Of a stretch of 64,000 nucleotides of DNA, positions 1 through 64,000 are shown piece by piece. The notes below the pieces were generated by a model. That model ran no database searches. It was not told the origin of the DNA and saw only the letters and a program-made list of their open reading frames with translations. Location: positions 1 to 64,000 of IMG/VR virus record IMGVR_UViG_3300037087_000760; one strand, given 5' to 3'. The position numbers were made by a program, and so were the translations under genes. Every line of letters begins with the position of its first letter. Positions within the stretch are counted from its first letter, which is position 1.

Positions 1-1794
1 GTGAAGAAGAATTGGTTTTTTATAATATTATTAGCTATTGCAGCCCTATCATTAGCTGGAACGGCCGCCTACTTTTCTGTATTTGGAATTTCTAAACTTT
101 TTTACGCAGCCGGATTAGGAATTGTTATCTTAGCATCATCATTAGAATTTGCAAAACTTGTTACAGTATCCTATGTTTATCGTTTCTGGAAAACTATTCA
201 AAAAGGATTGAGAGGTTTCTATATTTTTGCTGTTGTTTTTATCATGTTCTTGACATCAATAGGTATATATGGTTTCTTAACGGGGGCTTATCAAAAGTCA
301 GCCAACAAAATCGAAATAAGGGATTCCCAAATAAGAATTGCTGAAAACAAAAAATCTTTGTTTACAAAACAATTAGAGAGAATAAATACGACAATAGAAA
401 GTGATAACAACCGTATCAATGGATTAAATAACGCTCGTGGAGTACAAGAAAGAAGATTGGATACCTTATATAATAGAAGGCAAAGTAGAAAATTTACGGA
501 AAGTTCAATAACTTCTGATAATGAACAATTAAAATTTCTTAATCAGGATATTACGGAAAAAATGAAACAAGCCAGTTCTGTAAATGATTCTATCTCATAT
601 TATGATCAAAAAATTGTAGAATATAAATCATCTGATGTTTCGAATGAAGTTGGACCTTATAAATTCATATCTGATTTAACAGGACTTTCGATGAATAAAG
701 TGGTTAATATAGTAGCCCTTATACTTATATTAGTATTTGACCCGTTAGCCATTGCCCTATTAATTGGGGTAAATCACCTAACCATGATGGGGAAGAAACC
801 AGAAGAAGATAAAGAAGAACATCCAATAAATATTTTTAAGAAACTTTTTAAGAAGAAGAAAAAGATTATCGAACCTGATGTTGACCATGATACTATTAAT
901 TGGAATGAATCTGAACCAGAACCAAAGAAACCTGAAACAATGTACGATTTATTCGTAGAAAAGAAAGAAAAAGAGAAAGAGAAAAAAGTCATAGATAAAC
1001 CAGAAACAATTCAACAGGAAATACCCTTGGAATGGAACAAACAAACTGAAACAAATGATACCGTAAATGATGTTGTAATTGAAAAAAAAACTCTGGTTGG
1101 AAACGATTTATCAGAAGATTCCGAAAATGAAGATGATTATGAAGAAGTTTTTCAAGAATTAACATTTATCGAACCAGGAACACCAGTTTATCATGAGGTT
1201 TTTGGTAAAGGAAAAATTATAGATGTATATCCAAATCAAAGAGTCAAAATAGAATTTGAATCTGGAGAAATTAAGGAATTAAACACTGATTTTGCTAATC
1301 TTAAAGAAGTAAAACGAGTTAAAAAAGATTGGTTTGATAAATACGCAGAGGAATTAAAAAAAAAGAATGATGTAAATCAAAATTTCTATGTTCAGGAAAA
1401 AGTAATAGATGGTAAATCAATATTAGAATTTACCAATGAAGAAGTTGAACACGAAGAAGAAATTCCTTATATTACTATAAAAATAGAACCACCATCTGTT
1501 GAATCCGAGCCAGTTTCACCCGTTGAATCCGTTATTGAAAAAGTCGAATCCGAAACTGTGGTCGAATCCGAACCTGTGGTTGAACAACCTGAGATAGTTA
1601 AATCTGTCCCACCAGTTGAACCAGTAAAACCACCAGTTGTTGAACCTGATTATTATAGTAAAAGTGTGGAACAAAAAGATGATATTCAGAGTGTTACATT
1701 CGGAAATATAATTAGAGTAAACGAACCCGAATCCGATGGATTATCATCACCGAGAATTGGATTTACAAAAGATAGGAAAGGTAGATTACTTTAA
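1..1794 (+). CDS. Membrane-anchored coiled-coil protein with PcrA/UvrD C-terminal Tudor-like domain and acidic Pro/Val/Glu tail
   Basis: N-terminal TM helices, coiled coil, one more TM, then motif GTPVYHEVFGKGKIIDV...VKIEFESGEIKEL; GTG start sits at the window edge. Confidence 0.6.
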   Translation: MKKNWFFIILLAIAALSLAGTAAYFSVFGISKLFYAAGLGIVILASSLEFAKLVTVSYVYRFWKTIQKGLRGFYIFAVVFIMFLTSIGIYGFLTGAYQKSANKIEIRDSQIRIAENKKSLFTKQLERINTTIESDNNRINGLNNARGVQERRLDTLYNRRQSRKFTESSITSDNEQLKFLNQDITEKMKQASSVNDSISYYDQKIVEYKSSDVSNEVGPYKFISDLTGLSMNKVVNIVALILILVFDPLAIALLIGVNHLTMMGKKPEEDKEEHPINIFKKLFKKKKKIIEPDVDHDTINWNESEPEPKKPETMYDLFVEKKEKEKEKKVIDKPETIQQEIPLEWNKQTETNDTVNDVVIEKKTLVGNDLSEDSENEDDYEEVFQELTFIEPGTPVYHEVFGKGKIIDVYPNQRVKIEFESGEIKELNTDFANLKEVKRVKKDWFDKYAEELKKKNDVNQNFYVQEKVIDGKSILEFTNEEVEHEEEIPYITIKIEPPSVESEPVSPVESVIEKVESETVVESEPVVEQPEIVKSVPPVEPVKPPVVEPDYYSKSVEQKDDIQSVTFGNIIRVNEPESDGLSSPRIGFTKDRKGRLL

Positions 1795-2087
1795 ACTAAA
1801 TCAAGATATTCAGAAGCCCAACTTCTACTACCCCATTGACCACAAACATTACAAGTGTAAATAATATGTCCATGACCAGCATCACTTTTCCCCGTTATAG
1901 CTGGCTTTCCATCCTTAAATGTATGATCACAATCATTTTTGAGTTCATCTATTTTTCTTGTTAAATTTTTCGCAATAATTAAATGATCTTTAATTTCAGC
2001 TTGTAAATTCTTGATTTTTTTTTCGTTTTGAAAATATTTATTCATCATCTGAATTGTATTTTTCTTATATATCATTTTTTTGAACAT
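1791..2087 (-). CDS. Hypothetical protein with C-terminal Zn-ribbon
   Basis: CDH...CNVC motif; true start possibly 2048. Confidence 0.55.
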   Translation of the reverse strand: MFKKMIYKKNTIQMMNKYFQNEKKIKNLQAEIKDHLIIAKNLTRKIDELKNDCDHTFKDGKPAITGKSDAGHGHIIYTCNVCGQWGSRSWASEYLDLV

Positions 2088-2134
2088 AAGATTTAAAAAA
2101 TGTTAATAACTTGTAAAAATCATTTTTCAAAAAG

Positions 2135-2142
2135 AATATATA
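2135..2142 (+). promoter_or_regulatory. Putative late promoter AATATATA
   Basis: Same motif precedes structural genes elsewhere in the window. Confidence 0.55.
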
Positions 2143-2163
2143 AAAGAAAATAAGAAGGTAAAT

Positions 2164-2946
2164 ATGCTGTTATTATCGTCTATCTTTGAAGTATGGGATA
2201 AATTACCAACTCATGCAAAAATTATCATAGCTGTTTCTACTGTTATTTCCACATTAGTTAAACCTACAATTCTTCTTGTTAAGTGGTTTAAAGAAAAGAA
2301 TAATCCACCTCAGATTCCACCTCAGGTTGGTGATGAATTATTAGTACCTTTTTCTATTAAGATATCACCCAAAAGAAGGAAGATAAGATGGTATAAAGAT
2401 AAATTAAATAATCATAATATTTTCTTTCAATTTAATGAATTAATTAAATATGAAATAGACAGTAATAGATTTGTATTTGGAACTTCTGAAAAAACAAGAA
2501 TATTTAGACAAATATTAAGGATCTACTTAGGTGTTTTATCTGATAAAGTTCGTAAATTTTATGATAGTAAGGTCGAATTGGATAGATTAAGTGATAAAGA
2601 ATTCGCCGAACATTTTGATAATTTTATAGAAGATACACATAATCAGATATTCAAAAAATTTAAAGATAATCTATCTCCAGCTATCTATAATTTATTAATA
2701 ATGAATGAAACAAGAGGTTTTGTACATTTTGTTGAGAAACACAAAAAGCATTTTATAACATCTATAAAGGAGATGATCAGACATGATAAAAGACTTTATG
2801 ATAAAACAAATTATCGTAAAGTATGGGAAATGCTATCCTTGTTGAGATTGGTATTAAGTGTGGCTCTTGATGACTACATGGAATTTTATAATGGATTCGA
2901 TGGAGATTTAGACGAAGTTCTCAGAAAATCGAAAGGTAAAGAGTGA
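2164..2946 (+). CDS. Hypothetical protein with N-terminal TM segment
   Basis: 260 aa ORF, hydrophobic N-terminus, late motif upstream. Confidence 0.7.
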   Translation: MLLLSSIFEVWDKLPTHAKIIIAVSTVISTLVKPTILLVKWFKEKNNPPQIPPQVGDELLVPFSIKISPKRRKIRWYKDKLNNHNIFFQFNELIKYEIDSNRFVFGTSEKTRIFRQILRIYLGVLSDKVRKFYDSKVELDRLSDKEFAEHFDNFIEDTHNQIFKKFKDNLSPAIYNLLIMNETRGFVHFVEKHKKHFITSIKEMIRHDKRLYDKTNYRKVWEMLSLLRLVLSVALDDYMEFYNGFDGDLDEVLRKSKGKE

Positions 2947-3116
2947 AACTGTATGAAAAGTTGAAATCTGAAAATTTGGTAGATGATTATAAAGAATTTT
3001 CCCATTTAATATGGATTAGAGCCATCAGGGTGAACGATTATCCTGTGGATGACCCAACACACGAGCTGAAAGAGAACGATCAAATAAAGGTCGGAATTAA
3101 GTCCATAGGTGATTAA
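2943..3116 (+). CDS. Small S4-like RNA-binding domain protein (not in ORF track)
   Basis: GTG start overlapping previous stop; MKLYEKLKSENLVDDYKEFSHLIWIRAIRVNDYPVDDPTHELKENDQIKVGIKSIGD fits the S4 pattern. Confidence 0.6.
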   Translation: MKLYEKLKSENLVDDYKEFSHLIWIRAIRVNDYPVDDPTHELKENDQIKVGIKSIGD

Positions 3117-3559
3117 CCAATTTCACTGGCTGGTTTATTAGTCGTTGGAACAGGTGTATTATTCTGTGGAAGATTCGGATTATTGAATTCGTCTGGCTTC
3201 TGAGTTGGTATAACTCCCCAACTGGAAGATGAAGATGATGTAGACCCCCATTGATTGGATTGATTATTGTTATTATTTAAGATTGGTGCCAATCCACCGG
3301 CCCCTCCGTGTGGTTGACTAAAATATTGGTCTGGGATTTTTGTAGGTGCAAAACTTTCACCCAATACATAAGCATATAAAGGTACATTAGCCATTGCTAA
3401 AAAAACACCCAATGCCGTTAAATCAGCCCCTAATATCATACCAATAATACCTAATATAAAATTGGCAATAATCACAGCGATACAAAATTTTAATCTTGTT
3501 CTTGGTGCCAATGTTTTAAACAATGGTTCGCCGTTATTCTTTTGAACTTTTACTTTCAT
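3113..3559 (-). CDS. Two-TM membrane protein with N/S/P-rich tail
   Basis: Two hydrophobic helices then low-complexity tail. Confidence 0.65.
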   Translation of the reverse strand: MKVKVQKNNGEPLFKTLAPRTRLKFCIAVIIANFILGIIGMILGADLTALGVFLAMANVPLYAYVLGESFAPTKIPDQYFSQPHGGAGGLAPILNNNNNQSNQWGSTSSSSSSWGVIPTQKPDEFNNPNLPQNNTPVPTTNKPASEIG

Positions 3560-3571
3560 GTTTCATTTTTG

Positions 3572-4450
3572 TTATTTTTCATAATTCGGATTATCATCTG
3601 AAAAATTAGGTGGAATATCTAAATCCTCAGGTGGTGTAGATTTATCATGTTCAGGAACACCTTTACTTCCTTGAAAAGTTGGATCATTAATGTTTGGTAT
3701 TGTTAAATCTCTTAATCTTTTCATATCGTGAATATAAGCTTTGAAATATACCTTTTTCATATTTTCAAATTCAATGTTCTCACCACAATCTAATCTATCT
3801 GTATCCACTTTCCAAGATGGATAATAACTTCTTACTGTTAAAGGGACTTTCATAACTTTTTCTCTAGCTGGACCATTATCAACTGGAAGTGATCTTGGTT
3901 GTTCAATGGTTTTATCATCTGGTAAAAATAAAGCTGAATCTATTTTTAAACCGTAATAATCAATACTGAAAAAGAAATAGTTATACATCATATCCAATAT
4001 CTTCGAACTACACTTATAAACATCTCCCTCAGAAGTTAGATGAATTTCGAAATTGAAATTAAATTGAATCGGAATAGCTTTAACTTTGGTAACAATTCTT
4101 TTTAATTCCTTATCAATTTTTACCGTTTTGGGAATATAAATATTCGGATTGGCAAATTCATCTGAAACAGGTCCCCAACTTTCTATGTTTATAACCCCCC
4201 TCGGCCTTACATCCGTACCCAATTCTACTCTCCTATCAGTTATATCATCTATATAAGTATCTAATAAAAATCTTTCTTCCCCTGTCATCGTTGTGTAAAC
4301 AGGTAGAGTTACACAAACTTTACCTGTTTCAAAACGATATACCCATCTCATATTCCTATTCAATGTTTTGGCCAGAGCCACAATAATCATTCTGAAAAAA
4401 TCATTGTCATAATTATACTCATGCCCTATTTTACTTAAATCCGAACTCAT
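3572..4450 (-). CDS. T4 gp15-like tail terminator / sheath stabiliser
   Basis: YDNDFFRMIIVALAKTL...LPVYTT...ERFL and PIQFNFNFEIHL resemble T4-like gp15; late motif upstream. Confidence 0.65.
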   Translation of the reverse strand: MSSDLSKIGHEYNYDNDFFRMIIVALAKTLNRNMRWVYRFETGKVCVTLPVYTTMTGEERFLLDTYIDDITDRRVELGTDVRPRGVINIESWGPVSDEFANPNIYIPKTVKIDKELKRIVTKVKAIPIQFNFNFEIHLTSEGDVYKCSSKILDMMYNYFFFSIDYYGLKIDSALFLPDDKTIEQPRSLPVDNGPAREKVMKVPLTVRSYYPSWKVDTDRLDCGENIEFENMKKVYFKAYIHDMKRLRDLTIPNINDPTFQGSKGVPEHDKSTPPEDLDIPPNFSDDNPNYEK

Positions 4451-4470
4451 TATTAAGACTCTTTTTATTT

Positions 4471-4507
4471 TATATATTAAAATCCCAATCTCAAATTAAA
4501 ATATATA
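4471..4507. promoter_or_regulatory. Divergent pair of late promoters (TTAATATATA at 4471-4480 on minus; AATATATA at 4500-4507 on plus)
   Basis: Motif upstream of both divergent genes. Confidence 0.6.
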
Positions 4508-4527
4508 AGAATAAAAGTATCCCAAAA

Positions 4528-4716
4528 ATGAAACACATAAAAGATTTTCAATTAAATGAAGATAATGACAATTCAACTCTGCAACTTGAAGAAGAGTTAA
4601 AAGAATTATGGTATAAATACATGAGAAAAATTGGTATTGAAGAAACTTGTACTATTTTTCGAAAATTTAGCATAGAAGGAGATAATTTACGATTAAAAAC
4701 GAAAAAAAGAGACTGA
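4528..4716 (+). CDS. Small putative internal head protein (CTS-like N-terminus)
   Basis: MKHIKDFQLNE. Confidence 0.6.
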   Translation: MKHIKDFQLNEDNDNSTLQLEEELKELWYKYMRKIGIEETCTIFRKFSIEGDNLRLKTKKRD

Positions 4717-4722
4717 TTCTTA

Positions 4723-5538
4723 ATGATAACCAAATTCAAATTATTTGAAACATATAAGGAAGATGACAGTGATCTCAAAGGTAGTGAAGAATGGATAGAT
4801 CTTCAAAAAGATGCCAGAAAACAAACCTTATTGGGTAAACATATCAGATATTGTTATGAATTTGAAGATAGAAGATATGGATTTGAATTGGAGGACGAAT
4901 CTAAACTTATGTTTGATGAAAATATGAACTGGATAGAATACGATTTACCAGACAGGGATCATTATATTACTCAAAAAGCAAAAGATGACTATGATTTAAC
5001 TCGATCTTTCAAAGATTGGAAGAATGGAGGGGATGAACCGATATTTCCTACTAAATCGGAAGCTAAAAAATTTATTGATTTTTGTCAAAAATATCTCAGA
5101 GAAAAGCCAAAAATAAAACTCAAATATCTTTTAACAAAAGATTATAAAGAAAAGAAAGTTCCAATGGTTTCCAAAGAAGATATTGAAAAGGTATTATTGG
5201 GGGAAGTTGTCACTATACGAGAAATTGATGACATTGATACAAATAGACGAGTTACATATAAAGATGTGGAATGGACTTGTACCAATATTAATTATGAACC
5301 AGAGGAAAATCGTTTATGGAATTATATACATTTAAGATTTGAAAACAAAGATAAAGATGATTTTTTCTTAGGATTCAATTCCGCATATAAAATATCCTAT
5401 ATTATAAATTTTAACGAACTTGGTGAAAAAGGAAAAGAAGAAATAGAGTTGACTTTCGGTAATGATGATGAAAATTTAATTAATAAAAGATCAGAATTCA
5501 AACCGATAATTAAAGAATTACAAAAATTATTCAAATAA
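4723..5538 (+). CDS. Putative internal head protein (CTS-like N-terminus)
   Basis: MITKFKLFETYKE; 271 aa. Confidence 0.65.
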   Translation: MITKFKLFETYKEDDSDLKGSEEWIDLQKDARKQTLLGKHIRYCYEFEDRRYGFELEDESKLMFDENMNWIEYDLPDRDHYITQKAKDDYDLTRSFKDWKNGGDEPIFPTKSEAKKFIDFCQKYLREKPKIKLKYLLTKDYKEKKVPMVSKEDIEKVLLGEVVTIREIDDIDTNRRVTYKDVEWTCTNINYEPEENRLWNYIHLRFENKDKDDFFLGFNSAYKISYIINFNELGEKGKEEIELTFGNDDENLINKRSEFKPIIKELQKLFK

Positions 5539-5559
5539 AAAAATGATAACAAACTATAT

Positions 5560-5904
5560 ATGGGAAAAAGAATTAAAAAATTTGAAGAATTCGTGAATGA
5601 AGATATGTGGAATCAGGATATGTTTTTTCCCATGACCACCAAAAGTTCACTGGCTATGTATTACAAATGTCTAAATTGTGGTATTCCTTATATTTCAATT
5701 AACAAAGAATTACATTTTTGTGAGGAATGTAAATCATCAAAATTACAAGAAATTGGTGAAGATGAATTCTATAAAATTCTTAAAACAAAATTATCACCGT
5801 CTGGTTGGCAAACTATTCTACAAAAAAAGAGAGAAATAGAAACTGATTTAGTGGATCTTACTTTATTGAATCCGTCCACTTCATCAAGAGCTATGATAAA
5901 TTAA
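5560..5904 (+). CDS. Zn-ribbon protein with CTS-like N-terminus
   Basis: MGKRIKKFEEFVNE; CxxC...CxxC. Confidence 0.65.
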   Translation: MGKRIKKFEEFVNEDMWNQDMFFPMTTKSSLAMYYKCLNCGIPYISINKELHFCEECKSSKLQEIGEDEFYKILKTKLSPSGWQTILQKKREIETDLVDLTLLNPSTSSRAMIN

Positions 5905-5908
5905 AAAT

Positions 5909-6319
5909 ATGAAACATATAATTAATTTTTCGAATTTTGTAATGATTAAAGAGAATCAATCATCTTTAAAGCAAAAACAATTAGAAATAATATTAAAAAC
6001 TAATCCAATGATTGATGATTATCATACTGGAATTAGAGATTTGAAAGATATAAAAACTGCAGAAGAAGCATTTTCAGAATCTATTAAAAATAATGAGAGT
6101 TCTTTTGATGATTTTAGTGTTGAAGATATGAAAGAATCATTAAAGACTAAATTGATTACGGTATATTCATCACATCCAATAAAAAATGGAGTATTCGTTA
6201 CTCCAAGTAAAATGGATGCAAAATCATATGCTGGTAATGGTGAGATTTATCAAAAAAGAGTAAACATATTAGATATCGCTTGGATAGATCAATTTGAAGG
6301 ACAATATGCTAAATTTTAA
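5909..6319 (+). CDS. CTS-like protein with possible ADP-ribosyltransferase-like fold
   Basis: MKHIINFSNF..IKE; ITVYS...FVTPSKMDAKSY...EGQY pattern. Confidence 0.45.
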   Translation: MKHIINFSNFVMIKENQSSLKQKQLEIILKTNPMIDDYHTGIRDLKDIKTAEEAFSESIKNNESSFDDFSVEDMKESLKTKLITVYSSHPIKNGVFVTPSKMDAKSYAGNGEIYQKRVNILDIAWIDQFEGQYAKF

Positions 6320-6957
6320 ATATCTTGATCATTCAATTCGTCCAGTAAAACCTTTTCCCCGAATTTATTTTTTAATCTATCTAACCAATCATCAGTCTTA
6401 ATTTTAACCATCCAAATCTGATGTGATTTATCTTGAGCTTTGGCCTTGCATACTACACCTTCCATCAATCCATAATCATTTCTTTTCACACTATTGATGA
6501 ATTCTTGATTAAGATTACCATGATGAATCAATCTGGGAATTTCCATATGTCCAAAATCTTCTATAAATCTTTTTGGATCTACAAATCCTTTGGTAACAGG
6601 ATTCACATCGAACAACACCAGATTCATCTGATCTTTCGGGTCAATATGTCTACCAGCAAACGAATTTGGGCCATACCATTCACAAAAAACAATAAAATTT
6701 TGAATATTCCTATAATCTTTATTCTTTTTGAATACTTCGGATAGTCCATCTCCATATTTATTCAAAAATAAAGGAATAGCCATTCCAAAATCTGGATTCT
6801 TTGCATCTATCATACATTTACGAGTACCAAATTTATACCATCCTCTTTTCTTTGACCATTCAAAACGTAAATTAGAACCATCCAATTTATCGAAGGCATA
6901 AACCACTTCACCCACTAAACGCTTTCCGTAATAATCTATGTGATCGTATTGTTTCAT
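6316..6957 (-). CDS. RNA ligase (Rnl2-like adenylyltransferase domain)
   Basis: Motif I KLDGSN, CEWYG, FDV, EGVVCK, KIK. Confidence 0.75.
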   Translation of the reverse strand: MKQYDHIDYYGKRLVGEVVYAFDKLDGSNLRFEWSKKRGWYKFGTRKCMIDAKNPDFGMAIPLFLNKYGDGLSEVFKKNKDYRNIQNFIVFCEWYGPNSFAGRHIDPKDQMNLVLFDVNPVTKGFVDPKRFIEDFGHMEIPRLIHHGNLNQEFINSVKRNDYGLMEGVVCKAKAQDKSHQIWMVKIKTDDWLDRLKNKFGEKVLLDELNDQDI

Positions 6958-7232
6958 TTTTCTTTTAATTGTTTTGTTAATTCCTTTCTTCTTTCAATTG
7001 CTTTCTCTTTATCTTCCCATTTTTCAATGAAAGTTTTTTTGAAATAGAATTTGTAATAAATAACATAAAATTTCCCTTCTTTTTCAATAACATATCTCCT
7101 TGTGGTAAATAAAGTCAACTCACTCATTAAGTAATTCCATTTTCCCTCGAAAGCAAAATGATATGTCTTTGTCCCGTATGATATATAGACAGAGAATTTA
7201 CTACCGTTTATATAAAATTTTTTAAAGTTCAT
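6954..7232 (-). CDS. Hypothetical protein
   Basis: Overlaps neighbours in operon-like packing. Confidence 0.55.
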
Positions 7233-9252
7233 TTTCTATTTTTTCATAATGAGAAAAAGTCAAATTGTTTATAGCTCTCCCCTGTGATAATGTTCTAAGT
7301 GTTGTTATAAAACCAAACTTCTCAGCCAAAGGTGATTGAACTTTGAGGATTATAGTCGAATCTGGTAATGTATTAATAGATACTATCGTAGAACGATGTT
7401 TATTAAGTTCACTAATTATATCACTCAAATATTCTTCTGGTGTCGTAATTTCTTCATCCATGATAGGTTCAAGTAAACACGGTTTACCTTTCATATAAGC
7501 CTTCGGAAACGAAATCTTCACACAAGTTTCAAAGGCGTATGGGCTTGAATCCACAACATGAGTAGAACCATCTATGATTGTTACTTTCAAACTTTCGATT
7601 TCGTTACCACCCAATGGACCACTAATCATACATTCTTTAAAAGCCTTTTCGATAGAAGTCATATATTCTCTTGGAATGTTTCCACCTTTAACCTCATTCA
7701 CAAAAATTAAACCCTTTGTATCATCGGATACAGGTTCTATTCTATACTCAATCTCAGCAAACATACCCTTTCCACCAGTTTGTCTTGATAATCTTTCTTT
7801 GTGTGTTACTGGTTGAGTTATTGTTTCTCTATAAGAAACTTTTGGTTGTCCTGTATTACATCCGACATTAAAATCAGTAATCAATCTACTTAAAATCACA
7901 TCCAAATATAATTCGCCCATACCACTAATAATGGTTTGTCCATTTTCATCTATCTTAACAGTAAATGTAGGATCTTCCTCAGTAAGTTTTTGAAGAGCAA
8001 ATCCTAATTTATCACTATCCTTATTTGTTAAGGGTTCAATGGTTATTGAAATAACTGGTTTTGGAACAATCATATTCTCAAAATGGAATGTATCTTTTGT
8101 TTCACAAAGAGTATCACCAGTTCGTAAATCTTTTATTCCAACAATACCACAAATATCACCAGCACCAACAGATTTTACTTCTATTTTCTTATTGGCTTGA
8201 ATGGTAAATAATCTTGAAATTCTTTCTGATTGTCCTGTTCTGGAATTATAAACAACTTGACCAAGTTTAAGCACACCAGAATAAACTCGAATCATAGATA
8301 ATTTTCCAGTATTTTTATCTGTCGAAATTTTAAAAACCAAAGCTGATAATTTTTCATCTTCACTTGGTCTAATTTCAACTTGTTCCGAATCTCTATTGGC
8401 ATAAATAATACCCCTATCAACTGGAGATGGTAAAAAATTCACCACAGCATCAAGTAATGTTTGTACTCCCTTATTTTTCTTAGCAGATCCACACAAAATA
8501 GGAACAATAGAAAAATCTAATGTTAAACTACGAAGATTTTTAATTATTTCTTCATTCGTTATCAATTCAGGTGTTTCCAAATACTTCTCAAAAAAGTCAT
8601 CGTTATGTTCCGAAATAGATTCAATCATTTTAATTCGGAATTTCAATGCCTGATCTAAGTATTCTTCAGGTATTACAGAAACACTATATTCCTGACCTAA
8701 TGTTTCGGAAGCCCATGTAATCAGTTTCATATCTATAAGGTCAATAACACCTTTGAAATTACTTTCACTTCCTACGGGAAGTTGAATCACAACTGGTTTC
8801 GATTTAAGTCTATCTTGAATTTGATGTACTACATTAAAGAAATCAGCTCCAATCCTATCCATCTTGTTTACAAAGGCTATTCTTGGTACTTTATATCTGT
8901 TGGCCTGTCTCCAAACTGTTTCGGATTGAGGTTGTACACCGCCGACTGCACAGAAAACAACAACGGCCCCATCTAATATTCGGAGTGAGCGTTCAACCTC
9001 AATCGTAAAATCAATGTGGCCGGGAGTATCTATAATATTTATCTTATGATCTTTCCAATACGATGTAACAGCAGCTGCCATAATCGTTATACCTCGTTCT
9101 TGTTCCTGAGGCATAAAATCGGTTACTGTATTACCATCGTGAACCTCTCCCATTTTATGATTCTCACCAGTATAATACAATATACGCTCAGTCAATGTGG
9201 TTTTTCCGGCATCGATATGGGCTACTATTCCTATATTTCTGTTAAGATTCAT
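7222..9252 (-). CDS. fusA: Elongation factor G
   Basis: [42 protein letters not shown]; 676 aa. Confidence 0.95.
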
Positions 9253-9399
9253 ATTTAATTTTTATTATATTTTCGAAATTTAATGTCGTTTAAAATGATG
9301 TTTATAAACGACATAATGACCGAAATCAGTCTGTAATGTAGGATATAAACAACAAAAAGTATATGTATAACATATCTTAAATTTTATTTATTTTATTTG

Positions 9400-9474
9400 A
9401 GTCAGAGGAGGGATTCGAACCCACGATTGTACGGTTTTGCAGACCGGTGCTTTTGACCACTCAGCCACCCTGAC
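9400..9474 (-). tRNA. tRNA-Cys(GCA)
   Basis: Full cloverleaf, anticodon loop CT-GCA-AA, T loop TTCGAAT, U73. Confidence 0.9.
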
Positions 9475-9593
9475 GAATTATTCTTCTTTGGATTCCTCTA
9501 ATCTTTTCCTGTCGAATTCTAACCATTCATCCAGTTTTTCATCAGTAAAAGAATTGAGTAATTCTACAAAATCCTCATATAAAGTATCCAAAT

Positions 9594-10214
9594 CTATTCC
9601 TTTTTCCATTTTACATTTAATGACTTATCGAATACTAACAAATATCTATGTTTACGACTTCGAGGTCTCCATTCACCCTCGACATCTTTCACTTTCCCCC
9701 TTGATTGCTTTATATATGTTCCATCTGGTTTTTTAATCCAGAAATCATTTTTGGGTTCTGTTAAACCATAATATTGAAAATTACATGCTTTATATATCGT
9801 ACCTAAATGAAAATCAGCATCAGCATAACTCAATATAACTCTAACTTTCGTATCTTTTCTCAATTGACGAATCGCCCTCGATACAAACCAACTGGTAATA
9901 TTATGTTCTACTTTTTGAATATCTGGATGAACACATAATCTACTCAACTCAAATAAACCCTCTTGATCATTTCTTTCCAATCCTAACATCCCCTTAGAAA
10001 GTTCTGGAACTGGAAAACCAGTGAAAATAATCACACCAACTAATTGTTCATTTTCAAACAGACCGTAATTAAAACCACTTTTAAATCCTCTGGAGATGTC
10101 TTTGAGATAATGAAATTTCAATAATAATTCACCAGCTTGTTCTTTGGTAATTCTACTCACATTGAAATTTTCTTTCATACCCTCATTTATAAACTCCAAA
10201 AATGTTTTTATCAT
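9594..10214 (-). CDS. mom: Mu Mom-like DNA adenine modification protein with CTS-like N-terminus
   Basis: FHYL, GLFENEQLVGVIIF, ELSRL, SWFVSRAIRQL, ILSYAD, HLGTIYKACNF; start MIKTFLEFINE just after late motif at 10220-10229. Confidence 0.8.
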   Translation of the reverse strand: MIKTFLEFINEGMKENFNVSRITKEQAGELLLKFHYLKDISRGFKSGFNYGLFENEQLVGVIIFTGFPVPELSKGMLGLERNDQEGLFELSRLCVHPDIQKVEHNITSWFVSRAIRQLRKDTKVRVILSYADADFHLGTIYKACNFQYYGLTEPKNDFWIKKPDGTYIKQSRGKVKDVEGEWRPRSRKHRYLLVFDKSLNVKWKKE

Positions 10215-10249
10215 GATTGTATATATTAATATACTCAATCATGAATTAG

Positions 10250-10342
10250 AAGCGGGGGTAGGAGTCGAACCCACTATCTAAAGGTTATGAGCCTTTAATG
10301 ATTTATGTTGACGAATCAACAATTCCGTTTCACTCTCCCGCA
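10250..10342 (-). tRNA. tRNA-Met(CAT), initiator-like, with hairpin inserted in D loop
   Basis: AAAGG-CTCATAA-CCTTT arm, T arm intact, 1:72 mismatch; D loop contains TGTTGA-TTCG-TCAACA. Confidence 0.7.
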
Positions 10343-10356
10343 ATGTATTAAAATAG

Positions 10357-10445
10357 TAGCGGATGTAAGATTCGAACTTACGACTTCCTTATGGGAAGTT
10401 TCAGCTTATGAGACTGAGGAGATAGGCCAACTTCTCTAATCCGCG
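10357..10445 (-). tRNA. tRNA-Met(CAT) with long variable arm
   Basis: C1:U72 mismatch, TCAGT-CTCATAA-GCTGA, variable hairpin ACTTCC-CATAA-GGAAGT. Confidence 0.75.
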
Positions 10446-10451
10446 ATGTGT

Positions 10452-10552
10452 GTCCTACTGTTGGTGCGACCAACCTTTCTGGAACTCATTATACCGTAGG
10501 TTAGAGCGACCAACTTTATTAGTTCAATGATATTTCCCTCTGAATTAGTAGG
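10452..10552 (-). ncRNA. Unknown tRNA-sized structured RNA
   Basis: Closed by GTCCTACT/AGTAGGAC; two similar GTTGG-TCGCn-CYAAC hairpins; sits between two tRNAs. Confidence 0.5.
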
Positions 10553-10558
10553 ACTTAG

Positions 10559-10630
<72 letters not shown>

Positions 10631-10635
10631 ATATA

Positions 10636-10884
10636 TTATTTCAATTCATGTCTGCACAATGGACATTCTTTAATTTTTATCAACCAATGAATAGTTCTCA
10701 CTACCGTTTTTTCTGGGTCATCAAAACACACCTTTTCACCATCCCAAATTCCTACGATTGATGTTTTCACAGTTTTACCATTAACTCTTTTTATGTTATG
10801 GTATTGAACTAAATCACCTTTCTTAATATCATCTAATTGTTTACCAATCAGATTTCCGTAATTGTCGTATTTACTTTCTTCCAT
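10636..10884 (-). CDS. Hypothetical protein inside tRNA cluster
   Basis: 82 aa ORF with own TAnnTTTG promoter. Confidence 0.65.
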   Translation of the reverse strand: MEESKYDNYGNLIGKQLDDIKKGDLVQYHNIKRVNGKTVKTSIVGIWDGEKVCFDDPEKTVVRTIHWLIKIKECPLCRHELK

Positions 10885-10888
10885 TTTA

Positions 10889-10920
10889 CAAAGATATAAA
10901 TAAATATTCTAATTAAAAAA
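10889..10920 (-). promoter_or_regulatory. Bacteroidota-type promoter (TATCTTTG with upstream T-run)
   Basis: Matches -7 consensus TAnnTTTG. Confidence 0.7.
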
Positions 10921-10926
10921 TCATTG

Positions 10927-10999
10927 AGATCGGAGAGGGAATCAAACCCCCGTCTCTGAGGTTGCAGCTCAGCACCTATTTACACTCGGCCATCCGACC
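10927..10999 (-). tRNA. tRNA-Cys(GCA)
   Basis: CTGAG-CTGCAAC-CTCAG arm, U73. Confidence 0.8.
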
Positions 11000-11004
11000 A
11001 TTTG

Positions 11005-11077
11005 AGCGATAAGTGGGGGTCAAACCCACGACCTTCAGCTTGGGAAGCTGACACTCTATCAACTGAGCTATTATCGC
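11005..11077 (-). tRNA. tRNA-Gly(CCC)
   Basis: TCAGC-TTCCCAA-GCTGA, U73. Confidence 0.9.
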
Positions 11078-11130
11078 ATCCGTTTGACACATCCTTTGAC
11101 ATCACCCTCTCTCCGTTATATCAAACAGCG

Positions 11131-11202
11131 AGCGAGTAATCAGAATCGAACTGACATCATCGGTATGGTAAGCCGATACACTACACATTGTGCTATACTC
11201 GC
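11131..11202 (-). tRNA. tRNA-Gly(ACC), 31:39 mismatch
   Basis: TCGGC-TTACCAT-ACCGA, Gly-type acceptor, U73. Confidence 0.75.
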
Positions 11203-11277
11203 GAATCAGTACCCGCACTTTCCGCCTTAATTATTCCCTGTTACACTGCGGTTAGGGAGTTGGTTATGATAGACCTG

Positions 11278-11360
11278 AGCGGGAGAAGGGATTCGAACCC
11301 TCACCTGAAGTTTGGAAGACTCCTATGCTAGCTTACGCGACCGTTAAACACCACTCCCGC
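11278..11360 (-). tRNA. tRNA-Gly(TCC) with D-loop insertion
   Basis: GGAGT-CTTCCAA-ACTTC; 19-nt D loop containing GC-GTAA-GC. Confidence 0.8.
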
Positions 11361-11371
11361 GAGTGATTTTG

Positions 11372-11442
11372 AGCAGATAATGAGAATCGAACTCACATCA
11401 AAAGATTGGAAATCTCTTACACTACCATTGTGCTATATCTGC
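11372..11442 (-). tRNA. tRNA-Gly(TCC)
   Basis: AGAGA-TTTCCAA-TCTTT, U73. Confidence 0.9.
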
Positions 11443-11448
11443 GTAAAA

Positions 11449-11553
11449 GGTCAGTATGTCGAATGTATTCGGACTGATTTTCGTTTTGCACATTCCTAAT
11501 CATCTGTCTTAACATCTCAGTTCACCGCCATTGTGCTACCGCGTTTACTGACC
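11449..11553 (-). ncRNA. Unknown tRNA-sized structured RNA
   Basis: Closed by GGTCAGTA/TACTGACC; carries D-arm-like TAGCACAATGG; fills the gap between two tRNAs. Confidence 0.45.
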
Positions 11554-11554
11554 T

Positions 11555-11629
11555 TGGAGCGGGATGCGGGATTTAAACCCGCGACCTGAAGTTTGGTAAA
11601 CTTCCGCTCTATCACTGAGCTAATCCCGC
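11555..11629 (-). tRNA. tRNA-Gly(ACC) with encoded CCA
   Basis: Perfect GAAGT-TTACCAA-ACTTC arm, U73-CCA. Confidence 0.9.
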
Positions 11630-11717
11630 GTGGGAGGCTATCTAAACTCTTTGACCCAATCAGATTTCTCCTGTCATGAGTTAACTTCGCCTTATTAGTT
11701 TTTCGAATGTTTTTTAG

Positions 11718-11789
11718 TAGCCCCGGCGGGAATCGAACCTGCATCCAGAAATTAGAAGTTTCTTGTTCTATCCATTGAACTACGGAGCC
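11718..11789 (-). tRNA. tRNA-Arg(TCT)
   Basis: AGAAA-CTTCTAA-TTTCT, canonical cloverleaf. Confidence 0.9.
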
Positions 11790-11838
11790 ATACTTTATAT
11801 AAACTATTTACCACCATTAAGTTTAATATTAATTATTG

Positions 11839-11916
11839 TAACCCTGAAGGGATTCGAACCCTCATTTTCATCCGTTATGCACAATCGAGTTTAGAAAACT
11901 CAGCCATTACAGGGCT
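11839..11916 (-). tRNA. D-armless tRNA-Arg(TCT)-like RNA with 22-nt variable region
   Basis: Acceptor AGCCCTG/CAGGGTT, TGAGT-TTTCTAA-ACTCG arm and T arm intact; only TAATGGC between acceptor and anticodon arm. Confidence 0.6.
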
Positions 11917-11921
11917 ATTTG

Positions 11922-12003
11922 TACCGATGGAGAGATTCGAACTCTCACTTCCGATGGAAACAAGTTCCTAAAACTTGCGTGTCTACCATTCCACCACACC
12001 GGC
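11922..12003 (-). tRNA. tRNA-Leu(TAG)
   Basis: CAAGT-TTTAGGA-ACTTG, class II variable arm, A73. Confidence 0.9.
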
Positions 12004-12029
12004 TTAAAAAGTTAAATAAGTTGTGATAT

Positions 12030-12124
12030 TGTACACCATACCCAACCCAGAGTCGAACTGGATTAGTTGGGGTCTCGAACCCCGCTTCACACAACCACCT
12101 ACTACCGTTCAGTATTATTCAACC
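12030..12124 (-). ncRNA. tRNA-derived element with two T-arm-like hairpins
   Basis: GGGG-TTCGAGA-CCCC and CCAG-TTCGACT-CTGG plus D-like TACT-GAACGGT-AGTA. Confidence 0.5.
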
Positions 12125-12128
12125 TTAG

Positions 12129-12198
12129 CAGTACAAGCAGGAATCGAACCTACATCCACCCTCTACTGAGGGTACTCTTTCCATTAAGCTACTGTACT
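12129..12198 (-). ncRNA. tRNA-like RNA lacking an anticodon loop (AGTA tetraloop)
   Basis: Acceptor, D and T arms canonical; CCCTC-AGTA-GAGGG in place of anticodon arm; G73. Confidence 0.75.
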
Positions 12199-12262
12199 TA
12201 CACATCAATTTTATTCTAGCTTATTATGATGTGATTTACACTTTTGATGTAAATATCTTTTA

Positions 12263-12330
12263 GTACTCTAAAAGGATTCGAACCTATACTCCTCGCTTAC
12301 GCGAGTGTGCTACCATTACACCATAAAGTC
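12263..12330 (-). ncRNA. tRNA-like RNA lacking an anticodon loop (GTAA GNRA tetraloop)
   Basis: GTGT-AATGGTA-GCAC D arm, CTCGC-GTAA-GCGAG, TTCGAAT T loop. Confidence 0.7.
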
Positions 12331-12430
12331 AACTTTCGTCATTGACACTGACATATCATTTCGGAAAGAACACATATTTTACTCCTTTCTGATTGTCAGA
12401 TCTTACTCGTTTCAAATTCCAGTGTTTTTG

Positions 12431-12503
12431 CAGGCAGTACGGGAGTTGAACCCGCTCCGAACGCCGTGACAGGGCGACATCTTAACCGTTTGACCTACTG
12501 CCT
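12431..12503 (-). tRNA. tRNA-Asp(GTC)
   Basis: CT-GTC-AC loop, G73. Confidence 0.85.
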
Positions 12504-12521
12504 ATGTAGGGGAACATTCTG

Positions 12522-12598
12522 CGGGCCCAGTGGGATTCAAACCCACCTGTTATTCCTGATCGACAGTCAGGTAGACACATCCAGCATCTCCTGAGCCC
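12522..12598 (-). tRNA. tRNA-Asp(GTC), divergent
   Basis: CCTGA-CTGTCGA-TCAGG, 8-nt variable loop, T loop TTTGAAT, G73. Confidence 0.75.
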
Positions 12599-12609
12599 AT
12601 TCATTATTG

Positions 12610-12709
12610 CGGTAGGAGTTGGGATCGAACCAACATATAAAGCATTCATCCTATCAGACTACTTCTGATGTCCATCGGTGGCACCCTATGAACTTTATGC
12701 TATCCTACC
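12610..12709 (-). ncRNA. tRNA-like RNA with intact acceptor/T arm and expanded centre lacking a canonical anticodon arm
   Basis: GGTAGGA/TCCTACC-G, GTTGG-TTCGATC-CCAAC, internal ATCAGA-AGTAG-TCTGAT hairpin. Confidence 0.65.
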
Positions 12710-12729
12710 ATTTATTTTTAGTATCCAAT

Positions 12730-12762
12730 ATGTCAAAGAACATATTATAATGTCAAAGAAAC
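12730..12762 (-). promoter_or_regulatory. Tandem boxA-like antitermination elements
   Basis: Two copies of TTCTTTGACAT on the tRNA-coding strand, 20 nt apart. Confidence 0.5.
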
Positions 12763-12770
12763 ATTATAAT

Positions 12771-12848
12771 TGGCGGTACATTACGGTTTCGAACCGTTGA
12801 TTTTACATGGGTGACAACCATGTTCCTCACCAAGAGGCCTAATGAACC
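12771..12848 (-). tRNA. tRNA-Asp(GTC) with encoded CCA
   Basis: CATGG-TTGTCAC-CCATG, G73-CCA. Confidence 0.8.
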
Positions 12849-12854
12849 ATTTTG

Positions 12855-12985
12855 AGTCGGGAGCAGGAATCGAACCTACAGCTCTGGTTTAGGAGACCGA
12901 AGTAACTGTAACCATCGCCACTCTTTCACAAGAGGGAATATTTAGAACAGTGTTTTTAAGCGTGTTGCCATTACACTATCCCGAC
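12855..12985 (-). ncRNA. 131-nt tRNA body carrying an inserted anticodon-display module (Arg CCT loop)
   Basis: GTCGGGA/TCCCGAC acceptor, D and T arms canonical; insert has CTCTT-GTGA-AAGAG, GTTACTTC then GGT-CTCCTAA-ACC. Confidence 0.7.
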
Positions 12986-12990
12986 ATAAA

Positions 12991-13080
12991 AAGATTTTAG
13001 AGATATTCACCACTGAGTATTGTTTGAAAACAAATTTGCAGTTTGTCGAAGTAACCCAGATAAGTTCACTACTAAATCTT
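12991..13080 (-). ncRNA. Stand-alone anticodon-display module (Cys GCA loop)
   Basis: Closing stem, GTTACTTC, ACAAA-CTGCAAA-TTTGT, AATATC. Confidence 0.65.
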
Positions 13081-13093
13081 CTTTTAAAAATAT

Positions 13094-13167
13094 ACAGAGA
13101 ATGTTTTCAAAAAGTATATTTGGTAAACATTATGAGTGTTTGATGTAACTCTTCGAACCGCTTCTGT
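13094..13167 (-). ncRNA. Stand-alone anticodon-display module (Met CAT loop)
   Basis: ACAGA/TCTGT stem, GTTACATC, AAACA-CTCATAA-TGTTT, AACATTC. Confidence 0.65.
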
Positions 13168-13205
13168 AAATTTCATTCAATATTTTAAAGAACTATACTT
13201 ATTAA

Positions 13206-13243
13206 AAACAAAAAAACCCAACCGTTATTATCCGATTGGGTTC
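13206..13243 (-). terminator. Attenuator terminator upstream of RNA operon
   Basis: AACCCAATCG-GATAATAA-CGGTTGGGTT followed by T-run. Confidence 0.85.
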
Positions 13244-13265
13244 ATTTGTTTATCTTTATATTTTC

Positions 13266-13340
13266 TTAATGCAAAACAAACCCAATCAGAAATCTATCAT
13301 CTCTGCCACAATCCATTCCGATTCTTACTATATTTTCCAT
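13266..13340 (-). CDS. Putative 24-aa attenuator leader peptide MENIVRIGMDCGRDDRFLIGFVLH
   Basis: ORF 3' part TCTGATTGGGTTT is complementary to the 5' arm of the terminator; not in ORF track. Confidence 0.7.
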   Translation of the reverse strand: MENIVRIGMDCGRDDRFLIGFVLH

Positions 13341-13373
13341 TTGTTTCTGCGTTAATTGGGATTTAATTTTGTT

Positions 13374-13434
13374 TATATATTATACTTTAAAAGTCGTATT
13401 TTTCTATTTTTAGTAATTTTTTTCGAAAAAGTTT
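13374..13434 (-). promoter_or_regulatory. Promoters of the RNA operon: AAACTTTT-N14-TAAAAA (13407-13434) and late AATATATA (13374-13381)
   Basis: Both recurrent motifs present upstream of the leader. Confidence 0.55.
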
Positions 13435-13443
13435 AATTTTTCT

Positions 13444-13647
13444 TTAAATAGTTTTCTTCTTTTTAGCCGGTTTGAAATCTTCTTTCATTAATTCATCTAT
13501 GGCTTCTTGTTTCTTCATGGGTTCACTTACAAGATATTTGCCAGCTATAATACCATACTTTCCTGTGGGTTTACCACTATTAAGTAACGGTACTACTTTA
13601 AACCCTAAATGTTGAAACTCAACACGACCAATTTTACCTCTTGCCAT
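13444..13647 (-). CDS. Small basic hypothetical protein
   Basis: Likely start MARGKIGRVEF. Confidence 0.65.
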   Translation of the reverse strand: MARGKIGRVEFQHLGFKVVPLLNSGKPTGKYGIIAGKYLVSEPMKKQEAIDELMKEDFKPAKKKKTI

Positions 13648-13740
13648 TTTACTCCTTTTTTTAAAAAGTTTTTGAGAGTGGGGATACATTCATACCCCCA
13701 TCCTCAAATCCGACCTTTTCACTTTAACACAATCTGAAAA

Positions 13741-13778
13741 CTTTGACAAAGATATGTCAAATATTTGGAAGAAAAAAA
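13741..13778 (-). promoter_or_regulatory. Bacteroidota-type promoter straddled by inverted repeat TTTGACA-N6-TGTCAAA
   Basis: TATCTTTG at 13747-13754 inside the palindrome. Confidence 0.6.
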
Positions 13779-14123
13779 TTATTTCAATATTTTCTTTAAT
13801 TTTCTTTTTCTATATATGTTAATCAATTCTTCTTCTGAACACCAACCAACCTTTTCAAATAATCTATAATACCTATTACCATTGATGATTGTATTTAGAA
13901 GTGTTCCCGGCTTTGTTAAAATTCCAATTATGAGTTTATCTGGATTTTTGATATGTTCAACCATTATTGCATCGTAAGCTCTTCTCAGAATGACATTTTG
14001 TTCTGCCATAACATCCACAATAGCTTTTTTCTTACCGACAGGTGGTATTATTGTAATTTCTTCAGTTGTTTCAAATTTAATGAACTTAGCTGTAAATATC
14101 TCTATTTTAAGATTCTCATTCAT
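13779..14123 (-). CDS. Hypothetical protein
   Basis: Operon-like overlap. Confidence 0.6.
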   Translation of the reverse strand: MNENLKIEIFTAKFIKFETTEEITIIPPVGKKKAIVDVMAEQNVILRRAYDAIMVEHIKNPDKLIIGILTKPGTLLNTIINGNRYYRLFEKVGWCSEEELINIYRKRKLKKILK

Positions 14124-14481
14124 CTTCTTCGAAAACTACTTTTTTAAATATGATTTTTTTATCTAACTCGATTTTATTTTCTTTTATTAAAATTTTTATT
14201 TTCGTATGTACAAAACAATTCAAATGTGAAATTAAAACTGGATCAATTCCTTTTTCTTTTAAAGAAGTCAATGTGGATGTTTGTTCTGTTTTTATTAAAT
14301 GTAATATATATTCTTTAATATAAGAGGGTTGTCCCTTATTCAAATATGAACACATTTCATTAAATCTTCCAATGAACTTTGAAAAATATTTTTTTTGATT
14401 CTTTGGAAGAAGATTAATTCTTTCTGCTATTATGTTTATAATAGGAAATTTATTTGGATCTCCGAAAGTGTCTACATTCAT
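14116..14481 (-). CDS. Hypothetical protein
   Basis: Operon-like overlap. Confidence 0.6.
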   Translation of the reverse strand: MNVDTFGDPNKFPIINIIAERINLLPKNQKKYFSKFIGRFNEMCSYLNKGQPSYIKEYILHLIKTEQTSTLTSLKEKGIDPVLISHLNCFVHTKIKILIKENKIELDKKIIFKKVVFEEDE

Positions 14482-15236
14482 TTGAAATATTCTTTAGCTG
14501 TTGGATAAATGGGAAGTGTTCCAAGATCGTTACGAATGTAATCAATTGGTGGTTGACTTTCCAGAATATCAAGACAAACAAAATCGTCAATCAATTCATC
14601 TTTTGTTGGAAAATTTTTGTATGTTTTCGACAAAGTAAATCTTTGGGCACCTTCTTCAAGTTCAAGTTCCCAACCATTTCCTTCATTAGAAACATTATAA
14701 GGACCAACAATTCCTCTCACAATAACTCTATATTGATGGGCGTATGCTTCTTTTTTAATTAAAATTCCGATACGATTTTCTCCACCATAATCTCTTTCAC
14801 AAATACAAATTAATTGTGTAGCTAATTCTTTCTCATTAAAATATTCATTATCCCAATATTCTTCAATGATTGTGGTGGATTCTTCCATTTTATCAAATAA
14901 TAATTCTTCCGTTTTATTTTTTGGTTTTCTGTCAGTGAAGAATTTTCTTGCCGGTCTGTTCTGAATCCAGTTATTTAATTCCAGATTCTTTCGATCTAAT
15001 ATTTTTGTATGAATGTGTTCAAGATAATCGGTGATATTTTCAAAAGAGAAAATTGATTTATCGTAGATAATTCCACCTTTCATTAGGATATCTACTAACA
15101 TTCCAGATGATTCACTAACTAATAAGGATAATTGATCGTCATTTAAGTTAGAATCAAATTTTTTAGCAGATTCATTCCCAATGGTGAGTTTCTGTTTGGT
15201 ACAGAACTGTAAATATTTAAAAGCCGAATCTTTCAT
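14478..15236 (-). CDS. Hypothetical protein
   Basis: 252 aa ORF. Confidence 0.7.
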   Translation of the reverse strand: MKDSAFKYLQFCTKQKLTIGNESAKKFDSNLNDDQLSLLVSESSGMLVDILMKGGIIYDKSIFSFENITDYLEHIHTKILDRKNLELNNWIQNRPARKFFTDRKPKNKTEELLFDKMEESTTIIEEYWDNEYFNEKELATQLICICERDYGGENRIGILIKKEAYAHQYRVIVRGIVGPYNVSNEGNGWELELEEGAQRFTLSKTYKNFPTKDELIDDFVCLDILESQPPIDYIRNDLGTLPIYPTAKEYFK

Positions 15237-15468
15237 TTTCTAAAGCTATTTTAACATCAGGATATCTTCGATGATTTGTGAAATTACCATTGATTAAGTC
15301 CGCACACATCCAACCATCTTTCACTTTCCAAATGTGTTTCTTGAATTTCTTAAACATGATTGGAAAGAAAGGGTTATCGAACCTTTTATTTAATTTATCC
15401 TGATGATGATATTCTATTTCATATCCCAATGAAATAGCTAATTCTTTTGCTTCCAAATCATCTCTCAT
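15217..15468 (-). CDS. Hypothetical protein
   Basis: Operon-like packing. Confidence 0.6.
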   Translation of the reverse strand: MRDDLEAKELAISLGYEIEYHHQDKLNKRFDNPFFPIMFKKFKKHIWKVKDGWMCADLINGNFTNHRRYPDVKIALENERFGF

Positions 15469-15471
15469 GGT

Positions 15472-15780
15472 TTAATTTTTTACAATTGTATCATTAATTC
15501 GGTGCTCTGATCCAATATGATTAGCAAGTGAGGAACGATTTCCAAAAACGACAACTCGTTTTTCTGAATCGACTAATGTGACACCCCAATATCCCATGGC
15601 TTCATCTTTTCCGATTAAGATAATTGGTGGTTTTAATTCATTCATCACTTTCACTGTATAATTAGTGTAGCTTGAATATGCTCTTCCATTTTCATCCACA
15701 TAAACGGGATCGGTTCTCTCGTAATCACATCCTGTTAAAAGAATGAATCCAAAAATCATTAAAATTAAAAAATTTTTCAT
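15472..15780 (-). CDS. Putative lipoprotein
   Basis: Signal peptide with lipobox LLTGC. Confidence 0.65.
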   Translation of the reverse strand: MKNFLILMIFGFILLTGCDYERTDPVYVDENGRAYSSYTNYTVKVMNELKPPIILIGKDEAMGYWGVTLVDSEKRVVVFGNRSSLANHIGSEHRINDTIVKN

Positions 15781-16019
15781 AATGTTTTTATTAATTGTTC
15801 AGCCTCTGCAATATGAATAAACTCTGTGTGATATAAAGAAATAGGAATAGTATCCACTTTCTGAGTTCCGATTATTTGACACAAATGTATAAATTTAGGA
15901 TCAGAATAACTTTGTTCTATTATAGTAATCTCAGGAAATTTTTCACGAAGTTTTTTGATAATCGCCTCAATTTCTTCTGATGTATATACCCTCGGTTTTA
16001 TCATGATACTATTTATCAA
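15777..16019 (-). CDS. Hypothetical protein
   Basis: Operon-like overlap. Confidence 0.55.
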   Translation of the reverse strand: MINSIMIKPRVYTSEEIEAIIKKLREKFPEITIIEQSYSDPKFIHLCQIIGTQKVDTIPISLYHTEFIHIAEAEQLIKTL

Positions 16020-16743
16020 TTATTAAAATTTGTGACTCAATCATTGTTCCACTCTCTTTGAAAGTACCAGAGGGTACTTTTTGAATTTTAGCACGAACTT
16101 TTTTCAACCAATTTCTGAATTCGGTTTCCTTTTTGTTGTTTGAGGTTTCCCAATGTCTTGAAGCGATAGTAACCAATCTACCACCATCTTTCAAACAATC
16201 ATACATCTTGTAAATGTGGTCTATATCCTGATTTTTCGAGAACGGTGGATTGGCGATAATTTTATCGAAGTGTGTATCACACTCTGTTAAGAAGTCATTT
16301 CCAAGTAATCGGAAACCAACGATTTTATTCAAAAAAGTTTGGTTCACATCCATTAATTCGTATCCCCAAACAGTTCTCGCTCCCCAAGTTTCACGATGGA
16401 TAGCCTTAACAATGGCACCCTGTCCAGCACTTGGTTCTAATACTTCATCATCAATTTGAATTTCAGCCAATTCAACCAGAATATCACTTAATCCCTCTGG
16501 TGTTTCAAAAAATTGAAATTCCTTTTTAAGATTACGACTTTCTCCGTTTGCTATCTGATAAAGTAATTCGGTGGGATCAGTAGGAAAAACAAACCCAAAA
16601 ACCTTTCCACCTTTCCATTTTCCACCAATCAGTTCAAGTGCCTTTGCAACTTCCTGATAAAGCTTTCTTTCCAGTTGTCCATAGGGTAGTTTTACAACAA
16701 AACCCTCAACGGTACATCCTTTTAATACATCTTCCTTAGTCAT
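16009..16743 (-). CDS. SAM-dependent amino (N6A/N4C-type) methyltransferase
   Basis: FFETP, LEPSAGQG, IIANPPF; start moved to MTKEDVLK downstream of promoter. Confidence 0.85.
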   Translation of the reverse strand: MTKEDVLKGCTVEGFVVKLPYGQLERKLYQEVAKALELIGGKWKGGKVFGFVFPTDPTELLYQIANGESRNLKKEFQFFETPEGLSDILVELAEIQIDDEVLEPSAGQGAIVKAIHRETWGARTVWGYELMDVNQTFLNKIVGFRLLGNDFLTECDTHFDKIIANPPFSKNQDIDHIYKMYDCLKDGGRLVTIASRHWETSNNKKETEFRNWLKKVRAKIQKVPSGTFKESGTMIESQILIIDK

Positions 16744-16760
16744 TGTTTCAGTTTGAACTA

Positions 16761-16802
16761 CAAATTTACAACAATAAGCTGAAATAAAAAAATTAATATA
16801 TA
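16761..16802. promoter_or_regulatory. Back-to-back host-type promoter (TAAATTTG, minus) and late promoter (TTAATATATA, plus)
   Basis: Both motifs match their recurrent consensus. Confidence 0.65.
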
Positions 16803-16807
16803 AATTC

Positions 16808-17581
16808 ATGGTCATTCAGAGATTTAACGATATTGTTTTTGAGAAAAAGTTGGATTTTTTCTTATATTCACTTGATGAAGGGTTATCTTTTGAAGATTTT
16901 AAAGATAAGGTGAAAAGATATTTACCGAATATAAAGACAAAAGAACAAGCCAAAAATTTCTTATTGGGTGTAATTAAAAAACTGAAGCCTAAAAAAGTTT
17001 TTATATTTTTTTTAATAAAAGCCGTATTACTTCTTAACTTATTGACAATCAGTGAAACATTTGATTTATTTAAAGGGACACAATATTATAAAGTTGTTAC
17101 TGAATATAGGGAATTCGTAAAGCCAAAAAATGAAAAAATCAAAGAATTTATAGCTAAATTATTCCAAAGAGAAGCTGGTGGAATAGTAAATGCAACAAAA
17201 ACAGATTCCACAGGAACAAATACTTATATCGGGGCTTTTCAATTTAGTAAATCAGCTCTGAAAGAACTTGGGTTGGGACATATCACGATTGATAAATTTA
17301 AAAATAATCCAAATATTTTTCCTTACGAGGAACAAGAAAAAGCATTAATGAAATATATGGATCTGAATGAATATTATTTAAGAAGATATATGAGTTACAT
17401 TGGAAAAGAGATAAATGGAGTTGAAATAACAAAATCGGGTATATTGGCAGCGGCTCACTTGGTTGGTCAGGGAAAAGTAAAAAAATTTTTGAGTAGTAAC
17501 GGTAAAAAAGATCCCAGAGATGGTAACGGTGTAAGATGTTCTACTTATATGAAAGAATTCGGTGGATATGATATTGAATAA
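16808..17581 (+). CDS. Lysozyme-like / lytic transglycosylase domain protein
   Basis: QREAGG, GAFQF, QEKAL, SGILAAAHLVGQG, YMKEFGGY; CTS-like start. Confidence 0.7.
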   Translation: MVIQRFNDIVFEKKLDFFLYSLDEGLSFEDFKDKVKRYLPNIKTKEQAKNFLLGVIKKLKPKKVFIFFLIKAVLLLNLLTISETFDLFKGTQYYKVVTEYREFVKPKNEKIKEFIAKLFQREAGGIVNATKTDSTGTNTYIGAFQFSKSALKELGLGHITIDKFKNNPNIFPYEEQEKALMKYMDLNEYYLRRYMSYIGKEINGVEITKSGILAAAHLVGQGKVKKFLSSNGKKDPRDGNGVRCSTYMKEFGGYDIE

Positions 17582-17582
17582 A

Positions 17583-18293
17583 ATGATAACAAAATTTGAC
17601 GATTTCATAAAGGAATCAATTAAAAATCCGACACTCACAAAGGTTGCCGTCAAGGAATTATTACATGATATACAAAAAATAACTCCATCAATCAAGAGAG
17701 ATAATATCACTTTCAATACTGATTCTTGGATGTGGTGGGAATTGAATATCAGATGGTTAGATATAAAAGTTAAAGAAAAAGTTGAAAAATTGTTAAAGGC
17801 AAGACAAGAAAAGTTATTAAAAAATGGGTTGATAATGGCTTATAGAATAAGTAAAACTCCAGTAACAGAATTAGTAGGAGATGATCTTGACATTGAATTG
17901 ACGGGGGAAATGAATTTTGAAATTCATGCTTTTTTCAAAGACTTATATACAAAAAGGTTCATCCCACCAAAGTATGTATATCATGTAACCAAAGCAAAGA
18001 ATCGTAAATCTATTAAAGAAAATGGTTTAATACCTATGGAATTTTCAAAAGGGAATTGGACATTTGAATCTCTAAGACTTTATTATCCACCAACCGTTTT
18101 TGCAGCACTTGAACCAACTGGTCATTATAATGGATTGTTGGGTGATGATGTCTGGAGAATAGACACAACCAATTTAAAAAATAAATGGTGGGAAGATTTG
18201 AATTTTTACAAACATAAAAAGAAAGATAAAATTGATTATGTGATGACATTTGAACCTATTCCACCAGATCACTTAGAACTTTACAGCGAATAG
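17583..18293 (+). CDS. CTS-like protein with ADP-ribosyltransferase/KptA-like C-terminal domain
   Basis: MITKFDDFIKE; YVYHVT..KNRKSIKENGLIP, VFAA. Confidence 0.55.
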   Translation: MITKFDDFIKESIKNPTLTKVAVKELLHDIQKITPSIKRDNITFNTDSWMWWELNIRWLDIKVKEKVEKLLKARQEKLLKNGLIMAYRISKTPVTELVGDDLDIELTGEMNFEIHAFFKDLYTKRFIPPKYVYHVTKAKNRKSIKENGLIPMEFSKGNWTFESLRLYYPPTVFAALEPTGHYNGLLGDDVWRIDTTNLKNKWWEDLNFYKHKKKDKIDYVMTFEPIPPDHLELYSE

Positions 18294-18295
18294 AT

Positions 18296-18547
18296 TTATA
18301 CTTCCTCTGGATGGGTAGACATCCATTCTATTATTTCATCCCTATTCTTAATAATCTCTGTGGGAATATTATCAAAATCAAAATCGTCTAATGTTATTAC
18401 CCAAAACTTGTCTCTATAAACAACCCATAAAACTAATTGACCATCATCTAACCCGATAGTTGGTTTCGTCTCTGGATTAGTTTTCTGATTGAGTTCAGAA
18501 TATGAAAATTCTAATAATTGAGTTAATTTTTCAAATGAAACATTCAT
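18296..18547 (-). CDS. Hypothetical protein
   Basis: 83 aa ORF. Confidence 0.6.
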   Translation of the reverse strand: MNVSFEKLTQLLEFSYSELNQKTNPETKPTIGLDDGQLVLWVVYRDKFWVITLDDFDFDNIPTEIIKNRDEIIEWMSTHPEEV

Positions 18548-18555
18548 AAAATTAA

Positions 18556-18840
18556 TTATTTTTTATAAATAATACACAAGGGGTCATAATTAGTCATTCG
18601 AATAAGCTTCCTAAATGCCCCTCTGTAATCTTCATTATAAACTAATGGAGATTCATCCGAATCAGATGAAAAAATTTTCTTCAAAAGTTTGTAATTAATC
18701 TCGTATGGATCACCCTTGAAGATAATTCTATCTGTTTTGTTAGTTTCAATAAAATTAAGGATAGCTACATTCAAGTGTTTTTGGGATTTGAATGATTCGT
18801 AAACTATTTTCTCTCTTATGTGAATTTCCACCAAGGCCAT
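18556..18840 (-). CDS. Hypothetical protein
   Basis: AAACTTTG-N14-TAAAAC at 18854-18881 upstream. Confidence 0.6.
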   Translation of the reverse strand: MALVEIHIREKIVYESFKSQKHLNVAILNFIETNKTDRIIFKGDPYEINYKLLKKIFSSDSDESPLVYNEDYRGAFRKLIRMTNYDPLCIIYKK

Positions 18841-18898
18841 ATTTAATTTTCTTGTTTTATCTTAATTTTGTTACAAAGTTTTAATTTAGTTCACAGAT

Positions 18899-19084
18899 TT
18901 ATATAATCGGTTCAAAATAATCCCAACTTTCCCAAACTCTTTCTATGAAATCATTTTTCATATTTTCTAAGTAGGTAAAATCTATTTCTCCGAATAAATT
19001 TTCCAAAATAAATTTTCTTCTTTCATTTATGTATTTTTCTTCATTCAATTGATATTTTGGTAGGTGAGTGAAACGTGCTAACAT
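18899..19084 (-). CDS. Hypothetical protein
   Basis: 61 aa ORF. Confidence 0.45.
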   Translation of the reverse strand: MLARFTHLPKYQLNEEKYINERRKFILENLFGEIDFTYLENMKNDFIERVWESWDYFEPII

Positions 19085-19095
19085 AAACAGTGTTA

Positions 19096-19449
19096 TTATT
19101 TTTTGATTTCCGTTATCTCCATTTTTTCAAATGTGATGGATATTGGTTCATCACCAATTATTTTCATGTAATTCATATTAGAACTTAGCTTTATATTTCT
19201 TTGTCCCTGACCCTCTTTATCACATACTCTTATTGTTAATTCCTGAGGTTTAACACAAGATAGAATATTCTCAAATTTATCATCAGTTTGAAATGTTACA
19301 AGGATATTACACCTGTATAAATCCATTTTTTCTATCTTGACGAAATTACTTTCGAATTTATCCCATGAAATAGTATATGGTGTGAATGATTGAGTATCTT
19401 CAACTCCACTCATGGATGCTCGAACATTTGTAAAATGAGGTAACGGCAT
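19096..19449 (-). CDS. Short tail-tube (gp19)-like paralog
   Basis: N-terminus MPLPHFTNVRAS recalled from huge-phage tail tube proteins; late motif at 19469-19478. Confidence 0.4.
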   Translation of the reverse strand: MPLPHFTNVRASMSGVEDTQSFTPYTISWDKFESNFVKIEKMDLYRCNILVTFQTDDKFENILSCVKPQELTIRVCDKEGQGQRNIKLSSNMNYMKIIGDEPISITFEKMEITEIKK

Positions 19450-19532
19450 AATTGATAGGTTTTATTTTTATATATTAAGCTTAGTTCATTTCCTGTCTAA
19501 AAAAATTAATATATACTAAAAACTATTCAGTC

Positions 19533-20924
19533 TTGATGGATAAATTCAGTAATAAATACATAAATCAGTTCGACATTCTTAAAAACAGTATAGTTGGATT
19601 TGAGTTTGAATTCTATACTAAGCGTTCATTTTATAAATTACTTGAATTGTTGAACAGGGAACTCTCCCCAATTAAAGTTCATGGAAGAAGAAGATACCAT
19701 TCGGATTTCAAACCAGACGAATATAACTTTAAAATTGAACCTGATCTTTCAGGTGGTCCAGACATGGTTGAATTAATTACGGGCCCTATGCCTTATGTAA
19801 ATGCTAAGATAATTTTACTGAAAATATTAAAATTATTACAGGAACACGCAAAAACTGGAGATCGTTGTTCAGTTCACATAAATATATCTTTTGATACAGA
19901 TAAATGTGAGAAAGATGTCAGTGAAGTTAATAAACTAAAAATGATACTTGAAATTGATGAAAGTCTTATCTATAAATTCTTTCCAGATAGAAAAGATAAC
20001 TTTTATTCAAAGTCTATCAAAAAATTAATTCCATTTAAAGGATATAATTATTCTATTGATGCTGTGAATTTAACCTTAAATAATTTTCAATTGACTGATG
20101 ATACAAAATATTATGGAGTGAACCTGAAGGAAGCATTTAATGGACGATTAGAATTCCGTTATATTGGTGGAGATAAATATCAATTCAAGACTCGTGAAAT
20201 TATGGAGTTGATGGATTATTTCATTTCATTATCTTGGAATTGTATAAATGAAGAATTATCGAAAGAAAATATAGAAGATCTGAGAGAATATTTGGAAGAA
20301 AATATTAACATATTCAAAAATTTTACAAAAGTAGAAAATTTTGTCGCTGAATTTCCAACTATCCAATTAGAAATAGATAAGAATGACAGTTTCCTTATTA
20401 TCAAATCTCAATATGATCATATACAGGAAAAGCTTTATGACATCATCAGAAACATATATGATTTAAATAACTGTATAATCAATCAGGATTCAGTTGATAA
20501 CAGATTGGAAATAGTTGATGCCAGCTTTGAAACAATATTTACCCTTAAAGGTATTAATATTATTGATTCAAATGTTACAGGTGGCGAATATATTAGAGTT
20601 GAATTCCATAATGTTGATGTTAAGAATGCCCATATAAGTAACTGTACTTTAATAAACACCGATGTATTTAATTGTAAATTGGAAAACTGTGAGGTTGATG
20701 AAACCTGTACTCTCCGTGAATGTTATTTTGCTGGTGGTAAGATGGATGGTAATTTCGAAAGTGGTATAATGAGAGGGGGTGTAGTAGGTCAAAGGGGTGA
20801 ACTTGGAGCTGGTGTTGAGATTGTTACGGACACTGATTCTTATTTTGGTTCATTTAATGATGAAGAAGAAACAAAAGGTGGGAAAAAAGTAGTTAAGAAA
20901 TTAACTACAAAAGGAAAAATATAA
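19533..20924 (+). CDS. Putative amidoligase (COOH-NH2 ligase) with C-terminal beta-helix/pentapeptide-like region
   Basis: VGFEFEF, IEPDLS, ELITGP, CSVHINISF, KYYGVN, LEFRY; late motif at 19506-19515. Confidence 0.75.
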   Translation: MMDKFSNKYINQFDILKNSIVGFEFEFYTKRSFYKLLELLNRELSPIKVHGRRRYHSDFKPDEYNFKIEPDLSGGPDMVELITGPMPYVNAKIILLKILKLLQEHAKTGDRCSVHINISFDTDKCEKDVSEVNKLKMILEIDESLIYKFFPDRKDNFYSKSIKKLIPFKGYNYSIDAVNLTLNNFQLTDDTKYYGVNLKEAFNGRLEFRYIGGDKYQFKTREIMELMDYFISLSWNCINEELSKENIEDLREYLEENINIFKNFTKVENFVAEFPTIQLEIDKNDSFLIIKSQYDHIQEKLYDIIRNIYDLNNCIINQDSVDNRLEIVDASFETIFTLKGINIIDSNVTGGEYIRVEFHNVDVKNAHISNCTLINTDVFNCKLENCEVDETCTLRECYFAGGKMDGNFESGIMRGGVVGQRGELGAGVEIVTDTDSYFGSFNDEEETKGGKKVVKKLTTKGKI

Positions 20925-20929
20925 ATCCT

Positions 20930-21850
20930 GTGATGATAACATTTTTTAAACTGTTTGAATCAGACCTTATTTATATAAAGGGAGAAAATGGGAAAAACGG
21001 AAAGTCGGTTGTTTATTATGACAAAAAAGAAGGCCCTATTCCTTTCTTATATTATAAAGGAACTGTATATACGGGTGAGATAGGTGGTTCTCATGATGGT
21101 ATAATTGGGTATTATTTTAGTAGTGGGGATATGACTGAAGATTCGAAACAAGGTTCAAAGTATATGAAAGCTTACATGGGTCATACTTCACAGGGTAGGA
21201 TTTACACCAAGAGAAAATATGTAAGTTTTTGGAGAGTACCAGATAAAAAGGAAATGCGTTATGTATTAGGTGAAGTAGAACGACTTACTGGTGAGAAGAT
21301 TTTACATAATGGGTATAAGATACAATTCAGGGATGCTGGTGATGTAAAGGCACAGGAAGTATACGCTAAATTGGATATACCTGAATATCGTGAAACAAAG
21401 ACGATGTTACTGGATGATTACTTATATGAACCCGTTAAAAAAACAACCCCTTTAGCATACAGACAAGCGATATATGGGGAAAATAAATCTTATAAGATAT
21501 TCAAAAATAAAAAATATAAACCACAACTCACAAGTTCTGAACTTGTTGATTTCATATGTGATAATAATTTAAGAGACGCTAACGGTGAATTGGAATATCA
21601 GGATGCTAAAGAAATAGCTTACTGGAGTGAAAGTGGAATTTGGTATCTCAAAGAATTAATAGATCTGAATAAAGAGGGACTGAGTTTTATCTATAATAGA
21701 AAACCAAAATCTTTTGGTATTCCAATCATTGTGAAACATGATGTTGGAAATGATACATATGAAGTATTAGACGGGAAACACAGAATTGGTTATACCCGAT
21801 ATAAAGGAATTCCAACTATAATGGCTTATGTTTGTGAGAATGAATATTAA
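20930..21850 (+). CDS. CTS-like protein with C-terminal ParB/Srx-like domain
   Basis: MITFFKLFES; PIIVKH...YEVLDGKHRI. Confidence 0.6.
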   Translation: MMITFFKLFESDLIYIKGENGKNGKSVVYYDKKEGPIPFLYYKGTVYTGEIGGSHDGIIGYYFSSGDMTEDSKQGSKYMKAYMGHTSQGRIYTKRKYVSFWRVPDKKEMRYVLGEVERLTGEKILHNGYKIQFRDAGDVKAQEVYAKLDIPEYRETKTMLLDDYLYEPVKKTTPLAYRQAIYGENKSYKIFKNKKYKPQLTSSELVDFICDNNLRDANGELEYQDAKEIAYWSESGIWYLKELIDLNKEGLSFIYNRKPKSFGIPIIVKHDVGNDTYEVLDGKHRIGYTRYKGIPTIMAYVCENEY

Positions 21851-22203
21851 TAAGGATTCAAAAGTTTTTTGTTGAAATTCATGAAGATCACCTTCGTTGT
21901 TGAAACATTAATTGGTTGGGACAACAATTTAACTTTATAGAAATCGGAGTTTAATTCTGTACAATCAATTATTTTTTCATTACCCACGAATTCAGTATAC
22001 AACTCGATCATCAATTCATCCTGATAATTACATAATCTTTTACCAGTACTATCAATGGATTTAAATCCAGTATAATTACGAATCATATAGCACACACCAT
22101 TGATAACAAAATCAGTAATCTCGTAATTTTCCAATTCGAAAAAACGATTGAGGGTTCCGAATCCGATATGACGGTGAATTTGATTTATAATATTATGTTC
22201 CAT
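21847..22203 (-). CDS. Hypothetical protein
   Basis: Operon-like overlap. Confidence 0.55.
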   Translation of the reverse strand: MEHNIINQIHRHIGFGTLNRFFELENYEITDFVINGVCYMIRNYTGFKSIDSTGKRLCNYQDELMIELYTEFVGNEKIIDCTELNSDFYKVKLLSQPINVSTTKVIFMNFNKKLLNPY

Positions 22204-22781
22204 TCGAGGCTAAAATATTTACAACAAGGTTCATCCATTTCACTTCTTCTGTAAAATTGAATCAAGATTCTATTTTCACATTCACGTTCATAACTGACAT
22301 CTTCCAAATTGTACTCTTTTCCACAATCACCACATTTAATTTTTATAACTTCATTTTTTGGTAAAATGTCTTTCCAGACAGAACTTGGACAACTGTTCCA
22401 AGTTTCTCCGAAAAATTTATATCCAAGATTAACTCCATCCTTAAAATATAACATTTTTCGAAATAACTGACATTCGTAATATGTTACTATTGTTTGCTTT
22501 TTGAATAACTTTTTTAAGGTAGAATGAATTTCATCGATAGAATCAAATCTGTTGGTTTTATCACCAATTTTCCACAGTGAGAATTTCCAACAGTTATCCT
22601 TTTTATTTAAAGAATCGGCCTCTTTTTGAGTTTTTATGGTCTTTTTAATTTCATTATTATGACCACCATTATAATATTTACGAGGTATAGATTCCTGAAT
22701 CTTTTCATAGGAGCAGTAATAGTGGACGGCTGTAACATCCTGACCTCTAAATGTCGATATGTTGGCTACTATCATTATCAA
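22185..22781 (-). CDS. Hypothetical protein with CxxC motif
   Basis: 198 aa; CGDC...CC. Confidence 0.65.
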   Translation of the reverse strand: MIMIVANISTFRGQDVTAVHYYCSYEKIQESIPRKYYNGGHNNEIKKTIKTQKEADSLNKKDNCWKFSLWKIGDKTNRFDSIDEIHSTLKKLFKKQTIVTYYECQLFRKMLYFKDGVNLGYKFFGETWNSCPSSVWKDILPKNEVIKIKCGDCGKEYNLEDVSYERECENRILIQFYRRSEMDEPCCKYFSLEWNIIL

Positions 22782-23161
22782 AAAGTTTCTAAAAGATCTT
22801 TCAATTCAGATAATAGAATGAAACTGATTTCATAATCAGTTGTATTACCGTAATAATCCTGTCTGTCAGATTCATCCACTATTTTAATCAATTCCTCAAC
22901 TCTTTTGTACTGTAAATAGGTTAAGTTTGGTTTCAATTCATTCAAAACCAAATCCAACACTTTGAATGGTGGTTTACCATTTTCGTTCTTATATGGACGC
23001 AAATAGCTATTTTCGTGATAGCTTCCACCTGTCATACCACCAGTTTCCCATCTCTGATAAATCACTGGTTCTTTTATATTACAAGGAATTCCCCACGGCT
23101 CAGTAAACACACCCTGATCCTCAGGACATATACTGTTTATTTTACTAATATCAAGATCCAT
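22778..23161 (-). CDS. Hypothetical protein
   Basis: 127 aa. Confidence 0.65.
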   Translation of the reverse strand: MDLDISKINSICPEDQGVFTEPWGIPCNIKEPVIYQRWETGGMTGGSYHENSYLRPYKNENGKPPFKVLDLVLNELKPNLTYLQYKRVEELIKIVDESDRQDYYGNTTDYEISFILLSELKDLLETF

Positions 23162-23162
23162 T

Positions 23163-23492
23163 TTATTTTAAAGTAATTAAATAACAATTCGAGGCAAAAA
23201 CATTATCACAATATTCAGCCTTACATTTATATTCACCACTTGGTAAGAGCATTAATATGTCCTGTTGGTCAATCGGAAGATCCAATTGACCCATATTACC
23301 ATCAATAAAAACAGGAATATCATACCCAGCCAATTCCTCAGCATCTCCGTGAATATATGCCTTATTTGTTACAACACTATCCATTACAAAATCACCGTAA
23401 CTTTTAGGTTTAACCAAAGCTGGTTCTTGGTCTTTATCAAATATACCCAATAATGACATGGGTTTTGTGGTTGTAAATCTTAACTGTTTCAT
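23163..23492 (-). CDS. Hypothetical protein
   Basis: 109 aa. Confidence 0.6.
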   Translation of the reverse strand: MKQLRFTTTKPMSLLGIFDKDQEPALVKPKSYGDFVMDSVVTNKAYIHGDAEELAGYDIPVFIDGNMGQLDLPIDQQDILMLLPSGEYKCKAEYCDNVFASNCYLITLK

Positions 23493-23887
23493 ACAATCTT
23501 ATTTTTTAATAAATCCTTGTTTGCTTTTTTAATAGTTGGTCTTATTTTGGAATTGGTCTTTGCTTTTCCAACAGTATATAAATCAGTCGAAACTAATTTG
23601 TTATCATCATTGGATAAAACAATGAATTCATCCCCAGCATACCTTATAAATATATCCTTTTCGAACAATAAAGTTTTAATTTTTCTGACAATCAACCTTA
23701 TATGTTCGTCCCCATTAAAATGCCCACCTTCATTAACTTTCTTTAATCCATTAATGTCAATGAAGTACATAAAGGTATAATCTGTTAATTTGACTTCCCT
23801 GAATAAGAAATGACGATTATAGAGCTTGGTCATATCATCATGAAAAGCCATGTACTCTAATTCTCTTATTCTTTTTTCAGTAATCAT
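23489..23887 (-). CDS. Stand-alone, C-terminally short GGDEF-like domain (AGDEF)
   Basis: HDDMTKLYNR, IDINGLKKVN, GHFNGDE, RYAGDEF. Confidence 0.8.
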   Translation of the reverse strand: MITEKRIRELEYMAFHDDMTKLYNRHFLFREVKLTDYTFMYFIDINGLKKVNEGGHFNGDEHIRLIVRKIKTLLFEKDIFIRYAGDEFIVLSNDDNKLVSTDLYTVGKAKTNSKIRPTIKKANKDLLKNKIV

Positions 23888-24171
23888 TTATTTTTATATT
23901 GAAAATATTTTTCCCGAAATTGTTTTTCACCCTCGATGAATAACACATCCTCGATTTCTTGGGAAATTTGATCATCAGTATCTATTAATTCAAAAATCGA
24001 AAAAAATTCATTTTTATAATACCACTTATAATACCCGATATGACAAAAAATTGTTGATTCCAAGAAAACAACAGACATTCTCTCTGGTGTTTGGTGAATT
24101 ATTCTAATCTTAAAATATTCTTCGTCTTTAAGAGAATGACATATGTAATCGGTATGTGATTTTGTTTCCAT
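23884..24171 (-). CDS. Hypothetical protein
   Basis: Operon-like overlap. Confidence 0.55.
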   Translation of the reverse strand: METKSHTDYICHSLKDEEYFKIRIIHQTPERMSVVFLESTIFCHIGYYKWYYKNEFFSIFELIDTDDQISQEIEDVLFIEGEKQFREKYFQYKNK

Positions 24172-24176
24172 GATGA

Positions 24177-24494
24177 TTATCTACAAAAGTGAAACCAAAC
24201 TTTTTCAAAAGTTTCCGTACTTTCAAACATGATACCTATATATTGGATATCATCGTCAATTGAACGGGGGAATAATGGAGGATTGAGGGTATAACCAACA
24301 ATACTATATTTATCTTCATAATATTTAATTGGTATCAATTCTTCATCATCAGATAGTCGATAAATTTCAGGACAACCCATTCTTCTTGCACTATTTTCGG
24401 AAGTGAAGAGAGAACTGTTAAGTTCTTCATATTTCTCCCACCATTTATTTTCTTCGATAACAGGCTCGATTAATTTGGTTGGTTTCATAAACAA
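24177..24494 (-). CDS. Hypothetical protein
   Basis: 105 aa. Confidence 0.6.
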   Translation of the reverse strand: MFMKPTKLIEPVIEENKWWEKYEELNSSLFTSENSARRMGCPEIYRLSDDEELIPIKYYEDKYSIVGYTLNPPLFPRSIDDDIQYIGIMFESTETFEKVWFHFCR

Positions 24495-24913
24495 TTTTTT
24501 TCAGAATCTTGTTTCCACTTTTTTATTTGTTTAGGTATCTCAATTTCATACAAAGTAGATTTACTTTTTTGTAAGTCAAATATTTTGTTGTGGTAGTAAG
24601 TTACTGCTTGTGGATTATGCCATATAACGATATCCCACTCTTTAAAGTCTTTTTCAGGAAACAACCAATTCATAAACTTTATATGAGATATCATTTGTTC
24701 GTGACTAAAACTAAATTCAGGATGAAATTTACCCCAAGCATCAAATTGTTCGTGATAATAATATTCTTTGGTTTGAAGTAAGATCAACTTCACAAGATTC
24801 GAATTGGTCTGATTATAATAATTTCTGGTTGTTATTTTCTTATACCTATATTGAATTATCCTGATGTGAATAATCGCGAAAGGTATCAGAAGTTTATTTA
24901 AAATGTTGTTCAT
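24485..24913 (-). CDS. Hypothetical protein
   Basis: 142 aa. Confidence 0.6.
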   Translation of the reverse strand: MNNILNKLLIPFAIIHIRIIQYRYKKITTRNYYNQTNSNLVKLILLQTKEYYYHEQFDAWGKFHPEFSFSHEQMISHIKFMNWLFPEKDFKEWDIVIWHNPQAVTYYHNKIFDLQKSKSTLYEIEIPKQIKKWKQDSEKNCL

Positions 24914-25197
24914 ATTTCATCTTTTAATTCAGGAAAACAAGCCACAAATTCTTTGATTTCAAAATGTGTCCACCATTCTATTTCATTTGTGAGAAACATT
25001 ACAGCGATAGTATCTTCTTTTGATCTACAAACGATATTCTCTCCATGACACCAACCAATGGCGTATTCACGGATCAAACCCTTATTGGATATTATGACAT
25101 CTTCTCTGGTTTCGAGTTTCAACATTTCTGTTAAATTGCCAGCTCTCCATGTCAACCAATTGAATGATTGCCCTTGAAGATGTTCTATCGGTCCCAT
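24910..25197 (-). CDS. Hypothetical protein
   Basis: 95 aa. Confidence 0.6.
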   Translation of the reverse strand: MGPIEHLQGQSFNWLTWRAGNLTEMLKLETREDVIISNKGLIREYAIGWCHGENIVCRSKEDTIAVMFLTNEIEWWTHFEIKEFVACFPELKDEI

Positions 25198-25403
25198 CTG
25201 TGAGGATCGTAATCAAAATAATCAGTGATAATGATGGAGGCGAGAATACACTTTTCTTTTTTCCCCTTAACCTTCACCTCGGACTCAACTATACCAGAAA
25301 TACCCCTGTTAAATTTAACATTGGTTTTAGGTTTCCACAAACCCTCTTTAACATACTGTTCGTAGGTTGATTTGTCCGTTCTGATGACTTTAATTTCGCT
25401 CAT
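25185..25403 (-). CDS. Hypothetical protein
   Basis: TATTTTTG promoter at 25429-25436 upstream. Confidence 0.6.
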   Translation of the reverse strand: MSEIKVIRTDKSTYEQYVKEGLWKPKTNVKFNRGISGIVESEVKVKGKKEKCILASIIITDYFDYDPHRWDR

Positions 25404-25489
25404 GGTAGATGATTTTTAGTTTGAACTACAAAAATACGAAGTTTTCTCCGAATAAAAAAATAATATATAGAAAGAAAAACTATATTACC

Positions 25490-25738
25490 ATGAAATATAT
25501 TAAATTGTTCGAAGATTATAGTAGTGAAAAAATAGATACTCGTTTAGTTTCTGGTGTTAAGGCCAATGATGTGGTTAGTTATTTTGATAGAAATGTTGAT
25601 GATATCGGGGCACAGTTCATAGATTTCGATACAGTTGAATTGATGGTCTATAATACCGATGATATGACCCAAGATGAAATTGATGAAAAATTAGACGGAG
25701 CTGAGGATACTATTTTTAGTGCACACTTAAAAAAATGA
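25490..25738 (+). CDS. Small putative internal head protein (CTS-like)
   Basis: MKYIKLFEDY; late motif at 25461-25469. Confidence 0.65.
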   Translation: MKYIKLFEDYSSEKIDTRLVSGVKANDVVSYFDRNVDDIGAQFIDFDTVELMVYNTDDMTQDEIDEKLDGAEDTIFSAHLKK

Positions 25739-26294
25739 AATATATTTCTTTCATATAACTCAACTCTTCCTCAGTAAAGGTAGGTTCTTCTCCATTCCTT
25801 GTATTTATAGTGTTCTTATAGATTGAGAATGATTTTTCTCTGTGATATTCTATATTTTCAAAGAATTCCGTAACACCAGAATCATCTACCTTTAAGAAAT
25901 CAAGTAAAACATGAATCCAATATTCACTCAAATCCTCATAATAAAGAAGAAGTTTTTCACCTTCAAAATTATCGAAGAACTTAACAAGATTCCACCACTT
26001 TACAAATTCTGGTTCAAATTTTTCCCATTTACAATCCATCGAGTTCCAGATACATTCTTTATAATCCCTCAACAAGAAAACCACTTTATCTGAATCTTTA
26101 ATTTCATTTGGAATGATTTCATGCCTTTTTATGATAATAGGTTCAGTTGAAAGAAGTGAAATATTCGATTTTTGACCCATGCGCTCACTTATAGAGAACT
26201 TTTCGTGACCCCAAGTGGGTTGGTGTGTCAAATACTCTAAAATGTATCTCACCCAAGTATTTCCACTTCTATTATAACTAACGAGATAATTCAT
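25716..26294 (-). CDS. Sulfotransferase family protein
   Basis: LVSYNRSGNTWVRYIL (5'-PSB), LLRDYKECIWNS (3'-PB), LLLYYEDL. Confidence 0.75.
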   Translation of the reverse strand: MNYLVSYNRSGNTWVRYILEYLTHQPTWGHEKFSISERMGQKSNISLLSTEPIIIKRHEIIPNEIKDSDKVVFLLRDYKECIWNSMDCKWEKFEPEFVKWWNLVKFFDNFEGEKLLLYYEDLSEYWIHVLLDFLKVDDSGVTEFFENIEYHREKSFSIYKNTINTRNGEEPTFTEEELSYMKEIYFIFLSVH

Positions 26295-26487
26295 TTGTTT
26301 TTTGGTGATTCAAATAAGAATTCACAATATAACTACCAAGAAAAACCCATGATATACTGGATAATATATCCCAAATGGCGATATAAGGACCATATTTCTG
26401 AATGTCTAATACAAGGGCTAAGATTATACTAATAATCGCAATCCCCGATATTCCAAATATGATAACTTTCAATTTCAAATTGTTCAT
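26278..26487 (-). CDS. Small two-TM membrane protein
   Basis: Two hydrophobic helices. Confidence 0.6.
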   Translation of the reverse strand: MNNLKLKVIIFGISGIAIISIILALVLDIQKYGPYIAIWDILSSISWVFLGSYIVNSYLNHQKTNELSR

Positions 26488-26607
26488 CTCTTTTTATTTA
26501 ATATTATGAAAAATAGATAAGAGTTGTTGTTACTATAAAGAATATCAATGCCACCCAATATCCCGTAGGACTTCCCAAATATTCCGATTTGATTTTTATT
26601 TTCATTC

Positions 26608-27240
26608 TCATTGAATTGTGGTACATTGACCAGTTTTATAATCTATTTGGTATACAACATTTTTTCCATCAACATGACCCTCAACAAAAATGTAAGAATC
26701 TGAATGGATTGAGGATGAATTAATATAAGAATTTGATGAATATTTACCATCCAGAATAACTTCACCAGTTTTCAGATTGTAGTATGTACCACCCATTGTG
26801 GCAATAACACCCTTATTGAGATATAAAGAATCCAACATATTTTCGGCCTTTAAACAGACTTTACCTGTTTCATCCACAATAACATGAGTACCGAAATCAT
26901 AACCCTCTGCACTTTTTTTATCTGGTTTGTAAAGTATCAGGCTACAATATCCATCTCTGTATCCCGAACACATTCCACCTTCTCTGAAAATTTCTTTACT
27001 GATAGGTATTCCATCTTTACACAATATACCATAATTACCAACTTTACCACGAGGGGTTGGAGTTTCGAGATATTTAAGACTGAAACCATTTTTGAGGTCT
27101 CTTGAAATTGTCGATTCTTTATCTTCCGAAAGATTCGATCCGAAGAAATTTCCCAAAAAATTGAAATCTCCGAAATTTGCTCTCATGAAACTATGGAAAA
27201 TTTCATTCACATCAACAATGTTATCGTTTTTCTTTTTCAT
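26608..27240 (-). CDS. Hypothetical protein
   Basis: 210 aa. Confidence 0.65.
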   Translation of the reverse strand: MKKKNDNIVDVNEIFHSFMRANFGDFNFLGNFFGSNLSEDKESTISRDLKNGFSLKYLETPTPRGKVGNYGILCKDGIPISKEIFREGGMCSGYRDGYCSLILYKPDKKSAEGYDFGTHVIVDETGKVCLKAENMLDSLYLNKGVIATMGGTYYNLKTGEVILDGKYSSNSYINSSSIHSDSYIFVEGHVDGKNVVYQIDYKTGQCTTIQ

Positions 27241-27246
27241 AATATG

Positions 27247-27531
27247 TTAATTAAAGATTTCAGCATCGAACCAAGAATCGAATCCCTCGATTTTGATTTG
27301 ATAAAAACAAAATATATTTACATCGCCAACTTCCGAAATTTTTAAAGGAGTTTCAGTTGGTAAACATTTTTCTTCCTTGAAATGAGTTGGTTTATAATCC
27401 TTTGGAAGAATTACGGCATCACCAACCTTAAAGGTCTTGAATTCATCCCTTTCTTTTTTCAAGGAATTGAAATAATCAGACGGATTATCAAATCCATGTG
27501 ATTTTGCTATTTCTCCAATTGTTGTTGTCAT
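27247..27531 (-). CDS. Hypothetical protein (SH3-like tail)
   Basis: FKVGDAV... Confidence 0.55.
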   Translation of the reverse strand: MTTTIGEIAKSHGFDNPSDYFNSLKKERDEFKTFKVGDAVILPKDYKPTHFKEEKCLPTETPLKISEVGDVNIFCFYQIKIEGFDSWFDAEIFN

Positions 27532-27537
27532 ATAATA

Positions 27538-28524
27538 TTATTTATGTAAGTCCCTGTATTTGTTGTTATAAGAAATACAAACGTCAAGGCAGTTTCCTCT
27601 ACAAATTGGATCTTCAAAACAGTTATGTTCATCGAACCATTTCTTTCTATCTGATCTCATATTTTCAGAAACCTCTCCAATTGGTTGACCATATTCTCTC
27701 ATATAAATAACACAAGGAAAATGGAAATTTCCGGCTATAACAGAATCATCCAAAACCAATGCACATTTCGATGAATCAGTTTCAGACATGCCTCTTACAT
27801 TGATTCCGTTCCTGAAATGATTTACCCTGTATTTAAGGATCGGGTACTTATTCAATAATTCTTCAGGTACTTGACCAAGAGCTTCAATCGGTTCATTCCA
27901 TTGGGCTGCCGAAATAATACGAATATCGGATACCCCCCTTGAATCAGCAAACTTGATTGTATCAATAGTTTTCTGAACATTATCGGGTGTTAAAACAACA
28001 CCAACTGTAACATAAGTGAGTTTGGAAATATGTTTGATATTTTCAACGACTTTTTCAAATGAACCAATAACCCCACCAGACATTTTTTCTCCATCATCAG
28101 CACAACAGGCATCCAATGAAATTGAGAAGTCATTAACTCCAGCCTCAATCAATTCATCGTATAGTGTAGTTCTGTTAGAACCATTGGTAGAAATGGCAAT
28201 TCTTTTAATACCCTTTGACTTAGCGTACTTTACGATTTCAATAATATCGGGATGTAATGTAGGTTCACCACCAGAAAAACGAATGTTCTCCAGAGGTAAG
28301 GGTTCACACCACAAATCGATGTTTCTTTTAATTTCTTCCAGAGAAAGCATTTTGAATTTACGATCACCGTAGATCCAAGCTTTCAAACCACGACAGTAAG
28401 GACATTTGAAATTACAATATTCAGTGATAATCATCTCACATCTTTTCATTTGAGATGAATCAGACGAATTTTTGGCTCTTTCGTCAGAAAGGGAATAGAA
28501 ACCTATATTCTTTAAATCAGTCAT
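27538..28524 (-). CDS. Radical SAM protein
   Basis: CNFKCPYC, FSGGEPTL, ISTNGS, C-terminal Cys cluster. Confidence 0.9.
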   Translation of the reverse strand: MTDLKNIGFYSLSDERAKNSSDSSQMKRCEMIITEYCNFKCPYCRGLKAWIYGDRKFKMLSLEEIKRNIDLWCEPLPLENIRFSGGEPTLHPDIIEIVKYAKSKGIKRIAISTNGSNRTTLYDELIEAGVNDFSISLDACCADDGEKMSGGVIGSFEKVVENIKHISKLTYVTVGVVLTPDNVQKTIDTIKFADSRGVSDIRIISAAQWNEPIEALGQVPEELLNKYPILKYRVNHFRNGINVRGMSETDSSKCALVLDDSVIAGNFHFPCVIYMREYGQPIGEVSENMRSDRKKWFDEHNCFEDPICRGNCLDVCISYNNKYRDLHK

Positions 28525-28577
28525 AGGATTTTAATAATTAGAGTGTAAAATTACTAAAATTCTATGACATAAAAAAA

Positions 28578-30581
28578 TTAAAGATTAACTTTCTTATTTT
28601 GAATGCTATTTTTTGATACAACCCTGACGATATAAGTACCATTAACTACATTGGTAGGAATGGTATTATTTTCATCATATATCTTCAAATGTTGAATTTC
28701 TTTACCCAATACATCATAAATATAAACATCAGATTCACCTTTATTATTAGTGATATAAACATTCTTATCATAAGAATAGATGTTTAATGATGTACTTACG
28801 ATATTATCGTTCACACCCGAAAGAGTACTTCCGAAATGTACCAGAAAACGATTGGGAATATCTGAAGTATCAGCCGTGAAAGTATATATTGGTTGTGTTT
28901 TTAAATTGATAATTTTATTCAATTTTGTATCTTCTAAAGTTACTTCATTTGAAAATGATAATTGAGTAGCTGTTAAAATATAACTTCCAGAAACCCCGAC
29001 AACCAAACCAACCTTTACGGTGGTGGCGTCCGATTCTGGAAATGTGTTTATACATTCCATTTCATTATCTTTTAATGAATAAATCTGAGGAATATTGGAA
29101 CTACCCATCCATTTTTCGACCATCCAATAATTAGGATTTCCTATCACATCATTATTGAATTTTATAACTGTTTCATCTGATGCATTGTTTCCTTCAACTT
29201 TTAATCGAAGAGAATTCGGAGTTGCCACCGTAATTTCCTTATAAAAAGGTCTGGAATTGTGCCTTCTACAATTATTATTGAATTGAATATATCCATTCGT
29301 ATATGGTTGATCAACCTTAACAAAGAATCCTTGCATCGGGGCTATGAACCTTGAACCACCATTTGTACTATCAGAATTATATCCATTTAACTTACCGATA
29401 TAAACCTTATAATAATAATTACCATTAACATCATAATCTAAAACCCAGCAATGAGGTAACATATTGGAAACATATATTTCTTGAGATTCCCAATTAATAG
29501 CACTCGGATATGGATTACCAATTAAATTATAACCACCACCAGTATTTGGGGTTCTTGTTAAATTTACTTGAATTTGTCCATTATTCAATCCCTGAGTGGT
29601 ATAGAAGGTATCAACTTTTGTAATACTATTACCGTTTCCATCAGATGACCAAACTTCATATCCCCTTCCAAGTGGTAATGGAATGTTAGTTGGAACAATA
29701 TATTGACTCCAAACACCAGCTACTTCGTCATAGTATCGTAAATAATCATGAAGAAAGGTATTGGAGACGGCATTTGGAATAGGTGATGTAATATAATGCC
29801 ATTGACCACCTTTAATATATTGTTCTACTTTAGTTGTTCCATTTAAAGTTATCTTATTGTCATTTACTGTTGTGTCAGATAAGATTGATGCGGTATTCGT
29901 TGAATTAGATTCCAAGGTCAAATTATATCCATCGAAAGTACCCATAATGGTTGTTCTTGTAATCGGAGCCAATTTAAAATTAACCTTTTGACTATTGGTA
30001 TTGGTAAGTAGATTTATTTTATTATCCACAGTTAAACCAATGGTTGTAATATATAGTGTTGTGGAAGATGATACTGATTGTAGAATTACACTTTTATCAT
30101 TACCATTACCTGTTTTTTGAATGTATAACGAACCAATGATCTGATTCGGTACATTGGTAATAGTAATATTACTATTCGTACTGATTACCAACTGATCATT
30201 ATTCTGTGGTGTATTACGAGTTGGATTCCAATTTGAACCCGTTTGCCAATTACCATTATTAGAACCGATCCATGTATATGTGGTTTGACTAAATCCAACA
30301 TTACACATCATCATAAAAAGAATCAAATAAAATGTTTTTTTCATAAAATTTGGATTTTTTCTGTTTTTTATTTCTTCATAGATTTTATATGCACCATAGG
30401 TTACACCCAATACAATGAGTATTACAACTCCATCATCTATTGGTGCACCAACTGGTGTTCCACCACCCGGAATCGGATTTCCACCGGGATCTGGGGGATT
30501 GGGTTGATCAGCTAATGAGGTAATACAAATACCGATAGTAAACAAAATCAGCAATACAAAGTTTTTCAGTTTATTTTTCAT
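28578..30581 (-). CDS. PID-CTERM-type peptide fused in frame to a T9SS type A sorting-domain secreted protein
   Basis: GAPIDDGVVILIVLGVTYG; second signal peptide from 30344; C-terminal VYIYDVLGKEI...GTYIVRV; TACCTTTG promoter at 30610-30617. Confidence 0.8.
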   Translation of the reverse strand: MKNKLKNFVLLILFTIGICITSLADQPNPPDPGGNPIPGGGTPVGAPIDDGVVILIVLGVTYGAYKIYEEIKNRKNPNFMKKTFYLILFMMMCNVGFSQTTYTWIGSNNGNWQTGSNWNPTRNTPQNNDQLVISTNSNITITNVPNQIIGSLYIQKTGNGNDKSVILQSVSSSTTLYITTIGLTVDNKINLLTNTNSQKVNFKLAPITRTTIMGTFDGYNLTLESNSTNTASILSDTTVNDNKITLNGTTKVEQYIKGGQWHYITSPIPNAVSNTFLHDYLRYYDEVAGVWSQYIVPTNIPLPLGRGYEVWSSDGNGNSITKVDTFYTTQGLNNGQIQVNLTRTPNTGGGYNLIGNPYPSAINWESQEIYVSNMLPHCWVLDYDVNGNYYYKVYIGKLNGYNSDSTNGGSRFIAPMQGFFVKVDQPYTNGYIQFNNNCRRHNSRPFYKEITVATPNSLRLKVEGNNASDETVIKFNNDVIGNPNYWMVEKWMGSSNIPQIYSLKDNEMECINTFPESDATTVKVGLVVGVSGSYILTATQLSFSNEVTLEDTKLNKIINLKTQPIYTFTADTSDIPNRFLVHFGSTLSGVNDNIVSTSLNIYSYDKNVYITNNKGESDVYIYDVLGKEIQHLKIYDENNTIPTNVVNGTYIVRVVSKNSIQNKKVNL

Positions 30582-30717
30582 ATAATTTTTTAGTTATTTA
30601 GAATTTCAACAAAGGTATGTAATATTATTGAGATAAAAAAATTTCAATAACAATCAGTATAATAATAAATTAGGTGGAAAAATTATTTAGATGGGTAAAA
30701 AAATTATTTAGAAATGA

Positions 30718-31038
30718 TTATAAACAATTACATTTTTTACGAGTATTTTCGTAAACCCAAGTTCCACACTTACGGCAACGATACCCAGCATATCCAGAAC
30801 TTCTTTCAAAGATCCAATCACCCGTTGATTGTTTTTCATTCGTGGCGATCCAAGACATATAGTTAGTGGTTAATACTTCACCAGAGTTCTTATCAAAAAG
30901 AACAATCTCTTTTCCTATATTCCAGAATATACATAAACAAAGAGAACCATCCTCAAAGAGAATTTGAGTCATCGTTGGTGTCGTTTCGTATCTACCTCTG
31001 TTATCATAGAAGTAAACAGGCTTTTTCGTGTCAATCAT
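30718..31038 (-). CDS. Hypothetical protein with C-terminal Zn-ribbon
   Basis: CRKC...CNC. Confidence 0.6.
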   Translation of the reverse strand: MIDTKKPVYFYDNRGRYETTPTMTQILFEDGSLCLCIFWNIGKEIVLFDKNSGEVLTTNYMSWIATNEKQSTGDWIFERSSGYAGYRCRKCGTWVYENTRKKCNCL

Positions 31039-31214
31039 ATTTTTTTTATTTAGATTTTTTCCATCTACCTTGTCCTACTCTTTTGTGATAATCGTCCAAT
31101 GCTTTTGATTCAGCGATTAACCTTTCAGATAATGAAAGAGTAATTGGATATTTGGTTATTCCTTTATGTGGTCTTTTACCACCCATTAAATTTCTGTTGT
31201 AGTCCATAATGATT

Positions 31215-31403
31215 TTATTTTATTGATTGAAACTCAGTTGCTACTTCGAAAATGATTTCTTCTTCGGGGGAATCACCTTTATCGGTCATAACACCGAAAT
31301 GATCAGCACAGGATTCACCAAGTAAAGTCATATTCACTTCACCATTACCATCAATACAATCCTGAACATTTTCAGACATCCATTTTCTATACTGATTTTT
31401 CAT
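31215..31403 (-). CDS. Hypothetical protein
   Basis: TAATTTTG promoter at 31426-31433. Confidence 0.6.
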   Translation of the reverse strand: MKNQYRKWMSENVQDCIDGNGEVNMTLLGESCADHFGVMTDKGDSPEEEIIFEVATEFQSIK

Positions 31404-31462
31404 AGCTTATTTTGAATATAGACCACAAAATTACAATAAATTAGCTTGATAAAAAAATAAAA

Positions 31463-31509
31463 TGTCATACTCTGTCAATATTTTTTTCAAAAAATGTCAT
31501 TTTTTGTCA
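31463..31509. promoter_or_regulatory. Four direct TGTCA repeats, putative operator
   Basis: At 31463, 31473, 31495 and 31505, between divergent promoters and upstream of an RHH-domain gene. Confidence 0.5.
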
Positions 31510-31552
31510 TTTTGACCCGAAGTGTTTGAATATATAAGAATAAAAATGATTT

Positions 31553-32815
31553 ATGAAAACAACAAAAACATATTCAATTGATGAAGATATATACAAATCT
31601 TTTGAAAAACTAACAGAGAGATTAAACAAGAATAAAAGTTCTATCATCGAAAATTCAATTATTGAATTTCTTAAAGAAAATGGAGTTTCAAATTATAGTA
31701 CATATTCTTTAATAACTAATCCTAATTATGAAGTTACGATTGAAAACCAAGATGAAACTTTTACATTTTTGAGTGATGGTAGTAAGATATTGAATTCAGT
31801 ATTCGAACAATCTTTTAAGAAAGTAGAAAAAATGAATTTATCAGATCCCCCATCTATACTCATACTTCCACCATTGGTTATTAAATTATATATCAAAGAT
31901 TATGATAAAAAAATATCGTTTATAAATACTATCAATAAATATAAAGATGGTGAAAAATATTCCTTGATTGGTAAAAAATTCAGATCTATTATAAATAATA
32001 AAATTTTCAAGGTAATGGAAGATGGAAAGAAGCATGTTTCCGTTGTTGAAATTATAGAGGGTATAGATTCCGAAAAACTCAAAGTAAATGATCCATATTT
32101 GAATATAAAGAAAGATTTGTTTTTTACTTCTTTTAAAATGATGGAAGAACAAGTTCATATGGGTGTTGGTGATTATGCCTTTGAATATTTGGGTACATCC
32201 AGAATAGACGGGGCTCCGATTTTCAAAGTAGGAGGTGGTCTTTTTCATGAATTCTTTTCCGATGATTTTGATAAATTCAAAAAATACATAAGGGAAAGAG
32301 AATATGTTACCATTTATTCTATAAACAATACAGGGAGTGATAAGGTATTTTTAATTGTTGATGAAATTGAAAAACTACCAATGTTAGAAGATTTAATACC
32401 GAGATTTGATTCAGAGAAATATAATGAAGTAGAGAAAAGTAAAGAAGAAAGAAAAATATTACAAAAGGCCATTGAAGAATCCTTGGGATCTGGTATCGAG
32501 GCAACTATGGCCAAAGATGATGCGGGAAATGATACGATGAATAATATGAAATCATCATATGAAGTCATATTGGATAATATATTATTTACTAATCAATCTG
32601 AAGATAAAACAAATAAATTTATACAGTTAATGAAAGAATGTTTATATGATATTCGTAAAGGTGATTTTATAAATGAATTTGAAACATCCAATCAAATTGT
32701 AAAATTTATTAAAAGTTTGGGAGTAATAGAAACATTAGATCCAAATAGTGAAATTTCTAAAGTTAAATATCAACTATTAAGAGAAATCATAAAAATACAT
32801 AATCAAAAATACTAA
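31553..32815 (+). CDS. Protein with N-terminal ribbon-helix-helix domain
   Basis: KTYSIDEDIYKSFEKLTERLNKNKSSIIENSIIEFL. Confidence 0.65.
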   Translation: MKTTKTYSIDEDIYKSFEKLTERLNKNKSSIIENSIIEFLKENGVSNYSTYSLITNPNYEVTIENQDETFTFLSDGSKILNSVFEQSFKKVEKMNLSDPPSILILPPLVIKLYIKDYDKKISFINTINKYKDGEKYSLIGKKFRSIINNKIFKVMEDGKKHVSVVEIIEGIDSEKLKVNDPYLNIKKDLFFTSFKMMEEQVHMGVGDYAFEYLGTSRIDGAPIFKVGGGLFHEFFSDDFDKFKKYIREREYVTIYSINNTGSDKVFLIVDEIEKLPMLEDLIPRFDSEKYNEVEKSKEERKILQKAIEESLGSGIEATMAKDDAGNDTMNNMKSSYEVILDNILFTNQSEDKTNKFIQLMKECLYDIRKGDFINEFETSNQIVKFIKSLGVIETLDPNSEISKVKYQLLREIIKIHNQKY

Positions 32816-32816
32816 C

Positions 32817-33782
32817 ATGAAAAATATAAACATAACAGACTTCGAGAATGTACTATTTGATATTTTTCCAGCAAGCAGAGAAAAATATGAAATTATGTAT
32901 AATGATTTTAGATATGATGAATATGGTATGGAAGTAAAAACTGATGACATACCTGAAAATGTCATAATTAAAATAAGTAATCCAAATGATAAAACATATC
33001 CGAATGTATATGGACCTGCCGGTTGGACTAAGGTAGGTGATATGAAACCTTTGATTATCGATAAAAAAACATTGAATATCAATAATGGTAGATTCGATGA
33101 CCAAATAATAAGAACCCTGTTGTTGGAAGCCATTGAAATGTATTTTTTCAAAAAGGCAGAAGAATTGGGTGAATTAAATAGGATATGTAAACATGCACCA
33201 TCAACAGAAAAATTCGATTTGAACATACCAGAATTTAAAAAGAAAGATTTGGTTATCAAAGAAATGGACGAAAATCGTGTAGTACTGAAAAGATGGAATG
33301 AAAGTGAATCTATATCCAGAAGAATATTACCTCAGATGATAAGGTGTGGAAGTTGGATAGCGACAAACGGTAGAATTGGACCGGGGAATTATCTGATTAT
33401 GAATAAGAGTACACATAATTATTTAGAACCATATTTCGAAAAATTAAATGGTGGATATTATAAGAAAGAACAGTTTGAAGAATATTACAAATCCTGTAAA
33501 TACACTCAAGATGTATTACCTGAATCGAAAAATCTTGTCGCTAAATTATCCAGTTTTAATATAATTGTGGATGATAGAGTTCCAGATGATAAAATAATAG
33601 AGGGTAGGAAAAATGGTCAGTATAAAATAGGAATAAATGCCGTTATATGGTGTAATGATGATGGTGATGTTTTTTATGAAGATAGAGAGAATGAGATTGA
33701 ATTGAGATATAATGTAGTTGATGTTGGATTTTTTCCTTGGAATCAGTTTTACACGATTCATTTAACCAGAGAGGAAAATTAA
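32817..33782 (+). CDS. Truncated major-capsid (gp23/gp24)-like paralog
   Basis: IATNGRIGPGNYLIMN, FNIIVDD, ELRYNVVDVGFFP resemble the gp23 C-terminal half. Confidence 0.55.
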   Translation: MKNINITDFENVLFDIFPASREKYEIMYNDFRYDEYGMEVKTDDIPENVIIKISNPNDKTYPNVYGPAGWTKVGDMKPLIIDKKTLNINNGRFDDQIIRTLLLEAIEMYFFKKAEELGELNRICKHAPSTEKFDLNIPEFKKKDLVIKEMDENRVVLKRWNESESISRRILPQMIRCGSWIATNGRIGPGNYLIMNKSTHNYLEPYFEKLNGGYYKKEQFEEYYKSCKYTQDVLPESKNLVAKLSSFNIIVDDRVPDDKIIEGRKNGQYKIGINAVIWCNDDGDVFYEDRENEIELRYNVVDVGFFPWNQFYTIHLTREEN

Positions 33783-33793
33783 TATATAGAGTC

Positions 33794-34324
33794 ATGATTA
33801 AGACATTTGAAAAATTCAATTTATTGAAAGATGTAATGAATAAGTTCAATAAACTTGCTCATGTTACTCGACTATCATTAAATAGAGAGATGGAAAGAGA
33901 TTATCATCAATTGGTTCGTAAATTCAATATCCCTGATGTCGCTGTTATAAATAAAATGGCACCGACAACAGTATCAGAATTGGAAAAGGAATTAGATACA
34001 ATAATTGTAAAATATCCACAATTAACTGAAAGTGTGGAAATTAAGGATGATAAAATAGGAAAGGAATTTTGGTTCGAATATCATTGTAACGAGGGTGAAG
34101 ATAGTCCAGATTATCCAATGTATCTTCATTCACATCAGAAATGTACCATACTTTCGATATCTGAACCGGGAATTGGAGAAACTGATATCGAAAGATATGA
34201 AAACGCTGCCCAAAGATTATATAAGGTAAGATTCAGTGATGGTTTCGAATGGGATGCATTTGAGGATGAAATACTGGATTCAGAAGAAGAATATCAAAGA
34301 CCAGATCCACCAAAAAAGAAATGA
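33794..34324 (+). CDS. Putative internal head protein (CTS-like)
   Basis: MIKTFEKF; late motif at 33779-33788. Confidence 0.65.
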   Translation: MIKTFEKFNLLKDVMNKFNKLAHVTRLSLNREMERDYHQLVRKFNIPDVAVINKMAPTTVSELEKELDTIIVKYPQLTESVEIKDDKIGKEFWFEYHCNEGEDSPDYPMYLHSHQKCTILSISEPGIGETDIERYENAAQRLYKVRFSDGFEWDAFEDEILDSEEEYQRPDPPKKK

Positions 34325-34328
34325 CACA

Positions 34329-34700
34329 ATGAAACATCTAAAATTATTTGAAGAATATAAAACAAAAATAGGTTTCATATGTACAACATTTGTATCATCA
34401 GAAATTGATGTGGTAATACCAAAGAAAAAAGCCGATGGATATTTAAAATCAGCCTTTGGAGGGATAAACAATACTAATGATCGATGTAGAGAATTTCTAA
34501 ACTTATCCCCCGATTATATAGCTGATGTTTTTGATACTGAAGGATACTTATCAATATCAATTAAATCAAGATATTGGTCTGAAAGGAAAGAAAAAATTAC
34601 AGAGGAAATAAAGAATATACTACTCAAGATTTTTCCTTATGTTACAGACTTCAAAGAAATTGGAAGAGATGAATTTTATGAAATAATAATGAATAGATGA
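34329..34700 (+). CDS. Putative internal head protein (CTS-like)
   Basis: MKHLKLFEEY. Confidence 0.65.
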   Translation: MKHLKLFEEYKTKIGFICTTFVSSEIDVVIPKKKADGYLKSAFGGINNTNDRCREFLNLSPDYIADVFDTEGYLSISIKSRYWSERKEKITEEIKNILLKIFPYVTDFKEIGRDEFYEIIMNR

Positions 34701-35251
34701 AAACAGTAAAAGAATGTTTAAGAACATTATCAGAAAAAAATATTGACACGAATATCAACAGAACTATTAAAATCTTGTGTGAACAACTTGATGATGATCA
34801 ACTGGAATATAAATTAACGAATGGAGTGAAACTGGACAATCAAATGATTAATCTATATTTTCTAAAAAATGTGGGATTCAAATGTGATAATATTTGGGTA
34901 GAAAAATATGGACACCTACCGATCTGTAATTTTATTGAAAAGACATTAAATCAAACATACAAATCAGAGAATAAACCAAAAAGAACTGAATTTCCTTTCA
35001 TTTTCAATGGTACTTTATATCGTATACCGACAAATAAAGAACTACAAGAATTTGAACGATATCCAGATCTCACTCCTCAACAAGTTTTGGATGAATTCAA
35101 ATATATATGTATTGGAAAGGGAATTCTGAACCTTGAAATTAAAAATCAAATTTGTGATTGTATTCAGAAATTAATTGGTTTATATCCAGATGATTTGAGA
35201 TACAAAGAGTCTTTTTTATTGGCCAAAGGATTGACAGGTGGAAGATTATAA
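34697..35251 (+). CDS. Hypothetical protein
   Basis: ATGA overlap, 184 aa. Confidence 0.65.
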   Translation: MKTVKECLRTLSEKNIDTNINRTIKILCEQLDDDQLEYKLTNGVKLDNQMINLYFLKNVGFKCDNIWVEKYGHLPICNFIEKTLNQTYKSENKPKRTEFPFIFNGTLYRIPTNKELQEFERYPDLTPQQVLDEFKYICIGKGILNLEIKNQICDCIQKLIGLYPDDLRYKESFLLAKGLTGGRL

Positions 35252-35494
35252 TGATTTTAAAATCTCTACAATGATTTCTTTTTCAGAATCAGTCAAATCA
35301 CCATGAATTTGATTATATTGAACAGTTAAAAATCCCAGATCGTCTATATTTGCATACAGAGTGGAAATTTTTAATTTTTCATTGAGTTTATCTTCAAATT
35401 TTAACAACTGACTATCATTCAGTCGTTTTATCTTTTCACAAGAAAAACCTTTAAGTGAATCATCTATATCTGTTATTTTAATATTCTTTGGCAT
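35246..35494 (-). CDS. Hypothetical protein
   Basis: Operon-like overlap. Confidence 0.55.
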   Translation of the reverse strand: MPKNIKITDIDDSLKGFSCEKIKRLNDSQLLKFEDKLNEKLKISTLYANIDDLGFLTVQYNQIHGDLTDSEKEIIVEILKSL

Positions 35495-35660
35495 GATCTA
35501 CTTTTTTATCTCGTTTTCTGTCGTATTTCTTTTTGTTTTTATGAACCTTACTTTTCGGTCTGATACCACTTTCAATTTCCATCAAACGACTAGCTCTACG
35601 ATTAGCTTTTAACCTATCGTTCTTAGTGAATTTGATTTTTATGGTTTCACCCTTTTTCAT
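35478..35660 (-). CDS. Small basic protein, ArfA-like ribosome rescue candidate
   Basis: SKVHKNKKKYDRK resembles ArfA VEKNKKGKGSYxRK. Confidence 0.4.
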   Translation of the reverse strand: MKKGETIKIKFTKNDRLKANRRASRLMEIESGIRPKSKVHKNKKKYDRKRDKKVDHAKEY

Positions 35661-35953
35661 TATCTTATTGAGTATAAAATCATTTTCAAGAATTCCTCTG
35701 TTTCACAAACACCATGATAAACTTGTCTTGTTCCACCATCCTGAGAGATACCAACAAATGGAATTTTTCCATATGTGAAATTGACATAAATAATCACTCT
35801 TCCTTTTGGTTCAGGAAAGTTCTTATTGTAATCGGTATTATAATGTTTCGTGGCATCATTTGAATACTCCAAATAACCATCTTTATCCGAAACACAATCG
35901 AACCCTAATTTTTTCATATTTTCGGGTTCTAAAAAACTTTTTCTATTTTCCAT
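35660..35953 (-). CDS. Hypothetical protein
   Basis: 97 aa. Confidence 0.6.
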   Translation of the reverse strand: MENRKSFLEPENMKKLGFDCVSDKDGYLEYSNDATKHYNTDYNKNFPEPKGRVIIYVNFTYGKIPFVGISQDGGTRQVYHGVCETEEFLKMILYSIR

Positions 35954-36191
35954 TTTTATCTTCGACTTTTACGACTACATCACACCATTCAGCTACCCAA
36001 TCGATTACTTCATCACTACCCTCTCTTTTCACATAAACACGATTGTTATCCAAAAAACCGTATTCCACAACTTCTGCGAGTGGTTCTTCACCATGCTTAT
36101 AACCCGGCATGAATGATAATCGTACTGTATCACCAACTCTTACTCCGTAATATCTGCGGCGTTCTTCATTATCCCAAGTTCTGGTTTTCAT
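35943..36191 (-). CDS. Hypothetical SH3-like protein
   Basis: Start MKTRTW downstream of TACCTTTG at 36218-36225. Confidence 0.6.
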   Translation of the reverse strand: MKTRTWDNEERRRYYGVRVGDTVRLSFMPGYKHGEEPLAEVVEYGFLDNNRVYVKREGSDEVIDWVAEWCDVVVKVEDKNGK

Positions 36192-36249
36192 ATTAATAGT
36201 TTTTGAATTTAATACTACAAAGGTAAGACAAATAGCTGAAATAAAAAAA

Positions 36250-36597
36250 TTATGATGGTGTAATTGATGGTGTAAATGATGGTGTATATTTGAAGTTTGT
36301 TCCATTTGACATCAATCCCCAATATGGAATAGATTCATCTGTTTGTTTAAATCCTAATCGTTCTATACTTAAAAAAATATAAGATACGACACAGCATATA
36401 TAAATTACCTTGTTATAAAAAGTTTTTACCAGTTCGTTCAATAGAACATTGAAATATCCATTTCCTCTATAATGATTATTGACAAATGTTCCCATCAAAA
36501 TAATTTCATCATCAATTGTTATATATTTCAGTTCACCCATCTCTTGTTCATTATCATCGAGTAAAACAATTTGATCGGTGTCATGTTTAATCTTCAT
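36250..36597 (-). CDS. GNAT-family acetyltransferase
   Basis: FVNNHYRGNGYFNVLL, ERLGFK. Confidence 0.7.
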   Translation of the reverse strand: MKIKHDTDQIVLLDDNEQEMGELKYITIDDEIILMGTFVNNHYRGNGYFNVLLNELVKTFYNKVIYICCVVSYIFLSIERLGFKQTDESIPYWGLMSNGTNFKYTPSFTPSITPS

Positions 36598-37096
36598 TCC
36601 ATGATGTAACTATTTTAAATCCTTCAATTGGTAGGTTTCCCAATGTATCCATATAATCTTGATATTGGGAATCAGTAACTTCTTCGGGAATTACTGCTCT
36701 ATCAATTTTATTTTCAATATCCTTTTTAATTCTTCTTTTAGCTTCTTCACGAGAAACATAAAAAACAAGTGCAATCTTTTTAAAATCAACTTCTTTTTCT
36801 ATATCATTTATGAATGAAATTCTCTTTTCAGTTTGTATATTGGTAGCATCTAAGATAACATTCTTACCTTTTTTCAAATTGTGAATAATCATTGCTTTCG
36901 CAAATTGAAAAACATCCGAGTTTATTATTTGATTACTTATATCACCAGATAAATCTTTTCTTATCTGGTCAGTACTGACAACAATAGTATTCTTCCATTT
37001 TGGTTTGTTTTCTTTGATCCATGTAGATTTCCCACTACCTGAGATTCCTACCATAATAACCAATGTGGGATTCAAAAATTCTTTATAATTGTCCAT
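36587..37096 (-). CDS. P-loop kinase (AAA_33 / Pnk kinase-like)
   Basis: GISGSGKST, VSTDQIR, ILDATN. Confidence 0.8.
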   Translation of the reverse strand: MDNYKEFLNPTLVIMVGISGSGKSTWIKENKPKWKNTIVVSTDQIRKDLSGDISNQIINSDVFQFAKAMIIHNLKKGKNVILDATNIQTEKRISFINDIEKEVDFKKIALVFYVSREEAKRRIKKDIENKIDRAVIPEEVTDSQYQDYMDTLGNLPIEGFKIVTSWNED

Positions 37097-37153
37097 ATTG
37101 TTTTATCTTTTTTACGAATTTAAAATATTTCTCATTCATAAAAAAATATTATT

Positions 37154-40100
37154 TTAAAATTTTATGATATAGAATCTTCCTTGGTCAATGATATAATAAC
37201 CAAAATCAGTCGTGAAGTATCTATAATCCAAACTATTAAAATTAGTATTGACCAACATGAAAGACCTACCTTCATTATAATTGAATAACTTATTATTTGT
37301 CATTCCGAGTCCATATCCATTATAAGATTCCGTTTCAATATACATATAAGGATCTACACTTGCATCAATATTGAAACTATAAGAAAGTAAATCTTTTTTG
37401 TAAAGTTCATGATATTGTACTGGTTCGAGTTCATTTGTTGACTGATTCAACCTGAATGTTTTTATTTTAGCAGTATAGTAATCCGGCATCGTACAACCAG
37501 TAATCATATAGAAATTAACCGTCATTAAATAATCAGTTCCCGTATTCAAGGTTTGAATGTAATCGAAATTAACAGCATTAACCTGTTGAGTCACTGATAT
37601 TTTTCTGACACGATTCGATGGATCGTAATCCATGTACATAGTCGCCACAGTTTGTTCGAGACCAGTAATATCAAGAATATTAGCTGATAGTGGAATTATA
37701 TTTCTCCTTAACCATTTAACCAATCCAGTAAGTTTTGTCTGTACCTCGGCTAATGAATATAAGTTAATATAATTTCCATCAAAATCTGTAATATGATAAG
37801 TTAAATTGAATAAGTTAGTTTTTTTATAGTTCATAGAATCTGGTTCATGAGATGTCCATCCCGGAACACTTCTATCGAATATATTTTCAATCAAAATCTT
37901 ATGAAGTTTACCATACAACAAAGAACCCTGTTTGATATTTCGATAATATTCATATAAATCCAAATCATTATATCCAAAGTAATTAATAGCATTAATAAGA
38001 GCACGATATGAACCAATATAATTATATATCTCTGGATGAACGGCTAATAATTCTTTTCTTTTTCTGTTTAGAATTGTAAAATCAATACCAGCATCTTCGA
38101 TATCACTTTCTTTATAAATTGGATAGGCATCTAATCCCAAATTAGATCCCAACATTTTCAAATTTTGATCGAATCTGTAATCTTCTATTTCAGTTTGTCC
38201 ATATAATTGAATTGTCGCTATAAGAGATGGTTCTACTTTAATTATAAAATCATATGTCTTACCTGATGCTGATGTATCAAAGAATGGTAGATTTGTATTG
38301 TCTACTGTTATTTTATTTTTTGTTAAATCGACAATCTGACTAATAGCGTAACTTTCATATAAAGTTTCTCCCGTTACAGTTATTTCAAAAAAATTCAATG
38401 ATATATTCAGCCCTACATCTAAACCAGTGTTATTAAAACTGAAAAATATATCATCAGTAATATAAGATATCGTATTTCCACTGATTAGAAAATTAACTTT
38501 TTTACCTATTTTGTTTGATGTTGTTCCAGTAAATGTTGTATGTTCGATTTGTTCAATTCTCATTGTATCTGTAATCACACCTTCATTCGGTGTATTGAAT
38601 CCCAAGAAAATTTCAAGTGGAATTGGATGATAATCATAAAAATTAGCAGCATTATATTCTTCTAATGGATATAACAATTCGTTAAAAATAGTTTGTTGAT
38701 ATTCTGGATTTGCTATCTCCAATGGATTAGTGTTTACATTTCTATTCAAAAAAACCAAATTCGTATAACCTGAATTAAACAATGGTTTTGGGCCTATATA
38801 AGTCAGATTTCCGTTTGGTTGAATTTGGTCACCTGAATAATCATAATAGAATATACTTTCGTCATACGGATCTTCCCAACTCATTTTATAATAAACCTGT
38901 TTATTGTAGTTTCCTCTTGGTTTTCTTAAAAATTCATGAATTGATATAGTAAGATTTTCAGTATAATTATTATCACTCGACCATCCGAAAAATGGACCCT
39001 GATATGATAATTGAATTGTATCTTCAGTTAATCTTAATATATTATATTGCTTATTATTTAATGTATGAGTAGAACCACTGACGGATATAATCATACCCGT
39101 AGTCAATTCAAAATCAAATAAATTCTGAGATACAGAAAATAATTCATTACTCGATATAACCATTGAATGATTTATCGTATTTTCTATTATGGTATAAGTA
39201 GAATAAGAATTAACCTTAATCTCCAAATTTATAATTTCTACATTCGGATATTGACCCTCTAATGTTAATGTATATCCACTCGTTGTTGTCCCACTACTCA
39301 GTGTAATTCCATTTTGATCAAACATTGTAAAATATTTGTCTATAAAACTATTTATGGTATCTATTGTACAACTGGTGACAGTTCCAGAAAGAGGAACATA
39401 AAAATTATTTTCATTTATTGTTAATTGAATTCCATAATTTACAGAATCAATTCCCAAATCAAATAGAATTGTTGTTTTGAAATTGTGGGCCAATAAAGTT
39501 GTATCATAAAGATGTATTGTTTCGTTTTGTAATTGTTCATTTACATTGAAATAATAAGCATCGGTTACTCCCGTCATCGTTGTTCCACTATCATAATAAT
39601 CAAAGTTTTTACCAATTGTAAGAGGAATATTATTTATCGAAGATTTGGCTGAAAAATATGGATGCCAATTATAATCCAATCCACCCAAAACCATGAAATT
39701 ATTAGTCCCATTATTCCAATGAAAACAATCAAATCCATAACGATTAAACATATTTGCATATTTATTTCTTATGGCTGTTATTGTGTTCTCATAGAAATAG
39801 GTTGTATTACCAGAATTTAAGATGTCTTGATTTACAAAGAGTTTATTTGTTGTGGAAAAACAAGTTGTGAAACCTGACCAAATGACTGTTGGTGGACAAG
39901 CGACAGCGTTTTGTTGAGCATATAATTTTTTAATCCTTTTTTTATTAATGGTTTTATCAATTTTATATGTATATCCACTCTCAGGAATTATATATTCAGC
40001 CACTTCAATTCTTCCATTTTGAATATCCAGAACTTGGAAACTTCTATTATCATGAAATGTTAATCCCGAAAGATTTGGAATGGCTGTTAAATGTATAATA

Positions 40101-41149
40101 TCATTATAGGTAAATCCAGTAATTGTACTTGTAGTTTCTATATAATTCAATCCATTCAGAACATAAAATTTACAAGTATCAGTTGTTAAATATTGAGTAT
40201 CAGCAAAACCTGTTATTGTAAATGTTGGATTATTTGGATGTATATATCCACCATTTATATCTTCGAATATCACGGTTTGACCAGTAGACACAAAATCAAT
40301 AGTTGTGTTTATCCCATTCATAAACTCGATTGTAGTTCCACTATATCCAGTATCATTATAAGTTATTTTAACATTTCCCTCATACAATTCGGGTCTTTGT
40401 GTAAACAATTCAATTTCCATTGAGATCGTACCACCTGTTACTCCACTTAAAAATAAAAAATCATAAAATTTATTATTTAAAATATTATAATCATTATATG
40501 TAAATACTCCATTATTTGAAGAACTATTAACTACGGATATTTTTTTATTTTTATAAAAATTCAAATTTGTTATATCAACTAATTTTTGTTGACCATAATC
40601 TAATACCTTAATAATATTAGCAGAAGATACTGTTCCACCACTGTTCAAAGTAAAATCAAAAGTATAGTTATCTGTTTTAGTTTCGACTAAAATGGCATTT
40701 TTTCTATGACCGAGAACATCAAAAAATGTTATTCCACTTGATATGAAATCATTATTTCCAATTCCAGTTCCAGTTACATTATTAAAATAAACAACACTTC
40801 CAATTGTAAACTTTTTATCGAAATCAGTTCCGTAAATCCATTTAGAATAAAAATTTGGATTACTATTTACTTTTTGAATATTTATAATATCTTGATTTTC
40901 AAATGTTTTACCAACAAAAGTTGTTCCACTCCAATTGAATAACTGTGATTCTCTTAAATCAAATTCAGAATTAAAATTATATGGTTTAACATCTTCAAAT
41001 ACATAAATGCAAAGGGTTCTAAATGTATCACTACTATTTTCATCAAAGAATATTTTTCCACTCCAAGTTTGTCCTGTCGGATCATATATGAAGTTATATG
41101 GAAATCCTTCTTTATTAAAAAACATTAGATTGTCAAATTGTGAGTTCAA
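37154..41149 (-). CDS. Large virion structural protein, probable baseplate wedge
   Basis: 1331 aa, T/S/G/N-rich beta character, GSYRALINAINYFG; late motif at 41169-41178. Confidence 0.6.
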   Translation of the reverse strand: MNSQFDNLMFFNKEGFPYNFIYDPTGQTWSGKIFFDENSSDTFRTLCIYVFEDVKPYNFNSEFDLRESQLFNWSGTTFVGKTFENQDIINIQKVNSNPNFYSKWIYGTDFDKKFTIGSVVYFNNVTGTGIGNNDFISSGITFFDVLGHRKNAILVETKTDNYTFDFTLNSGGTVSSANIIKVLDYGQQKLVDITNLNFYKNKKISVVNSSSNNGVFTYNDYNILNNKFYDFLFLSGVTGGTISMEIELFTQRPELYEGNVKITYNDTGYSGTTIEFMNGINTTIDFVSTGQTVIFEDINGGYIHPNNPTFTITGFADTQYLTTDTCKFYVLNGLNYIETTSTITGFTYNDIIHLTAIPNLSGLTFHDNRSFQVLDIQNGRIEVAEYIIPESGYTYKIDKTINKKRIKKLYAQQNAVACPPTVIWSGFTTCFSTTNKLFVNQDILNSGNTTYFYENTITAIRNKYANMFNRYGFDCFHWNNGTNNFMVLGGLDYNWHPYFSAKSSINNIPLTIGKNFDYYDSGTTMTGVTDAYYFNVNEQLQNETIHLYDTTLLAHNFKTTILFDLGIDSVNYGIQLTINENNFYVPLSGTVTSCTIDTINSFIDKYFTMFDQNGITLSSGTTTSGYTLTLEGQYPNVEIINLEIKVNSYSTYTIIENTINHSMVISSNELFSVSQNLFDFELTTGMIISVSGSTHTLNNKQYNILRLTEDTIQLSYQGPFFGWSSDNNYTENLTISIHEFLRKPRGNYNKQVYYKMSWEDPYDESIFYYDYSGDQIQPNGNLTYIGPKPLFNSGYTNLVFLNRNVNTNPLEIANPEYQQTIFNELLYPLEEYNAANFYDYHPIPLEIFLGFNTPNEGVITDTMRIEQIEHTTFTGTTSNKIGKKVNFLISGNTISYITDDIFFSFNNTGLDVGLNISLNFFEITVTGETLYESYAISQIVDLTKNKITVDNTNLPFFDTSASGKTYDFIIKVEPSLIATIQLYGQTEIEDYRFDQNLKMLGSNLGLDAYPIYKESDIEDAGIDFTILNRKRKELLAVHPEIYNYIGSYRALINAINYFGYNDLDLYEYYRNIKQGSLLYGKLHKILIENIFDRSVPGWTSHEPDSMNYKKTNLFNLTYHITDFDGNYINLYSLAEVQTKLTGLVKWLRRNIIPLSANILDITGLEQTVATMYMDYDPSNRVRKISVTQQVNAVNFDYIQTLNTGTDYLMTVNFYMITGCTMPDYYTAKIKTFRLNQSTNELEPVQYHELYKKDLLSYSFNIDASVDPYMYIETESYNGYGLGMTNNKLFNYNEGRSFMLVNTNFNSLDYRYFTTDFGYYIIDQGRFYIIKF

Positions 41150-41201
41150 AATAGAATTGTTTTTTCTTTATATATTAAAAGAGGTGAGTAGTAAAAACAT
41201 T

Positions 41202-41969
41202 TTAATACATTCTATTTGGTGGAATAAAATCTCTTTTCCATCTATAATGTCCATTTGTTATTCTGAATTCACAATAATAAGCTGATAAACTGGATATTAC
41301 TGATGATATTCCACCAATCAAATATGGAAAATTAAGAAGGGGCATTGAATAAGTTGGTGTTATTTTTTTAGTCGCCACTATTTTCCCATTAAAAAATAAT
41401 CTTATCGTATCAAAATATCTGGATACAGCCACATGATACCAATTTACAGCGTCGGGCCAAATACTTGTAATTCCTGACATGGTTAAAAAGAAGTCCCATG
41501 AACCAGCATTTTTTACCCCAAAAGTTAATCCTGTACTGTGGGTTAATAACGGGGAAATCCCACCATCAATAAAAAAACCGTAGAAATTATTTGAATTGAA
41601 AACACAACCATTACTTCCAAAATTTTGTCCGACTGCTGATATAGGACCACCACCAGTTACTTTTATCCAAAAATCTATGCAGAAATTATTTGTTCCAAAA
41701 TTCCAATCGCTTGTGTTAGTATCACAAGATAGTACACGAAATCCACCACCGAATGATGTTGCATTCCAACATGGACTATTATTGAAAACTCCACCAGTTG
41801 AAGATTGTGTTACTCCAGTTAATGTACATTGATGGGGGGAAGAAGATCCTCTCGACACATCCCAAAAATAAGGTTTTGGTGGTGGAATGGGCGTTATGAC
41901 AGTTTCATTTCCATGTGATAAAAATGTACAGAATTTATCATTACCAAATCCATTTTTATGTGTTATCAT
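41202..41969 (-). CDS. LamG/concanavalin-A-like virion protein
   Basis: FCIDFWIK, WYHVAVSR, LFFNGK, EFRITNG. Confidence 0.8.
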   Translation of the reverse strand: MITHKNGFGNDKFCTFLSHGNETVITPIPPPKPYFWDVSRGSSSPHQCTLTGVTQSSTGGVFNNSPCWNATSFGGGFRVLSCDTNTSDWNFGTNNFCIDFWIKVTGGGPISAVGQNFGSNGCVFNSNNFYGFFIDGGISPLLTHSTGLTFGVKNAGSWDFFLTMSGITSIWPDAVNWYHVAVSRYFDTIRLFFNGKIVATKKITPTYSMPLLNFPYLIGGISSVISSLSAYYCEFRITNGHYRWKRDFIPPNRMY

Positions 41970-43141
41970 ACATAAGGTATTATTTCAGGAACATCATTTA
42001 TAAATGTTAAAGCAACAGTTAAATCAGAAGCATCTGCCCCAACAGGAAAAATACCACCTTTTTGTGTGGTAGTTAATTCTAAAACATCACCCATTTTTAT
42101 GTTGTATTTATTAATATCAATTCCAATATCAGTAGAAGTATATGAAATGGAATTCATCTCAATTCCATCACCAGAATTATCCGTGCTAACCTTCTTCGAA
42201 TTAATTGTAGCATTTATTTTTGGTTGTATAGTTGCATTGGCATCGGATTTATGAACCCCCATTATTCTAACTAAAAGAGCAGAGTATTTTTGCCACTCAT
42301 ATCTAAATAAATTTAAATCGGATAATAAAGTTAATCCAGATACCATAGCATAAGATCCAGATATATTAAAATATTCATCTAAAACCATTTCCGGATTTCC
42401 ATAATATAAATTTTGTATATCGGGAAGATCACCAGTAAGAGGTGCACCAGCGATATAAATTGTATCCACTGTCATTCCAGTAATAATTCCATATTTCGAA
42501 ATCGAGGCTGTATTTCCACTATCAAAAAAGTATTTAAGAGGTGTTCCTATTTTTAAAGGACCGGGAGTTGTATTCGTATCCAGCCATGTCGTATCTGTAA
42601 ATGTGATACTATTTAAAGTTGTTGGAGTGATTGTAAATCCAGAGGGATTAATTAATGTCCAACGATCAGATGCTGTTGGTGTACTTCCATTCATACCAGA
42701 AGTACCAGCTGTTCCATTAACACCAACACCACTCGTTCCACTCGATCCACGGCCACTTGTTCCTGAACTACCTAAAAAAGTACCATCTTTCCCAGAACTA
42801 CCACTTGTCCCATGAGTACCAAGAAAACTACCATCTGCACCAGAAGTACCAGCTGTTCCACCTGTTCCCTGAGGTCCGACAACAGATAATCCACTTGTTC
42901 CAGCCGTTGCACTTGTTCCAGCACTTCCACTTTTACCTGATGTACCTGAAATACCACTCGTTCCATTTATACCAGCTGTTACCCCACTTTGAATATAAGT
43001 AATATTACCGTATTCATCCATTTGGGCTAATTTTCCACCCAATTGTGTTCCACCTGAGGTATCATATCCAAGAAGAAGCCACCCATCTCTGGGAAATTCT
43101 ACTTGTGTAAAATCTTGTACTTTAAGTTTTAATATACTCAT
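41966..43141 (-). CDS. Tail-fibre-like protein with GTSG repeats
   Basis: G-T-S-G-x repeat tract; late motif at 43162-43171. Confidence 0.65.
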   Translation of the reverse strand: MSILKLKVQDFTQVEFPRDGWLLLGYDTSGGTQLGGKLAQMDEYGNITYIQSGVTAGINGTSGISGTSGKSGSAGTSATAGTSGLSVVGPQGTGGTAGTSGADGSFLGTHGTSGSSGKDGTFLGSSGTSGRGSSGTSGVGVNGTAGTSGMNGSTPTASDRWTLINPSGFTITPTTLNSITFTDTTWLDTNTTPGPLKIGTPLKYFFDSGNTASISKYGIITGMTVDTIYIAGAPLTGDLPDIQNLYYGNPEMVLDEYFNISGSYAMVSGLTLLSDLNLFRYEWQKYSALLVRIMGVHKSDANATIQPKINATINSKKVSTDNSGDGIEMNSISYTSTDIGIDINKYNIKMGDVLELTTTQKGGIFPVGADASDLTVALTFINDVPEIIPYV

Positions 43142-43178
43142 TTGACTGTTTTCTTTTTGATTATATATTAAAATTTGA

Positions 43179-43206
43179 AAACTTCTTTTGAATTAAAGAA
43201 TATAAT
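43179..43206 (+). promoter_or_regulatory. AAACTTCT-N14-TATAAT promoter
   Basis: Member of recurrent 14-nt-spaced class. Confidence 0.6.
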
Positions 43207-43211
43207 AATCA

Positions 43212-43392
43212 CAAGGAGCCTGAATCTCTCTTGTCGTTTGTGGTGTCTCAACGAATGATGACACGGCTTCGATGGCTCGGCATAAAACCATTCGGTTTTC
43301 TCTTTCACTGATGTGCGAAGGTTACAAATATGTTTGAAAGAGTTTCACGATAGAAATGACCCCGATTTTTTCAGGTAAAATCGGGGTTTTTT
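43212..43392 (+). ncRNA. Unknown ~180-nt structured RNA
   Basis: GAGCC/GGCTC, GTGTC/GACAC, AAAACC/GGTTTT, CTCTTTCA/TGAAAGAG stems; own promoter and terminator; no ORF. Confidence 0.6.
43359..43392 (+). terminator. Intrinsic terminator
   Basis: ACCCCGATTTT/AAAATCGGGGT plus T-run. Confidence 0.85.
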
Positions 43393-43423
43393 ATTTTCAT
43401 AAATCGGCTAAAATAAATTCCTT

Positions 43424-43451
43424 AAACTTTCAATTTTTTTCTGAATAAAAT
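43424..43451 (+). promoter_or_regulatory. AAACTTTT-N14-TAAAAT promoter
   Basis: Recurrent class. Confidence 0.6.
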
Positions 43452-43457
43452 AAATAT

Positions 43458-43881
43458 CAGATAATTCAAAGGGAGTTGCTACCCAATGGATATTTGGTCG
43501 TGTACCCCAGACGTAACTGAAGTCGTTTGTAGCAGATCGTTAATTGTTACCCATTGAAAGGTGGAAAATCCTACTACACCTGAAAACATAGTGGGTAGTC
43601 TGTTTCACTCAACGAAGCCGCCCTAGCCTTTGAGGCGTAATCAAAGGACAATTTTTTCTTTTTATTGTCTAAAAAGATCGGTATATGTCCTCTTCCGTGA
43701 ATTAGGATTGTGTTGACTCTGAACACATAAAAGATTGAGCGGATTTTAGAACATCTATCCTTCAGGATGTCCGGCAGTTCATACGACAATGAAACTTTTT
43801 TATTCCTCTTTATCAAAACAAGTAGGAAGTTTTTAGCTAAAAATTACCCCCCGTCATATTTCAGGTATGTCGGGGGTTTTT
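43458..43881 (+). ncRNA. Unknown ~420-nt highly structured RNA
   Basis: Many hairpins and long-range complements, GC higher than flanks, own promoter and terminator, no credible ORF. Confidence 0.6.
43846..43881 (+). terminator. Intrinsic terminator
   Basis: CCCCC-rich stem with GGGGG partner plus T-run. Confidence 0.8.
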
Positions 43882-43887
43882 AATTTT

Positions 43888-43915
43888 AAACTTTTTATTT
43901 TTCCTACCTTATATT
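43888..43915 (+). promoter_or_regulatory. AAACTTTT-N14-TATATT promoter
   Basis: Recurrent class. Confidence 0.6.
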
Positions 43916-43939
43916 AAGAAAAAATCTCCTAAAATAATT

Positions 43940-44479
43940 ATGAGTACAATTGATCAATTCAGAGAAGTAATACAGAACTGCCAGCGTGTTTTTGTAGGGA
44001 AGATGGAAGATTATGGTCTTTCATGGAGAATACTCAGACCATCATCATTAACAGACCAAATTTTTATTAAAGCCAGTCGAATAAGAAGTTTGGAAGAAAA
44101 GAAAACATCAAAGATAAATGAGGGAGTAGAGCCAGAATATATTGGAATGATAAACTATTCGGTAATGGCTATAACTCAAATGAAATTTCCTTATAATGAA
44201 AATCCTAATTTATCAAAAGAAAATGTATTAGACATCTACATAACCGAGACAAATGAAGCTTTAGAATTGATGTTGAATAAAAATCATGATTATGATGAAG
44301 CTTGGAGAAAAATGAGAATTAGTAGTTTAACTGATATAATATTACAAAAACTTTTAAGAATAAAACAAATAGAAGATAACGATGGAACAACAAAAGTGTC
44401 AGAAGGATTAGAAGCCAATTATTATGACATCATTAATTATTCCATTTTTGCCCTGATAAAATTATCAGAGATTAAATAA
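43940..44479 (+). CDS. DUF1599 (nucleotide-modification-associated domain 1) tandem protein
   Basis: KMEDYGLSWR...RIRSLE...INYS and KNHDYDEAWR...RIKQIE...INYS. Confidence 0.8.
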   Translation: MSTIDQFREVIQNCQRVFVGKMEDYGLSWRILRPSSLTDQIFIKASRIRSLEEKKTSKINEGVEPEYIGMINYSVMAITQMKFPYNENPNLSKENVLDIYITETNEALELMLNKNHDYDEAWRKMRISSLTDIILQKLLRIKQIEDNDGTTKVSEGLEANYYDIINYSIFALIKLSEIK

Positions 44480-44535
44480 TACAACAAACAACAAACAAAA
44501 CAACAAACAACAAACAAAAAATAATCAACAAAACA
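44480..44535 (+). repeat. CAA/CAAA low-complexity tract in 5' leader
   Basis: ACAACAAACAACAAACAAA duplicated. Confidence 0.7.
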
Positions 44536-45423
44536 ATGAAAGAAAGAGAAACAAAGATTGGAACTTTCAGAATCGTCCAGAACGATACTGGATTAACATT
44601 TTATCATGATGATACTGGAATATGGTATTCACTCACACCAAATTCAGTAGAAGAACTTAAAAAATTTCTTACATTATCTGAAAAAAAGGAAATTTCTTAT
44701 TTAGATAGAACATATTTAGATAAAAGAAGAATATTAAGACAATTATCCATAAAAGATGAAATAAGAAATTATGTCAATATAATGTCCGATAAAGTATGGG
44801 AAAAATTATTATCTTCCATAGAACATACACAGAAATTTAATTTTCTTGAGGAACTTCAATTATATTTTCACATTAAATGTTTATTAATTGATGGGTATTT
44901 AGCTTTCGAAGTGGTATACAATGAAAAACAAACGGACATTATCGACTTATCTCCAATAGATCCTTGTAGTTTAACACCTATATTTCATTCATCCGCTGGT
45001 GAAAGAAAAAATGATTTTGATTGGATACAACATAATGATAATGAAAAACTTAAAAGAGTTTTATCTCAAAATCAAGTGATTTATATATCATACTCACCCG
45101 ATCATGAATATGGTCCGACTTCTTATGTTGAAGAATTAAAAGAGTCGTATGAAAAAGTTAAGACATTGGAAAATGAATTGATGGCATCAAGAATGAATCT
45201 TCCCGGTAATGTTGGAGAAAAATTGGGTGGAGAAATAGCTTTCAAACAATTAAAAAGAGCTGATAAGAAATTACAATTTATGTCTAAAATTCCTAAATCT
45301 ATTTTGAAAGAAGAAAAAACTTTTAGTGATGATGTAAGATATAAAACATTCTTGAATAGAATATGTAATATATTTGAAACTGATCTAATAGGAAAATTAA
45401 TCGAACTAAAAAATAATCTTTAA
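44536..45423 (+). CDS. Truncated portal (gp20)-like paralog
   Basis: IDGYLAFEVVY, IIDLSPIDP, QVIYISYS, SYVEELKESYEKVKTLE resemble the gp20 N-terminal half. Confidence 0.6.
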   Translation: MKERETKIGTFRIVQNDTGLTFYHDDTGIWYSLTPNSVEELKKFLTLSEKKEISYLDRTYLDKRRILRQLSIKDEIRNYVNIMSDKVWEKLLSSIEHTQKFNFLEELQLYFHIKCLLIDGYLAFEVVYNEKQTDIIDLSPIDPCSLTPIFHSSAGERKNDFDWIQHNDNEKLKRVLSQNQVIYISYSPDHEYGPTSYVEELKESYEKVKTLENELMASRMNLPGNVGEKLGGEIAFKQLKRADKKLQFMSKIPKSILKEEKTFSDDVRYKTFLNRICNIFETDLIGKLIELKNNL

Positions 45424-45426
45424 AAC

Positions 45427-45765
45427 ATGCCAAAATCAAGGACAAATAAAAAGAGACAAAAAAAAGTGGTGGCTTATAAATCGAAAATTCAAGCTAATAA
45501 GAGAAGAATAAGAGAAGTATTCTTAAAAGGATTACAAGAAGCACATGCTAAAAAAATGGATGATCAAATAAAATCTGGTCAATCAACTGGAACTACCGTA
45601 GAAGGATTAGATGAATTCAATTTGGAAAATAATTCTGAAACACCACAGGAACAATCACAGCAACCTGTAATTGAAGGATTATCTGAACTTGGTGATTTGG
45701 GTGAAATTCAACAAGTGGAATTGAAGGGTGCACCACCTGATTCATTTTCTGGTATTGTTAAATAA
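45427..45765 (+). CDS. Hypothetical protein with basic N-terminus and acidic tail
   Basis: MPKSRTNKKRQKK. Confidence 0.65.
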   Translation: MPKSRTNKKRQKKVVAYKSKIQANKRRIREVFLKGLQEAHAKKMDDQIKSGQSTGTTVEGLDEFNLENNSETPQEQSQQPVIEGLSELGDLGEIQQVELKGAPPDSFSGIVK

Positions 45766-45800
45766 AGAAACCCTGTGAAAATTTCACAGGGTTTTCTTTT
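45764..45800. terminator. Bidirectional terminator
   Basis: AAACCCTGTGAAA/TTTCACAGGGTTT between convergent genes. Confidence 0.85.
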
Positions 45801-45832
45801 TATTAATCTTTTTTGAATATTTCACAATGTTT

Positions 45833-46900
45833 TTAATCTAACCTTGTTCCACACATAGGACACCATCCATAATTTTTATTTCTAACTCTATATCCACATC
45901 TCTTATTAGGACAGTATTCTCTTCCTTGTGTTTTCACATAAGATGTATTATTAAAATTAGCGTTCGGAATTATATATGGATTATCCTGAAGTTTGAATGG
46001 ACCCGATTGATAAGGTGCTGATTGAAATGGAACATTATCATTTTTCTTTTCTGAGAATGGTAACAATTTAAAACAATAAGTTTTAATAATTGAACCACAA
46101 GTAAATTCAGTTTCCGAAAAATGTTGATTGGATTTCTTACCTTTTTCAATACGACCAGTTTCACTTAAACTCTCTGATAATAAACCATTGAATTTTAGAT
46201 TACCTCTTACATTCAAATCTCCATTGATATCAACATTACCTTTTAAATTAATATTGTTATTTAGATTTGTTGTGTATTTTCCATTAACATTGGTGGAATC
46301 TGAACTCAAACCGGCCGAACCGATATTCGGACTATTCGGACTATTTACTGACCCCCAATTTTTACCTTGATCACATACATTAATTTGTTGATCATATAAT
46401 GGATCACCACAGTAATATATTGGCCATGAAGGTGGAGTATATGGTGTTGTCCCCGGCCATGGTGTCGGCCATGGTGAAACTGGTGGAACATATGGTGGAT
46501 TGTTAATAATAATCGGACCATTTGTCCATGTATTCATACCATTCAATTTAGATTCATTCCAAAAAATGACTTCTAATTTCCCATTACCTTTAATGGCTTG
46601 TTTTGTTAATGGATTATTCTTGTCTACAAGATATGTATTGAATTTTAATTTCCTATTCGTACCGATGAATCGTTCAACAATAACGGATTGACCGGGATTA
46701 AGGACTAATATTGAATTGTCCGTTTCCGACCCATTCATTTTTAATTGAAAACCAACTCTCTCTGATAAAGGATTGTAGACTTTTAGCTGAAATTCATCTC
46801 CGTCATTAAGATAAATTTTGTTTTTGTTTTTTCCGTATAATTTGCGTTTTTGACCATTGACGAGAATTTCGCAAGACGGTGTTAAATAATTGTAATTCAT
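45833..46900 (-). CDS. Hypothetical protein with Ig-like N-terminus, Pro-rich linker and C-terminal Zn-ribbon
   Basis: FQLKVYNP...; CPNKRC...CPMCG; AAACTTTT-N14-TATAAA at 47028-47055. Confidence 0.65.
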   Translation of the reverse strand: MNYNYLTPSCEILVNGQKRKLYGKNKNKIYLNDGDEFQLKVYNPLSERVGFQLKMNGSETDNSILVLNPGQSVIVERFIGTNRKLKFNTYLVDKNNPLTKQAIKGNGKLEVIFWNESKLNGMNTWTNGPIIINNPPYVPPVSPWPTPWPGTTPYTPPSWPIYYCGDPLYDQQINVCDQGKNWGSVNSPNSPNIGSAGLSSDSTNVNGKYTTNLNNNINLKGNVDINGDLNVRGNLKFNGLLSESLSETGRIEKGKKSNQHFSETEFTCGSIIKTYCFKLLPFSEKKNDNVPFQSAPYQSGPFKLQDNPYIIPNANFNNTSYVKTQGREYCPNKRCGYRVRNKNYGWCPMCGTRLD

Positions 46901-47061
46901 AATTACCTCTCTTTCTTTTATTTTTATTTGTGAAAAACCAATTTCTTTGACGCTTTTGAAGGCAGTCTCTAAAGCAACTATAATGTTACTCGAAATCTGT
47001 TAATTCCAAAAAAGATTAATACATTCTTTTATATGTCTAAGAACTCAAAAAGTTTTACTTT

Positions 47062-47304
47062 TTATCCCCAATTTGTTATTGAAGCCCTATCATCCCAAGC
47101 GAAAATAAAATAGTCCGTTACCGTATTTGCTCCTCTTGGTGGTAAAGCATATTCAAGTTTATAACTATTGGCTGAAGTGGATACCTTTCGTGATATTTTC
47201 CATTTTTTATCACTTGTCGCTGTTGACGGCCAAGCATACCCACTATATGTCAATCCACTACTTACATAATCCTGAATTTTTACTTCATCTAAAAAACCTG
47301 CCAT
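47062..47304 (-). CDS. Small putative virion protein
   Basis: KWKISR...FAWDDRAS pattern. Confidence 0.5.
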   Translation of the reverse strand: MAGFLDEVKIQDYVSSGLTYSGYAWPSTATSDKKWKISRKVSTSANSYKLEYALPPRGANTVTDYFIFAWDDRASITNWG

Positions 47305-47332
47305 TTTGATTTGATTGTTTTGTTATTATATA

Positions 47333-48664
47333 TTATTTTTTCTCTACTCCCTTTTTAATAACTCCCTTTTTAACATCTTTCTTTCCCTCACCTTCTTCTT
47401 CTTTAGGTTGTTTTTCTTTATCATAAACATCAGGATAAAGTTTTCCATCAGTATCAACATTAAATTTCAATTTAAAATAATCATTGAAGTTCATTAAATC
47501 ATTTTTTTGAAGATTATATTCCCTATTTATATTCAACAATTTATCTATGTAGTTTGAAATTTTATCTACAAATTCATTAAATAAAATAACTGTCTGTTCA
47601 TTAAAAACACCAAATGATCTTTTCTTTTTATGATTGAATGAACTGAGAATAACTTTCAACATATATTCAATCTTTTTACTTGATTTGGCATGTTCGATAG
47701 TTTTTTTATTCAACAACATATCAGTATTCAATTTGAACTTTTCATCTTTGAAAAAATCAGGAATAACAATAGTCCATTTATCAATACTATCCTTGATATT
47801 CTCAATATATTCATTAAAGATCTGACTAATCAATTCTATATAGATTTCATCTTTTGTATTGGCTTTAACTTTAAATTTTTTGATGTCAATCAATTGACAA
47901 AATTCTAAAAAGTTAAGAAGAATTTGACTGTATATTTCAACATAATTTGTATCATTAGTAAAGGACATTCTTTTATATAATGGATTTAATAGTTCAAATG
48001 AATATTCATCATTCCCGTCTATCTTCATAATAATTTTTTCGAGATTATTATTGAATTCATCATCTATCATCAGGAATGAATTTTTAAAATTCGGATTTAA
48101 TAACTCATAGAAGAATTTAGCAAAATTATTTTCTCCAAAAACATATTTGAGATCTTCATCCGAGGAATTTAAAAATAACGCAATAATCTCTAATTGTTTC
48201 TTACTCAATTTACCTTTAAATATAACTGGTAAACTATCTACATCCATTAGGGCTGCAAATTCTTTCAATTCATCATAATTATATTTATATTTTTGTCCTT
48301 TTACGATACAAACGAGAATCAATCCGTTTTTTGGAGTTTTACTATATTCGATATTGGCCGGATGCAAATCTGGGAAATATTCAAAACAAAACCACCAGTT
48401 AGGATTTAATAAATCGGTTATATATTGTGGTAATGAGTTGAAATAATAATAAGCCGGATTATAAAATTTTTGAATAGCTAAATCAATAAAATTCAAAGGG
48501 TCATTCCTTAAATTTTTTGGCTTAATGATGAATCTTTGTCCATCATATCTGACGAATATTCTACTACCTTGAATATCTTCGTATACAAGAAGTTCTTTAT
48601 CACTAATAATGTTGATGAAATCGTCACCTTTTTCGATGGTGTTTAACTTGAAAACTTTTGTCAT
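47333..48664 (-). CDS. Ligase-like nucleotidyltransferase-fold protein with degenerate motif I
   Basis: VYEDIQGSRI in place of EKxDGS; FCFEYF; late motif at 48705-48714. Confidence 0.5.
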   Translation of the reverse strand: MTKVFKLNTIEKGDDFINIISDKELLVYEDIQGSRIFVRYDGQRFIIKPKNLRNDPLNFIDLAIQKFYNPAYYYFNSLPQYITDLLNPNWWFCFEYFPDLHPANIEYSKTPKNGLILVCIVKGQKYKYNYDELKEFAALMDVDSLPVIFKGKLSKKQLEIIALFLNSSDEDLKYVFGENNFAKFFYELLNPNFKNSFLMIDDEFNNNLEKIIMKIDGNDEYSFELLNPLYKRMSFTNDTNYVEIYSQILLNFLEFCQLIDIKKFKVKANTKDEIYIELISQIFNEYIENIKDSIDKWTIVIPDFFKDEKFKLNTDMLLNKKTIEHAKSSKKIEYMLKVILSSFNHKKKRSFGVFNEQTVILFNEFVDKISNYIDKLLNINREYNLQKNDLMNFNDYFKLKFNVDTDGKLYPDVYDKEKQPKEEEGEGKKDVKKGVIKKGVEKK

Positions 48665-48758
48665 GATTAATTTTTTTGTTTTTAAATTAATGTAATTCTG
48701 GATTTATATATTAAAAATCGAAGTTCAAAATTAATATATATCAGAAAAAGTTTACTCC

Positions 48759-49166
48759 ATGATGAGATTTGAAGATTTTGTGATTATCAATGAGAAAATT
48801 GATTTGGATGATGTATCCATTAGCGTTGATAATGCCGATCAAAATTTCATGTCTAATCTAATAGATAATTTTTCTTTCATTGTATCAAAAAGAATCATTA
48901 AGAATATTAGGCCAAAAAAAATAACAGGATATTTAAAAAGGCAAGATGGGAAAGGGGATAGATCCACTTTAAGTATTATTATGAATAACAAGGATTTTAT
49001 AGTGGGTACTTTTTCTAATGGAAATCTTGCGATTAGTATTAATAGTGAAATTATTTATGATGTTGATAGAAAAGATTTTGATGAAAATAAATTGGTAAAT
49101 AAACTATCAGAAGAATATGTTAAATACTTGAAATCAAATAATTATCAAGTAAAAAGAAATAATTAA
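48759..49166 (+). CDS. Putative internal head protein (CTS-like)
   Basis: MMRFEDFVIINE; late motif at 48731-48740. Confidence 0.65.
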   Translation: MMRFEDFVIINEKIDLDDVSISVDNADQNFMSNLIDNFSFIVSKRIIKNIRPKKITGYLKRQDGKGDRSTLSIIMNNKDFIVGTFSNGNLAISINSEIIYDVDRKDFDENKLVNKLSEEYVKYLKSNNYQVKRNN

Positions 49167-49169
49167 AAT

Positions 49170-50390
49170 ATGAAAAATTTACAAAATTTTGAAGAATTCA
49201 GAAATGAAGTTTTAGCTGATGAATTAATGAATGAGGGTATATTCAGTGATGCTTTGAAAAGTATTTGGAGTTTCTTCAAAGGATCATCTAAAAAATTTCA
49301 AGATAGTATTACCAATTTCACAAAGAAAATAGAAACTCAAAAAGGGTGGGATGCTGTTTATAAAACAACAGAAGCTGAAATAACGAATCTAAATCAAATT
49401 TTAACTGATGAAATCAATAACGCTCAGGATGTTTCTCAGGTTCGTAAATCATTATTTAATTTTCATAGAAATGTATTTTCCGAATTATTAATAGTGGCAA
49501 AAAAAATGGGGCCTAATGATCCTCAAGGTTATCTAACTCCAATAAAGTTATTTAATGGAACACCATTTTGGAAAATGTATAATTTTGATAAAACACAGAA
49601 ATTTGTAAATAATCTCCCGAAAGCCATAGACGCCTTAGTATTAGATATGGCTGGTAAATCTGGATTCTCAAAGGATGAAGTTCAAAAATCCATAAAACAA
49701 TATCCGAATCCAGCTGATATTCCAGAGAGTACAACTACCCCTCCAGTGAATACAAATCAACAACCGACTACTAATACTACAAAACAACCAACAACCCCGG
49801 CTCCAGCAAATACGAACTCTCCGACTCCGGCCCCAGCTCCAGCACCCACAACACCAGCTCCGACTAACGCTGGTTACATTTTGAATTTTTCTGAATTCAA
49901 TAAATTATATGAAGCTGGAGAACAACAACCCCCAGCAAATGCGGCCCCAGCTTCACCAGAGGCTGGAACTGGTACGAATACTACTAACCAGACGAATACT
50001 AATACTAACCAACAAAATAAAACCAATACTACGACTGATCAAAATAAGACGAATACTAACCAACAAACGAATACGACTGATCAAAATAAGACCAATCAAA
50101 ATACGGATATGACGAAATTAAAAGAACAGATCATCACTAATTCGAAATCTAATTTTCTTGGACAAATTGTTCAGAAAAAACTAAAAGATTTCAAATCAAA
50201 AGTGGTCAATCAACAAACAACAGGAGCTAACACTGATCAGGGTACGGAATCCATAGCCAAATCCATGAAGGCCTCCAACAATTTACAAACTAAGAAAAAT
50301 ATTTTGGATGCCGTTAAAAATTCCAATAAGGATACTTTAAAAAAGATAAGAGATATTGTTGGTGGAAAAGATAAGTTAGGTGCTTTATAA
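49170..50390 (+). CDS. Putative internal head protein with two CTS-like motifs and P/T/N/Q-rich linkers
   Basis: MKNLQNFEEFRNE...MNE and internal ILNFSEFNKLYE. Confidence 0.7.
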   Translation: MKNLQNFEEFRNEVLADELMNEGIFSDALKSIWSFFKGSSKKFQDSITNFTKKIETQKGWDAVYKTTEAEITNLNQILTDEINNAQDVSQVRKSLFNFHRNVFSELLIVAKKMGPNDPQGYLTPIKLFNGTPFWKMYNFDKTQKFVNNLPKAIDALVLDMAGKSGFSKDEVQKSIKQYPNPADIPESTTTPPVNTNQQPTTNTTKQPTTPAPANTNSPTPAPAPAPTTPAPTNAGYILNFSEFNKLYEAGEQQPPANAAPASPEAGTGTNTTNQTNTNTNQQNKTNTTTDQNKTNTNQQTNTTDQNKTNQNTDMTKLKEQIITNSKSNFLGQIVQKKLKDFKSKVVNQQTTGANTDQGTESIAKSMKASNNLQTKKNILDAVKNSNKDTLKKIRDIVGGKDKLGAL

Positions 50391-50392
50391 AC

Positions 50393-50423
50393 AAAAAAGT
50401 CGGGAATGACCCCGACTTTTTTT
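50393..50423. terminator. Bidirectional terminator
   Basis: AAAAAAGTCGGG/CCCGACTTTTTT. Confidence 0.85.
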
Positions 50424-50856
50424 ATTTGATTTCGATTTGTTTTGGATCTGATTTCGGAAGTAGTTTTTTCTTTATTGAAACCTTTAATACTCCATTTTCA
50501 AATTTAGCATCGAATCCATCTCCATCAATATCATCAGGTATGCTGAAAGAGCGTTCGAATGATTGTTTGGAGAATTCTTTTCTGGTATAATTCTCATCGG
50601 AGTCATTTTTTTCTTCCTTGTGTTCACCCGTAACAGTGAGAATTTTTTCTTCAATGTTAATTTTTAATTCTTCTTTGGTGAACCCCGGAGCACTGACTTC
50701 AATCATGTATCCATCTTTTTCTTCCGAAATATTTACCAATCCATTTGATTTACGATACCATTCGTAATCATTATCGAAAAACCTATCCAAGTAAAAACCA
50801 AAAGGTTTTTCGAAAGCATTTCTAATTAAACTTTTCATATAAATATCTCCTTTCAT
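50422..50856 (-). CDS. Small heat shock protein (Hsp20/alpha-crystallin)
   Basis: VNISEEKDGYMIEVSAPGF, FERSFSIP, AKFENGVL. Confidence 0.92.
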   Translation of the reverse strand: MKGDIYMKSLIRNAFEKPFGFYLDRFFDNDYEWYRKSNGLVNISEEKDGYMIEVSAPGFTKEELKINIEEKILTVTGEHKEEKNDSDENYTRKEFSKQSFERSFSIPDDIDGDGFDAKFENGVLKVSIKKKLLPKSDPKQIEIK

Positions 50857-50927
50857 TGATTAATTTTGATTTATAATTATCAAAATTTATACCCATTCTT
50901 TTTCGATGTCAATATGTCAGTTTTATT

Positions 50928-52187
50928 TTATTTCTTTTTGTCATTTTGTCCTATTCTAAATCCCATAGAATTCTTAGAATCTCTTACTCCATGACTCATT
51001 ATTTCACTATTCTTCTTCATAGAATATACTTCAGCTAAAGACAGTTCTGTTTTTATGACAGCTGGATCTAAACCAATTTTTTCTGCTATCAACTTACAAT
51101 CAGCTTTACTTAGTTTATGAAATTCTTTTCGGGCTATTAATCTCTCAGGTCTTAATAAAGCATCATCCAATTCATTTAAATCAGTGTTGAATGTCGCTAT
51201 AATCTGAATTGAAAGAATATCATTTAAAATACCATCAGTTAGATTAAGTAAATTGGTTATACCTAAGTTTCTGGTCGAATTACGAGAGGCAAGGAGAGGT
51301 TCAGCATCTTCAATGAGTAATATAGTCCTTTTGCCATTTTCGAGGGTCCAATCGGTTATAAAGTTGAAAAAAGAGGGTTCTGTGATGGACTCTATCATAG
51401 TCGGTGGGAAATACAGAACCTTTTTGTTAATTTTTGTTAATCTCTGGAGCAAATATCGAATGTAATATGTTTTTCCAGTGCCGGGATGACCATGTAATAA
51501 AACCAATCCCTTATCATCTTTTGTTAATCTTCTTATTAATTTTTTATTAAATTCTTCAAAATTAGCACCATAGTAAAGATCAAGATCTGGAATTTTCACT
51601 TTCTTATCAATAGTAAACTCTCTGACATATAAATTTCCATTATCAACACTTATAAGTCCAATGGAATTTTTAGATATCTCATTAACAACAGATTTCTTGA
51701 AAATTTCGAATACTATTTTTTCTAAATTCATATTATGATTCTTTGAATCAGGTGGTGGACTTACCAAGTAATTTGAACTTATTAACTCTGTGTCTTTATC
51801 CAATTTTACATCTAACTCTGGGTTTGTATAAAAAACCGATGATGAATTTGCGTAAATGTTAATCAAGTAACCTGTATCAATCATCCAAACTTCTCTACTG
51901 GTTTGAGAAATATTATTTTTTACATCAAAATATGAATCTCTGTAAATGAGTTTACATTTTTTAAATTCTTTGAATATTTCTTTTTTAATTAAATCTAATC
52001 TGAAAAATTGACCATCATCATGCACTATCTGTATTGTATGAGGTTGTTCTTTAAAACGATTATAGTATTCTTCCAAAACATTGAAATCATCAAGAGATTT
52101 ACTTTTCCCATTGAATTTAAGTGTGGTTAGAATTGAATTAGAGTTATCCCCGTAATATTTGTTGTTGTCTTTAGTTTCTTTTAACAT
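50928..52187 (-). CDS. AAA+ ATPase
   Basis: GHPGTGKT, LLIEDAE, NLTDG, ATFN, DALLRPERL. Confidence 0.9.
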   Translation of the reverse strand: MLKETKDNNKYYGDNSNSILTTLKFNGKSKSLDDFNVLEEYYNRFKEQPHTIQIVHDDGQFFRLDLIKKEIFKEFKKCKLIYRDSYFDVKNNISQTSREVWMIDTGYLINIYANSSSVFYTNPELDVKLDKDTELISSNYLVSPPPDSKNHNMNLEKIVFEIFKKSVVNEISKNSIGLISVDNGNLYVREFTIDKKVKIPDLDLYYGANFEEFNKKLIRRLTKDDKGLVLLHGHPGTGKTYYIRYLLQRLTKINKKVLYFPPTMIESITEPSFFNFITDWTLENGKRTILLIEDAEPLLASRNSTRNLGITNLLNLTDGILNDILSIQIIATFNTDLNELDDALLRPERLIARKEFHKLSKADCKLIAEKIGLDPAVIKTELSLAEVYSMKKNSEIMSHGVRDSKNSMGFRIGQNDKKK

Positions 52188-52297
52188 CGATTTTCTATTT
52201 ATTTTTAGGAATTTTTAGTTATATATTCCAAAAGGTTTTATTGTTTTAAAAAATCACTATTGTAAAATTATATATAGTTATAAGATAATGAAAAATT

Positions 52298-52684
52298 ATG
52301 AGAGTAGAGATTAAAAATACAAAATGGCATGACCGTCTTAAAGGTGGTAAAGCTGATGGAAAAAAACCATCTGATTATAACCCTGATGAATTAAATGTTG
52401 GTGCAAAGGTTCAACGAGAACATACTAATGATCCCAAAATAGCCACAGAAATTTCAATGGACCATGAGGAAGAAAATCCAACTTACTATGATGAACTAAT
52501 TATGTCAGGAATAGCTGATGAACAAGATGCTATTGATACCTATGGTAAAATAAAAAGTGATGATGATAAAAAGAAAGCCATTGATAAAATTCAGAAACAT
52601 TTGGATAAAGAGAGAGATAAATTGGATGTTAAAGAAAGACACATTTTGAGATTTCAAGAATATCTAAGTGAGAGGAAAAAATAA
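52298..52684 (+). CDS. DUF5661-like protein
   Basis: GAKVQREHTNDPKIATEISMDHEEENPTYY; C-terminal ILRFQEYLSE. Confidence 0.65.
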   Translation: MRVEIKNTKWHDRLKGGKADGKKPSDYNPDELNVGAKVQREHTNDPKIATEISMDHEEENPTYYDELIMSGIADEQDAIDTYGKIKSDDDKKKAIDKIQKHLDKERDKLDVKERHILRFQEYLSERKK

Positions 52685-52685
52685 A

Positions 52686-53129
52686 TTATTTCTTTTTCTG
52701 AATTTTCAATAACCATTTCACTCCATCAACAAATCCTTCTCTTTTTTGACGAAGATAACTGTTTACTTTACATATGTCTTTTACAGCTTCTACGGATGGG
52801 TGTTTACTTAACATTTTTTTCGGGTCAAGTTCTCCCCAATTTTCTTCGGCCTCTTTTTCAGCCTTTATCAAAATATCTTTAACCGTTTTTATCTTTTGTT
52901 CAAGTAGCCATTTCACTCCAAAAATGAAACCATCCCTACTTCCCTGTGCGTAGTAATTGATATTTTGGAAAAATTCCCCAAAAAAATCCACCCCTCTTAG
53001 TTTTCTCATTTCACGATCACTTAATTTCGGATATTTTCTCTCTGAGGCTTTCTTTGCCTTAATTAAAAGTGTATCTTTCATGATTATTGAACTTTGATTT
53101 CTTCTGATTTTTTTTGGTTTCGGTATCAT
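52686..53129 (-). CDS. Hypothetical protein with duplicated domain
   Basis: KAxxxAxxxW/Y...GFxxGVKWLL twice; start may be shorter. Confidence 0.6.
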   Translation of the reverse strand: MIPKPKKIRRNQSSIIMKDTLLIKAKKASERKYPKLSDREMRKLRGVDFFGEFFQNINYYAQGSRDGFIFGVKWLLEQKIKTVKDILIKAEKEAEENWGELDPKKMLSKHPSVEAVKDICKVNSYLRQKREGFVDGVKWLLKIQKKK

Positions 53130-53262
53130 GTGTTCTTTTCAATGTTAACTTATCGTGCCCGAAGTCGTTAATTTTATGTTTTTTTTCCCAGTGAGTAAGA
53201 AGCCCAGCGGAAACGACAAGAACAACAATACCTATAATAGTAGTAATAACCATTCCCGACAT
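53059..53262 (-). CDS. Small membrane protein
   Basis: N-terminal TM. Confidence 0.45.
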   Translation of the reverse strand: MSGMVITTIIGIVVLVVSAGLLTHWEKKHKINDFGHDKLTLKRTHDTETKKNQKKSKFNNHERYTFN

Positions 53263-53270
53263 ATCTTTTT

Positions 53271-53471
53271 TTATAAATGTTGATTATATTTAAATTTCGA
53301 ATTGTTTCCTGTAAGTTCAATTTGTGTAACTTCGAATAACCCACCATCCCTTTCATAATGTTCCGTCCATGCATGTCCACCTTTTTCCTTGAGAAGTTTC
53401 TTTGCTGTGCTTATTTTACAAAGAATTGGTTCAGTTTCTTTATTCTCTTGATAATATGTGAATCGTGCCAT
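53271..53471 (-). CDS. Hypothetical protein
   Basis: TACTTTTG promoter at 53498-53505. Confidence 0.65.
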   Translation of the reverse strand: MARFTYYQENKETEPILCKISTAKKLLKEKGGHAWTEHYERDGGLFEVTQIELTGNNSKFKYNQHL

Positions 53472-53572
53472 TTTAGTTTGATTGATTATTTATTCAACAA
53501 AAGTACAACAATTAGCTGAATTAAAAAAATTTCTTTAAAACAAAAATACTAAAAACTCATATAAATAAAGGT

Positions 53573-53740
53573 ATGACAACAAAAGAGATAAGAAATATAC
53601 CATGTTTGGGATACAAGGATGAATATAATGGAGATTTCGATTGTTTATATGAGAAACCCCCAGATTGTGAAAACTGTATCGTTAACTATCCTCGTACAAA
53701 AGGTAATATCGATCCAAGAACAGGGAAAAAACATAAAATA
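53573..53740 (+). CDS. Small Cys-rich protein (not in ORF track)
   Basis: 55 aa, C..DC..DCENC; TATAAATA upstream. Confidence 0.55.
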
Positions 53741-53748
53741 ATAGAAAG

Positions 53749-54186
53749 ATGAAAAAGTATTTATTAATTTTTTTGATGTTATTCCCAATCTTAGGAATAT
53801 CACAAACCAAAGAACAAGTTAAAGATTTAATCAAGAATAATAATCTGATTGGAATGTCTAAAGATTCTCTGGTTACTAAATTCCCAGATGGTTTCAATTC
53901 AGATACTTTAAATGGAATTAAGTATGATGTAGTCAAGGGTAGAATAAATAAGATCTTGGTGACTTGCTTCTTAACCCAAAATAAAAAGAATGAACAGCAA
54001 ACTTGTTTTCATTGTAGATTCTTTATCGTTATTACTGTATTACAATCCAGTGATATAAGTAACATATTGAATACCAATTTTAAAAGAATTAAAAATCAAT
54101 GGGAACAATATCGAGAAAAAGATACCTTAAATTGGTCAAGTAAAGAAACATTGTATACAGTTACATTAGAATCTGTAAAAAAATAA
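53749..54186 (+). CDS. Secreted hypothetical protein
   Basis: Signal peptide MKKYLLIFLMLFPILGISQ. Confidence 0.65.
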   Translation: MKKYLLIFLMLFPILGISQTKEQVKDLIKNNNLIGMSKDSLVTKFPDGFNSDTLNGIKYDVVKGRINKILVTCFLTQNKKNEQQTCFHCRFFIVITVLQSSDISNILNTNFKRIKNQWEQYREKDTLNWSSKETLYTVTLESVKK

Positions 54187-54212
54187 ACTTTTGATAAAAG
54201 ACATTGTATAAT
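54185..54212 (+). promoter_or_regulatory. AAACTTTT-N14-TATAAT promoter
   Basis: Recurrent class. Confidence 0.65.
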
Positions 54213-54218
54213 AAATAC

Positions 54219-54415
54219 AGGTCCCTGACTATACCTGTCGTTTTCTGTAAGTGTACGACAACAATTACCGTCTTAGAGTTTTCACGACACTAAACTCCGT
54301 CTTAGAGTTTTCACGACACTAAACTCCGTTTTTACTCTCATATAGTAGAGCTTTTTCCGTAAAAAATCAAACCCCAATGAAAGGTCAGGGAGAATTTCAT
54401 TGGGGTTTAACTTTT
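54219..54415 (+). ncRNA. Unknown ~190-nt RNA with tandem repeats and terminator-loop pairing
   Basis: Own promoter; 5' TCCCTGAC complementary to terminator loop GTCAGGGA; terminator AAACCCCAATGAAA/TTTCATTGGGGTTT. Confidence 0.6.
54268..54329 (+). repeat. Exact 29-bp tandem repeat, 2 copies plus 4 nt
   Basis: CCGTCTTAGAGTTTTCACGACACTAAACT x2 + CCGT. Confidence 0.95.
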
Positions 54416-54427
54416 ATAGAAAATTTT

Positions 54428-55159
54428 TTATTCCTTATGTGGAATCCTCCATGAAAATCCACAGTTAATGAAAACTGTTGACATACCACTACCATAAGAC
54501 AAATCAAATTGAAAGTCATCAGTAATAAAATAGTTAAAACCTAAATCACCATATATAAAAGGGGATGTTTTAGATGAAAAGAAACTATATGATTCAATGA
54601 ATGATCCAAATTTCGAAGTAATACTATAACCCAAATTAATACAGTAAAAACCCTGAGAGTATGGATTAATACCATCATAAAGTATTCCCACATTACCAAG
54701 AACAGTAAATTTACCAAATCCTTTCTGAAGAATAAGTGAACCCTGTGGTGAATGATCGGGAATAGAGAATTCTGGTTTACCAATATTAGGTAAATTTAAC
54801 ATTCCAAGAATAGCAATATCAGGGAGGTACTTTATATCTTGAATTATGGGAATTTTTACACCGAAATATAAAGCTTTTATACCAGCTATCTGAGAATTGG
54901 TAAGTAAATCGCCAAAGTCTGTACCGAAACGAAATTCCAGATGTTTGTACATACCAAATCTAAAAAGATTTGTATTACAAAGTTGATTGATTGGATAACA
55001 ACCAAATCCATTGTATCCCCAGCCAGATTCATAATCTGTTCTATGTAATCCGACTGAATATGCTCCGTTTGAAAATCCCGGGCGATCAGGAGAAAAAGAT
55101 TGAGAGAAAAGTAATATTGGGAAAAGCAAGATGATTATGAGGAAAGAAAATATCTTCAT
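54428..55159 (-). CDS. Outer-membrane beta-barrel (MetA-pathway/transporter-like family)
   Basis: Signal peptide, DRPGFS..AYSVG...ESG, alternating beta-strands, aromatic C-terminal strand. Confidence 0.7.
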   Translation of the reverse strand: MKIFSFLIIILLFPILLFSQSFSPDRPGFSNGAYSVGLHRTDYESGWGYNGFGCYPINQLCNTNLFRFGMYKHLEFRFGTDFGDLLTNSQIAGIKALYFGVKIPIIQDIKYLPDIAILGMLNLPNIGKPEFSIPDHSPQGSLILQKGFGKFTVLGNVGILYDGINPYSQGFYCINLGYSITSKFGSFIESYSFFSSKTSPFIYGDLGFNYFITDDFQFDLSYGSGMSTVFINCGFSWRIPHKE

Positions 55160-55165
55160 AAAGAA

Positions 55166-55495
55166 TTACTTTTTAAATGATTCCGAATGTCTCACACCAA
55201 CTGGTTCATAAAGATATTTGGTGATTAATACAACTGGCACGACCACAGTTTCAGAGAAAATGACGGATAAAACAATATTACCTGTACTCAGTTCGTAAAT
55301 AACATCAGGATTTTTTTGAGAATCTTCATTTCCCAGACCATATGGTTCAACAACGACTGTTTTACCATCGATGACAAGTTCTTTACTGGAAGCAAAACCA
55401 CCAGATGAAATTACCCAAACGGCCATGATGATAACAAGGATTAATCCAAGAAACCATACACCGCAATAACCACCTACTAAAGTTCCTGTTTTCAT
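55166..55495 (-). CDS. Membrane protein
   Basis: N-terminal TM. Confidence 0.65.
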   Translation of the reverse strand: MKTGTLVGGYCGVWFLGLILVIIMAVWVISSGGFASSKELVIDGKTVVVEPYGLGNEDSQKNPDVIYELSTGNIVLSVIFSETVVVPVVLITKYLYEPVGVRHSESFKK

Positions 55496-55643
55496 AAAAT
55501 TTTTTAGATTAATAAAAGACGAATAAAAAATATTGAAAGACCAATTACAATTAATAAAGGGAATGAGAATAAAAGATATCCCGTAAATAGTAATCCAATA
55601 CTCAAAGCAATAAAATAAGATGTCGGATTAATAATTTTCTTTA

Positions 55644-55856
55644 TCATATTGTCCTAATTAAACTTCCGTTTTTATTGATAATCTTGACTTTACCACTGAA
55701 AAGTTGAACCTGAACACTTTCATTGGTAACATCATACCAATCGGCTCTTTGAGCGTCGCCACCCGAATAAGCTGTTCTTATTTTGTTCATTGTCTGGGAG
55801 TTGTAAACTTCGACATTCCCTTTGACTATTTTTAAGATCTTATTCATAATGAGCAT
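55644..55856 (-). CDS. Hypothetical protein
   Basis: TACCTTTG promoter at 55873-55880. Confidence 0.65.
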   Translation of the reverse strand: MLIMNKILKIVKGNVEVYNSQTMNKIRTAYSGGDAQRADWYDVTNESVQVQLFSGKVKIINKNGSLIRTI

Positions 55857-55907
55857 TCTTAAATTGTATCTACAAAGGTAGGGATATTTTTCGAAATAAA
55901 AAAATTA

Positions 55908-56660
55908 TTAGTCAATGGATTCCAAAATAAATCTTTGGGAATTACCAATTAAACGCTCTTTAGCGTTATAATATTCTCTGATACAGTTCCCACAAAAAGA
56001 GCAAGTTGAATGTCTTTCACAACAGGTATAAACAAATGGATTCTTTCGGAAATTTTTCATTATCTTATCCATTTCAGTTTTCTTTATACACCAATAACTA
56101 TTGATCGTTCTTTTTTTCCAAATATAATTTTTCTTGTGTTCATCTGGTACATCAGATGAATAATAGGCCATAAAAGTCAATACGACAGCCACTCCTTTTG
56201 AAGTGTAATATTCGATAGCTGGTTTCACTACATTATCAAGATTCCATGTATTAACACGAATACGGACAAACATCAAATTGTCTGGAATAGTCTTTAATTT
56301 ATGAAATGATTTATCGGTTTTAAGACTTGGATTAATGGTCAATACAACTGGTGCCGAAAAATTACCCAGATCCTTTGGAATGCTTGTATTGTAAAATCTG
56401 TCTTTAAATTGTTGAGTACTGGATTCAACGATATCTCTATCAACATTTGAATCATTACCATCATTAACTCTCACAATTCTATCGTTTGATAAATCAATTG
56501 GTGGGATATGAGGTAATGTTTCTTCTAATGGTTCTAAATAGGATCTTCCACTTTGAAAGAAACAATCTGAACATCCTACTGGACATCTACCAGATTGTGG
56601 AATACATTCAATTATTCCTGAACCTTTTACTTTGGGATTCCATAACCAATCTTGTTTCAT
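55908..56660 (-). CDS. Atypical radical-SAM-like protein
   Basis: CPVGCSDC motif; C-terminal CC...CxxCxxC. Confidence 0.65.
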   Translation of the reverse strand: MKQDWLWNPKVKGSGIIECIPQSGRCPVGCSDCFFQSGRSYLEPLEETLPHIPPIDLSNDRIVRVNDGNDSNVDRDIVESSTQQFKDRFYNTSIPKDLGNFSAPVVLTINPSLKTDKSFHKLKTIPDNLMFVRIRVNTWNLDNVVKPAIEYYTSKGVAVVLTFMAYYSSDVPDEHKKNYIWKKRTINSYWCIKKTEMDKIMKNFRKNPFVYTCCERHSTCSFCGNCIREYYNAKERLIGNSQRFILESID

Positions 56661-57238
56661 TTGATAAAATCGTTGATTTTTTCTTCACTTCTGAGTACTA
56701 ATTTAACTTTCTCTTTCAATTTTTTAGTTTCAATATCCTGATAGTATTTTCTTTGTTTTAATAAATCTTTTAATGCCGTTTGAATATCCACTTGCCATGT
56801 TTTAGGTGATAATGTGTAAAACCCATCATATCCTGTGCTGGATGTATCTAAATTTAGATAATACGATTTATCAGCTGCTTCATCAGAAATAGATGCCGAT
56901 ATACCGAATGGTACGGTTTTATGGTGGAATCCTATTCTGTTGAATTTACCATCTTTGCCTTTGGGTGTATATTCTACATCGCAATAATCGATAAAATCTA
57001 CTGCCCATTTAGCATTAAGTACTTTTAAATACTTGTATTCCTTTCCTTTGTTTTTATCCCCATCCCAAGCAAAACGAATACCAAGTATTCTATCTTTATT
57101 TGTCAATTGGGATAATTTGATTTTATTAGAACTGTTTGCACGATCAGCCCTATCTTTTTCAATTTGTTTCAGACGATTATTAATCGTTGTTTGTAATGAA
57201 ACAAGTTCTTCCTTTGTAAGATTATCAATATTTTCCAT
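56657..57238 (-). CDS. Hypothetical protein
   Basis: 193 aa. Confidence 0.65.
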   Translation of the reverse strand: MENIDNLTKEELVSLQTTINNRLKQIEKDRADRANSSNKIKLSQLTNKDRILGIRFAWDGDKNKGKEYKYLKVLNAKWAVDFIDYCDVEYTPKGKDGKFNRIGFHHKTVPFGISASISDEAADKSYYLNLDTSSTGYDGFYTLSPKTWQVDIQTALKDLLKQRKYYQDIETKKLKEKVKLVLRSEEKINDFIK

Positions 57239-57241
57239 AAT

Positions 57242-57916
57242 TTATAACATCATTCTTTTTGTGATTTCAATAAGAACCTTAACATCAAGTTCACAATATT
57301 GCATAATTGCATCGTAATCTTTTTTTAACCAATAATATTCATGTACTTTACTACCATTTAAAATGTTCTTAGAGGATTCTATACCCAAATCATAAGCGAC
57401 TTCATCCATTGATGGATTTACCCTCTGAATCTTACCACTACTTTTCCAGACATCAAATATATCCAGATTCCATGTTTCCCATGGCTTTTTATCTACTGTG
57501 TTAATGTTCGAAGGAATTTCCAATCCATACTTATAAAACTTTTTAGTTATCCAAGGAATATCAAAATTCTTTATATTGTATCCACAAATTCTTTTTTTAC
57601 TACCAACACTATCAAATAATTTCTTGATATTGTTCATCAAGGCTTCTTCATCCCCATCTCTATTTAAAAAAGAACCGATTTGAGAAACACCATTTTTGAA
57701 TATACCATACGATACACATACAATCATCCCATGTTCAGCCATCAATGGAGCTTTCATTGGGTAAAGTTGTTCATATGGTTCTTTCCATTCATCTTTGAAA
57801 ACCTCACATTTTCTCAGGAATAAATCATAACCACGATGATCTTTTCTTTTTAAAGTTTCTAAATCTGGATACTTTGAGGTCGTTTCTATGTCAAAATAAA
57901 AAAAGTCGGTGTACAT
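57242..57916 (-). CDS. 3'-5' exonuclease (PolB proofreading-like, DEDD)
   Basis: FDIET, GYNIKNFD, YCELD; AAACTTTT-N14-TATAAC at 57937-57964. Confidence 0.85.
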   Translation of the reverse strand: MYTDFFYFDIETTSKYPDLETLKRKDHRGYDLFLRKCEVFKDEWKEPYEQLYPMKAPLMAEHGMIVCVSYGIFKNGVSQIGSFLNRDGDEEALMNNIKKLFDSVGSKKRICGYNIKNFDIPWITKKFYKYGLEIPSNINTVDKKPWETWNLDIFDVWKSSGKIQRVNPSMDEVAYDLGIESSKNILNGSKVHEYYWLKKDYDAIMQYCELDVKVLIEITKRMML

Positions 57917-57972
57917 AATAAAATATAATTTTTCTTGTTATATACACCGACATCAGAAAAGTTTGTGAATAT

Positions 57973-58422
57973 TTACCACCATTCAAATATTGGTAAATCC
58001 CAAGGATTTTCTACTCCCTCTGGTTCTTCAGCATCGTAATGTTTACCATCATAATATATCCACATATGAGCTGGTGGTTCTTCATCCATTAGTTTTTCAT
58101 CTGGATAACCATACCTATCTAACATATTTTTACTCCATTCAATATCATCATGTTTAATCATTACATCATTGTATGTTGATATTAAATGTTGTTTTTGTCT
58201 ATCATCTGTCGGTGTAAACATAGAAGATGTTAATGTTTCAAGTTTATCAGGAAATCTATCTTGAATTTCATCAATAAAGTCAACACAATGACCACTATTA
58301 ATATCCGAATATGATTTTATTTTACCTTTAATAAATTCATCTCTGACGGTTTTAATTATTTTAGTCAGATTCGAGAGTGTTTCTTCTTTCTCGTTCATAA
58401 ACTGTTTAAAGTTATCAATCAT
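57973..58422 (-). CDS. Putative internal head protein (CTS-like)
   Basis: MIDNFKQFMNE. Confidence 0.6.
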   Translation of the reverse strand: MIDNFKQFMNEKEETLSNLTKIIKTVRDEFIKGKIKSYSDINSGHCVDFIDEIQDRFPDKLETLTSSMFTPTDDRQKQHLISTYNDVMIKHDDIEWSKNMLDRYGYPDEKLMDEEPPAHMWIYYDGKHYDAEEPEGVENPWDLPIFEWW

Positions 58423-58781
58423 AAAGATTCTATGGATTTTAAAAGATCTGCTTTATGATATGGTTTACAAATTATATCATCAAATTTAAATTTTTTAACA
58501 TAATCAACATCCTGAATAACTTCATCTATCCCCGAAATCAATATAATTGGTACTTCCATTATGTTCTTTATTTCATTTGTTATCATTAAACCATTCTTAT
58601 ATGGTAATCTGTAATCAATGATAACTAAGTCAATAGATTTCTTTTTGAATATATCTAATGCCTTTTCCCCTGTTACACATTTGAAAACTTTAGCTTTTAA
58701 AGATTTCAAATGGCTTTCTGCTATTTTCATATCGTTTTCGTTATCTTCAACGATAAGAACATTTTTTCCTTTTAATAACAT
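58419..58781 (-). CDS. Single-domain response regulator receiver (CheY-like)
   Basis: LIVEDN, DLVIIDYRLP, IILISG, CKP. Confidence 0.9.
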   Translation of the reverse strand: MLLKGKNVLIVEDNENDMKIAESHLKSLKAKVFKCVTGEKALDIFKKKSIDLVIIDYRLPYKNGLMITNEIKNIMEVPIILISGIDEVIQDVDYVKKFKFDDIICKPYHKADLLKSIESL

Positions 58782-58809
58782 AATAGTAAAGATTTTTCTT
58801 TCTATATAT

Positions 58810-58849
58810 AAAAAAAAGGTCTAAAATTTCCATCTTAGACCTTTTTTTA
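58810..58849. terminator. Intrinsic terminator
   Basis: AAAAAAAGGTCTAA/TTAGACCTTTTTTT. Confidence 0.8.
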
Positions 58850-58866
58850 TTCAAAAAATAGTTTTA

Positions 58867-59250
58867 TTATTTTTTCATAAATTCCTCTGTCGTTCTATAA
58901 CATTGATCAATAAAATCACTTTTGATAAAAGTTTTTCGGATTTTCTTTCCATTTAAATCTCTTTTATAAGGAAAAGGCCAAACATCATCTTCATGATAAC
59001 ATTCAAGATAACTCAACATTATAAATGACAGTAAAGATATTCCAATAATAATAAGTGGAATTAACCAAAGATCTGATGAAAATAAAAAGACATTTGATGT
59101 TTCTCTGACTTCTTTGGTTGTGGCACCCAAGGCATATTGAATTGGTTGAGAAAAACTATCAGCCATTGCAATACAAAGAGATAAAATAAGAGATACTATT
59201 CCAGTTGTGGAAAAACAAGTCTTAATTAATGAATAGTCCTTTTCGTACAT
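58867..59250 (-). CDS. Two-TM membrane protein
   Basis: Hydrophobic helices. Confidence 0.55.
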   Translation of the reverse strand: MYEKDYSLIKTCFSTTGIVSLILSLCIAMADSFSQPIQYALGATTKEVRETSNVFLFSSDLWLIPLIIIGISLLSFIMLSYLECYHEDDVWPFPYKRDLNGKKIRKTFIKSDFIDQCYRTTEEFMKK

Positions 59251-59410
59251 CGGTTATGACTTTGCAGTTGACATTACTTTGTAATGAATACTCAATGGTT
59301 TCACAGTTTCCATTATTTTGTAATGAACACTCGAATTGGTCACTGGAATATGGCCATCTTCCTTTTTCTGATCTTTTTTTGAATTTTTCATTTTATGATT
59401 GTATTATGGT

Positions 59411-59821
59411 TTATAAATCCCAAACTTTATCCATGAAACGATTCCATGTGGAAGTTGAACCAAATTCCTTGATCAGTTCTTCCATCGCGGTATCATAATC
59501 TTTATCACCCTCACGGCCGGGAATTGAATTGGCGAAATAACCATCCCCGTAACAAATATTACTACCTGTATTATCTGGAGGGAGTCCGTTGAGAGTTTTC
59601 AACATATCTTTGATATGTTCTTTTCTTCTGAAATTGAGAGGTTTATTTTTATTCTCTCTGCGTTTGTGAGCCAACCATTGTTCATGGTCTTGTTTCTTTT
59701 TCTCTTCGGCTTTCCGAATGGCTACCATTTCATCATTCCTTTTCTTAACATATAATGTCAAGGGAAGTTGAAGTTCGTGTGCTTTTCTTGTGAAAATATT
59801 CATCGGTTTATAATTTGACAC
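59411..59821 (-). CDS. Hypothetical protein
   Basis: TATCTTTG promoter at 59824-59831; real start probably 59803. Confidence 0.65.
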   Translation of the reverse strand: MSNYKPMNIFTRKAHELQLPLTLYVKKRNDEMVAIRKAEEKKKQDHEQWLAHKRRENKNKPLNFRRKEHIKDMLKTLNGLPPDNTGSNICYGDGYFANSIPGREGDKDYDTAMEELIKEFGSTSTWNRFMDKVWDL

Positions 59822-59858
59822 TACAAAGATACAACAAACCTCTGAAATAAAAAAATAA

Positions 59859-61814
59859 TTAGCTTTTCTTCTTTTTCAATTGATTATATAATTTCATCTT
59901 CTCGGTATCACTCAATGTATCAAAAGCAGCCTTCATGTCCTTAACATCAGATCTGTTTTTTTGATCGAGAACACGAGTATCTGATTGATTTTGAACACTT
60001 TCTTGATTTTTTGATAATTCAATATGATTTGTGATATTACTGAAGTATACAGTTGGAAGAGCGGATTCATTTGAATTAATATACTTAACATCAACCGAAT
60101 CCCCCTCTTTCGTCATATAGATTTCGACCACATTAGAAGTACTAAGTACGATAGCTTTCTTCATCTTTTTAAACTGAATGTAGTGAGTATTATTTTCACC
60201 AATTCCTATACGCCAAACGACATCACGAATTTCAACCATATCTTTTGTAGCTTCAGTAGATAGTTGTGTACTGGAATTCATAATTGTTTTTACAAACATC
60301 TGTAAAGCCTCACGAGGGGTTTTACCGATAGCGAATGCCTTATTTTTAGTCGAAACAATACCAAGATTCTGAAAATTAGCGTGTCCATTATTATCCTTGG
60401 CCAATATCGGTACAAGTGCACACATTTCACCATAAATATTTTCATAGACAATCTGTTCAGAGGCGTACCAATTTGGAAAGTTCTTAATGGCTGTTTCAAT
60501 TGTACCAATAACAGAAGATTCAGTTTGACCACCCTCAGTAGTGTAAAAAATACTTTGCCCAGTTCTTGCGTCCGTATAAATCAACCCCACCATTGTTTGA
60601 TCACTTTTAATTGATGTTACAGGTGTAACATATACACAACGGCCATCAATTGAATAATTCATAACTGGTGTTTCTGGTTTTAATAAGTTATTTCTACCAC
60701 CCCACCATACAGCGTTACCCCAACCATCTTTTAAATCACCCCAAAGAGTAATATAATACTGAACAAGATCTTTTGGAATTACACGGTCAATCCAAGAGTA
60801 TTTGGGATTTCCATTATCAATTTCACTTTTCGGAATAAATGTATCTTCACCAGTTTCAGGATCAAAAAGAATAACACCCTGAACAACGGCACCACACCAA
60901 AAAATAGATGGTTTGGAAGCAGTTACAGTCCACCATACTCTACCATTATCATCTTCTTCGAATGTGAAATCTTCAAGATGATAATTGAAATATTTCTTAT
61001 AAAGTTTTCTTTCGATATTATCACCGAAAAATGCACCGAATGTATATTTCATTTTTTGATTTGACTTCACCAAAACAGGTTTTGCATTCGGATCAGTGGC
61101 TGACACTTTTACATAATCCGTAACATAATTTGTATTGAACCATCTGAAAATATTAGAAAAATCAATTGGAATGAGGTAGTAATAATCATTTTTTATTTTC
61201 TGTAATGTACTATGATTCTCATCCAGTTCAAATTGAGAACCAAGTGTATGTCCACTACTATCACTCAATGATGTTGATGCTAATGAAAAGGCGAGATCAT
61301 ATGTAACTAATCTGATATGTGTTGGGTCAATAGATTGTTGGTCTTGTGACCAATGTTGTCTTGTTTTATTATCCATTTTACCGATAAGATCGGCGTATTT
61401 ATGATCTTGATTTCCCCAGAATGCCCAACTAAATATCCATGTGGAAATTAACAAACTAATAGAAATTAAAGAAACCCACATAGGAATTTTATAGGAATTT
61501 TTTGATGGTTGTTTATTATCTCCACCTCTTTGATTACGCCAATTAGAACTATTATCTTTTTCATTGAAATAAATACCAATAGCGACAATTGCTGTTATGA
61601 ACCACCAAACCATGAGGATAATAAAATATGTACCCAATAATGGATAGGCTATAGATGGCATTCCAAGATAGACGATGAAAAATGAAATTAAAAAATACGC
61701 ACTACCCGAAATAAACATAGCCGTAAATCTTTCACCACTCTTTTTCAATGAATAAAGAGGGGCTATTCCAAGAATAGCCATGACTAACGAAATTAAAATT
61801 GATAATCCAAACAT
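59859..61814 (-). CDS. Multi-TM membrane protein with large extracytoplasmic domain
   Basis: Four N-terminal TM helices, 651 aa. Confidence 0.75.
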   Translation of the reverse strand: MFGLSILISLVMAILGIAPLYSLKKSGERFTAMFISGSAYFLISFFIVYLGMPSIAYPLLGTYFIILMVWWFITAIVAIGIYFNEKDNSSNWRNQRGGDNKQPSKNSYKIPMWVSLISISLLISTWIFSWAFWGNQDHKYADLIGKMDNKTRQHWSQDQQSIDPTHIRLVTYDLAFSLASTSLSDSSGHTLGSQFELDENHSTLQKIKNDYYYLIPIDFSNIFRWFNTNYVTDYVKVSATDPNAKPVLVKSNQKMKYTFGAFFGDNIERKLYKKYFNYHLEDFTFEEDDNGRVWWTVTASKPSIFWCGAVVQGVILFDPETGEDTFIPKSEIDNGNPKYSWIDRVIPKDLVQYYITLWGDLKDGWGNAVWWGGRNNLLKPETPVMNYSIDGRCVYVTPVTSIKSDQTMVGLIYTDARTGQSIFYTTEGGQTESSVIGTIETAIKNFPNWYASEQIVYENIYGEMCALVPILAKDNNGHANFQNLGIVSTKNKAFAIGKTPREALQMFVKTIMNSSTQLSTEATKDMVEIRDVVWRIGIGENNTHYIQFKKMKKAIVLSTSNVVEIYMTKEGDSVDVKYINSNESALPTVYFSNITNHIELSKNQESVQNQSDTRVLDQKNRSDVKDMKAAFDTLSDTEKMKLYNQLKKKKS

Positions 61815-61843
61815 AGTTTTTGTTTTTAATAACGGTTAATAAT

Positions 61844-62083
61844 TTATATTTTATTGTAATCTTTTCGTTCAACTCCATTGTAATCTTCGGGATAATCATC
61901 TTTGATTTCTCTCCAATGGGTTACAGTAAACTCTCCATTTTCAATATTTCCTCTGATAATATCCTCTGCTCTGACATTCGTAATTCGATAACTATGATTG
62001 TGAGGATCATATCCATACACATCATAAAAAGGATTCTCTTTTGTTAATCGAACTTTTTCTTCACGAATATTAATCCATTTCAT
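61844..62083 (-). CDS. Hypothetical protein
   Basis: MKWINI...VTHWREI pattern common in phage small proteins. Confidence 0.6.
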   Translation of the reverse strand: MKWINIREEKVRLTKENPFYDVYGYDPHNHSYRITNVRAEDIIRGNIENGEFTVTHWREIKDDYPEDYNGVERKDYNKI

Positions 62084-62094
62084 TATCCATTGTT

Positions 62095-62646
62095 TTAATG
62101 TGCAATCCTTATTACACCTTGTTCTTTACAAAATTTACACCTACATGGTGCTGGACTATGATCTTCTGGGCTTCCATTCGGTTCCGCACCATGCCATCTC
62201 CAACGATCTTCGGCACCCATCAAACAATAAACACCATCATCCTTACCAGTTGTCATTTGATACTCATGATTTAATGTTTCTTTTCGGTAAATAAAATCTT
62301 CAAAACTTCTTAGAACTTCTTCATTTGATTTACCTACATCAAAAGTCCAATGTTCGAACCATGTTAAACACCAAACTTCAAACTCTACAAACTTGATGTC
62401 GATGGTTACATCATTAATATTTTTAATGTCAAGTTTATATTTATCCCACCATTCAACAAAAATTTCTGAAAGTTCCTTTTCGGATTTTTCTTCTTTAAAC
62501 ATTCTTCGAAAACTGGTACTATTCCAAATTCTACCCTCTGGTAAATCTTTATACCAATTAGGATAATTTGGATCTTGAATTCCATCTTCACTCCATCTAA
62601 CAGAGAATGAATAAATGGGAAAAGCTTGTTCTTTATTAATTTCCAT
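62095..62646 (-). CDS. Hypothetical protein
   Basis: 183 aa, C-terminal CRCKFC. Confidence 0.65.
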   Translation of the reverse strand: MEINKEQAFPIYSFSVRWSEDGIQDPNYPNWYKDLPEGRIWNSTSFRRMFKEEKSEKELSEIFVEWWDKYKLDIKNINDVTIDIKFVEFEVWCLTWFEHWTFDVGKSNEEVLRSFEDFIYRKETLNHEYQMTTGKDDGVYCLMGAEDRWRWHGAEPNGSPEDHSPAPCRCKFCKEQGVIRIAH

Positions 62647-62649
62647 AAT

Positions 62650-63453
62650 TTACTTATAATTAGGGATAATCTTGGTTAAATATTCCCATTCCTGAGAAAA
62701 TATTGGTGGATCAACAACAACCCATTTACCATCCACTTTTACGATAGCACGGCCACGCTTTAAACCAGTTGGTATTTTATCCCAATTCTGACCTTTCTGA
62801 AAAATCATTTCTTGTTGTTGTTTGGAATTTTTTCCATTTAATTGAGATCGTGAAGAATGTGGATATAAGGATTGTGCCACCGATGAAATACTATTTCTGG
62901 TGGCATCTCCCTGACGCCAAACCAGATAGTTGATAACATCAGTCGGGGATGGAATGGTGAATACTCTGGAATCAAAACGAGCACCTTTATTTTTTTTAAT
63001 GAGTTTTATGACATCAGATAGTTTAACTAATCCCAATAATTCATCAAATTCCAATGAATTCATTGATGCCGCTAATAACCAAATATAAAATTCTTTATTG
63101 AATGTTTCAGTTACAATGGAAGCGGAATTACTACAAATCTTCTGAACAATTCCATCCCACCAAGGCATTGTTTTAATATCATCAAAATCGGTCATGATGA
63201 TAGAAATTTCATCCGATTGAACAAATCCAATTTTACAACCCTGAGCTTCTTCACAAAGAGCAATAGCGGATTGATTCATCATATTCACAAAATTTTCATC
63301 AAATGGTCTTTTGAACCTCTTAGTGAATGTGTGGAAAGCACGACCATCTACACGGATAAGAGTATATGTTCTCTGAGGGAGTTTACCACGAGTGACTTCC
63401 TCATAATTTTTCATTCTTTCCCCTAAAGAATCTTTCTCTGGTTTCTTACTCAT
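62650..63453 (-). CDS. thg1: tRNA(His) guanylyltransferase Thg1-like protein
   Basis: IRVDGRAFHTFT, QSDEIS, FDSR, WRQGDATRNSI; TATTTTTG promoter at 63479-63486. Confidence 0.92.
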   Translation of the reverse strand: MSKKPEKDSLGERMKNYEEVTRGKLPQRTYTLIRVDGRAFHTFTKRFKRPFDENFVNMMNQSAIALCEEAQGCKIGFVQSDEISIIMTDFDDIKTMPWWDGIVQKICSNSASIVTETFNKEFYIWLLAASMNSLEFDELLGLVKLSDVIKLIKKNKGARFDSRVFTIPSPTDVINYLVWRQGDATRNSISSVAQSLYPHSSRSQLNGKNSKQQQEMIFQKGQNWDKIPTGLKRGRAIVKVDGKWVVVDPPIFSQEWEYLTKIIPNYK

Positions 63454-63512
63454 AAAATATTTGTATTAATCAATCTAACAAAAATAGATTATTTATATGA
63501 ATAAAAAAAATT

Positions 63513-64000
63513 TTAAGCCAATAATTCTATTTTTCCTTTCAAAATATCTTTCCAACGACACGACTTTCCAGTAATGTGATCAGTTACAACATCTTCTCTT
63601 ATTCTATAAGTCCTTCTTTTTTGACCTCCCCTACTTCCATTTCCAATTTGGTCATTACGAAAATTCTTATTCTTCTCGTAGTTTTTCTTATCTTCGATTA
63701 CTTTTAGTTTCTCATATAATCTCTGATAAGCTATTTCTTCATTTTTTGTTTGGTCTCTTGTGTCTTGACATTTAATTTGAATTCCAGTTGGAATATGAGT
63801 TAATTGAACACAAGAGGCCACTTTATTCACATTCTGACCACCAGCTCCAGAACTACGGATATATTTCTTAGTTATCTCATTATAATTCAACTGAAGGTCT
63901 GTATTAACTTCTGGGTTCATAATTGCCACCGTTACGAAGCTGGTTTGAACCCTACCATTCTTTTCGGTAGGTGGTATCCTCACAAAACAGTGTGATCCAC
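63513..64000 (-). CDS. prfA: Class I peptide release factor, RF1-like (5' end outside window)
   Basis: PPT, SSGAGGQNVNK, QIGNG, RTY, VTDH; frame stays open to the window edge (GSHCFVRIPPTE). Confidence 0.85.
   Translation of the reverse strand, partial: GSHCFVRIPPTEKNGRVQTSFVTVAIMNPEVNTDLQLNYNEITKKYIRSSGAGGQNVNKVASCVQLTHIPTGIQIKCQDTRDQTKNEEIAYQRLYEKLKVIEDKKNYEKNKNFRNDQIGNGSRGGQKRRTYRIREDVVTDHITGKSCRWKDILKGKIELLA

What the first reader, a model, noticed from the sequence alone, without database searches (positions are those of the whole stretch)
28578..30581. Phage-borne T9SS cargo with an in-frame PID-CTERM peptide
Seen: a 79-aa signal + Pro-rich + PID-TM unit runs without a stop into a second signal peptide (30344) and a T9SS C-terminal domain, under a host-type promoter. 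Known: PID-CTERM genes often sit just upstream of T9SS cargo in Bacteroidota. Inferred: the phage uses the host T9SS to remodel the cell surface (receptor masking or adhesion), and the fusion may yield two products.
Basis: partly seen in the sequence, partly recalled or inferred. Interest (0 to 1): 0.6.

Follow-up and report, generated by a model that had tools for sequence, protein, structure and literature searches.

The report
Phage-borne fused T9SS adhesin cassette
A giant phage of Bacteroidota carries, as one open reading frame, a host-type pair of genes (a tiny PID-CTERM membrane peptide and a RemA-like surface protein exported by the type 9 secretion system). Following it up showed that in bacteria these two genes are almost always neighbours, a pairing we found in no paper.

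Summary
ORF 28578-30581 (-) encodes 667 aa in this order: signal peptide, Pro/Gly-rich stretch, PID-CTERM motif with TM helix and basic tail (NF046080, 29.7 bits against a cut-off of 26), a second signal peptide from M80, a small beta-rich head, a 350-aa module homologous to the pre-CTD region of the Flavobacterium adhesins RemA and RemZ, and a type A T9SS CTD.

It is not an assembly error. The identical protein lies on 13 contigs, and contigs from four further peat runs cross the junction without a difference. A 34%-identical relative (P0006) has the same fusion. That relative's 78%-identical kin (P0004) has the two parts as separate genes with an ATGA overlap.

The carrier is a huge phage: a neighbouring protein is 55% identical to one in the 735-kb Mahaphage genome.

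New here: 47 of 48 PID mini-genes checked in seven Bacteroidota genomes lie beside a gene with the RemA-like module, usually just downstream of it. All 47 of 201 sampled genomes that have minis also have the module.

Most likely the fused precursor is cut twice by signal peptidase. That would give a membrane hairpin peptide and a periplasmic cargo, which the host T9SS then exports. What the mini does, and what the phage gains, are inferred only.

The parts
30610..30617 (-). TACCTTTG, a match to the Bacteroidota -7 promoter box TAnnTTTG, starting 36 nt upstream of the start codon
   Evidence: One search lists the site; the motif as a whole is not enriched (74 found, 100 expected). One search finds the same box at -38 in L007 and -34 in L009, the two related phage loci.
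30510..30581 (-). First signal peptide, aa 1-24 (MKNKLKN, hydrophobic core, SLA|DQ)
   Evidence: Sequence; hydropathy segment 4-25. The mature N-terminus 'D-P/Q-P' aligns with the invariant D25 of the mini-protein family.
30345..30509 (-). PID-CTERM mini-protein body, aa 25-79: Pro/Gly-rich periplasmic stretch, PID motif, TM helix, basic tail
   Evidence: NF046080 scores 29.7 bits on aa 47-68, window 30378-30443. All 19 invariant columns of the four-member mini alignment are kept. A profile search finds 1294 representatives, nearly all stand-alone proteins of 70-110 aa.
30288..30344 (-). Second, internal signal peptide, aa 80-98 (MKKTFYLILFMMMCNVGFS|Q), and a possible internal start codon at 30344
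   Evidence: Homologues P0002-P0005 start at the equivalent Met and have Q at +1. In L009 the cargo gene starts here as a separate gene overlapping the mini's stop by ATGA. Hydropathy segment 83-98.
29868..30287 (-). Small N-terminal head of the mature cargo, aa 99-238, modelled as short beta-strands
   Evidence: AF2 model, pLDDT 55-90 in this part. ESM Atlas neighbours carry PATR (autotransporter-type beta-helix repeat) or other heads in this position.
28809..29867 (-). Conserved ~350-aa all-beta module (RemA-like pre-CTD module), aa 239-591
   Evidence: Profile A4 hits RemA residues 993-1350 (E 7e-40), RemZ 670-1028 (6e-38) and Mfa5 776-1027 (8e-15). The module always sits directly before the CTD in 75 homologues. 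AF2 pLDDT 90. No solved fold matches it.
28581..28793 (-). T9SS type A C-terminal sorting domain, aa 597-667; stop codon at 28578-28580
   Evidence: TIGR04183 scores 25.3 bits, cut-off 23. Structural matches to the RemA, RemZ, FspA, NucA, mirolase, RgpB and PorZ CTDs at Z 7.2-9.9. A nearly invariant Lys lies near the C-terminus.

Best explanation
The ORF is a phage-carried copy of a two-part Bacteroidota cassette. One part is a PID-CTERM mini membrane peptide. The other is a T9SS type A cargo of the RemA/RemZ class. Here they are joined in frame.

Shown:
- the domain order;
- the homology of each part;
- the conserved gene pairing in bacteria;
- both a fused form and a split form (ATGA overlap) in related phages;
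- the reproducibility of the junction.

Inferred mechanism:
1. Transcription starts from a Bacteroidota-type promoter and translation from ATG 30581.
2. Sec inserts the precursor and signal peptidase I removes aa 1-24.
3. The PID TM helix stops transfer with its N-terminus out and its C-terminus in.
4. The short basic loop (aa 66-82) stays in the cytoplasm.
5. The second signal sequence (aa 80-98) restarts translocation and is cut after GFS98.

This gives two products: a 74-aa two-helix membrane peptide (D25-S98) and a mature cargo (Q99-L667) in the periplasm. These are nearly the products the split gene pair would give, which explains why fusion and fission are both tolerated. The cargo is then recognised through its CTD by the host SprA/PorV translocon and placed on the surface of the infected cell.

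The mini peptide is most likely a partner needed 1:1 with this cargo class, for hand-over, retention or anchoring. The reasons are that each cargo gene has its own mini, that the pair is translationally coupled or fused, and that minis never occur in genomes without the module.

For the phage the likeliest use is remodelling of the host surface: adhesion of the infected cell, or exclusion of other phages.
For: Architecture.

CTD: HMM above cut-off, and fold equal to CTDs bound in the translocon (PMC10994853).

Module: homologous to RemA and RemZ.

Fused and split forms:
- P0006 shows the same fusion at 34% identity.
- L009 has the split form with an ATGA overlap.
- P0006 and P0004 are 78% identical in the mature cargo.
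- L007 and L009 share other genes with this phage genome.
- In-frame mini-mini fusions P0141 and P0179 have the same short basic loop before the next signal peptide.

Gene pairing:
- 10 of the 11 genome loci found with the mini carry a cargo-family gene on the same strand within about 2 kb.
- 17 of 18 minis in five MAGs lie beside a module-bearing gene.
- 21 of 21 and 9 of 9 listed minis do so in G173 and G113.
- Phyletic nesting: all 47 genomes with minis are among the 69 with the module, out of 201 sampled.

Phage identity; PMC7162821.

Junction reproducibility.
Against: - No experimental or RNA data exist; no RNA run holds the stretch.
- Signal peptidase cleavage at both sites and the hairpin topology are read from sequence rules only.
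- Co-folding of the mini with module plus CTD gave no verdict, so direct binding is unsupported.
- In chromosomes the usual order is cargo then mini, so the phage order is atypical.
- 22 module-bearing genomes have no detectable mini, and roughly 35-50% of module copies in five genomes lack one. The module can therefore work without it.
- Two other viral homologues of the cargo have no mini.
- The promoter box is not enriched in the window.
- IMG/VR labels the record 'provirus', and no capsid, portal or terminase gene was found among the 20 large proteins scanned.
Confidence: 0.6

Rival explanations
1. Two translation products rather than two processing products. Ribosomes start independently at ATG 30581 and at the internal ATG 30344, so the cell makes the cargo mainly from M80, as in the split loci. 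The full-length fusion would then be a minor or irrelevant species.
For: M80 is the start codon of the homologous stand-alone cargo genes. The 25 nt before it are A-rich, which favours initiation in Bacteroidota, where Shine-Dalgarno pairing is weak (own knowledge).
Against: No promoter box lies inside 30345-30581, so both starts would share one mRNA. Ribosomes translating the upstream frame would occlude the internal start. The fusion is kept in two lineages only 34% identical, with a basic loop of legal topology, which suggests that the full-length form is made and tolerated. This rival does not exclude the main explanation.
Confidence: 0.25
2. The second signal sequence is not cleaved. The fusion would then make an inner-membrane-anchored protein, with the cargo tethered in the periplasm by a two-helix hairpin and the CTD unused or used only after another cleavage.
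For: Internal signal sequences can act as uncleaved anchors. The hairpin topology is predicted.
Against: The cleavage region GFS|Q, with Q at +1, is kept exactly as in homologues where it is the N-terminal signal peptide. The CTD and its conserved Lys are intact. A tether would make the CTD pointless.
Confidence: 0.1
3. Neutral read-through. A lost stop codon fused two adjacent genes and the mini part is on its way to decay, so the fusion has no functional meaning.
For: Fused and split states flip between close relatives, as expected if the state matters little.
Against: All invariant positions of the mini family are kept in the fused copies. The unit still passes the curated HMM cut-off. The fusion is found in two lineages whose cargo is only 33-34% identical. 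The protein sequence is identical across many samples and years.
Confidence: 0.1
4. The gene is not phage-borne. The window would be a bacterial chromosomal region or island, in line with IMG/VR calling the record a provirus.
For: The IMG/VR class is 'provirus'. No capsid, portal or terminase gene was identified among the proteins scanned. The cassette itself is of bacterial type.
Against: - A neighbouring 1331-aa protein is 55% identical over its full length to the 735,411-bp phage, and related to proteins of other huge Bacteroidota phages.
- The longest contig with this protein is 736,551 bp, the size of that phage genome.
- The window has an array of 14 tRNA genes, a phage-type EF-G-like gene, and mostly small ORFs without families.
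- No ribosomal or housekeeping operons were seen among the ORFs examined in the window.
- L007, L009 and LR745206 share further genes with it.
Confidence: 0.05
5. Assembly or sequencing error at the junction, for example an indel in the A-runs around 30344-30365.
For: The junction lies in A-rich homopolymer runs.
Against: The identical protein is on 13 contigs from ENA, JGI and Logan assemblies. Contigs of four further runs from different studies cross the junction with no difference. An independent fused homologue exists.
Confidence: 0.01

Closest known systems
RemA (Fjoh_0808) and RemZ (Fjoh_0803) of Flavobacterium johnsoniae, T9SS type A surface adhesins
   Same: The ~350-aa module directly before the CTD is homologous by sequence (E 7e-40 and 6e-38). 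The CTD has the same fold as the RemA and RemZ CTDs solved inside the SprA/PorV translocon (PMC10994853).
   Different: The phage protein is far smaller (569-aa mature form, against 1436 and 1114 aa). It has a short beta-rich head instead of RemA's lectin and repeat regions. It is fused to a PID-CTERM unit and is encoded by a phage. Whether remA and remZ themselves have a mini next to them could not be checked here.
PID-CTERM protein-sorting domain (NCBIfam NF046080, Pfam PF28310)
   Same: Signature P-I-D, then a TM helix, then a basic cluster. The 79-aa unit passes the curated cut-off. Its relatives are 70-110-aa stand-alone proteins of Bacteroidota.
   Different: Here the domain is not at the C-terminus of the ORF; 588 more residues follow. 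The family's 'passenger' is only about 22 residues long, so it behaves as a mini-protein rather than as a tag on a larger protein. No paper in the library mentions it, and no sorting enzyme is known to us.
Type B CTD cargo with a cognate PorP/SprF-like shuttle gene directly downstream (SprB/SprF; PMC12618676, PMC9143113)
   Same: A T9SS adhesin-type cargo has a dedicated partner gene immediately downstream, one per cargo. That paper argues for production in stoichiometric amounts. The pairing found here has the same genetic logic.
   Different: The partner here is a ~50-aa single-helix peptide with a Sec signal, not an outer-membrane beta-barrel. The cargo CTD is type A, which is held to need only PorV. 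No functional data exist.
Tripartite C-terminal sorting signals (LPXTG/sortase, PEP-CTERM/exosortase, GlyGly-CTERM/rhombosortase)
   Same: Motif, hydrophobic helix and basic tail in the same order (own knowledge of these families; layout).
   Different: No cognate processing enzyme has been identified. The signal is not attached to a sizeable passenger. Cleavage at PID is unproven.
Membrane and surface proteins encoded by huge phages of the Mahaphage clade (PMC7162821)
   Same: The carrier is related to the 634-735-kb phages predicted to infect Bacteroidetes. That paper notes that phage-encoded membrane or surface proteins may affect superinfection.
   Different: That paper does not describe a T9SS cargo or a PID-CTERM unit. 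Searches found no paper combining huge phages with type IX secretion.

Membership tests
T9SS type A cargo (TIGR04183 / Por_Secre_tail) | C-terminal domain matches the curated HMM above its cut-off and lies at the very C-terminus | tested here: met
   TIGR04183 scores 25.1-25.3 bits against a cut-off of 23, on aa 607-665 of 667. The local Pfam copy gave only a sub-threshold DUF6383 hit.
T9SS type A cargo (TIGR04183 / Por_Secre_tail) | CTD has the beta-sandwich fold of solved T9SS CTDs | tested here: met
   RemA-CTD 8gl6_D: Z 9.9, rmsd 1.9 A over 71 residues, 27% identity. RemZ, FspA, NucA, mirolase, RgpB and PorZ CTDs: Z 7.2-9.2. Foldseek probability 1.00.
T9SS type A cargo (TIGR04183 / Por_Secre_tail) | Conserved Lys near the C-terminus that contacts PorV (PMC10994853) | tested here: met
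   K664 (column K585 of alignment A3) is nearly invariant across 76 homologues. Equivalence to RemZ K1110 is inferred from position, not from a structural superposition of side chains.
T9SS type A cargo (TIGR04183 / Por_Secre_tail) | N-terminal Sec signal peptide delivering the protein to the periplasm | tested here: inconclusive
   Two signal-peptide-like segments were found by hydropathy and cleavage-site rules. No signal-peptide predictor or experiment was available. The internal position of the second one is unusual.
T9SS type A cargo (TIGR04183 / Por_Secre_tail) | Secretion depends on the T9SS, with CTD removal | not testable with these tools
   Needs expression in wild-type and T9SS-mutant Bacteroidota.
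PID-CTERM (NF046080 / PF28310) | Match to the curated HMM at or above 26 bits | tested here: met
   29.7 bits for the 79-aa unit; 25.4 bits when the whole 667-aa ORF is scored. The chromosomal relative P0123 scores 31.5 bits. P0121 and the unit of P0006 fall below the reporting threshold but align with all invariant positions.
PID-CTERM (NF046080 / PF28310) | Tripartite layout: PID motif, TM helix, basic cluster | tested here: met
   A-P-I-D at 46-49, hydrophobic segment at about 50-67, then K66, K72, R74 and K75.
PID-CTERM (NF046080 / PF28310) | Domain lies at the C-terminus of the protein | tested here: not met
   In this ORF 588 residues follow it. It is met in the split relative L009 and in chromosomal minis. 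It would be met here only after cleavage at the second signal peptide, and even then 19 extra residues remain.
PID-CTERM (NF046080 / PF28310) | Processing by a dedicated sorting enzyme | not testable with these tools
   No enzyme is known to us, and no literature was found.
RemA/RemZ-like adhesins | Homology of the pre-CTD module | tested here: met
   Profile A4 against PDB sequences: RemA E 7e-40, RemZ E 6e-38, each covering about 320 of the 333 profile positions.
RemA/RemZ-like adhesins | Lectin or adhesive head and a role in gliding | not tested
   The head (aa 99-238) has no family match and is modelled with moderate confidence.
Huge phages of the Mahaphage clade | Shared proteins with the 634-735-kb genomes; genome of comparable size | tested here: met
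   A 1331-aa protein is 55% identical over its full length to LR756501/LR756503, and 33-37% identical over parts to LR756504, LR756502 and LR745206. The longest contig with P0001 is 736,551 bp.
Huge phages of the Mahaphage clade | Phage hallmark genes (terminase, capsid, portal) placing it in the clade | tested here: inconclusive
   None was found among the 20 large proteins scanned against PHROGs. Only 211 kb of the genome is held, and no tree was built.

The most novel reading that the evidence does not exclude
PID-CTERM mini-proteins are a so far unrecognised, stoichiometrically used partner of RemA-class type A T9SS adhesins. They could be a membrane anchor, a hand-over factor or an acceptor peptide, playing for this cargo class the role that PorP/SprF-like proteins play for type B cargo. 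Huge phages would then have captured the complete two-part cassette. On this reading the in-frame fusion is a natural 'Rosetta stone', showing that the two parts act together 1:1.
Probability: 0.35. Interest if true: 0.75.

Novelty: new variant of a known kind. Interest (0 to 1): 0.6.

Why it matters
How type A T9SS adhesins such as RemA are retained on the cell surface is not settled. Current accounts give type A cargo only the general shuttle PorV (PMC12618676).

A small membrane peptide gene sits next to nearly every copy checked of one cargo class. It is never found in genomes without that class, and in phages it is sometimes fused to the cargo. This points to a missing component that can be tested by simple deletions.

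For phage biology, it is a concrete case of a giant phage carrying a complete, host-style secretion cassette. The product would appear on the surface of the infected cell. That bears on superinfection exclusion and on the behaviour of infected cells in peat.

Tried and rejected
- The word-index search with the 79-aa unit found nothing. tblastn of the unit against GenBank phages found nothing, and so did a scan of IMG/VR contigs. Low complexity probably limits these methods, because the exhaustive profile search found 1294 representatives.
- Pfam and PHROGs gave no family for the ORF.
- Whole-model Foldseek and VIA searches recognised only the CTD. The module folded alone had no significant solved-structure match: best Z 5.4, no Foldseek E below 0.001. 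The 6to1 Mfa5 chain, a sequence hit, did not appear.
- Co-folding the mature mini (aa 25-79) with module plus CTD returned 'no answer' (score 0.03). This counts neither for nor against binding.
- The radical SAM gene 53 nt downstream (27538-28524) was considered as a possible peptide maturase for the Pro-rich unit. It matches MoaA and SPASM-type maturases only far below their cut-offs. It is absent from the related loci L007 and L009, so no link is claimed.
- A lipoprotein reading of either signal peptide was rejected. Neither Cys has a lipobox (IGIC, MMMC).
- A search for a second mini, cargo or CTD gene in the 211-kb record found none.
- Literature searches for PID-CTERM, for phage plus Por_Secre_tail, for huge phages plus type IX secretion, and for the genes flanking remA and remZ gave nothing relevant. 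The 2012 RemA paper is not held.
- Relatives could not be drawn for a virus record.
Full report
**1. The observation**

The minus-strand ORF 28578-30581 is open for 667 codons. Its parts, in order:
- aa 1-24: a signal-peptide-like segment (K-rich n-region, hydrophobic core, SLA|DQ).
- aa 25-46: a Pro/Gly-rich stretch.
- aa 47-68: a match to NCBIfam PID_CTERM (NF046080). The 79-aa unit scores 29.7 bits and the whole ORF 25.4 bits, against a cut-off of 26.
- aa 66-82: a short basic loop.
- From M80 (ATG at 30344): a second signal-peptide-like segment ending GFS|Q.
- C-terminus: a match to the T9SS type A sorting domain TIGR04183 at 25.3 bits, cut-off 23.

Pfam and PHROGs add nothing.

**2. Not an artefact**

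- The identical 667-aa protein is called on 13 contigs in ENA, JGI and Logan assemblies.
- The stretch is held by at least 12 peat metagenome runs from many studies.
- Contigs from four further runs cross position 30344 without a substitution or indel.
- A relative only 34% identical (P0006, locus L007) has the same in-frame layout: signal peptide, Pro-rich stretch, S-P-I-D, TM helix, basic loop, second signal peptide ending FS|Q.

**3. The split form exists too**

P0004 is 78% identical to P0006 over the mature cargo. It starts at the second signal peptide. The gene in front of it (L009 1246-1479) encodes a stand-alone 77-aa PID mini-protein, and that gene's stop overlaps the cargo's ATG as ATGA. 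Fused and split states therefore flip between close relatives.

L007 and L009 share further genes with the 211-kb record that contains the window. One is an HD-domain protein at 66% identity, another a homologue of window gene 45833-46900 at 45%. They come from related phages.

**4. The carrier is a huge phage**

- The window has an array of 14 tRNA genes, a phage-type EF-G-like gene, and mostly small unassigned ORFs.
- Its 1331-aa protein (37154-41149) is 55% identical over its full length to a protein of the 735,411-bp uncultured phage LR756501/LR756503. It also matches the 634-642-kb phages, Lak phages and jumbo phages of Tenacibaculum and Chryseobacterium.
- Al-Shayeb et al. place those genomes in the Mahaphage clade with predicted Bacteroidetes hosts. 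They note that phage-encoded surface proteins may affect superinfection (PMC7162821).
- The longest contig with P0001 is 736,551 bp.
- IMG/VR labels the 210,983-bp record 'provirus'. I take that as a trimming artefact, but I could not see the rest of the contig. No capsid or terminase gene was found among the 20 large proteins scanned.

**5. What the cargo is**

An AF2 model of aa 80-667 is confident (pLDDT 85).
- The last ~70 residues superpose on CTDs solved in the translocon: RemA-CTD Z 9.9, rmsd 1.9 A over 71 residues; also RemZ, FspA, NucA, mirolase, RgpB and PorZ (PMC10994853).
- In front of the CTD lies a ~350-aa all-beta module. In 75 homologues it always sits directly before the CTD, whatever the protein's length.
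- A profile of this module hits RemA residues 993-1350 (E 7e-40), RemZ 670-1028 (E 6e-38) and Mfa5 776-1027 (E 8e-15) among PDB sequences.
- Folded alone (pLDDT 90), it matches no solved structure.
- In the ESM Atlas the same body follows many different heads: ice-binding, He_PIG, BD-FAE esterase, BspA and LRR, PKD.

It is therefore a common stalk or carrier module of one class of T9SS surface proteins. The phage version has only a small head (aa 99-238).

**6. The mini-protein family and its pairing**

A profile of four minis finds 1294 representatives at E <= 0.001. The best 150 are almost all 70-110 aa, and P0001 is the only long one.

NF046080 is found in 45-47 of 201 sampled Bacteroidota genomes, at up to 23 copies, mostly in open frames of 60-170 aa. 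It is found in none of 14 control genomes.

Gene neighbourhood:
- Ten of the 11 genome loci found with the mini carry a cargo-family gene on the same strand within about 2 kb.
- In five Bacteroidales or Bacteroidota MAGs, 17 of 18 minis are same-strand neighbours of a module-bearing gene. Fourteen lie immediately downstream of it; three lie upstream with a ~530-aa gene in between.
- In two further genomes, 21 of 21 and 9 of 9 listed minis lie 600-900 nt downstream of a module.
- Where the next gene is convergent (L029, L031, L032, L033), the partner can only be the upstream cargo.

Phyletic pattern: the module occurs in 69 of the same 201 genomes, and all 47 genomes with minis are among these 69.

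It is wrong about the usual order, and too broad about the cargo. I found no paper that mentions PID-CTERM.

**7. How the fusion most likely works (inference from sequence rules)**

- The loop between the PID helix and the next hydrophobic segment is short and basic: 5 K/R against 2 D/E here, and 6 against 0 in P0006. It is also basic in two natural mini-mini fusions, P0141 and P0179.
- By the positive-inside rule the loop stays in the cytoplasm. The second signal sequence then restarts export with the same orientation it has as an N-terminal signal peptide.
- Its cleavage region, with Gln at +1, is conserved with homologues that start there. Gln at +1 fits the Bacteroidetes 'Q-rule' for signal peptidase I substrates (own knowledge).
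- Cleavage would give a 74-aa hairpin peptide and the cargo Q99-L667. These are nearly the same products as from the split pair, which explains why fusion and fission are both tolerated.
- Internal initiation at M80 is possible as well, because its upstream region is A-rich. It is not needed to explain two products.
- The cargo would then use the host T9SS.

**8. What the mini does**

This is not shown. The data are: one mini per cargo, tight operon spacing, ATGA coupling or fusion in phages, and strict dependence on the module. Together they argue for a partner used in step with the cargo. This resembles the PorP/SprF-like shuttles encoded downstream of type B cargo, which are argued to be needed stoichiometrically (PMC12618676).

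Points against an obligatory role:
- 22 module-bearing genomes have no detectable mini.
- Roughly 35-50% of module copies in five genomes have no mini.
- Two viral homologues of the cargo lack one.

Co-folding gave no verdict.

**9. What the phage gains**

This is inference only. A surface protein made in the infected cell could promote adhesion. It could instead occupy or mask surface structures and so exclude other phages. Nothing here discriminates between these.

The promoter claim rests on one TAnnTTTG box, which is not enriched in the window. Its position is conserved in the three related loci, starting at -36, -38 and -34.

**10. Verdict**

- Observation: confirmed.
- Interpretation: partly supported.
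- The thing itself is a new variant (phage-borne, fused) of known families.
- The by-product may interest T9SS specialists more: a near-universal pairing of PID-CTERM minis with RemA-class cargo.

Read laying was given 2401 letters.

Noticed in passing
window 9399-12848 (- strand): An array of 14 tRNA genes (Cys x2, Met x2, Gly x4, Arg, Leu, Asp x3). One, at 12128-12198, is reported by ARAGORN with an undetermined anticodon. GC rises to 0.35-0.40 there.
   Followed up: no
window 7222-9252 (-): A 676-aa protein matching the phage family 'translation elongation factor' (phrog_6880, E 1e-127). It is an EF-G-like gene next to the tRNA array.
   Followed up: no
window 27538-28524 (-): A radical SAM protein 53 nt downstream of the cargo. 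Its matches to MoaA and SPASM-type maturases are far below their cut-offs. It is syntenic in all copies of this phage but absent from the related loci L007 and L009.
   Followed up: partly
G000 whole record; window = C1:1-64000: IMG/VR classes the 210,983-bp record as 'provirus', 71% complete. The same protein lies on a 736,551-bp contig, the size of the largest known phage genome. The label is probably a trimming artefact.
   Followed up: partly
proteins P0141 (155 aa) and P0179 (146 aa): These are two complete PID mini-proteins fused in frame (signal, Pro-rich stretch, PID/PLG, TM helix, basic loop, then the same again). They are natural parallels of the mini-cargo fusion.
   Followed up: partly
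G173:C1:523000-587000: A tandem array of 11 module-bearing genes of 1030-1095 aa. A PID mini downstream is listed for 10 of them; the listing is truncated. It looks like a large paralogous adhesin array.
   Followed up: no
L026, L028, L030, L034 (Bacteroidales MAGs): A conserved locus: DPP-IV-type peptidase, XerD-like recombinase, ribosome hibernation factor, then PID mini, a ~530-aa protein with a dockerin-like C-terminal motif, and a 750-aa cargo. P0003's locus has the same upstream genes and an uncalled 400-nt gap where a mini would fit.
   Followed up: no
L012 1943-2833 and L027 5180-6918: Proteins with Pfam PTL_trimer (PF26696) or a shared N-terminal motif flank the cargo-mini pairs in chromosomal loci.
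   Followed up: no
L007 1-981 (-): An IS605 OrfB / TnpB (Cas12f1-like) gene lies on the 8-kb phage-like contig that carries the second fused copy.
   Followed up: no
L025 1685-2101 and window 63513-63983 (-): A small peptide-release-factor-like ORF (GGQ motif) in the 634-kb phage LR745206, just upstream of its cargo homologue. Its counterpart at the window's end is 43% identical.
   Followed up: no
whole window: The Bacteroidota -7 box TAnnTTTG occurs 74 times against 100 expected from shuffles, so it is depleted rather than enriched.
   Followed up: partly

What the first reader, a model, noticed from the sequence alone, without database searches (positions are those of the whole stretch)
43212..43392. 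Stand-alone ~180-nt structured ncRNA
Seen: bounded by a class-3 promoter and a strong terminator, with four or more nested stems and no ORF. I cannot assign a family. Inferred: a trans-acting phage RNA.
Basis: partly seen in the sequence, partly recalled or inferred. Interest (0 to 1): 0.6.

Follow-up and report, generated by a model that had tools for sequence, protein, structure and literature searches.

The report
Orphan terminator-capped non-coding phage module
A 180-base stretch in a large Bacteroidota phage genome ends in a genuine strong transcription terminator and codes for no protein, but its supposed promoter, special folding, relatives and transcript could not be confirmed, so it is at best an unproven, lineage-specific small-RNA candidate.

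Summary
The flagged 43212-43392 is the first of three modules in a 798-bp gene-free island (43142-43939). The island lies between a late, minus-strand collagen-like tail gene and a plus-strand DUF1599 operon, in a 211-kb, 67-tRNA phage from peat.

Confirmed:
- A strong plus-strand intrinsic terminator (43358-43388 plus T-run, -16.9 kcal/mol); such hairpins are rare in this genome.
- No credible ORF.
- A body GC of 42.8%, above >99% of coding windows and equal to tRNA windows.

Not confirmed:
- The "class-3 promoter". The genome's two real promoter classes are absent upstream, and the upstream sequence recurs only once, before the next module.
- The fold. Without the terminator, z = -0.36.
- Any Rfam family, paralogue or homologue.
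- A transcript. The one metatranscriptome that holds this stretch covers only 43619-43782, in the neighbouring modules.

The closest relative has a 72-bp spacer here, with an IS605 TnpB gene on the other side. The island is therefore lineage-specific, and part of it arose by duplication of the terminator/DUF1599-leader cassette.

Best reading (about 0.4): an orphan, moron-like small-RNA unit of unknown target. Main rival: functionless junction DNA whose hairpins act as insulators. Interest is low to moderate.

The parts
41966..43141 (-). Left flanking gene: collagen-like (Gly-rich) minor tail protein, 391 aa
   Evidence: Pfam Collagen 9e-5 and PHROG 1806 'collagen like minor tail'. Coding score 1.09 per codon.
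43154..43176 (-). Late-type promoter motif (TTAATATATAAT) of the collagen-like gene, 27 nt before its ATG
   Evidence: PWM score 20.8; training sites have a median of 17.2. It is one of about 35 such sites in the genome. It is part of the 75 nt that are 83% identical to the 735-kb phage LR756501.
43183..43211 (+). It resembles only the sequence upstream of unit B.
   Evidence: No match to either genome promoter class. The motif TGAAT[AT]AAA..ATAAT..TCA.A[AG]GG occurs only at 43189 and 43442 in 211 kb. The A-versus-B upstream alignment has p about 0.04.
43212..43356 (+). Unit A body: non-coding, GC 42.8%
   Evidence: GC exceeds 99.2% of coding windows. The fold gives z = -0.36 on the plus strand and -1.43 on the minus strand. 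ORFs have negative coding scores. No Rfam hit.
43358..43397 (+). Terminator A: 12-bp hairpin plus T-run
   Evidence: -16.9 kcal/mol. The minus-strand reading has only a weak T tract.
43351..43466 (+). Terminator A plus about 80 nt downstream. This is a diverged duplicate of terminator C plus the DUF1599 promoter/leader (43838-43951).
   Evidence: 62% identity over 120 nt, E 4e-4. Collinear repeats D1, D3 and D6.
43472..43626 (+). Unit B body: non-coding, GC 45.2%
   Evidence: The fold gives z = 0.0. No ORF with coding signal.
43627..43657 (+). Weak hairpin B (7 bp) with a displaced T-run
   Evidence: -8.2 kcal/mol.
43619..43782 (.). The only stretch of 41500-46000 covered by a metatranscriptome contig (164 nt, identical, depth 5.4). 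Strand unknown.
   Evidence: run X15. It lies inside an 80-aa minus-strand ORF (43574-43816). That ORF has an ambiguous coding score of 0.10 and no relatives.
43700..43846 (+). Unit C body: GC 32.7%
43848..43881 (+). Terminator C: hairpin with the same TTTCAGGTA loop as terminator A, plus T-run
   Evidence: D1, 79% identity; -17.7 kcal/mol.
43877..43939 (+). DUF1599 promoter/leader. Homology with the nearest relative begins here.
   Evidence: Alignment with L002. L002 carries a canonical late motif here, while the window's copy is degenerate.
43940..44479 (+). Right flanking gene: DUF1599 (nucleotide modification associated domain 1), first gene of a three-gene operon
   Evidence: Pfam PF07659 1.8e-58. 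Syntenic with L002.

Best explanation
The flagged segment is the first of three terminator-capped, non-coding modules. Together they fill a lineage-specific island of about 0.74 kb at the junction between the tail-fibre module and the DUF1599 operon, in a jumbo phage of a Bacteroidota host.

The island grew at least partly by duplication of the cassette 'hairpin terminator + DUF1599 promoter/leader'.

Unit A most likely yields a short plus-strand non-coding transcript of about 180-210 nt. It would start in the AT-rich stretch 43180-43212 and be released at hairpin A. That makes it a moron-like orphan small-RNA gene. Any function would be by base pairing or decoy action on host rather than phage RNAs.

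Shown: the terminator, the absence of coding capacity, the GC anomaly, the lineage specificity and the cassette duplication. Inferred: that it is transcribed, where the transcript starts, and that the RNA does anything.
For: - A strong plus-strand terminator has no plus-strand gene upstream to serve, in a genome where such hairpins are rare.
- The body GC is 42.8% (unit B 45.2%). That is above >99% of coding windows and equals tRNA-gene windows (43.9%). Neutral AT-biased decay would not maintain this.
- No coding signal on the plus strand.
- The nearest syntenic relative (DUF1599 75% aa identity, same downstream gene order) has only 72 nt here. Homology starts at 43877. The island is therefore an accessory insertion, like a moron.
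- Terminator A plus its downstream 80 nt is a diverged copy of terminator C plus the DUF1599 promoter/leader.
- The upstream flanks of units A and B resemble each other and nothing else in the genome.
- RNA from the same island (43619-43782) is the only RNA contig over 4.5 kb in a peat metatranscriptome. At least part of the island is therefore expressed more strongly than the flanking genes.
Against: - No recognisable promoter of either genome class lies upstream of unit A.
- Bacteroidota sigma-A does not use TATAAT-type -10 boxes (established knowledge). The -35 spacing would in any case be 20 nt (read).
- The body folds no better than shuffles.
- No Rfam family matches.
- No paralogue in the genome.
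- No homologue in 50,697 phage records, IMG/VR seed scans, 80 metagenome loci or GTDB seed scans.
- No RNA contig covers 43212-43392 in run X15.
- No phage target pairs better than with shuffled controls.
- High GC could equally mean recently acquired foreign DNA.
Confidence: 0.4

Rival explanations
1. Functionless junction DNA with insulating hairpins. The island is a scar of recombination or insertion at a module boundary, made of foreign or decayed sequence. Only the hairpins matter: they stop stray transcription between the late tail-fibre promoter and the DUF1599 operon. No discrete functional RNA is made from 43212-43392.
For: - The synteny breakpoint lies exactly here. The relative carries an IS605 TnpB gene at the same junction.
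- No promoter.
- No fold signal.
- No conservation.
- No RNA over unit A.
- Cassette duplication suggests sloppy recombination.
- Hairpin A is also flagged as a weak minus-strand terminator.
Against: - In a 30.6% GC genome, neutral DNA should be AT-rich, yet units A and B are at 43-45% GC.
- Three plus-strand terminators in a row are more than insulation needs.
- No translated similarity to any neighbouring or fetched protein reveals a decayed gene.
- Part of the island is expressed.
Confidence: 0.3
2. Cis-acting leader. Units A-C form a long structured leader with a cascade of terminators upstream of the DUF1599 operon. A phage antiterminator or processive antitermination RNA element would read through them (lambda nut or HK022 put logic), timing the operon.
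For: - In this phage the DUF1599 operon lacks a canonical promoter of either class directly upstream. The late motif present in the relative is degenerate here.
- All three terminators point towards the operon.
Against: - No promoter was found at the upstream end either.
- Two terminators of -17 kcal/mol would have to be overcome.
- The relative expresses the operon from a 72-nt spacer without any of this.
- No riboswitch or leader family matches.
- The flagged unit is 550 nt from the gene.
Confidence: 0.08
3. Remnant of a miniature IS200/IS605-type element. Hairpins A and C, which are similar, lie in the same orientation and are 490 nt apart, would be its subterminal palindromes. The RNA seen would be a leftover guide-RNA-like transcript.
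For: - Two related CCCC...GGGG hairpins share a loop and lie in the same orientation.
- An IS605 TnpB gene sits at the same junction in the nearest relative.
Against: - No other copy of the hairpin exists in the genome or in IMG/VR.
- No tnpA/tnpB remnant in the window's genome.
- No match to the IS605-orfB RNA families of Rfam.
- Both hairpins carry classic terminator T-runs.
- The relative shows no such hairpin next to its tnpB start.
Confidence: 0.05
4. A small protein gene explains the segment, either one of the 21-27 aa plus-strand ORFs or the 32-46 aa minus-strand ORFs.
For: ORFs exist. The 32-aa minus-strand ORF 43193-43291 has a mildly positive hexamer score of 0.30.
Against: - Plus-strand ORFs score -0.5 to -1.0 per codon.
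- No Pfam or PHROG match for the 46-aa minus-strand ORF, the only unit-A ORF that was scanned.
- The minus-strand ORFs overlap the late promoter of the neighbouring gene and have no promoter of their own.
- The search for the 80-aa island ORF did not return the query itself, so it is not in the protein collection.
Confidence: 0.03

Closest known systems
Orphan-terminator small RNA genes of phages and prophages, such as lambda OOP RNA and the T4 stable RNAs C and D (own knowledge, not tested here)
   Same: A short non-coding stretch in an intergenic region, ended by a strong Rho-independent terminator. No ORF. GC above the genome background.
   Different: Those RNAs have mapped promoters, demonstrated transcripts and, for OOP, a known antisense target. 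Here there is no recognisable promoter, transcript, target or relative.
Phage morons: accessory units with their own promoter and terminator, inserted between conserved genes (concept of Hendrix and colleagues; own knowledge)
   Same: A lineage-specific insertion at a gene-module boundary. It is absent from the nearest syntenic relative and is bracketed by terminators.
   Different: Classical morons carry a protein gene and a recognisable promoter. This island has neither.
IS200/IS605 miniature derivatives (palindrome-associated transposable elements) and TnpB guide RNAs
   Same: Two similar GC-stem hairpins in the same orientation flank non-coding DNA. A TnpB gene sits at the same junction in a relative.
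   Different: Single copy, no transposase remnant and no Rfam IS605-orfB match. The hairpins look like terminators.

Membership tests
Any Rfam 15 family (4227 models) | Score at or above the family's gathering threshold | tested here: not met
   At gathering threshold the window yields only tRNAs, at 9.4-12.5 kb. At E<=10 the region yields only sub-threshold noise that rides on the terminator hairpins. The best is BSnc120, 23.6 bits against 114 needed.
Stand-alone bacterial/phage sRNA gene (generic kind) | Rho-independent terminator at the 3' end, not serving an upstream gene | tested here: met
Stand-alone bacterial/phage sRNA gene (generic kind) | Own promoter of a type used in this genome | tested here: not met
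   PWMs of both genome promoter classes score far below true sites. The upstream motif is not a genome-wide class.
Stand-alone bacterial/phage sRNA gene (generic kind) | Detected transcript with defined ends | tested here: inconclusive
   Only one RNA run was available, held as contigs. It has nothing over 43212-43392 and one contig at 43619-43782. Contigs cannot show absence, strand or ends.
Stand-alone bacterial/phage sRNA gene (generic kind) | Conservation or covariation among relatives | tested here: not met
   No homologue was found anywhere. The three DNA runs laid (X10, X13, X14), where they cover the island, show no differences from the window.
Structured RNA (thermodynamic criterion) | Fold energy clearly below shuffled controls | tested here: not met
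   z = -0.36 for the body. The z of -2.53 for the whole unit comes from the terminator alone.
Riboswitch or attenuator leader of the DUF1599 operon | Aptamer and expression platform directly upstream of the regulated gene | tested here: not met
   The unit lies 550 nt and two further terminators away from the ATG. No leader or riboswitch model matches.
DGR template repeat (considered because tail-fibre genes adjoin) | A matching variable repeat elsewhere in the genome | tested here: not met
   blastn of the island against the 211-kb genome gives only self hits and short AT-rich matches.
Type III antitoxin or CRISPR-like repeat RNA | Tandem short direct repeats | tested here: not met
   No tandem family in 43100-43960.
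IS200/IS605-derived miniature element | Multiple copies, or association with tnpA/tnpB in the same genome | tested here: not met
tRNA, tmRNA or tRNA-like | Cloverleaf detected by ARAGORN or Rfam | tested here: not met

The most novel reading that the evidence does not exclude
The island encodes two or three previously unseen small RNAs of a jumbo Bacteroidota phage: unit A of about 180 nt, and a unit B-C RNA of about 400 nt that is detectable in peat metatranscriptomes. They would be transcribed from non-canonical promoters copied from the DUF1599 leader, and would act on host RNAs or host defence in a phylum that lacks Hfq.
Probability: 0.25. Interest if true: 0.45.

Novelty: new member of a known kind. 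Interest (0 to 1): 0.25.

Why it matters
Small RNAs of phages that infect Bacteroidota, and of jumbo phages generally, are almost unexplored. A GC-rich, terminator-capped, lineage-specific island would be a reasonable place to look for one. As it stands, the value is mainly corrective. The 'promoter class' and 'structure' that motivated the finding do not hold up. The only expression evidence in the island lies outside the flagged coordinates. The work also yields usable promoter models for this genome and shows that the locus is a recombination hot spot.

Tried and rejected
- **Rfam** at gathering and at E<=10: nothing.
- **ARAGORN:** nothing.
- **Paralogues in the 211-kb genome:** none.
- **Homologues next to relatives of the flanking genes:**
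  - DUF1599 in IMG/VR (8 loci) and in JGI metagenomes (80 loci, best 63% aa identity): the island is absent everywhere.
  - Collagen-like N-terminus: absent.
  - Whole records of five related contigs: noise only.
  - The 295-aa neighbour, alone and as an alignment: no new close relative.
- **Seed scans of IMG/VR** with 18-22-mers from units A and C: zero hits or chance 18-19-nt hits that do not extend.
- **Hairpin-family pattern in IMG/VR:** none.
- **22-mers against GTDB genomes:** none, plus one 23-nt chance match in a 63% GC Polaromonas genome.
- **Phage collection blastn:** only the gene start and late promoter match a 735-kb phage.
- **Pseudogene test:** tblastn with neighbouring proteins and tblastx against all loci and the own genome gave nothing.
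- **Units A, B and C as paralogues:** the bodies are not significantly similar.
- **Target search against 283 phage translation-start regions:** the best duplex equals the shuffled expectation (a first attempt timed out).
- **Replication origin:** no GC-skew extremum here.
- **The 80-aa minus-strand ORF under the RNA contig:** no Pfam, PHROG or protein relatives, and an ambiguous coding score.
- **Literature word search:** nothing relevant.

Full report
**Where it lies.** The window is the first 64 kb of a 210,983-bp IMG/VR virus record from peat. Genome GC is 30.6% and ARAGORN finds 67 tRNA genes. The flagged 43212-43392 sits in a 798-bp gene-free interval, 43142-43939. On its left is a minus-strand collagen-like minor-tail gene (41966-43141). 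On its right is a plus-strand DUF1599 gene (43940-44479, Pfam 1.8e-58), which heads a three-gene operon. Typical divergent spacers in this genome are about 80-150 bp, so the interval is unusually long.

**What holds up.** The 3' end is a real intrinsic terminator. It has a 12-bp stem at 43358-43388 with 5 G-C pairs and a 7-nt loop, followed by TTTTTTATTTT, at -16.9 kcal/mol. Under strict criteria only 15 perfect-stem terminators exist in the 211 kb. The 1.5 kb around the island holds four terminator-like sites against 0.9 expected.

No plus-strand gene lies upstream for this terminator to serve. Plus-strand ORFs in the unit are at most 27-30 aa. I trained a hexamer coding score on the genome's own long genes. 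It is strongly negative for them, at -0.5 to -1.0 per codon. Real small genes have a median of +0.59 and spurious ORFs a mean of -0.36.

The body of the unit has 42.8% GC and the next module 45.2%. That exceeds more than 99% of 150-nt coding windows (mean 30.4%). It equals the windows that hold tRNA genes (43.9%). This compositional anomaly is the best positive argument that the DNA is either a selected RNA or recently acquired.

**What does not hold up.** I derived the promoter repertoire from the genome itself.
- One class is the Bacteroidota sigma-A type, AATTTTTTTATT-N14-17-TAnnTTTG(TAG), with 33 strict sites. It also identifies the host phylum.
- The other is a late-like TTAATATATA[ACG] motif, 12-30 nt before about 35 start codons.

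Neither occurs on the plus strand before 43212. PWM scores there are -6 and +5.6, against more than 24 and more than 9 for true sites. The strong late motif at 43154-43176 (score 20.8) drives the minus-strand tail gene.

The TATAAT at 43201-43206 has a 20-nt spacer to the only TTGAAA (read). From established knowledge, it is also not the kind of -10 box that Bacteroidota sigma-A uses. The sequence upstream of the unit recurs nowhere in the genome except before the next module. There is therefore no 'class 3'.

The predicted stems exist. Once the terminator is removed, however, the body folds no better than dinucleotide shuffles: z = -0.36 on the plus strand and -1.43 on the minus strand. Rfam gives only tRNAs elsewhere at gathering score, and only terminator-driven noise at E<=10. 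ARAGORN finds nothing.

**Anatomy of the island.** There are three plus-strand modules:
- Unit A: 43212-43397.
- Unit B: about 43472-43657, ending in a weak 7-bp hairpin (-8.2 kcal/mol).
- Unit C: about 43700-43881, ending in a strong hairpin (-17.7 kcal/mol) whose loop, TTTCAGGTA, is the same as in hairpin A.

Hairpin A plus the 80 nt after it is a diverged duplicate of hairpin C plus the DUF1599 promoter/leader. Identity is 62% over 120 nt (E 4e-4), with collinear repeats. The flanks upstream of units A and B resemble each other (p about 0.04). The bodies are not demonstrably related. The island therefore grew at least partly by duplication of a terminator-promoter cassette.

**Relatives.** The only close relative is an IMG/VR contig (L002). 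Its DUF1599 is 75% identical at the amino-acid level and it shares the order of the next three genes. It has a 72-nt spacer at this position.

Homology with the window begins at about 43877, just right of hairpin C. On the other side the relative carries an IS605 OrfB/TnpB gene (PF12323 7e-18, PF01385 1e-10), not the tail gene. The island is thus lineage-specific and sits at a synteny breakpoint.

No homologue of the island was found in any of the following:
- the own genome;
- 50,697 phage records;
- the whole records of five related contigs;
- 88 loci around DUF1599 relatives;
- seed scans of IMG/VR and GTDB, which gave only chance 18-23-mers;
- further relatives of the neighbouring 295-aa gene.

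The three DNA runs laid (X10, X13, X14), where their contigs cover the island, show no differences from the window. No natural variation was therefore available for covariation.

**Expression.** Fifteen public runs hold the stretch, and one of them is RNA. It shows a single identical 164-nt contig at 43619-43782, with depth 5.4. Nothing lies on the flanking genes or on 43212-43392.

Part of the island (units B/C) is therefore probably expressed above the level of its neighbours. The strand and the ends are unknown, and contigs cannot prove that unit A is silent. The contig lies inside an 80-aa minus-strand ORF (43574-43816). That ORF has a TTG start, an ambiguous coding score of 0.10 per codon, and no Pfam, PHROG or protein relatives.

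**Function.**
- No phage translation-start region pairs with unit A better than with shuffled versions.
- No matching variable repeat exists for a DGR.
- There are no tandem repeats.
- No decayed protein remnant is detectable.
- No GC-skew extremum suggests an origin.

**Verdict.** The segment is a real, unusual piece of non-coding DNA with a genuine terminator. The case for a 'structured ncRNA bounded by a class-3 promoter' is not made.

I rate an orphan, moron-like small-RNA unit as the most likely reading, at about 0.4. Its transcription and function are inferred, not shown. Functionless junction DNA with insulating hairpins is close behind at about 0.3. A cis-acting antitermination leader, an IS200/IS605 miniature remnant and a small protein gene are minor rivals.

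It belongs to no known family. If real, it would be a new member of the known kind 'phage-encoded small RNA'. Interest is low to moderate.

Noticed in passing
window 43619-43782: This is the only stretch of 41500-46000 covered by a peat metatranscriptome contig (164 nt, identical, depth 5.4). It lies in units B/C of the island, outside the flagged coordinates, and inside a weak 80-aa minus-strand ORF that has no relatives. The strand is unknown.
   Followed up: partly
whole genome; in the window e.g. 63486(-), 59831(-), 55880(-), 53505(-), 36225(-), 31433(-), 30617(-), 25436(-), 16768(-), 13754(-): A sharply defined Bacteroidota-type promoter class, AATTTTTTTATT-N14-17-TAnnTTTG(TAG), has 33 strict sites. 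It points to a Bacteroidota host.
   Followed up: yes
whole genome; in the window e.g. 2164(+), 4450(-), 19449(-)/19533(+), 31553(+), 41149(-), 43141(-), 48664(-)/48759(+), 52187(-)/52298(+), 58781(-): A second, late-like promoter motif, TTAATATATA[ACG], lies 12-30 nt before about 35 start codons. It often occurs as back-to-back pairs between divergent genes.
   Followed up: yes
window 9399-12848, and the genome outside the window: ARAGORN finds 67 tRNA genes in the 211-kb record, 14 of them in one minus-strand array in the window. This is an unusually large tRNA complement, typical of huge phages.
   Followed up: partly
L002 1-693 (IMGVR_UViG_3300025162_001865): In the nearest relative, an IS605 OrfB/TnpB gene abuts the DUF1599 promoter exactly where the window has its 0.74-kb island. 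The junction looks like a hot spot for insertions.
   Followed up: partly
own genome 88,064-88,891 and 154,652-155,914 (outside the window; L103, L104): Two nearly identical sigma-A-type promoters are each followed by 0.8-1.3 kb without called genes and ended by orphan terminators. In the second stretch Rfam gives a weak partial tmRNA hit (18 bits, gathering 47) at about 155,363-155,432. These may be larger non-coding RNAs.
   Followed up: partly
window 43110-43184: The first codons and the late promoter of the collagen-like tail gene are 83% identical at the nucleotide level to a 735-kb uncultured phage (LR756501/LR756503). Nothing else in the island matches.
   Followed up: no
window 44481-44555: The spacer before gene 44536 is a run of CAAA/CAAC repeats. 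The reads tool skipped it as repetitive.
   Followed up: no
window 32932-32958 (-): A hairpin, ATGACAT-TTTCAGGT-ATGTCAT plus a T-run, resembles the inner stem and loop of hairpin C.
   Followed up: no
window 55500-56000 and 64000-64500 (bins of 500): These are further non-tRNA intergenic windows with GC of 40% or more in this 30.6% GC genome. They could hold other small genes or RNAs.
   Followed up: no

What the first reader, a model, noticed from the sequence alone, without database searches (positions are those of the whole stretch)
43458..43881. ~420-nt ornate ncRNA candidate with pseudoknot potential
Seen: hairpins TGCTAC/GTAGCA, CCTTTGA/TCAAAGG, GACAAT/ATTGTC, GTGTT/AACAC and ACATC/GATGT. 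Long-range complements include CAATGG/CCATTG, GTAAC/GTTAC, CAGAC/GTCTG and TCCTACT/AGTAGGA. It has its own promoter and terminator. Known: large ornate ncRNAs such as GOLLD and ROOL occur in phages. Inferred: a possibly new large RNA class or ribozyme-like fold.
Basis: partly seen in the sequence, partly recalled or inferred. Interest (0 to 1): 0.72.

Follow-up and report, generated by a model that had tools for sequence, protein, structure and literature searches.

The report
New structured RNA gene in huge phage
The flagged stretch is a real, roughly 425-base noncoding RNA gene of a large AT-rich phage, with its own promoter and terminator; three related phages carry the same RNA with compensatory base-pair changes, but it matches no described RNA family and its function is unknown.

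Summary
Window 43458-43885 (+) is one of two tandem promoter-to-terminator noncoding units in a 798-nt gap between a collagen-like tail-fibre gene and a DUF1599 gene of a 211-kb peat phage with 67 tRNA genes. Most of the proposed long-range pairs are at chance level and clash with the conserved fold. Syntenic contigs reached through the DUF1599 neighbour gave three homologues (L113, L121, L132; 385-390 nt). All four share a 5' domain of four hairpins with no broken pair and compensatory changes. They also share a conserved first middle hairpin, an A/U hairpin and an intrinsic terminator. G-U pairs make the fold specific to the + strand. The antisense 80-aa ORF has no homologue and is not conserved. 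Rfam, including GOLLD and ROOL, gives nothing. A CCUGA loop in the 5' domain is complementary to a UCAGG terminator loop in all eight units of this and a sister family (window units 1 and 3). That suggests a kissing loop, but the covariation test is not significant. The units are present or absent among close relatives. One metatranscriptome contig covers 43619-43782 only. Verdict: a genuine new phage RNA family, function unproven.

The parts
43424..43451 (+). Promoter-like motif P2 of unit 2 (AAACTTT, 15 nt, TAAAAT). It places the start near 43458.
   Evidence: The fixed-spacing class AAACTTN-15-TAnAnT occurs 12 times in the 211-kb genome, against 4.4 +/- 2.0 in local shuffles and 0-6 at other spacings. 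Three of the 12 lie in this gap. The motif is conserved in L113, L121 and L132. It also stands before noncoding units, and near-matches stand before tRNA genes. No transcript 5' end has been mapped.
43458..43885 (+). Unit 2, the finding: a noncoding RNA of about 425 nt.
   Evidence: Homologues are L113:3051-3437, L121:3056-3441 and L132:3047-3433. There is no conserved ORF and no Rfam match. GC is 0.38 against 0.31 for the genome. A metatranscriptome contig covers 43619-43782.
43510..43524 (+). H1: GAC / GUC, 3 bp.
   Evidence: L132 has GAU/AUC, which is compensatory. The helix is short and therefore tentative.
43529..43550 (+). H2: GUAGCAG / UUGUUAC, 7 bp, with loop AUCGUUAA.
   Evidence: Two positions covary. 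Position 3 is A-U, G-C, A-U, A-U and position 4 is G-U, U-A, U-A, A-U in window, L113, L121 and L132. No pair is broken.
43551..43564 (+). H3: CCAU / GUGG hairpin with a GAAA-type loop, abutting H2.
   Evidence: It is kept in all four sequences, with one one-sided change (U-G against C-G). RNAalifold recovers it.
43570..43595 (+). H4: CCUAC / GUGGG, 5 bp, with a 16-nt loop that carries CCUGAAA (43579-43585).
   Evidence: Position 3 is U-G in the window, C-G in L113 and L121, and U-A in L132. Position 4 is A-U or G-U. The loop word CCUGA is invariant.
43627..43647 (+). R1: CCUUUGA / UCAAAGG, the first hairpin of the variable middle region.
Evidence: Equivalent hairpins sit at the same position in L113 and L121.
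43777..43795 (+). Hairpin with loop ACGACA. It is the one clear window copy of the roughly 30-nt hairpin unit that repeats four to six times in L113 and L121 (loops UCGACA, UCGAUA, UCGUCA).
43828..43845 (+). H5: A/U-rich hairpin AGUUUUU / AAAAAUU just before the terminator.
   Evidence: It is present in all four sequences. One pair is G-U in the window and G-C in L113 and L121.
43848..43885 (+). Intrinsic terminator T2. Its loop UUUCAGG (43859-43865) is complementary to the H4 loop CCUGAAA.
   Evidence: The potential duplex ACCUGAAA/UUUCAGGU is 8 bp, -8.9 kcal/mol.
43179..43397 (+). Unit 1, a sister RNA of about 185 nt. It has promoter P1 (43179-43206), a 5' hairpin 43211-43234 with a CCUGA loop, a hairpin with an ACGAUA loop, and terminator 43358-43388 with loop UUCAGGU.
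   Evidence: Homologues are in L116 and L131, and unit 3 is a paralogue.
43888..43915 (+). Promoter-like motif P3 of the DUF1599 gene (43940-44479).
   Evidence: It is conserved in all relatives, including those with no RNA unit.
54185..54420 (+). Unit 3, a paralogue of unit 1. It has the same promoter class, a 5' hairpin with loop CCCUGAC, a perfect 29-nt repeat (2.1 copies) and a terminator with loop GUCAGGG.

Best explanation
Window 43458-43885 (+) encodes a stand-alone structured noncoding RNA of about 425 nt. It belongs to a small, undescribed family of modular RNA cassettes carried by a clade of very large AT-rich phages.

Shown here:
- It lies between a promoter-type motif that recurs in the genome, including before other noncoding units, and a strong intrinsic terminator.
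- Three diverged homologues sit at the same locus.
- The family keeps a 5' domain of four hairpins (H1-H4) through compensatory changes. It also keeps the first middle hairpin, an A/U hairpin and the terminator.
- The middle is a fast-evolving array of hairpins.
- No reading frame is conserved.

Inferred:
- The invariant CCUGA(A) in the H4 loop pairs with the invariant (U)UCAGG in the terminator loop. This kissing loop would tie the 5' domain to the 3' end within one molecule, or join molecules head to tail, and give a compact, nuclease-resistant scaffold.
- The hairpin array then displays repeated YCG(N)NAA-type loops as multivalent binding sites. On this reading the RNA acts in trans as a decoy or sponge for an RNA-binding factor of the host or the phage.
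- Its presence or absence among close relatives fits an accessory role in host takeover or counter-defence.

The confidence given is for the whole statement. That it is a genuine structured RNA gene I put at about 0.8; the kissing loop at about 0.5; the decoy or sponge role at about 0.3.
For: Anatomy: the promoter motif is, and the terminator. The unit is single-copy in the genome.

Homologues: they were found through the DUF1599 neighbour and read.

Fold:
- 19-20 pairs in each of the 4 sequences, with none broken. Changes on both sides occur in H1, H2 (two positions, three pair types) and H4.
- RNAalifold finds the same four helices on its own. The consensus energy is -20.05 kcal/mol against -4.9 +/- 2.4 for column shuffles, 0 of 300 as good.
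- G-U pairs in H2, H3, H4 and H5 would be A-C mismatches on the other strand, so the + strand is the functional one.
- R1 and H5 are conserved.

Kissing loop: CCUGA and UCAGG each occur in the expected loop in 8 of 8 units of both families, allowing duplexes of 6-10 bp. The flanking pair is A-U in six units, C-G in unit 3 and U-A in L116.

Loop motif: CG.{1,2}AA is enriched in L113 (P=0.006), L121 (P=0.002) and the window (P=0.05).

Expression: in one metatranscriptome the only contig on 42300-45300 is 43619-43782, at depth 5.4, and both flanking genes are at zero.

Not coding.
Against: - Only four distinct sequences exist, and two of them (L113 and L121) are close, so covariation rests on few events.
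- The kissing loop is not statistically established. Cognate against non-cognate loop pairing gives P=0.16, and both words could be conserved for another reason. Relatives with the 141-nt gap keep a UCAGG terminator with no CCUGA partner.
- The window's middle region differs from the homologues and has only three or four loops of the proposed type. L132 shows no enrichment (P=0.25).
- The RNA contig carries no strand information, covers 164 nt only and comes from a single run.
- No binding partner, target or phenotype is known.
- Close relatives do without the unit.
Confidence: 0.55

Rival explanations
1. It is a cis-acting leader or attenuator. On this reading unit 2 is a 5' regulatory region whose terminator sets read-through into the DUF1599 operon.
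For: It has the same orientation as DUF1599 and lies directly upstream of it, with the terminator 55 nt before the start codon. A structured RNA followed by a terminator is the classic layout of an attenuator.
Against: A separate conserved promoter motif, P3, sits between the terminator and the gene, and it serves alone in relatives that lack the unit. Unit 3 of the sister family has the same design but faces the 3' end of a convergent gene. No alternative antiterminator pairing with the 5' half of the terminator stem was seen. The conserved complementarity involves the loop, not the stem.
Confidence: 0.1
2. It is an RNA mimic that counters a host defence. [quoted passage not shown] This is a specific version of the sponge idea.
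For: The homologues carry four to six tandem hairpin units of about 30 nt. Unit 3 of the sister family has a perfect 29-nt repeat in 2.1 copies between a promoter and a terminator. The cassettes are accessory and variable among relatives, as anti-defence loci usually are. There is a precedent for phage RNA mimicry of ToxI (PMC3475682).
Against: The window's own unit 2 has no detectable tandem repeat. The repeats in L113 and L121 are diverged, unlike type III antitoxin arrays. There is no adjacent toxin gene, no known host and no sequence likeness to any Rfam antitoxin RNA.
Confidence: 0.12
3. It is a DNA-level element, such as a replication origin or packaging region with repeated protein-binding words, or decaying non-functional filler between divergent operons. 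On this reading the hairpins are incidental.
For: It lies between divergently transcribed modules, a common site for origins. CCGT words recur in L113 and L121. The gap length varies from 85 to 798 nt among relatives, and L009 has a TnpB insertion there. The MFE z-scores are similar on both strands.
Against: Compensatory changes keep the helices. Several conserved pairs are G-U, which is meaningful only in + strand RNA. The CCGT spacing is irregular, from 6 to 32 nt. Promoter and terminator bracket the unit in every homologue, and an RNA-library contig covers part of it while the flanks are empty.
Confidence: 0.06
4. It is protein-coding: either the antisense 80-aa ORF (43574-43816, -) or a small + strand ORF is the functional product.
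For: The 80-codon open frame exists with a TTG start, and the RNA contig lies inside it. A 23-codon + strand ORF at 43485 follows an AAGGGAG word.
Against: There is no homologue among 5.8 billion proteins, and the ORF itself was never called as a gene. Nothing turned up in viral contigs or in PHROGs and Pfam. tblastn against the three homologous RNAs finds nothing, and open frames differ between L113 and L121. All three + frames contain all three stop codons, and the window has no suppressor tRNA, so recoding does not rescue a frame.
Confidence: 0.02

Closest known systems
GOLLD (RF01998) and ROOL (RF03087), the large ornate phage and prophage RNAs
   Same: All are phage-encoded noncoding RNAs of unknown function. 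They are longer than ordinary sRNAs and occur in genomes rich in tRNA genes. They carry conserved loop-loop complementarity. In ROOL, a kissing loop first read as tertiary from covariation proved to be intermolecular (PMC12286853), so the same ambiguity applies here.
   Different: There is no match to either covariance model, even at E up to 10. This RNA is shorter (385-430 nt, against more than 550-800) and has a much simpler fold, a string of hairpins. It is not next to a tRNA island. Only four sequences are known.
Csr/Rsm-type protein-sponge RNAs (CsrB, RsmY, RsmZ). The comparison is by design and rests on my own knowledge.
   Same: Both have a promoter, a series of hairpins showing a short recurring loop word, and an intrinsic terminator. 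Hairpin number varies between relatives.
   Different: The loop word here is of the YCG(N)NAA type, not GGA. No CsrA-like partner is known, there is no sequence relation, and a conserved 5' multi-hairpin domain is added. Membership is not claimed.
Type III antitoxin RNAs (ToxI) and phage pseudo-ToxI (PMC3475682)
   Same: Both are arrays of 30-40-nt units between a promoter and a terminator, and there is a precedent for phage carriage as an anti-defence mimic.
   Different: Unit 2 of the window has no tandem repeat. The homologues' units are diverged hairpins, and there is no toxin gene alongside.
RNAs closed by 5'-3' long-range pairing or regulated by loop kissing (hok mRNA fold-back, RNA I/RNA II, CopA/CopT). 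From my own knowledge.
   Same: Complementary 6-9-nt words are exposed in hairpin loops, and the 5' and 3' ends could be tied together.
   Different: In those systems the contact controls translation or replication of a known target. Here both loops lie in the same noncoding transcript and no target is known.

Membership tests
GOLLD / ROOL / any Rfam 15 family | Match to the family covariance model at or above its gathering score | tested here: not met
   The whole window gives only tRNAs at gathering score. With permissive filters, 43100-43960 gives nothing above 24 bits, and every such hit is driven by a terminator. The same holds for the homologues L113 and L132.
GOLLD / ROOL | Length above about 550 nt with many conserved pseudoknotted helices | tested here: not met
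   The units are 385-430 nt. The conserved part is four or five simple hairpins plus a terminator.
GOLLD / ROOL | Frequent position beside tRNA islands in phages | tested here: not met
   The nearest tRNA gene ends at 12848, about 30 kb away. Only the promoter type recurs, in near-match form, before tRNA genes.
Independent sRNA gene ending in an intrinsic terminator | Own promoter, own Rho-independent terminator and no conserved ORF | tested here: met
   The promoter motif is conserved and over-represented. The terminator hairpin with its U-run is present in all four sequences. No conserved frame exists. The transcript ends have not been mapped.
Independent structured ncRNA | Secondary structure kept by compensatory substitutions | tested here: met
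   H1, H2 and H4 carry changes on both sides and no pair is broken. The alifold z-score is -6.3 against column shuffles. The caveat is that only 4 sequences exist.
Pseudoknotted or kissing-loop RNA | Covariation between the two loops | tested here: inconclusive
   Complementary words occur in 8 of 8 units, and the flanking pair takes three types (A-U, C-G, U-A). The permutation test gives P=0.16.
Protein-sponge RNA (Csr/Rsm-like design) | Many hairpin loops sharing one short word | tested here: inconclusive
   CG.{1,2}AA is enriched in L113 and L121 (P=0.006 and 0.002), borderline in the window (5 against 2.25, P=0.05) and not enriched in L132.
Protein-sponge RNA (Csr/Rsm-like design) | A cognate RNA-binding protein | not testable with these tools
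   The host is unknown and there are no binding data.
Type III antitoxin RNA | Tandem near-identical repeats of 30-40 nt | tested here: not met
   TRF finds none in 43440-43900 and none in L113. L121 has 2 copies at 83%. Unit 3 of the sister family does have 2.1 perfect copies of 29 nt.
Type III antitoxin RNA | An adjacent endoribonuclease toxin gene after the terminator | tested here: not met
   The downstream gene is DUF1599, a nucleotide-modification-associated domain.
Self-splicing intron or ribozyme | Match to a known catalytic RNA model | tested here: not met
   No group I, group II or small-ribozyme hit appears. The only trace is Intron_gpI at 10.7 bits, E=5, in L132. A new kind of ribozyme cannot be excluded by computation.
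TnpB omega RNA or transposon end | An adjacent or remnant tnpB gene, with likeness to the element in L009 | tested here: not met
   The genome has no TnpB homologue and the gap has no similarity to L009.

The most novel reading that the evidence does not exclude
The complementary CCUGA and UCAGG loops, conserved in every unit of two related RNA families, may act between molecules rather than within one. The RNAs would then assemble head to tail into rings or chains, possibly mixing units 1, 2 and 3. That would give an RNA-only scaffold made from sRNA-sized modules, with a multivalent hairpin array that traps a host factor. It would be a small modular counterpart of the ROOL and GOLLD assemblies in huge phages.
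Probability: 0.1. Interest if true: 0.85.

Novelty: new variant of a known kind. Interest (0 to 1): 0.58.

Why it matters
Very large phages carry long stretches that gene callers leave empty, and little is known about their RNA genes beyond tRNAs. Here a single promoter type heads at least three noncoding units in the window. These units form two related, undescribed RNA families built from shared modules: a 5' hairpin with a CCUGA loop, hairpins with CGA-type loops, and a terminator with a UCAGG loop. The cassettes come and go among close relatives at one locus, which is how accessory host-takeover or counter-defence genes behave.

If the loop complementarity is real, it gives a simple, testable case of an RNA closed or multimerised through its own terminator loop. 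The RNA is short enough for chemical probing, native gels and cryo-EM.

Tried and rejected
1. Direct DNA similarity found nothing. I tried GenBank phages, eight IMG/VR loci holding DUF1599 relatives, 80 metagenome loci and four whole related phage records. Relatives at 54-63% protein identity have no long gap at this position.
2. Exact-pattern scans with the conserved core gave nothing in IMG/VR. They gave one chance hit in a Bacteroidia MAG, which is a terminator after a bacterial gene. A terminator-plus-promoter pattern gave six chance hits in coding DNA.
3. The covariance model R1 of the 5' domain finds only the four known copies. I searched the held loci, the own genome and four related records.
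4. Antisense ORF: rejected.
5. Stop-codon recoding: rejected. All three stop codons occur in all three + frames and the window has no suppressor tRNA.
6. TnpB or omega-RNA remnant, suggested by the TnpB gene at the same spot in L009: rejected.
7. Units 1 and 2 as tandem duplicates: only the terminator and promoter modules are alike. The bodies are not significantly similar.
8. A closing helix P1 around H1-H4: L132 has an 11-bp helix there, but the register differs in the other three sequences. I left it as tentative.
9. Trans targets: the complements of the conserved single-stranded blocks have no telling match in the genome.
10. Infernal and MAFFT both mis-register the window's H4 by one column. 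The pair counts therefore come from a regex-anchored alignment made in a script.
11. A search of Bacteroidia genomes with R1 was not possible, because no genome handle was available.

Full report
**Setting.** The window is the first 64 kb of a 210,983-bp viral record with 30.6% GC. Sequencing runs that hold it are peat metagenomes. The genome carries 13-14 tRNA genes in the window and 54 more outside it. Relatives include a 590-kb scaffold, so this is a clade of very large phages. The finding lies in the longest tRNA-free gap of the window, 43142-43939 (798 nt). That gap separates a collagen-like tail-fibre gene (41966-43141, minus strand) from a DUF1599 gene (43940-44479, plus strand).

**Checking the observation.**
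- Local hairpins are more frequent than in shuffles: 13 against 5.2 +/- 2.5.
- About 85 complementary pairs of at least 5 nt are expected by chance in 424 nt, so the long-range pairs carry no weight on their own.
- The whole-unit folding z-score is modest and similar on both strands: -2.7 and -2.5.
- A strong terminator hairpin with a U-run sits at 43848-43885.
- A motif AAACTTT-N15-TAAAAT sits at 43424-43451. The same motif with the same spacing occurs at 43179 and 43888 in this gap. It occurs 12 times in the genome, against 4.4 +/- 2.0 in local shuffles and 0-6 at neighbouring spacings. Other copies precede noncoding units, and near-matches at spacing 14 and 17 precede tRNA genes.

The gap therefore reads as promoter 1, unit 1, terminator 1, promoter 2, unit 2 (the finding), terminator 2, promoter 3, DUF1599.

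**Known families and coding.**
- Rfam 15 gives nothing but tRNAs at gathering score. With permissive filters it gives only weak terminator-driven hits.
- All three plus-strand frames contain all three stop codons, and the window has no suppressor tRNA.
- The antisense 80-aa ORF has no relative among 5.8 billion proteins and was never called as a gene. It has no relative in viral contigs and no PHROG or Pfam match.

**Finding homologues.** DNA searches failed. Relatives at 54-63% identity in DUF1599 have no such gap. A protein search with DUF1599 gave relatives at 69-79% identity, and their contigs show the same gene order. The gap is strikingly variable among them:

| Locus | Gap length | Content |
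|---|---|---|
| window | 798 nt | unit 1 + unit 2 |
| L113 | 618 nt | unit 2 only |
| L121 | 517 nt | unit 2 only |
| L132 | 523 nt | unit 2 only |
| L116 | 310 nt | unit 1 type only |
| L131 | contig starts in the gap | unit 1 type only |
| L119, L122, L124 | 141 nt | a terminator only |
| L125 / L126 | 120 / 85 nt | no unit |
| L009 | contig ends in the gap | a TnpB gene |

The cassettes are therefore accessory and are gained or lost independently.

**Structure of unit 2.** The four distinct sequences (window, L113, L121, L132) align over the promoter, a 5' block of about 100 nt, the first middle hairpin and the 3' end. RNAalifold proposes four hairpins. A regex-anchored table shows every pair kept in every sequence:
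- **H1:** GAC/GUC, which becomes GAU/AUC in L132.
- **H2:** GUAGCAG/UUGUUAC in the window, GUGUCAG/UUGACAC in L113, GUAUCAG/UUGAUAC in L121 and GUAACAG/UUGUUAC in L132.
- **H3:** CCAY/GUGG.
- **H4:** CCUAC/GUGGG in the window, CCCAC/GUGGG in L113, CCCGC/GUGGG in L121 and CCUAC/GUAGG in L132.

On this alignment RNAalifold recovers the same helices at -20.05 kcal/mol, against -4.9 +/- 2.4 for column shuffles, with 0 of 300 as good. Several conserved pairs are G-U, so the fold exists only in plus-strand RNA. The hairpin CCUUUGA/UCAAAGG (R1) and an A/U hairpin before the terminator are also conserved. The middle region differs. L113 and L121 have four to six hairpin units of about 30 nt with loops such as UCGACA, separated by CCGUAU. 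The window keeps one clear copy (43777-43795) plus unrelated hairpins.

TGCTAC/GTAGCA, GTAAC/GTTAC and TCCTACT/AGTAGGA each use a strand of H2 or H4. CAATGG/CCATTG uses the H3 strand and an insertion found only in the window. AGTAGGA also lies in such an insertion. CAGAC/GTCTG flanks the 5' domain but carries a mismatch in the three homologues.

**A shared loop-loop complementarity.** The H4 loop always contains CCUGA, and the terminator loop always contains UCAGG. The same holds for unit 1, for unit 3 (54185-54420), and for the unit-1-type RNAs in L116 and L131, where CCUGA sits in the loop of the very first hairpin. Potential duplexes are 6-10 bp and -6.3 to -14.8 kcal/mol. The loops are more conserved than the stems that carry them. 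The pair next to the core is A-U in six units, C-G in unit 3 (CCCUGAC with GUCAGGG) and U-A in L116 (CCUGAU with AUCAGG). A permutation test of cognate against non-cognate partners is not significant (P=0.16). The 141-nt relatives keep a UCAGG terminator with no partner. I therefore treat the kissing loop as a good hypothesis, not a result. In ROOL, a covariation-derived kissing loop proved to be intermolecular (PMC12286853), so both readings stay open here.

**Expression.** Of four runs laid on 42300-45300, one peat metatranscriptome holds a single exact 164-nt contig, 43619-43782, at word depth 5.4, and nothing on the flanking genes. This fits an RNA more abundant than its neighbours. It carries no strand information, it is one run, and it covers only the middle of the unit.

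**Interpretation.** I am fairly confident (about 0.8) that unit 2 is a genuine structured noncoding RNA gene of a new family. How it works is inferred. My best guess is a compact trans-acting RNA whose ends are tied by the loop contact and whose hairpin array binds a protein, that is, a decoy or sponge. This fits its accessory distribution and the repeated loop words, but it has no direct support.

Rivals are a cis leader for DUF1599, a defence-mimic RNA, a DNA-level element and a coding gene.
- The cis leader is weakened by the intervening promoter P3 and by unit 3, which faces a convergent gene.
- The defence-mimic RNA is a special case of the decoy idea. The precedent is PMC3475682.
- The DNA-level element is weakened by the strand-specific G-U pairs.
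- The coding gene is rejected.

**Limits.** Only four sequences exist, two of them close. No transcript ends have been mapped, the host is unknown, and public collections beyond those served could not be searched with the covariance model.

Noticed in passing
window 43179-43397 (+): Unit 1 is a second promoter-to-terminator noncoding unit of about 185 nt in the same gap. Its first hairpin is ACAAGG/CUUGU with a CCUGA loop, followed by GUCGUUUG, then a hairpin with an ACGAUA loop and a terminator with loop UUCAGGU. Homologues with compensatory stem changes are in L116 (ACAAAU/AUUUGU) and L131 (GGAUUA/UAAUCC). MFE z-score -2.7.
   Followed up: partly
window 54185-54420 (+): Unit 3 is a paralogue of unit 1, lying between a gene end and a convergent gene. 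It has the same promoter class, a 5' hairpin with loop CCCUGAC and a terminator with loop GUCAGGG, giving a potential 9-bp duplex. It also has a perfect 29-nt tandem repeat in 2.1 copies at 54268-54329, each copy a hairpin with an ACGACA-type loop. The layout resembles a type III antitoxin array, but no toxin gene is present.
   Followed up: partly
window 43179, 43424, 43888, 54185; G000 81568(-), 98555, 109258, 116608(-), 155642, 196035(-) and others: A promoter-like class AAACTTN-15-TAnAnT is over-represented at exactly this spacing, 12 against about 4.4. It heads noncoding units. Near-matches at 154381 and 158379 stand directly before tRNA genes. It differs from the usual Bacteroidota -33/-7 promoter form.
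   Followed up: partly
window 9399-12848 and G000 68.6-73.2, 88.9-91.4, 98.4, 154.4-158.5, 169.2-170.0 kb: The genome has about 67 tRNA genes in several arrays. ARAGORN reports one at 12128-12198 with a two-base anticodon. Four Rfam tRNA hits outside the window are 128-130 nt long and may carry an intron or insert (L106 4936-5064, 5296-5423, 5549-5678; L109 11311-11439).
   Followed up: no
G000 98555-98935 (L106 14555-14935) and 155642-155930 (L109 11642-11930); also G000 154500-155600: There are further promoter-to-terminator units with no ORF outside the window. The first has a repeated word GAAGCGGU...AGAGUUACUUCAU. A GC-rich block of about 1 kb around a tRNA gene has no Rfam match at gathering score.
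   Followed up: no
L009 1-696 (-); L132 4047-5270 (-): TnpB (OrfB_IS605 type) genes are inserted at or next to the same locus in two relatives. In L009 the gene replaces the RNA cassettes, and in L132 it lies just after DUF1599. The locus appears to be a hot spot for insertions.
   Followed up: partly
window 43761-43766: There is a second UUCAGG inside unit 2, partly in the loop of the hairpin ACAUC/GAUGU. It could compete with the terminator loop for CCUGAA. It is not present in the homologues.
   Followed up: no
window 43264-43274 versus 43610-43620; 43231-43240 versus 43780-43789: Two stretches of 10-11 nt in unit 1 are complementary to unit 2 at 90-91%. The second pairs unit 1's UUGUCGU with unit 2's ACGACAA loop. 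About 0.6 such matches are expected by chance, so this is only a lead.
   Followed up: no
window 41966-43141 (-), repeats at 42849-42955: The tail-fibre-like gene has collagen-type Gly-X-Y tracts with 9- and 18-nt DNA repeats. Reads from other organisms cross-map there in metagenome and metatranscriptome runs.
   Followed up: no
L113 4051-4791, L121 4052-4792: In the two closest carriers of unit 2, a class I methyltransferase gene follows DUF1599, which is a nucleotide-modification-associated domain. The window instead has an unrelated 295-aa gene there.
   Followed up: no
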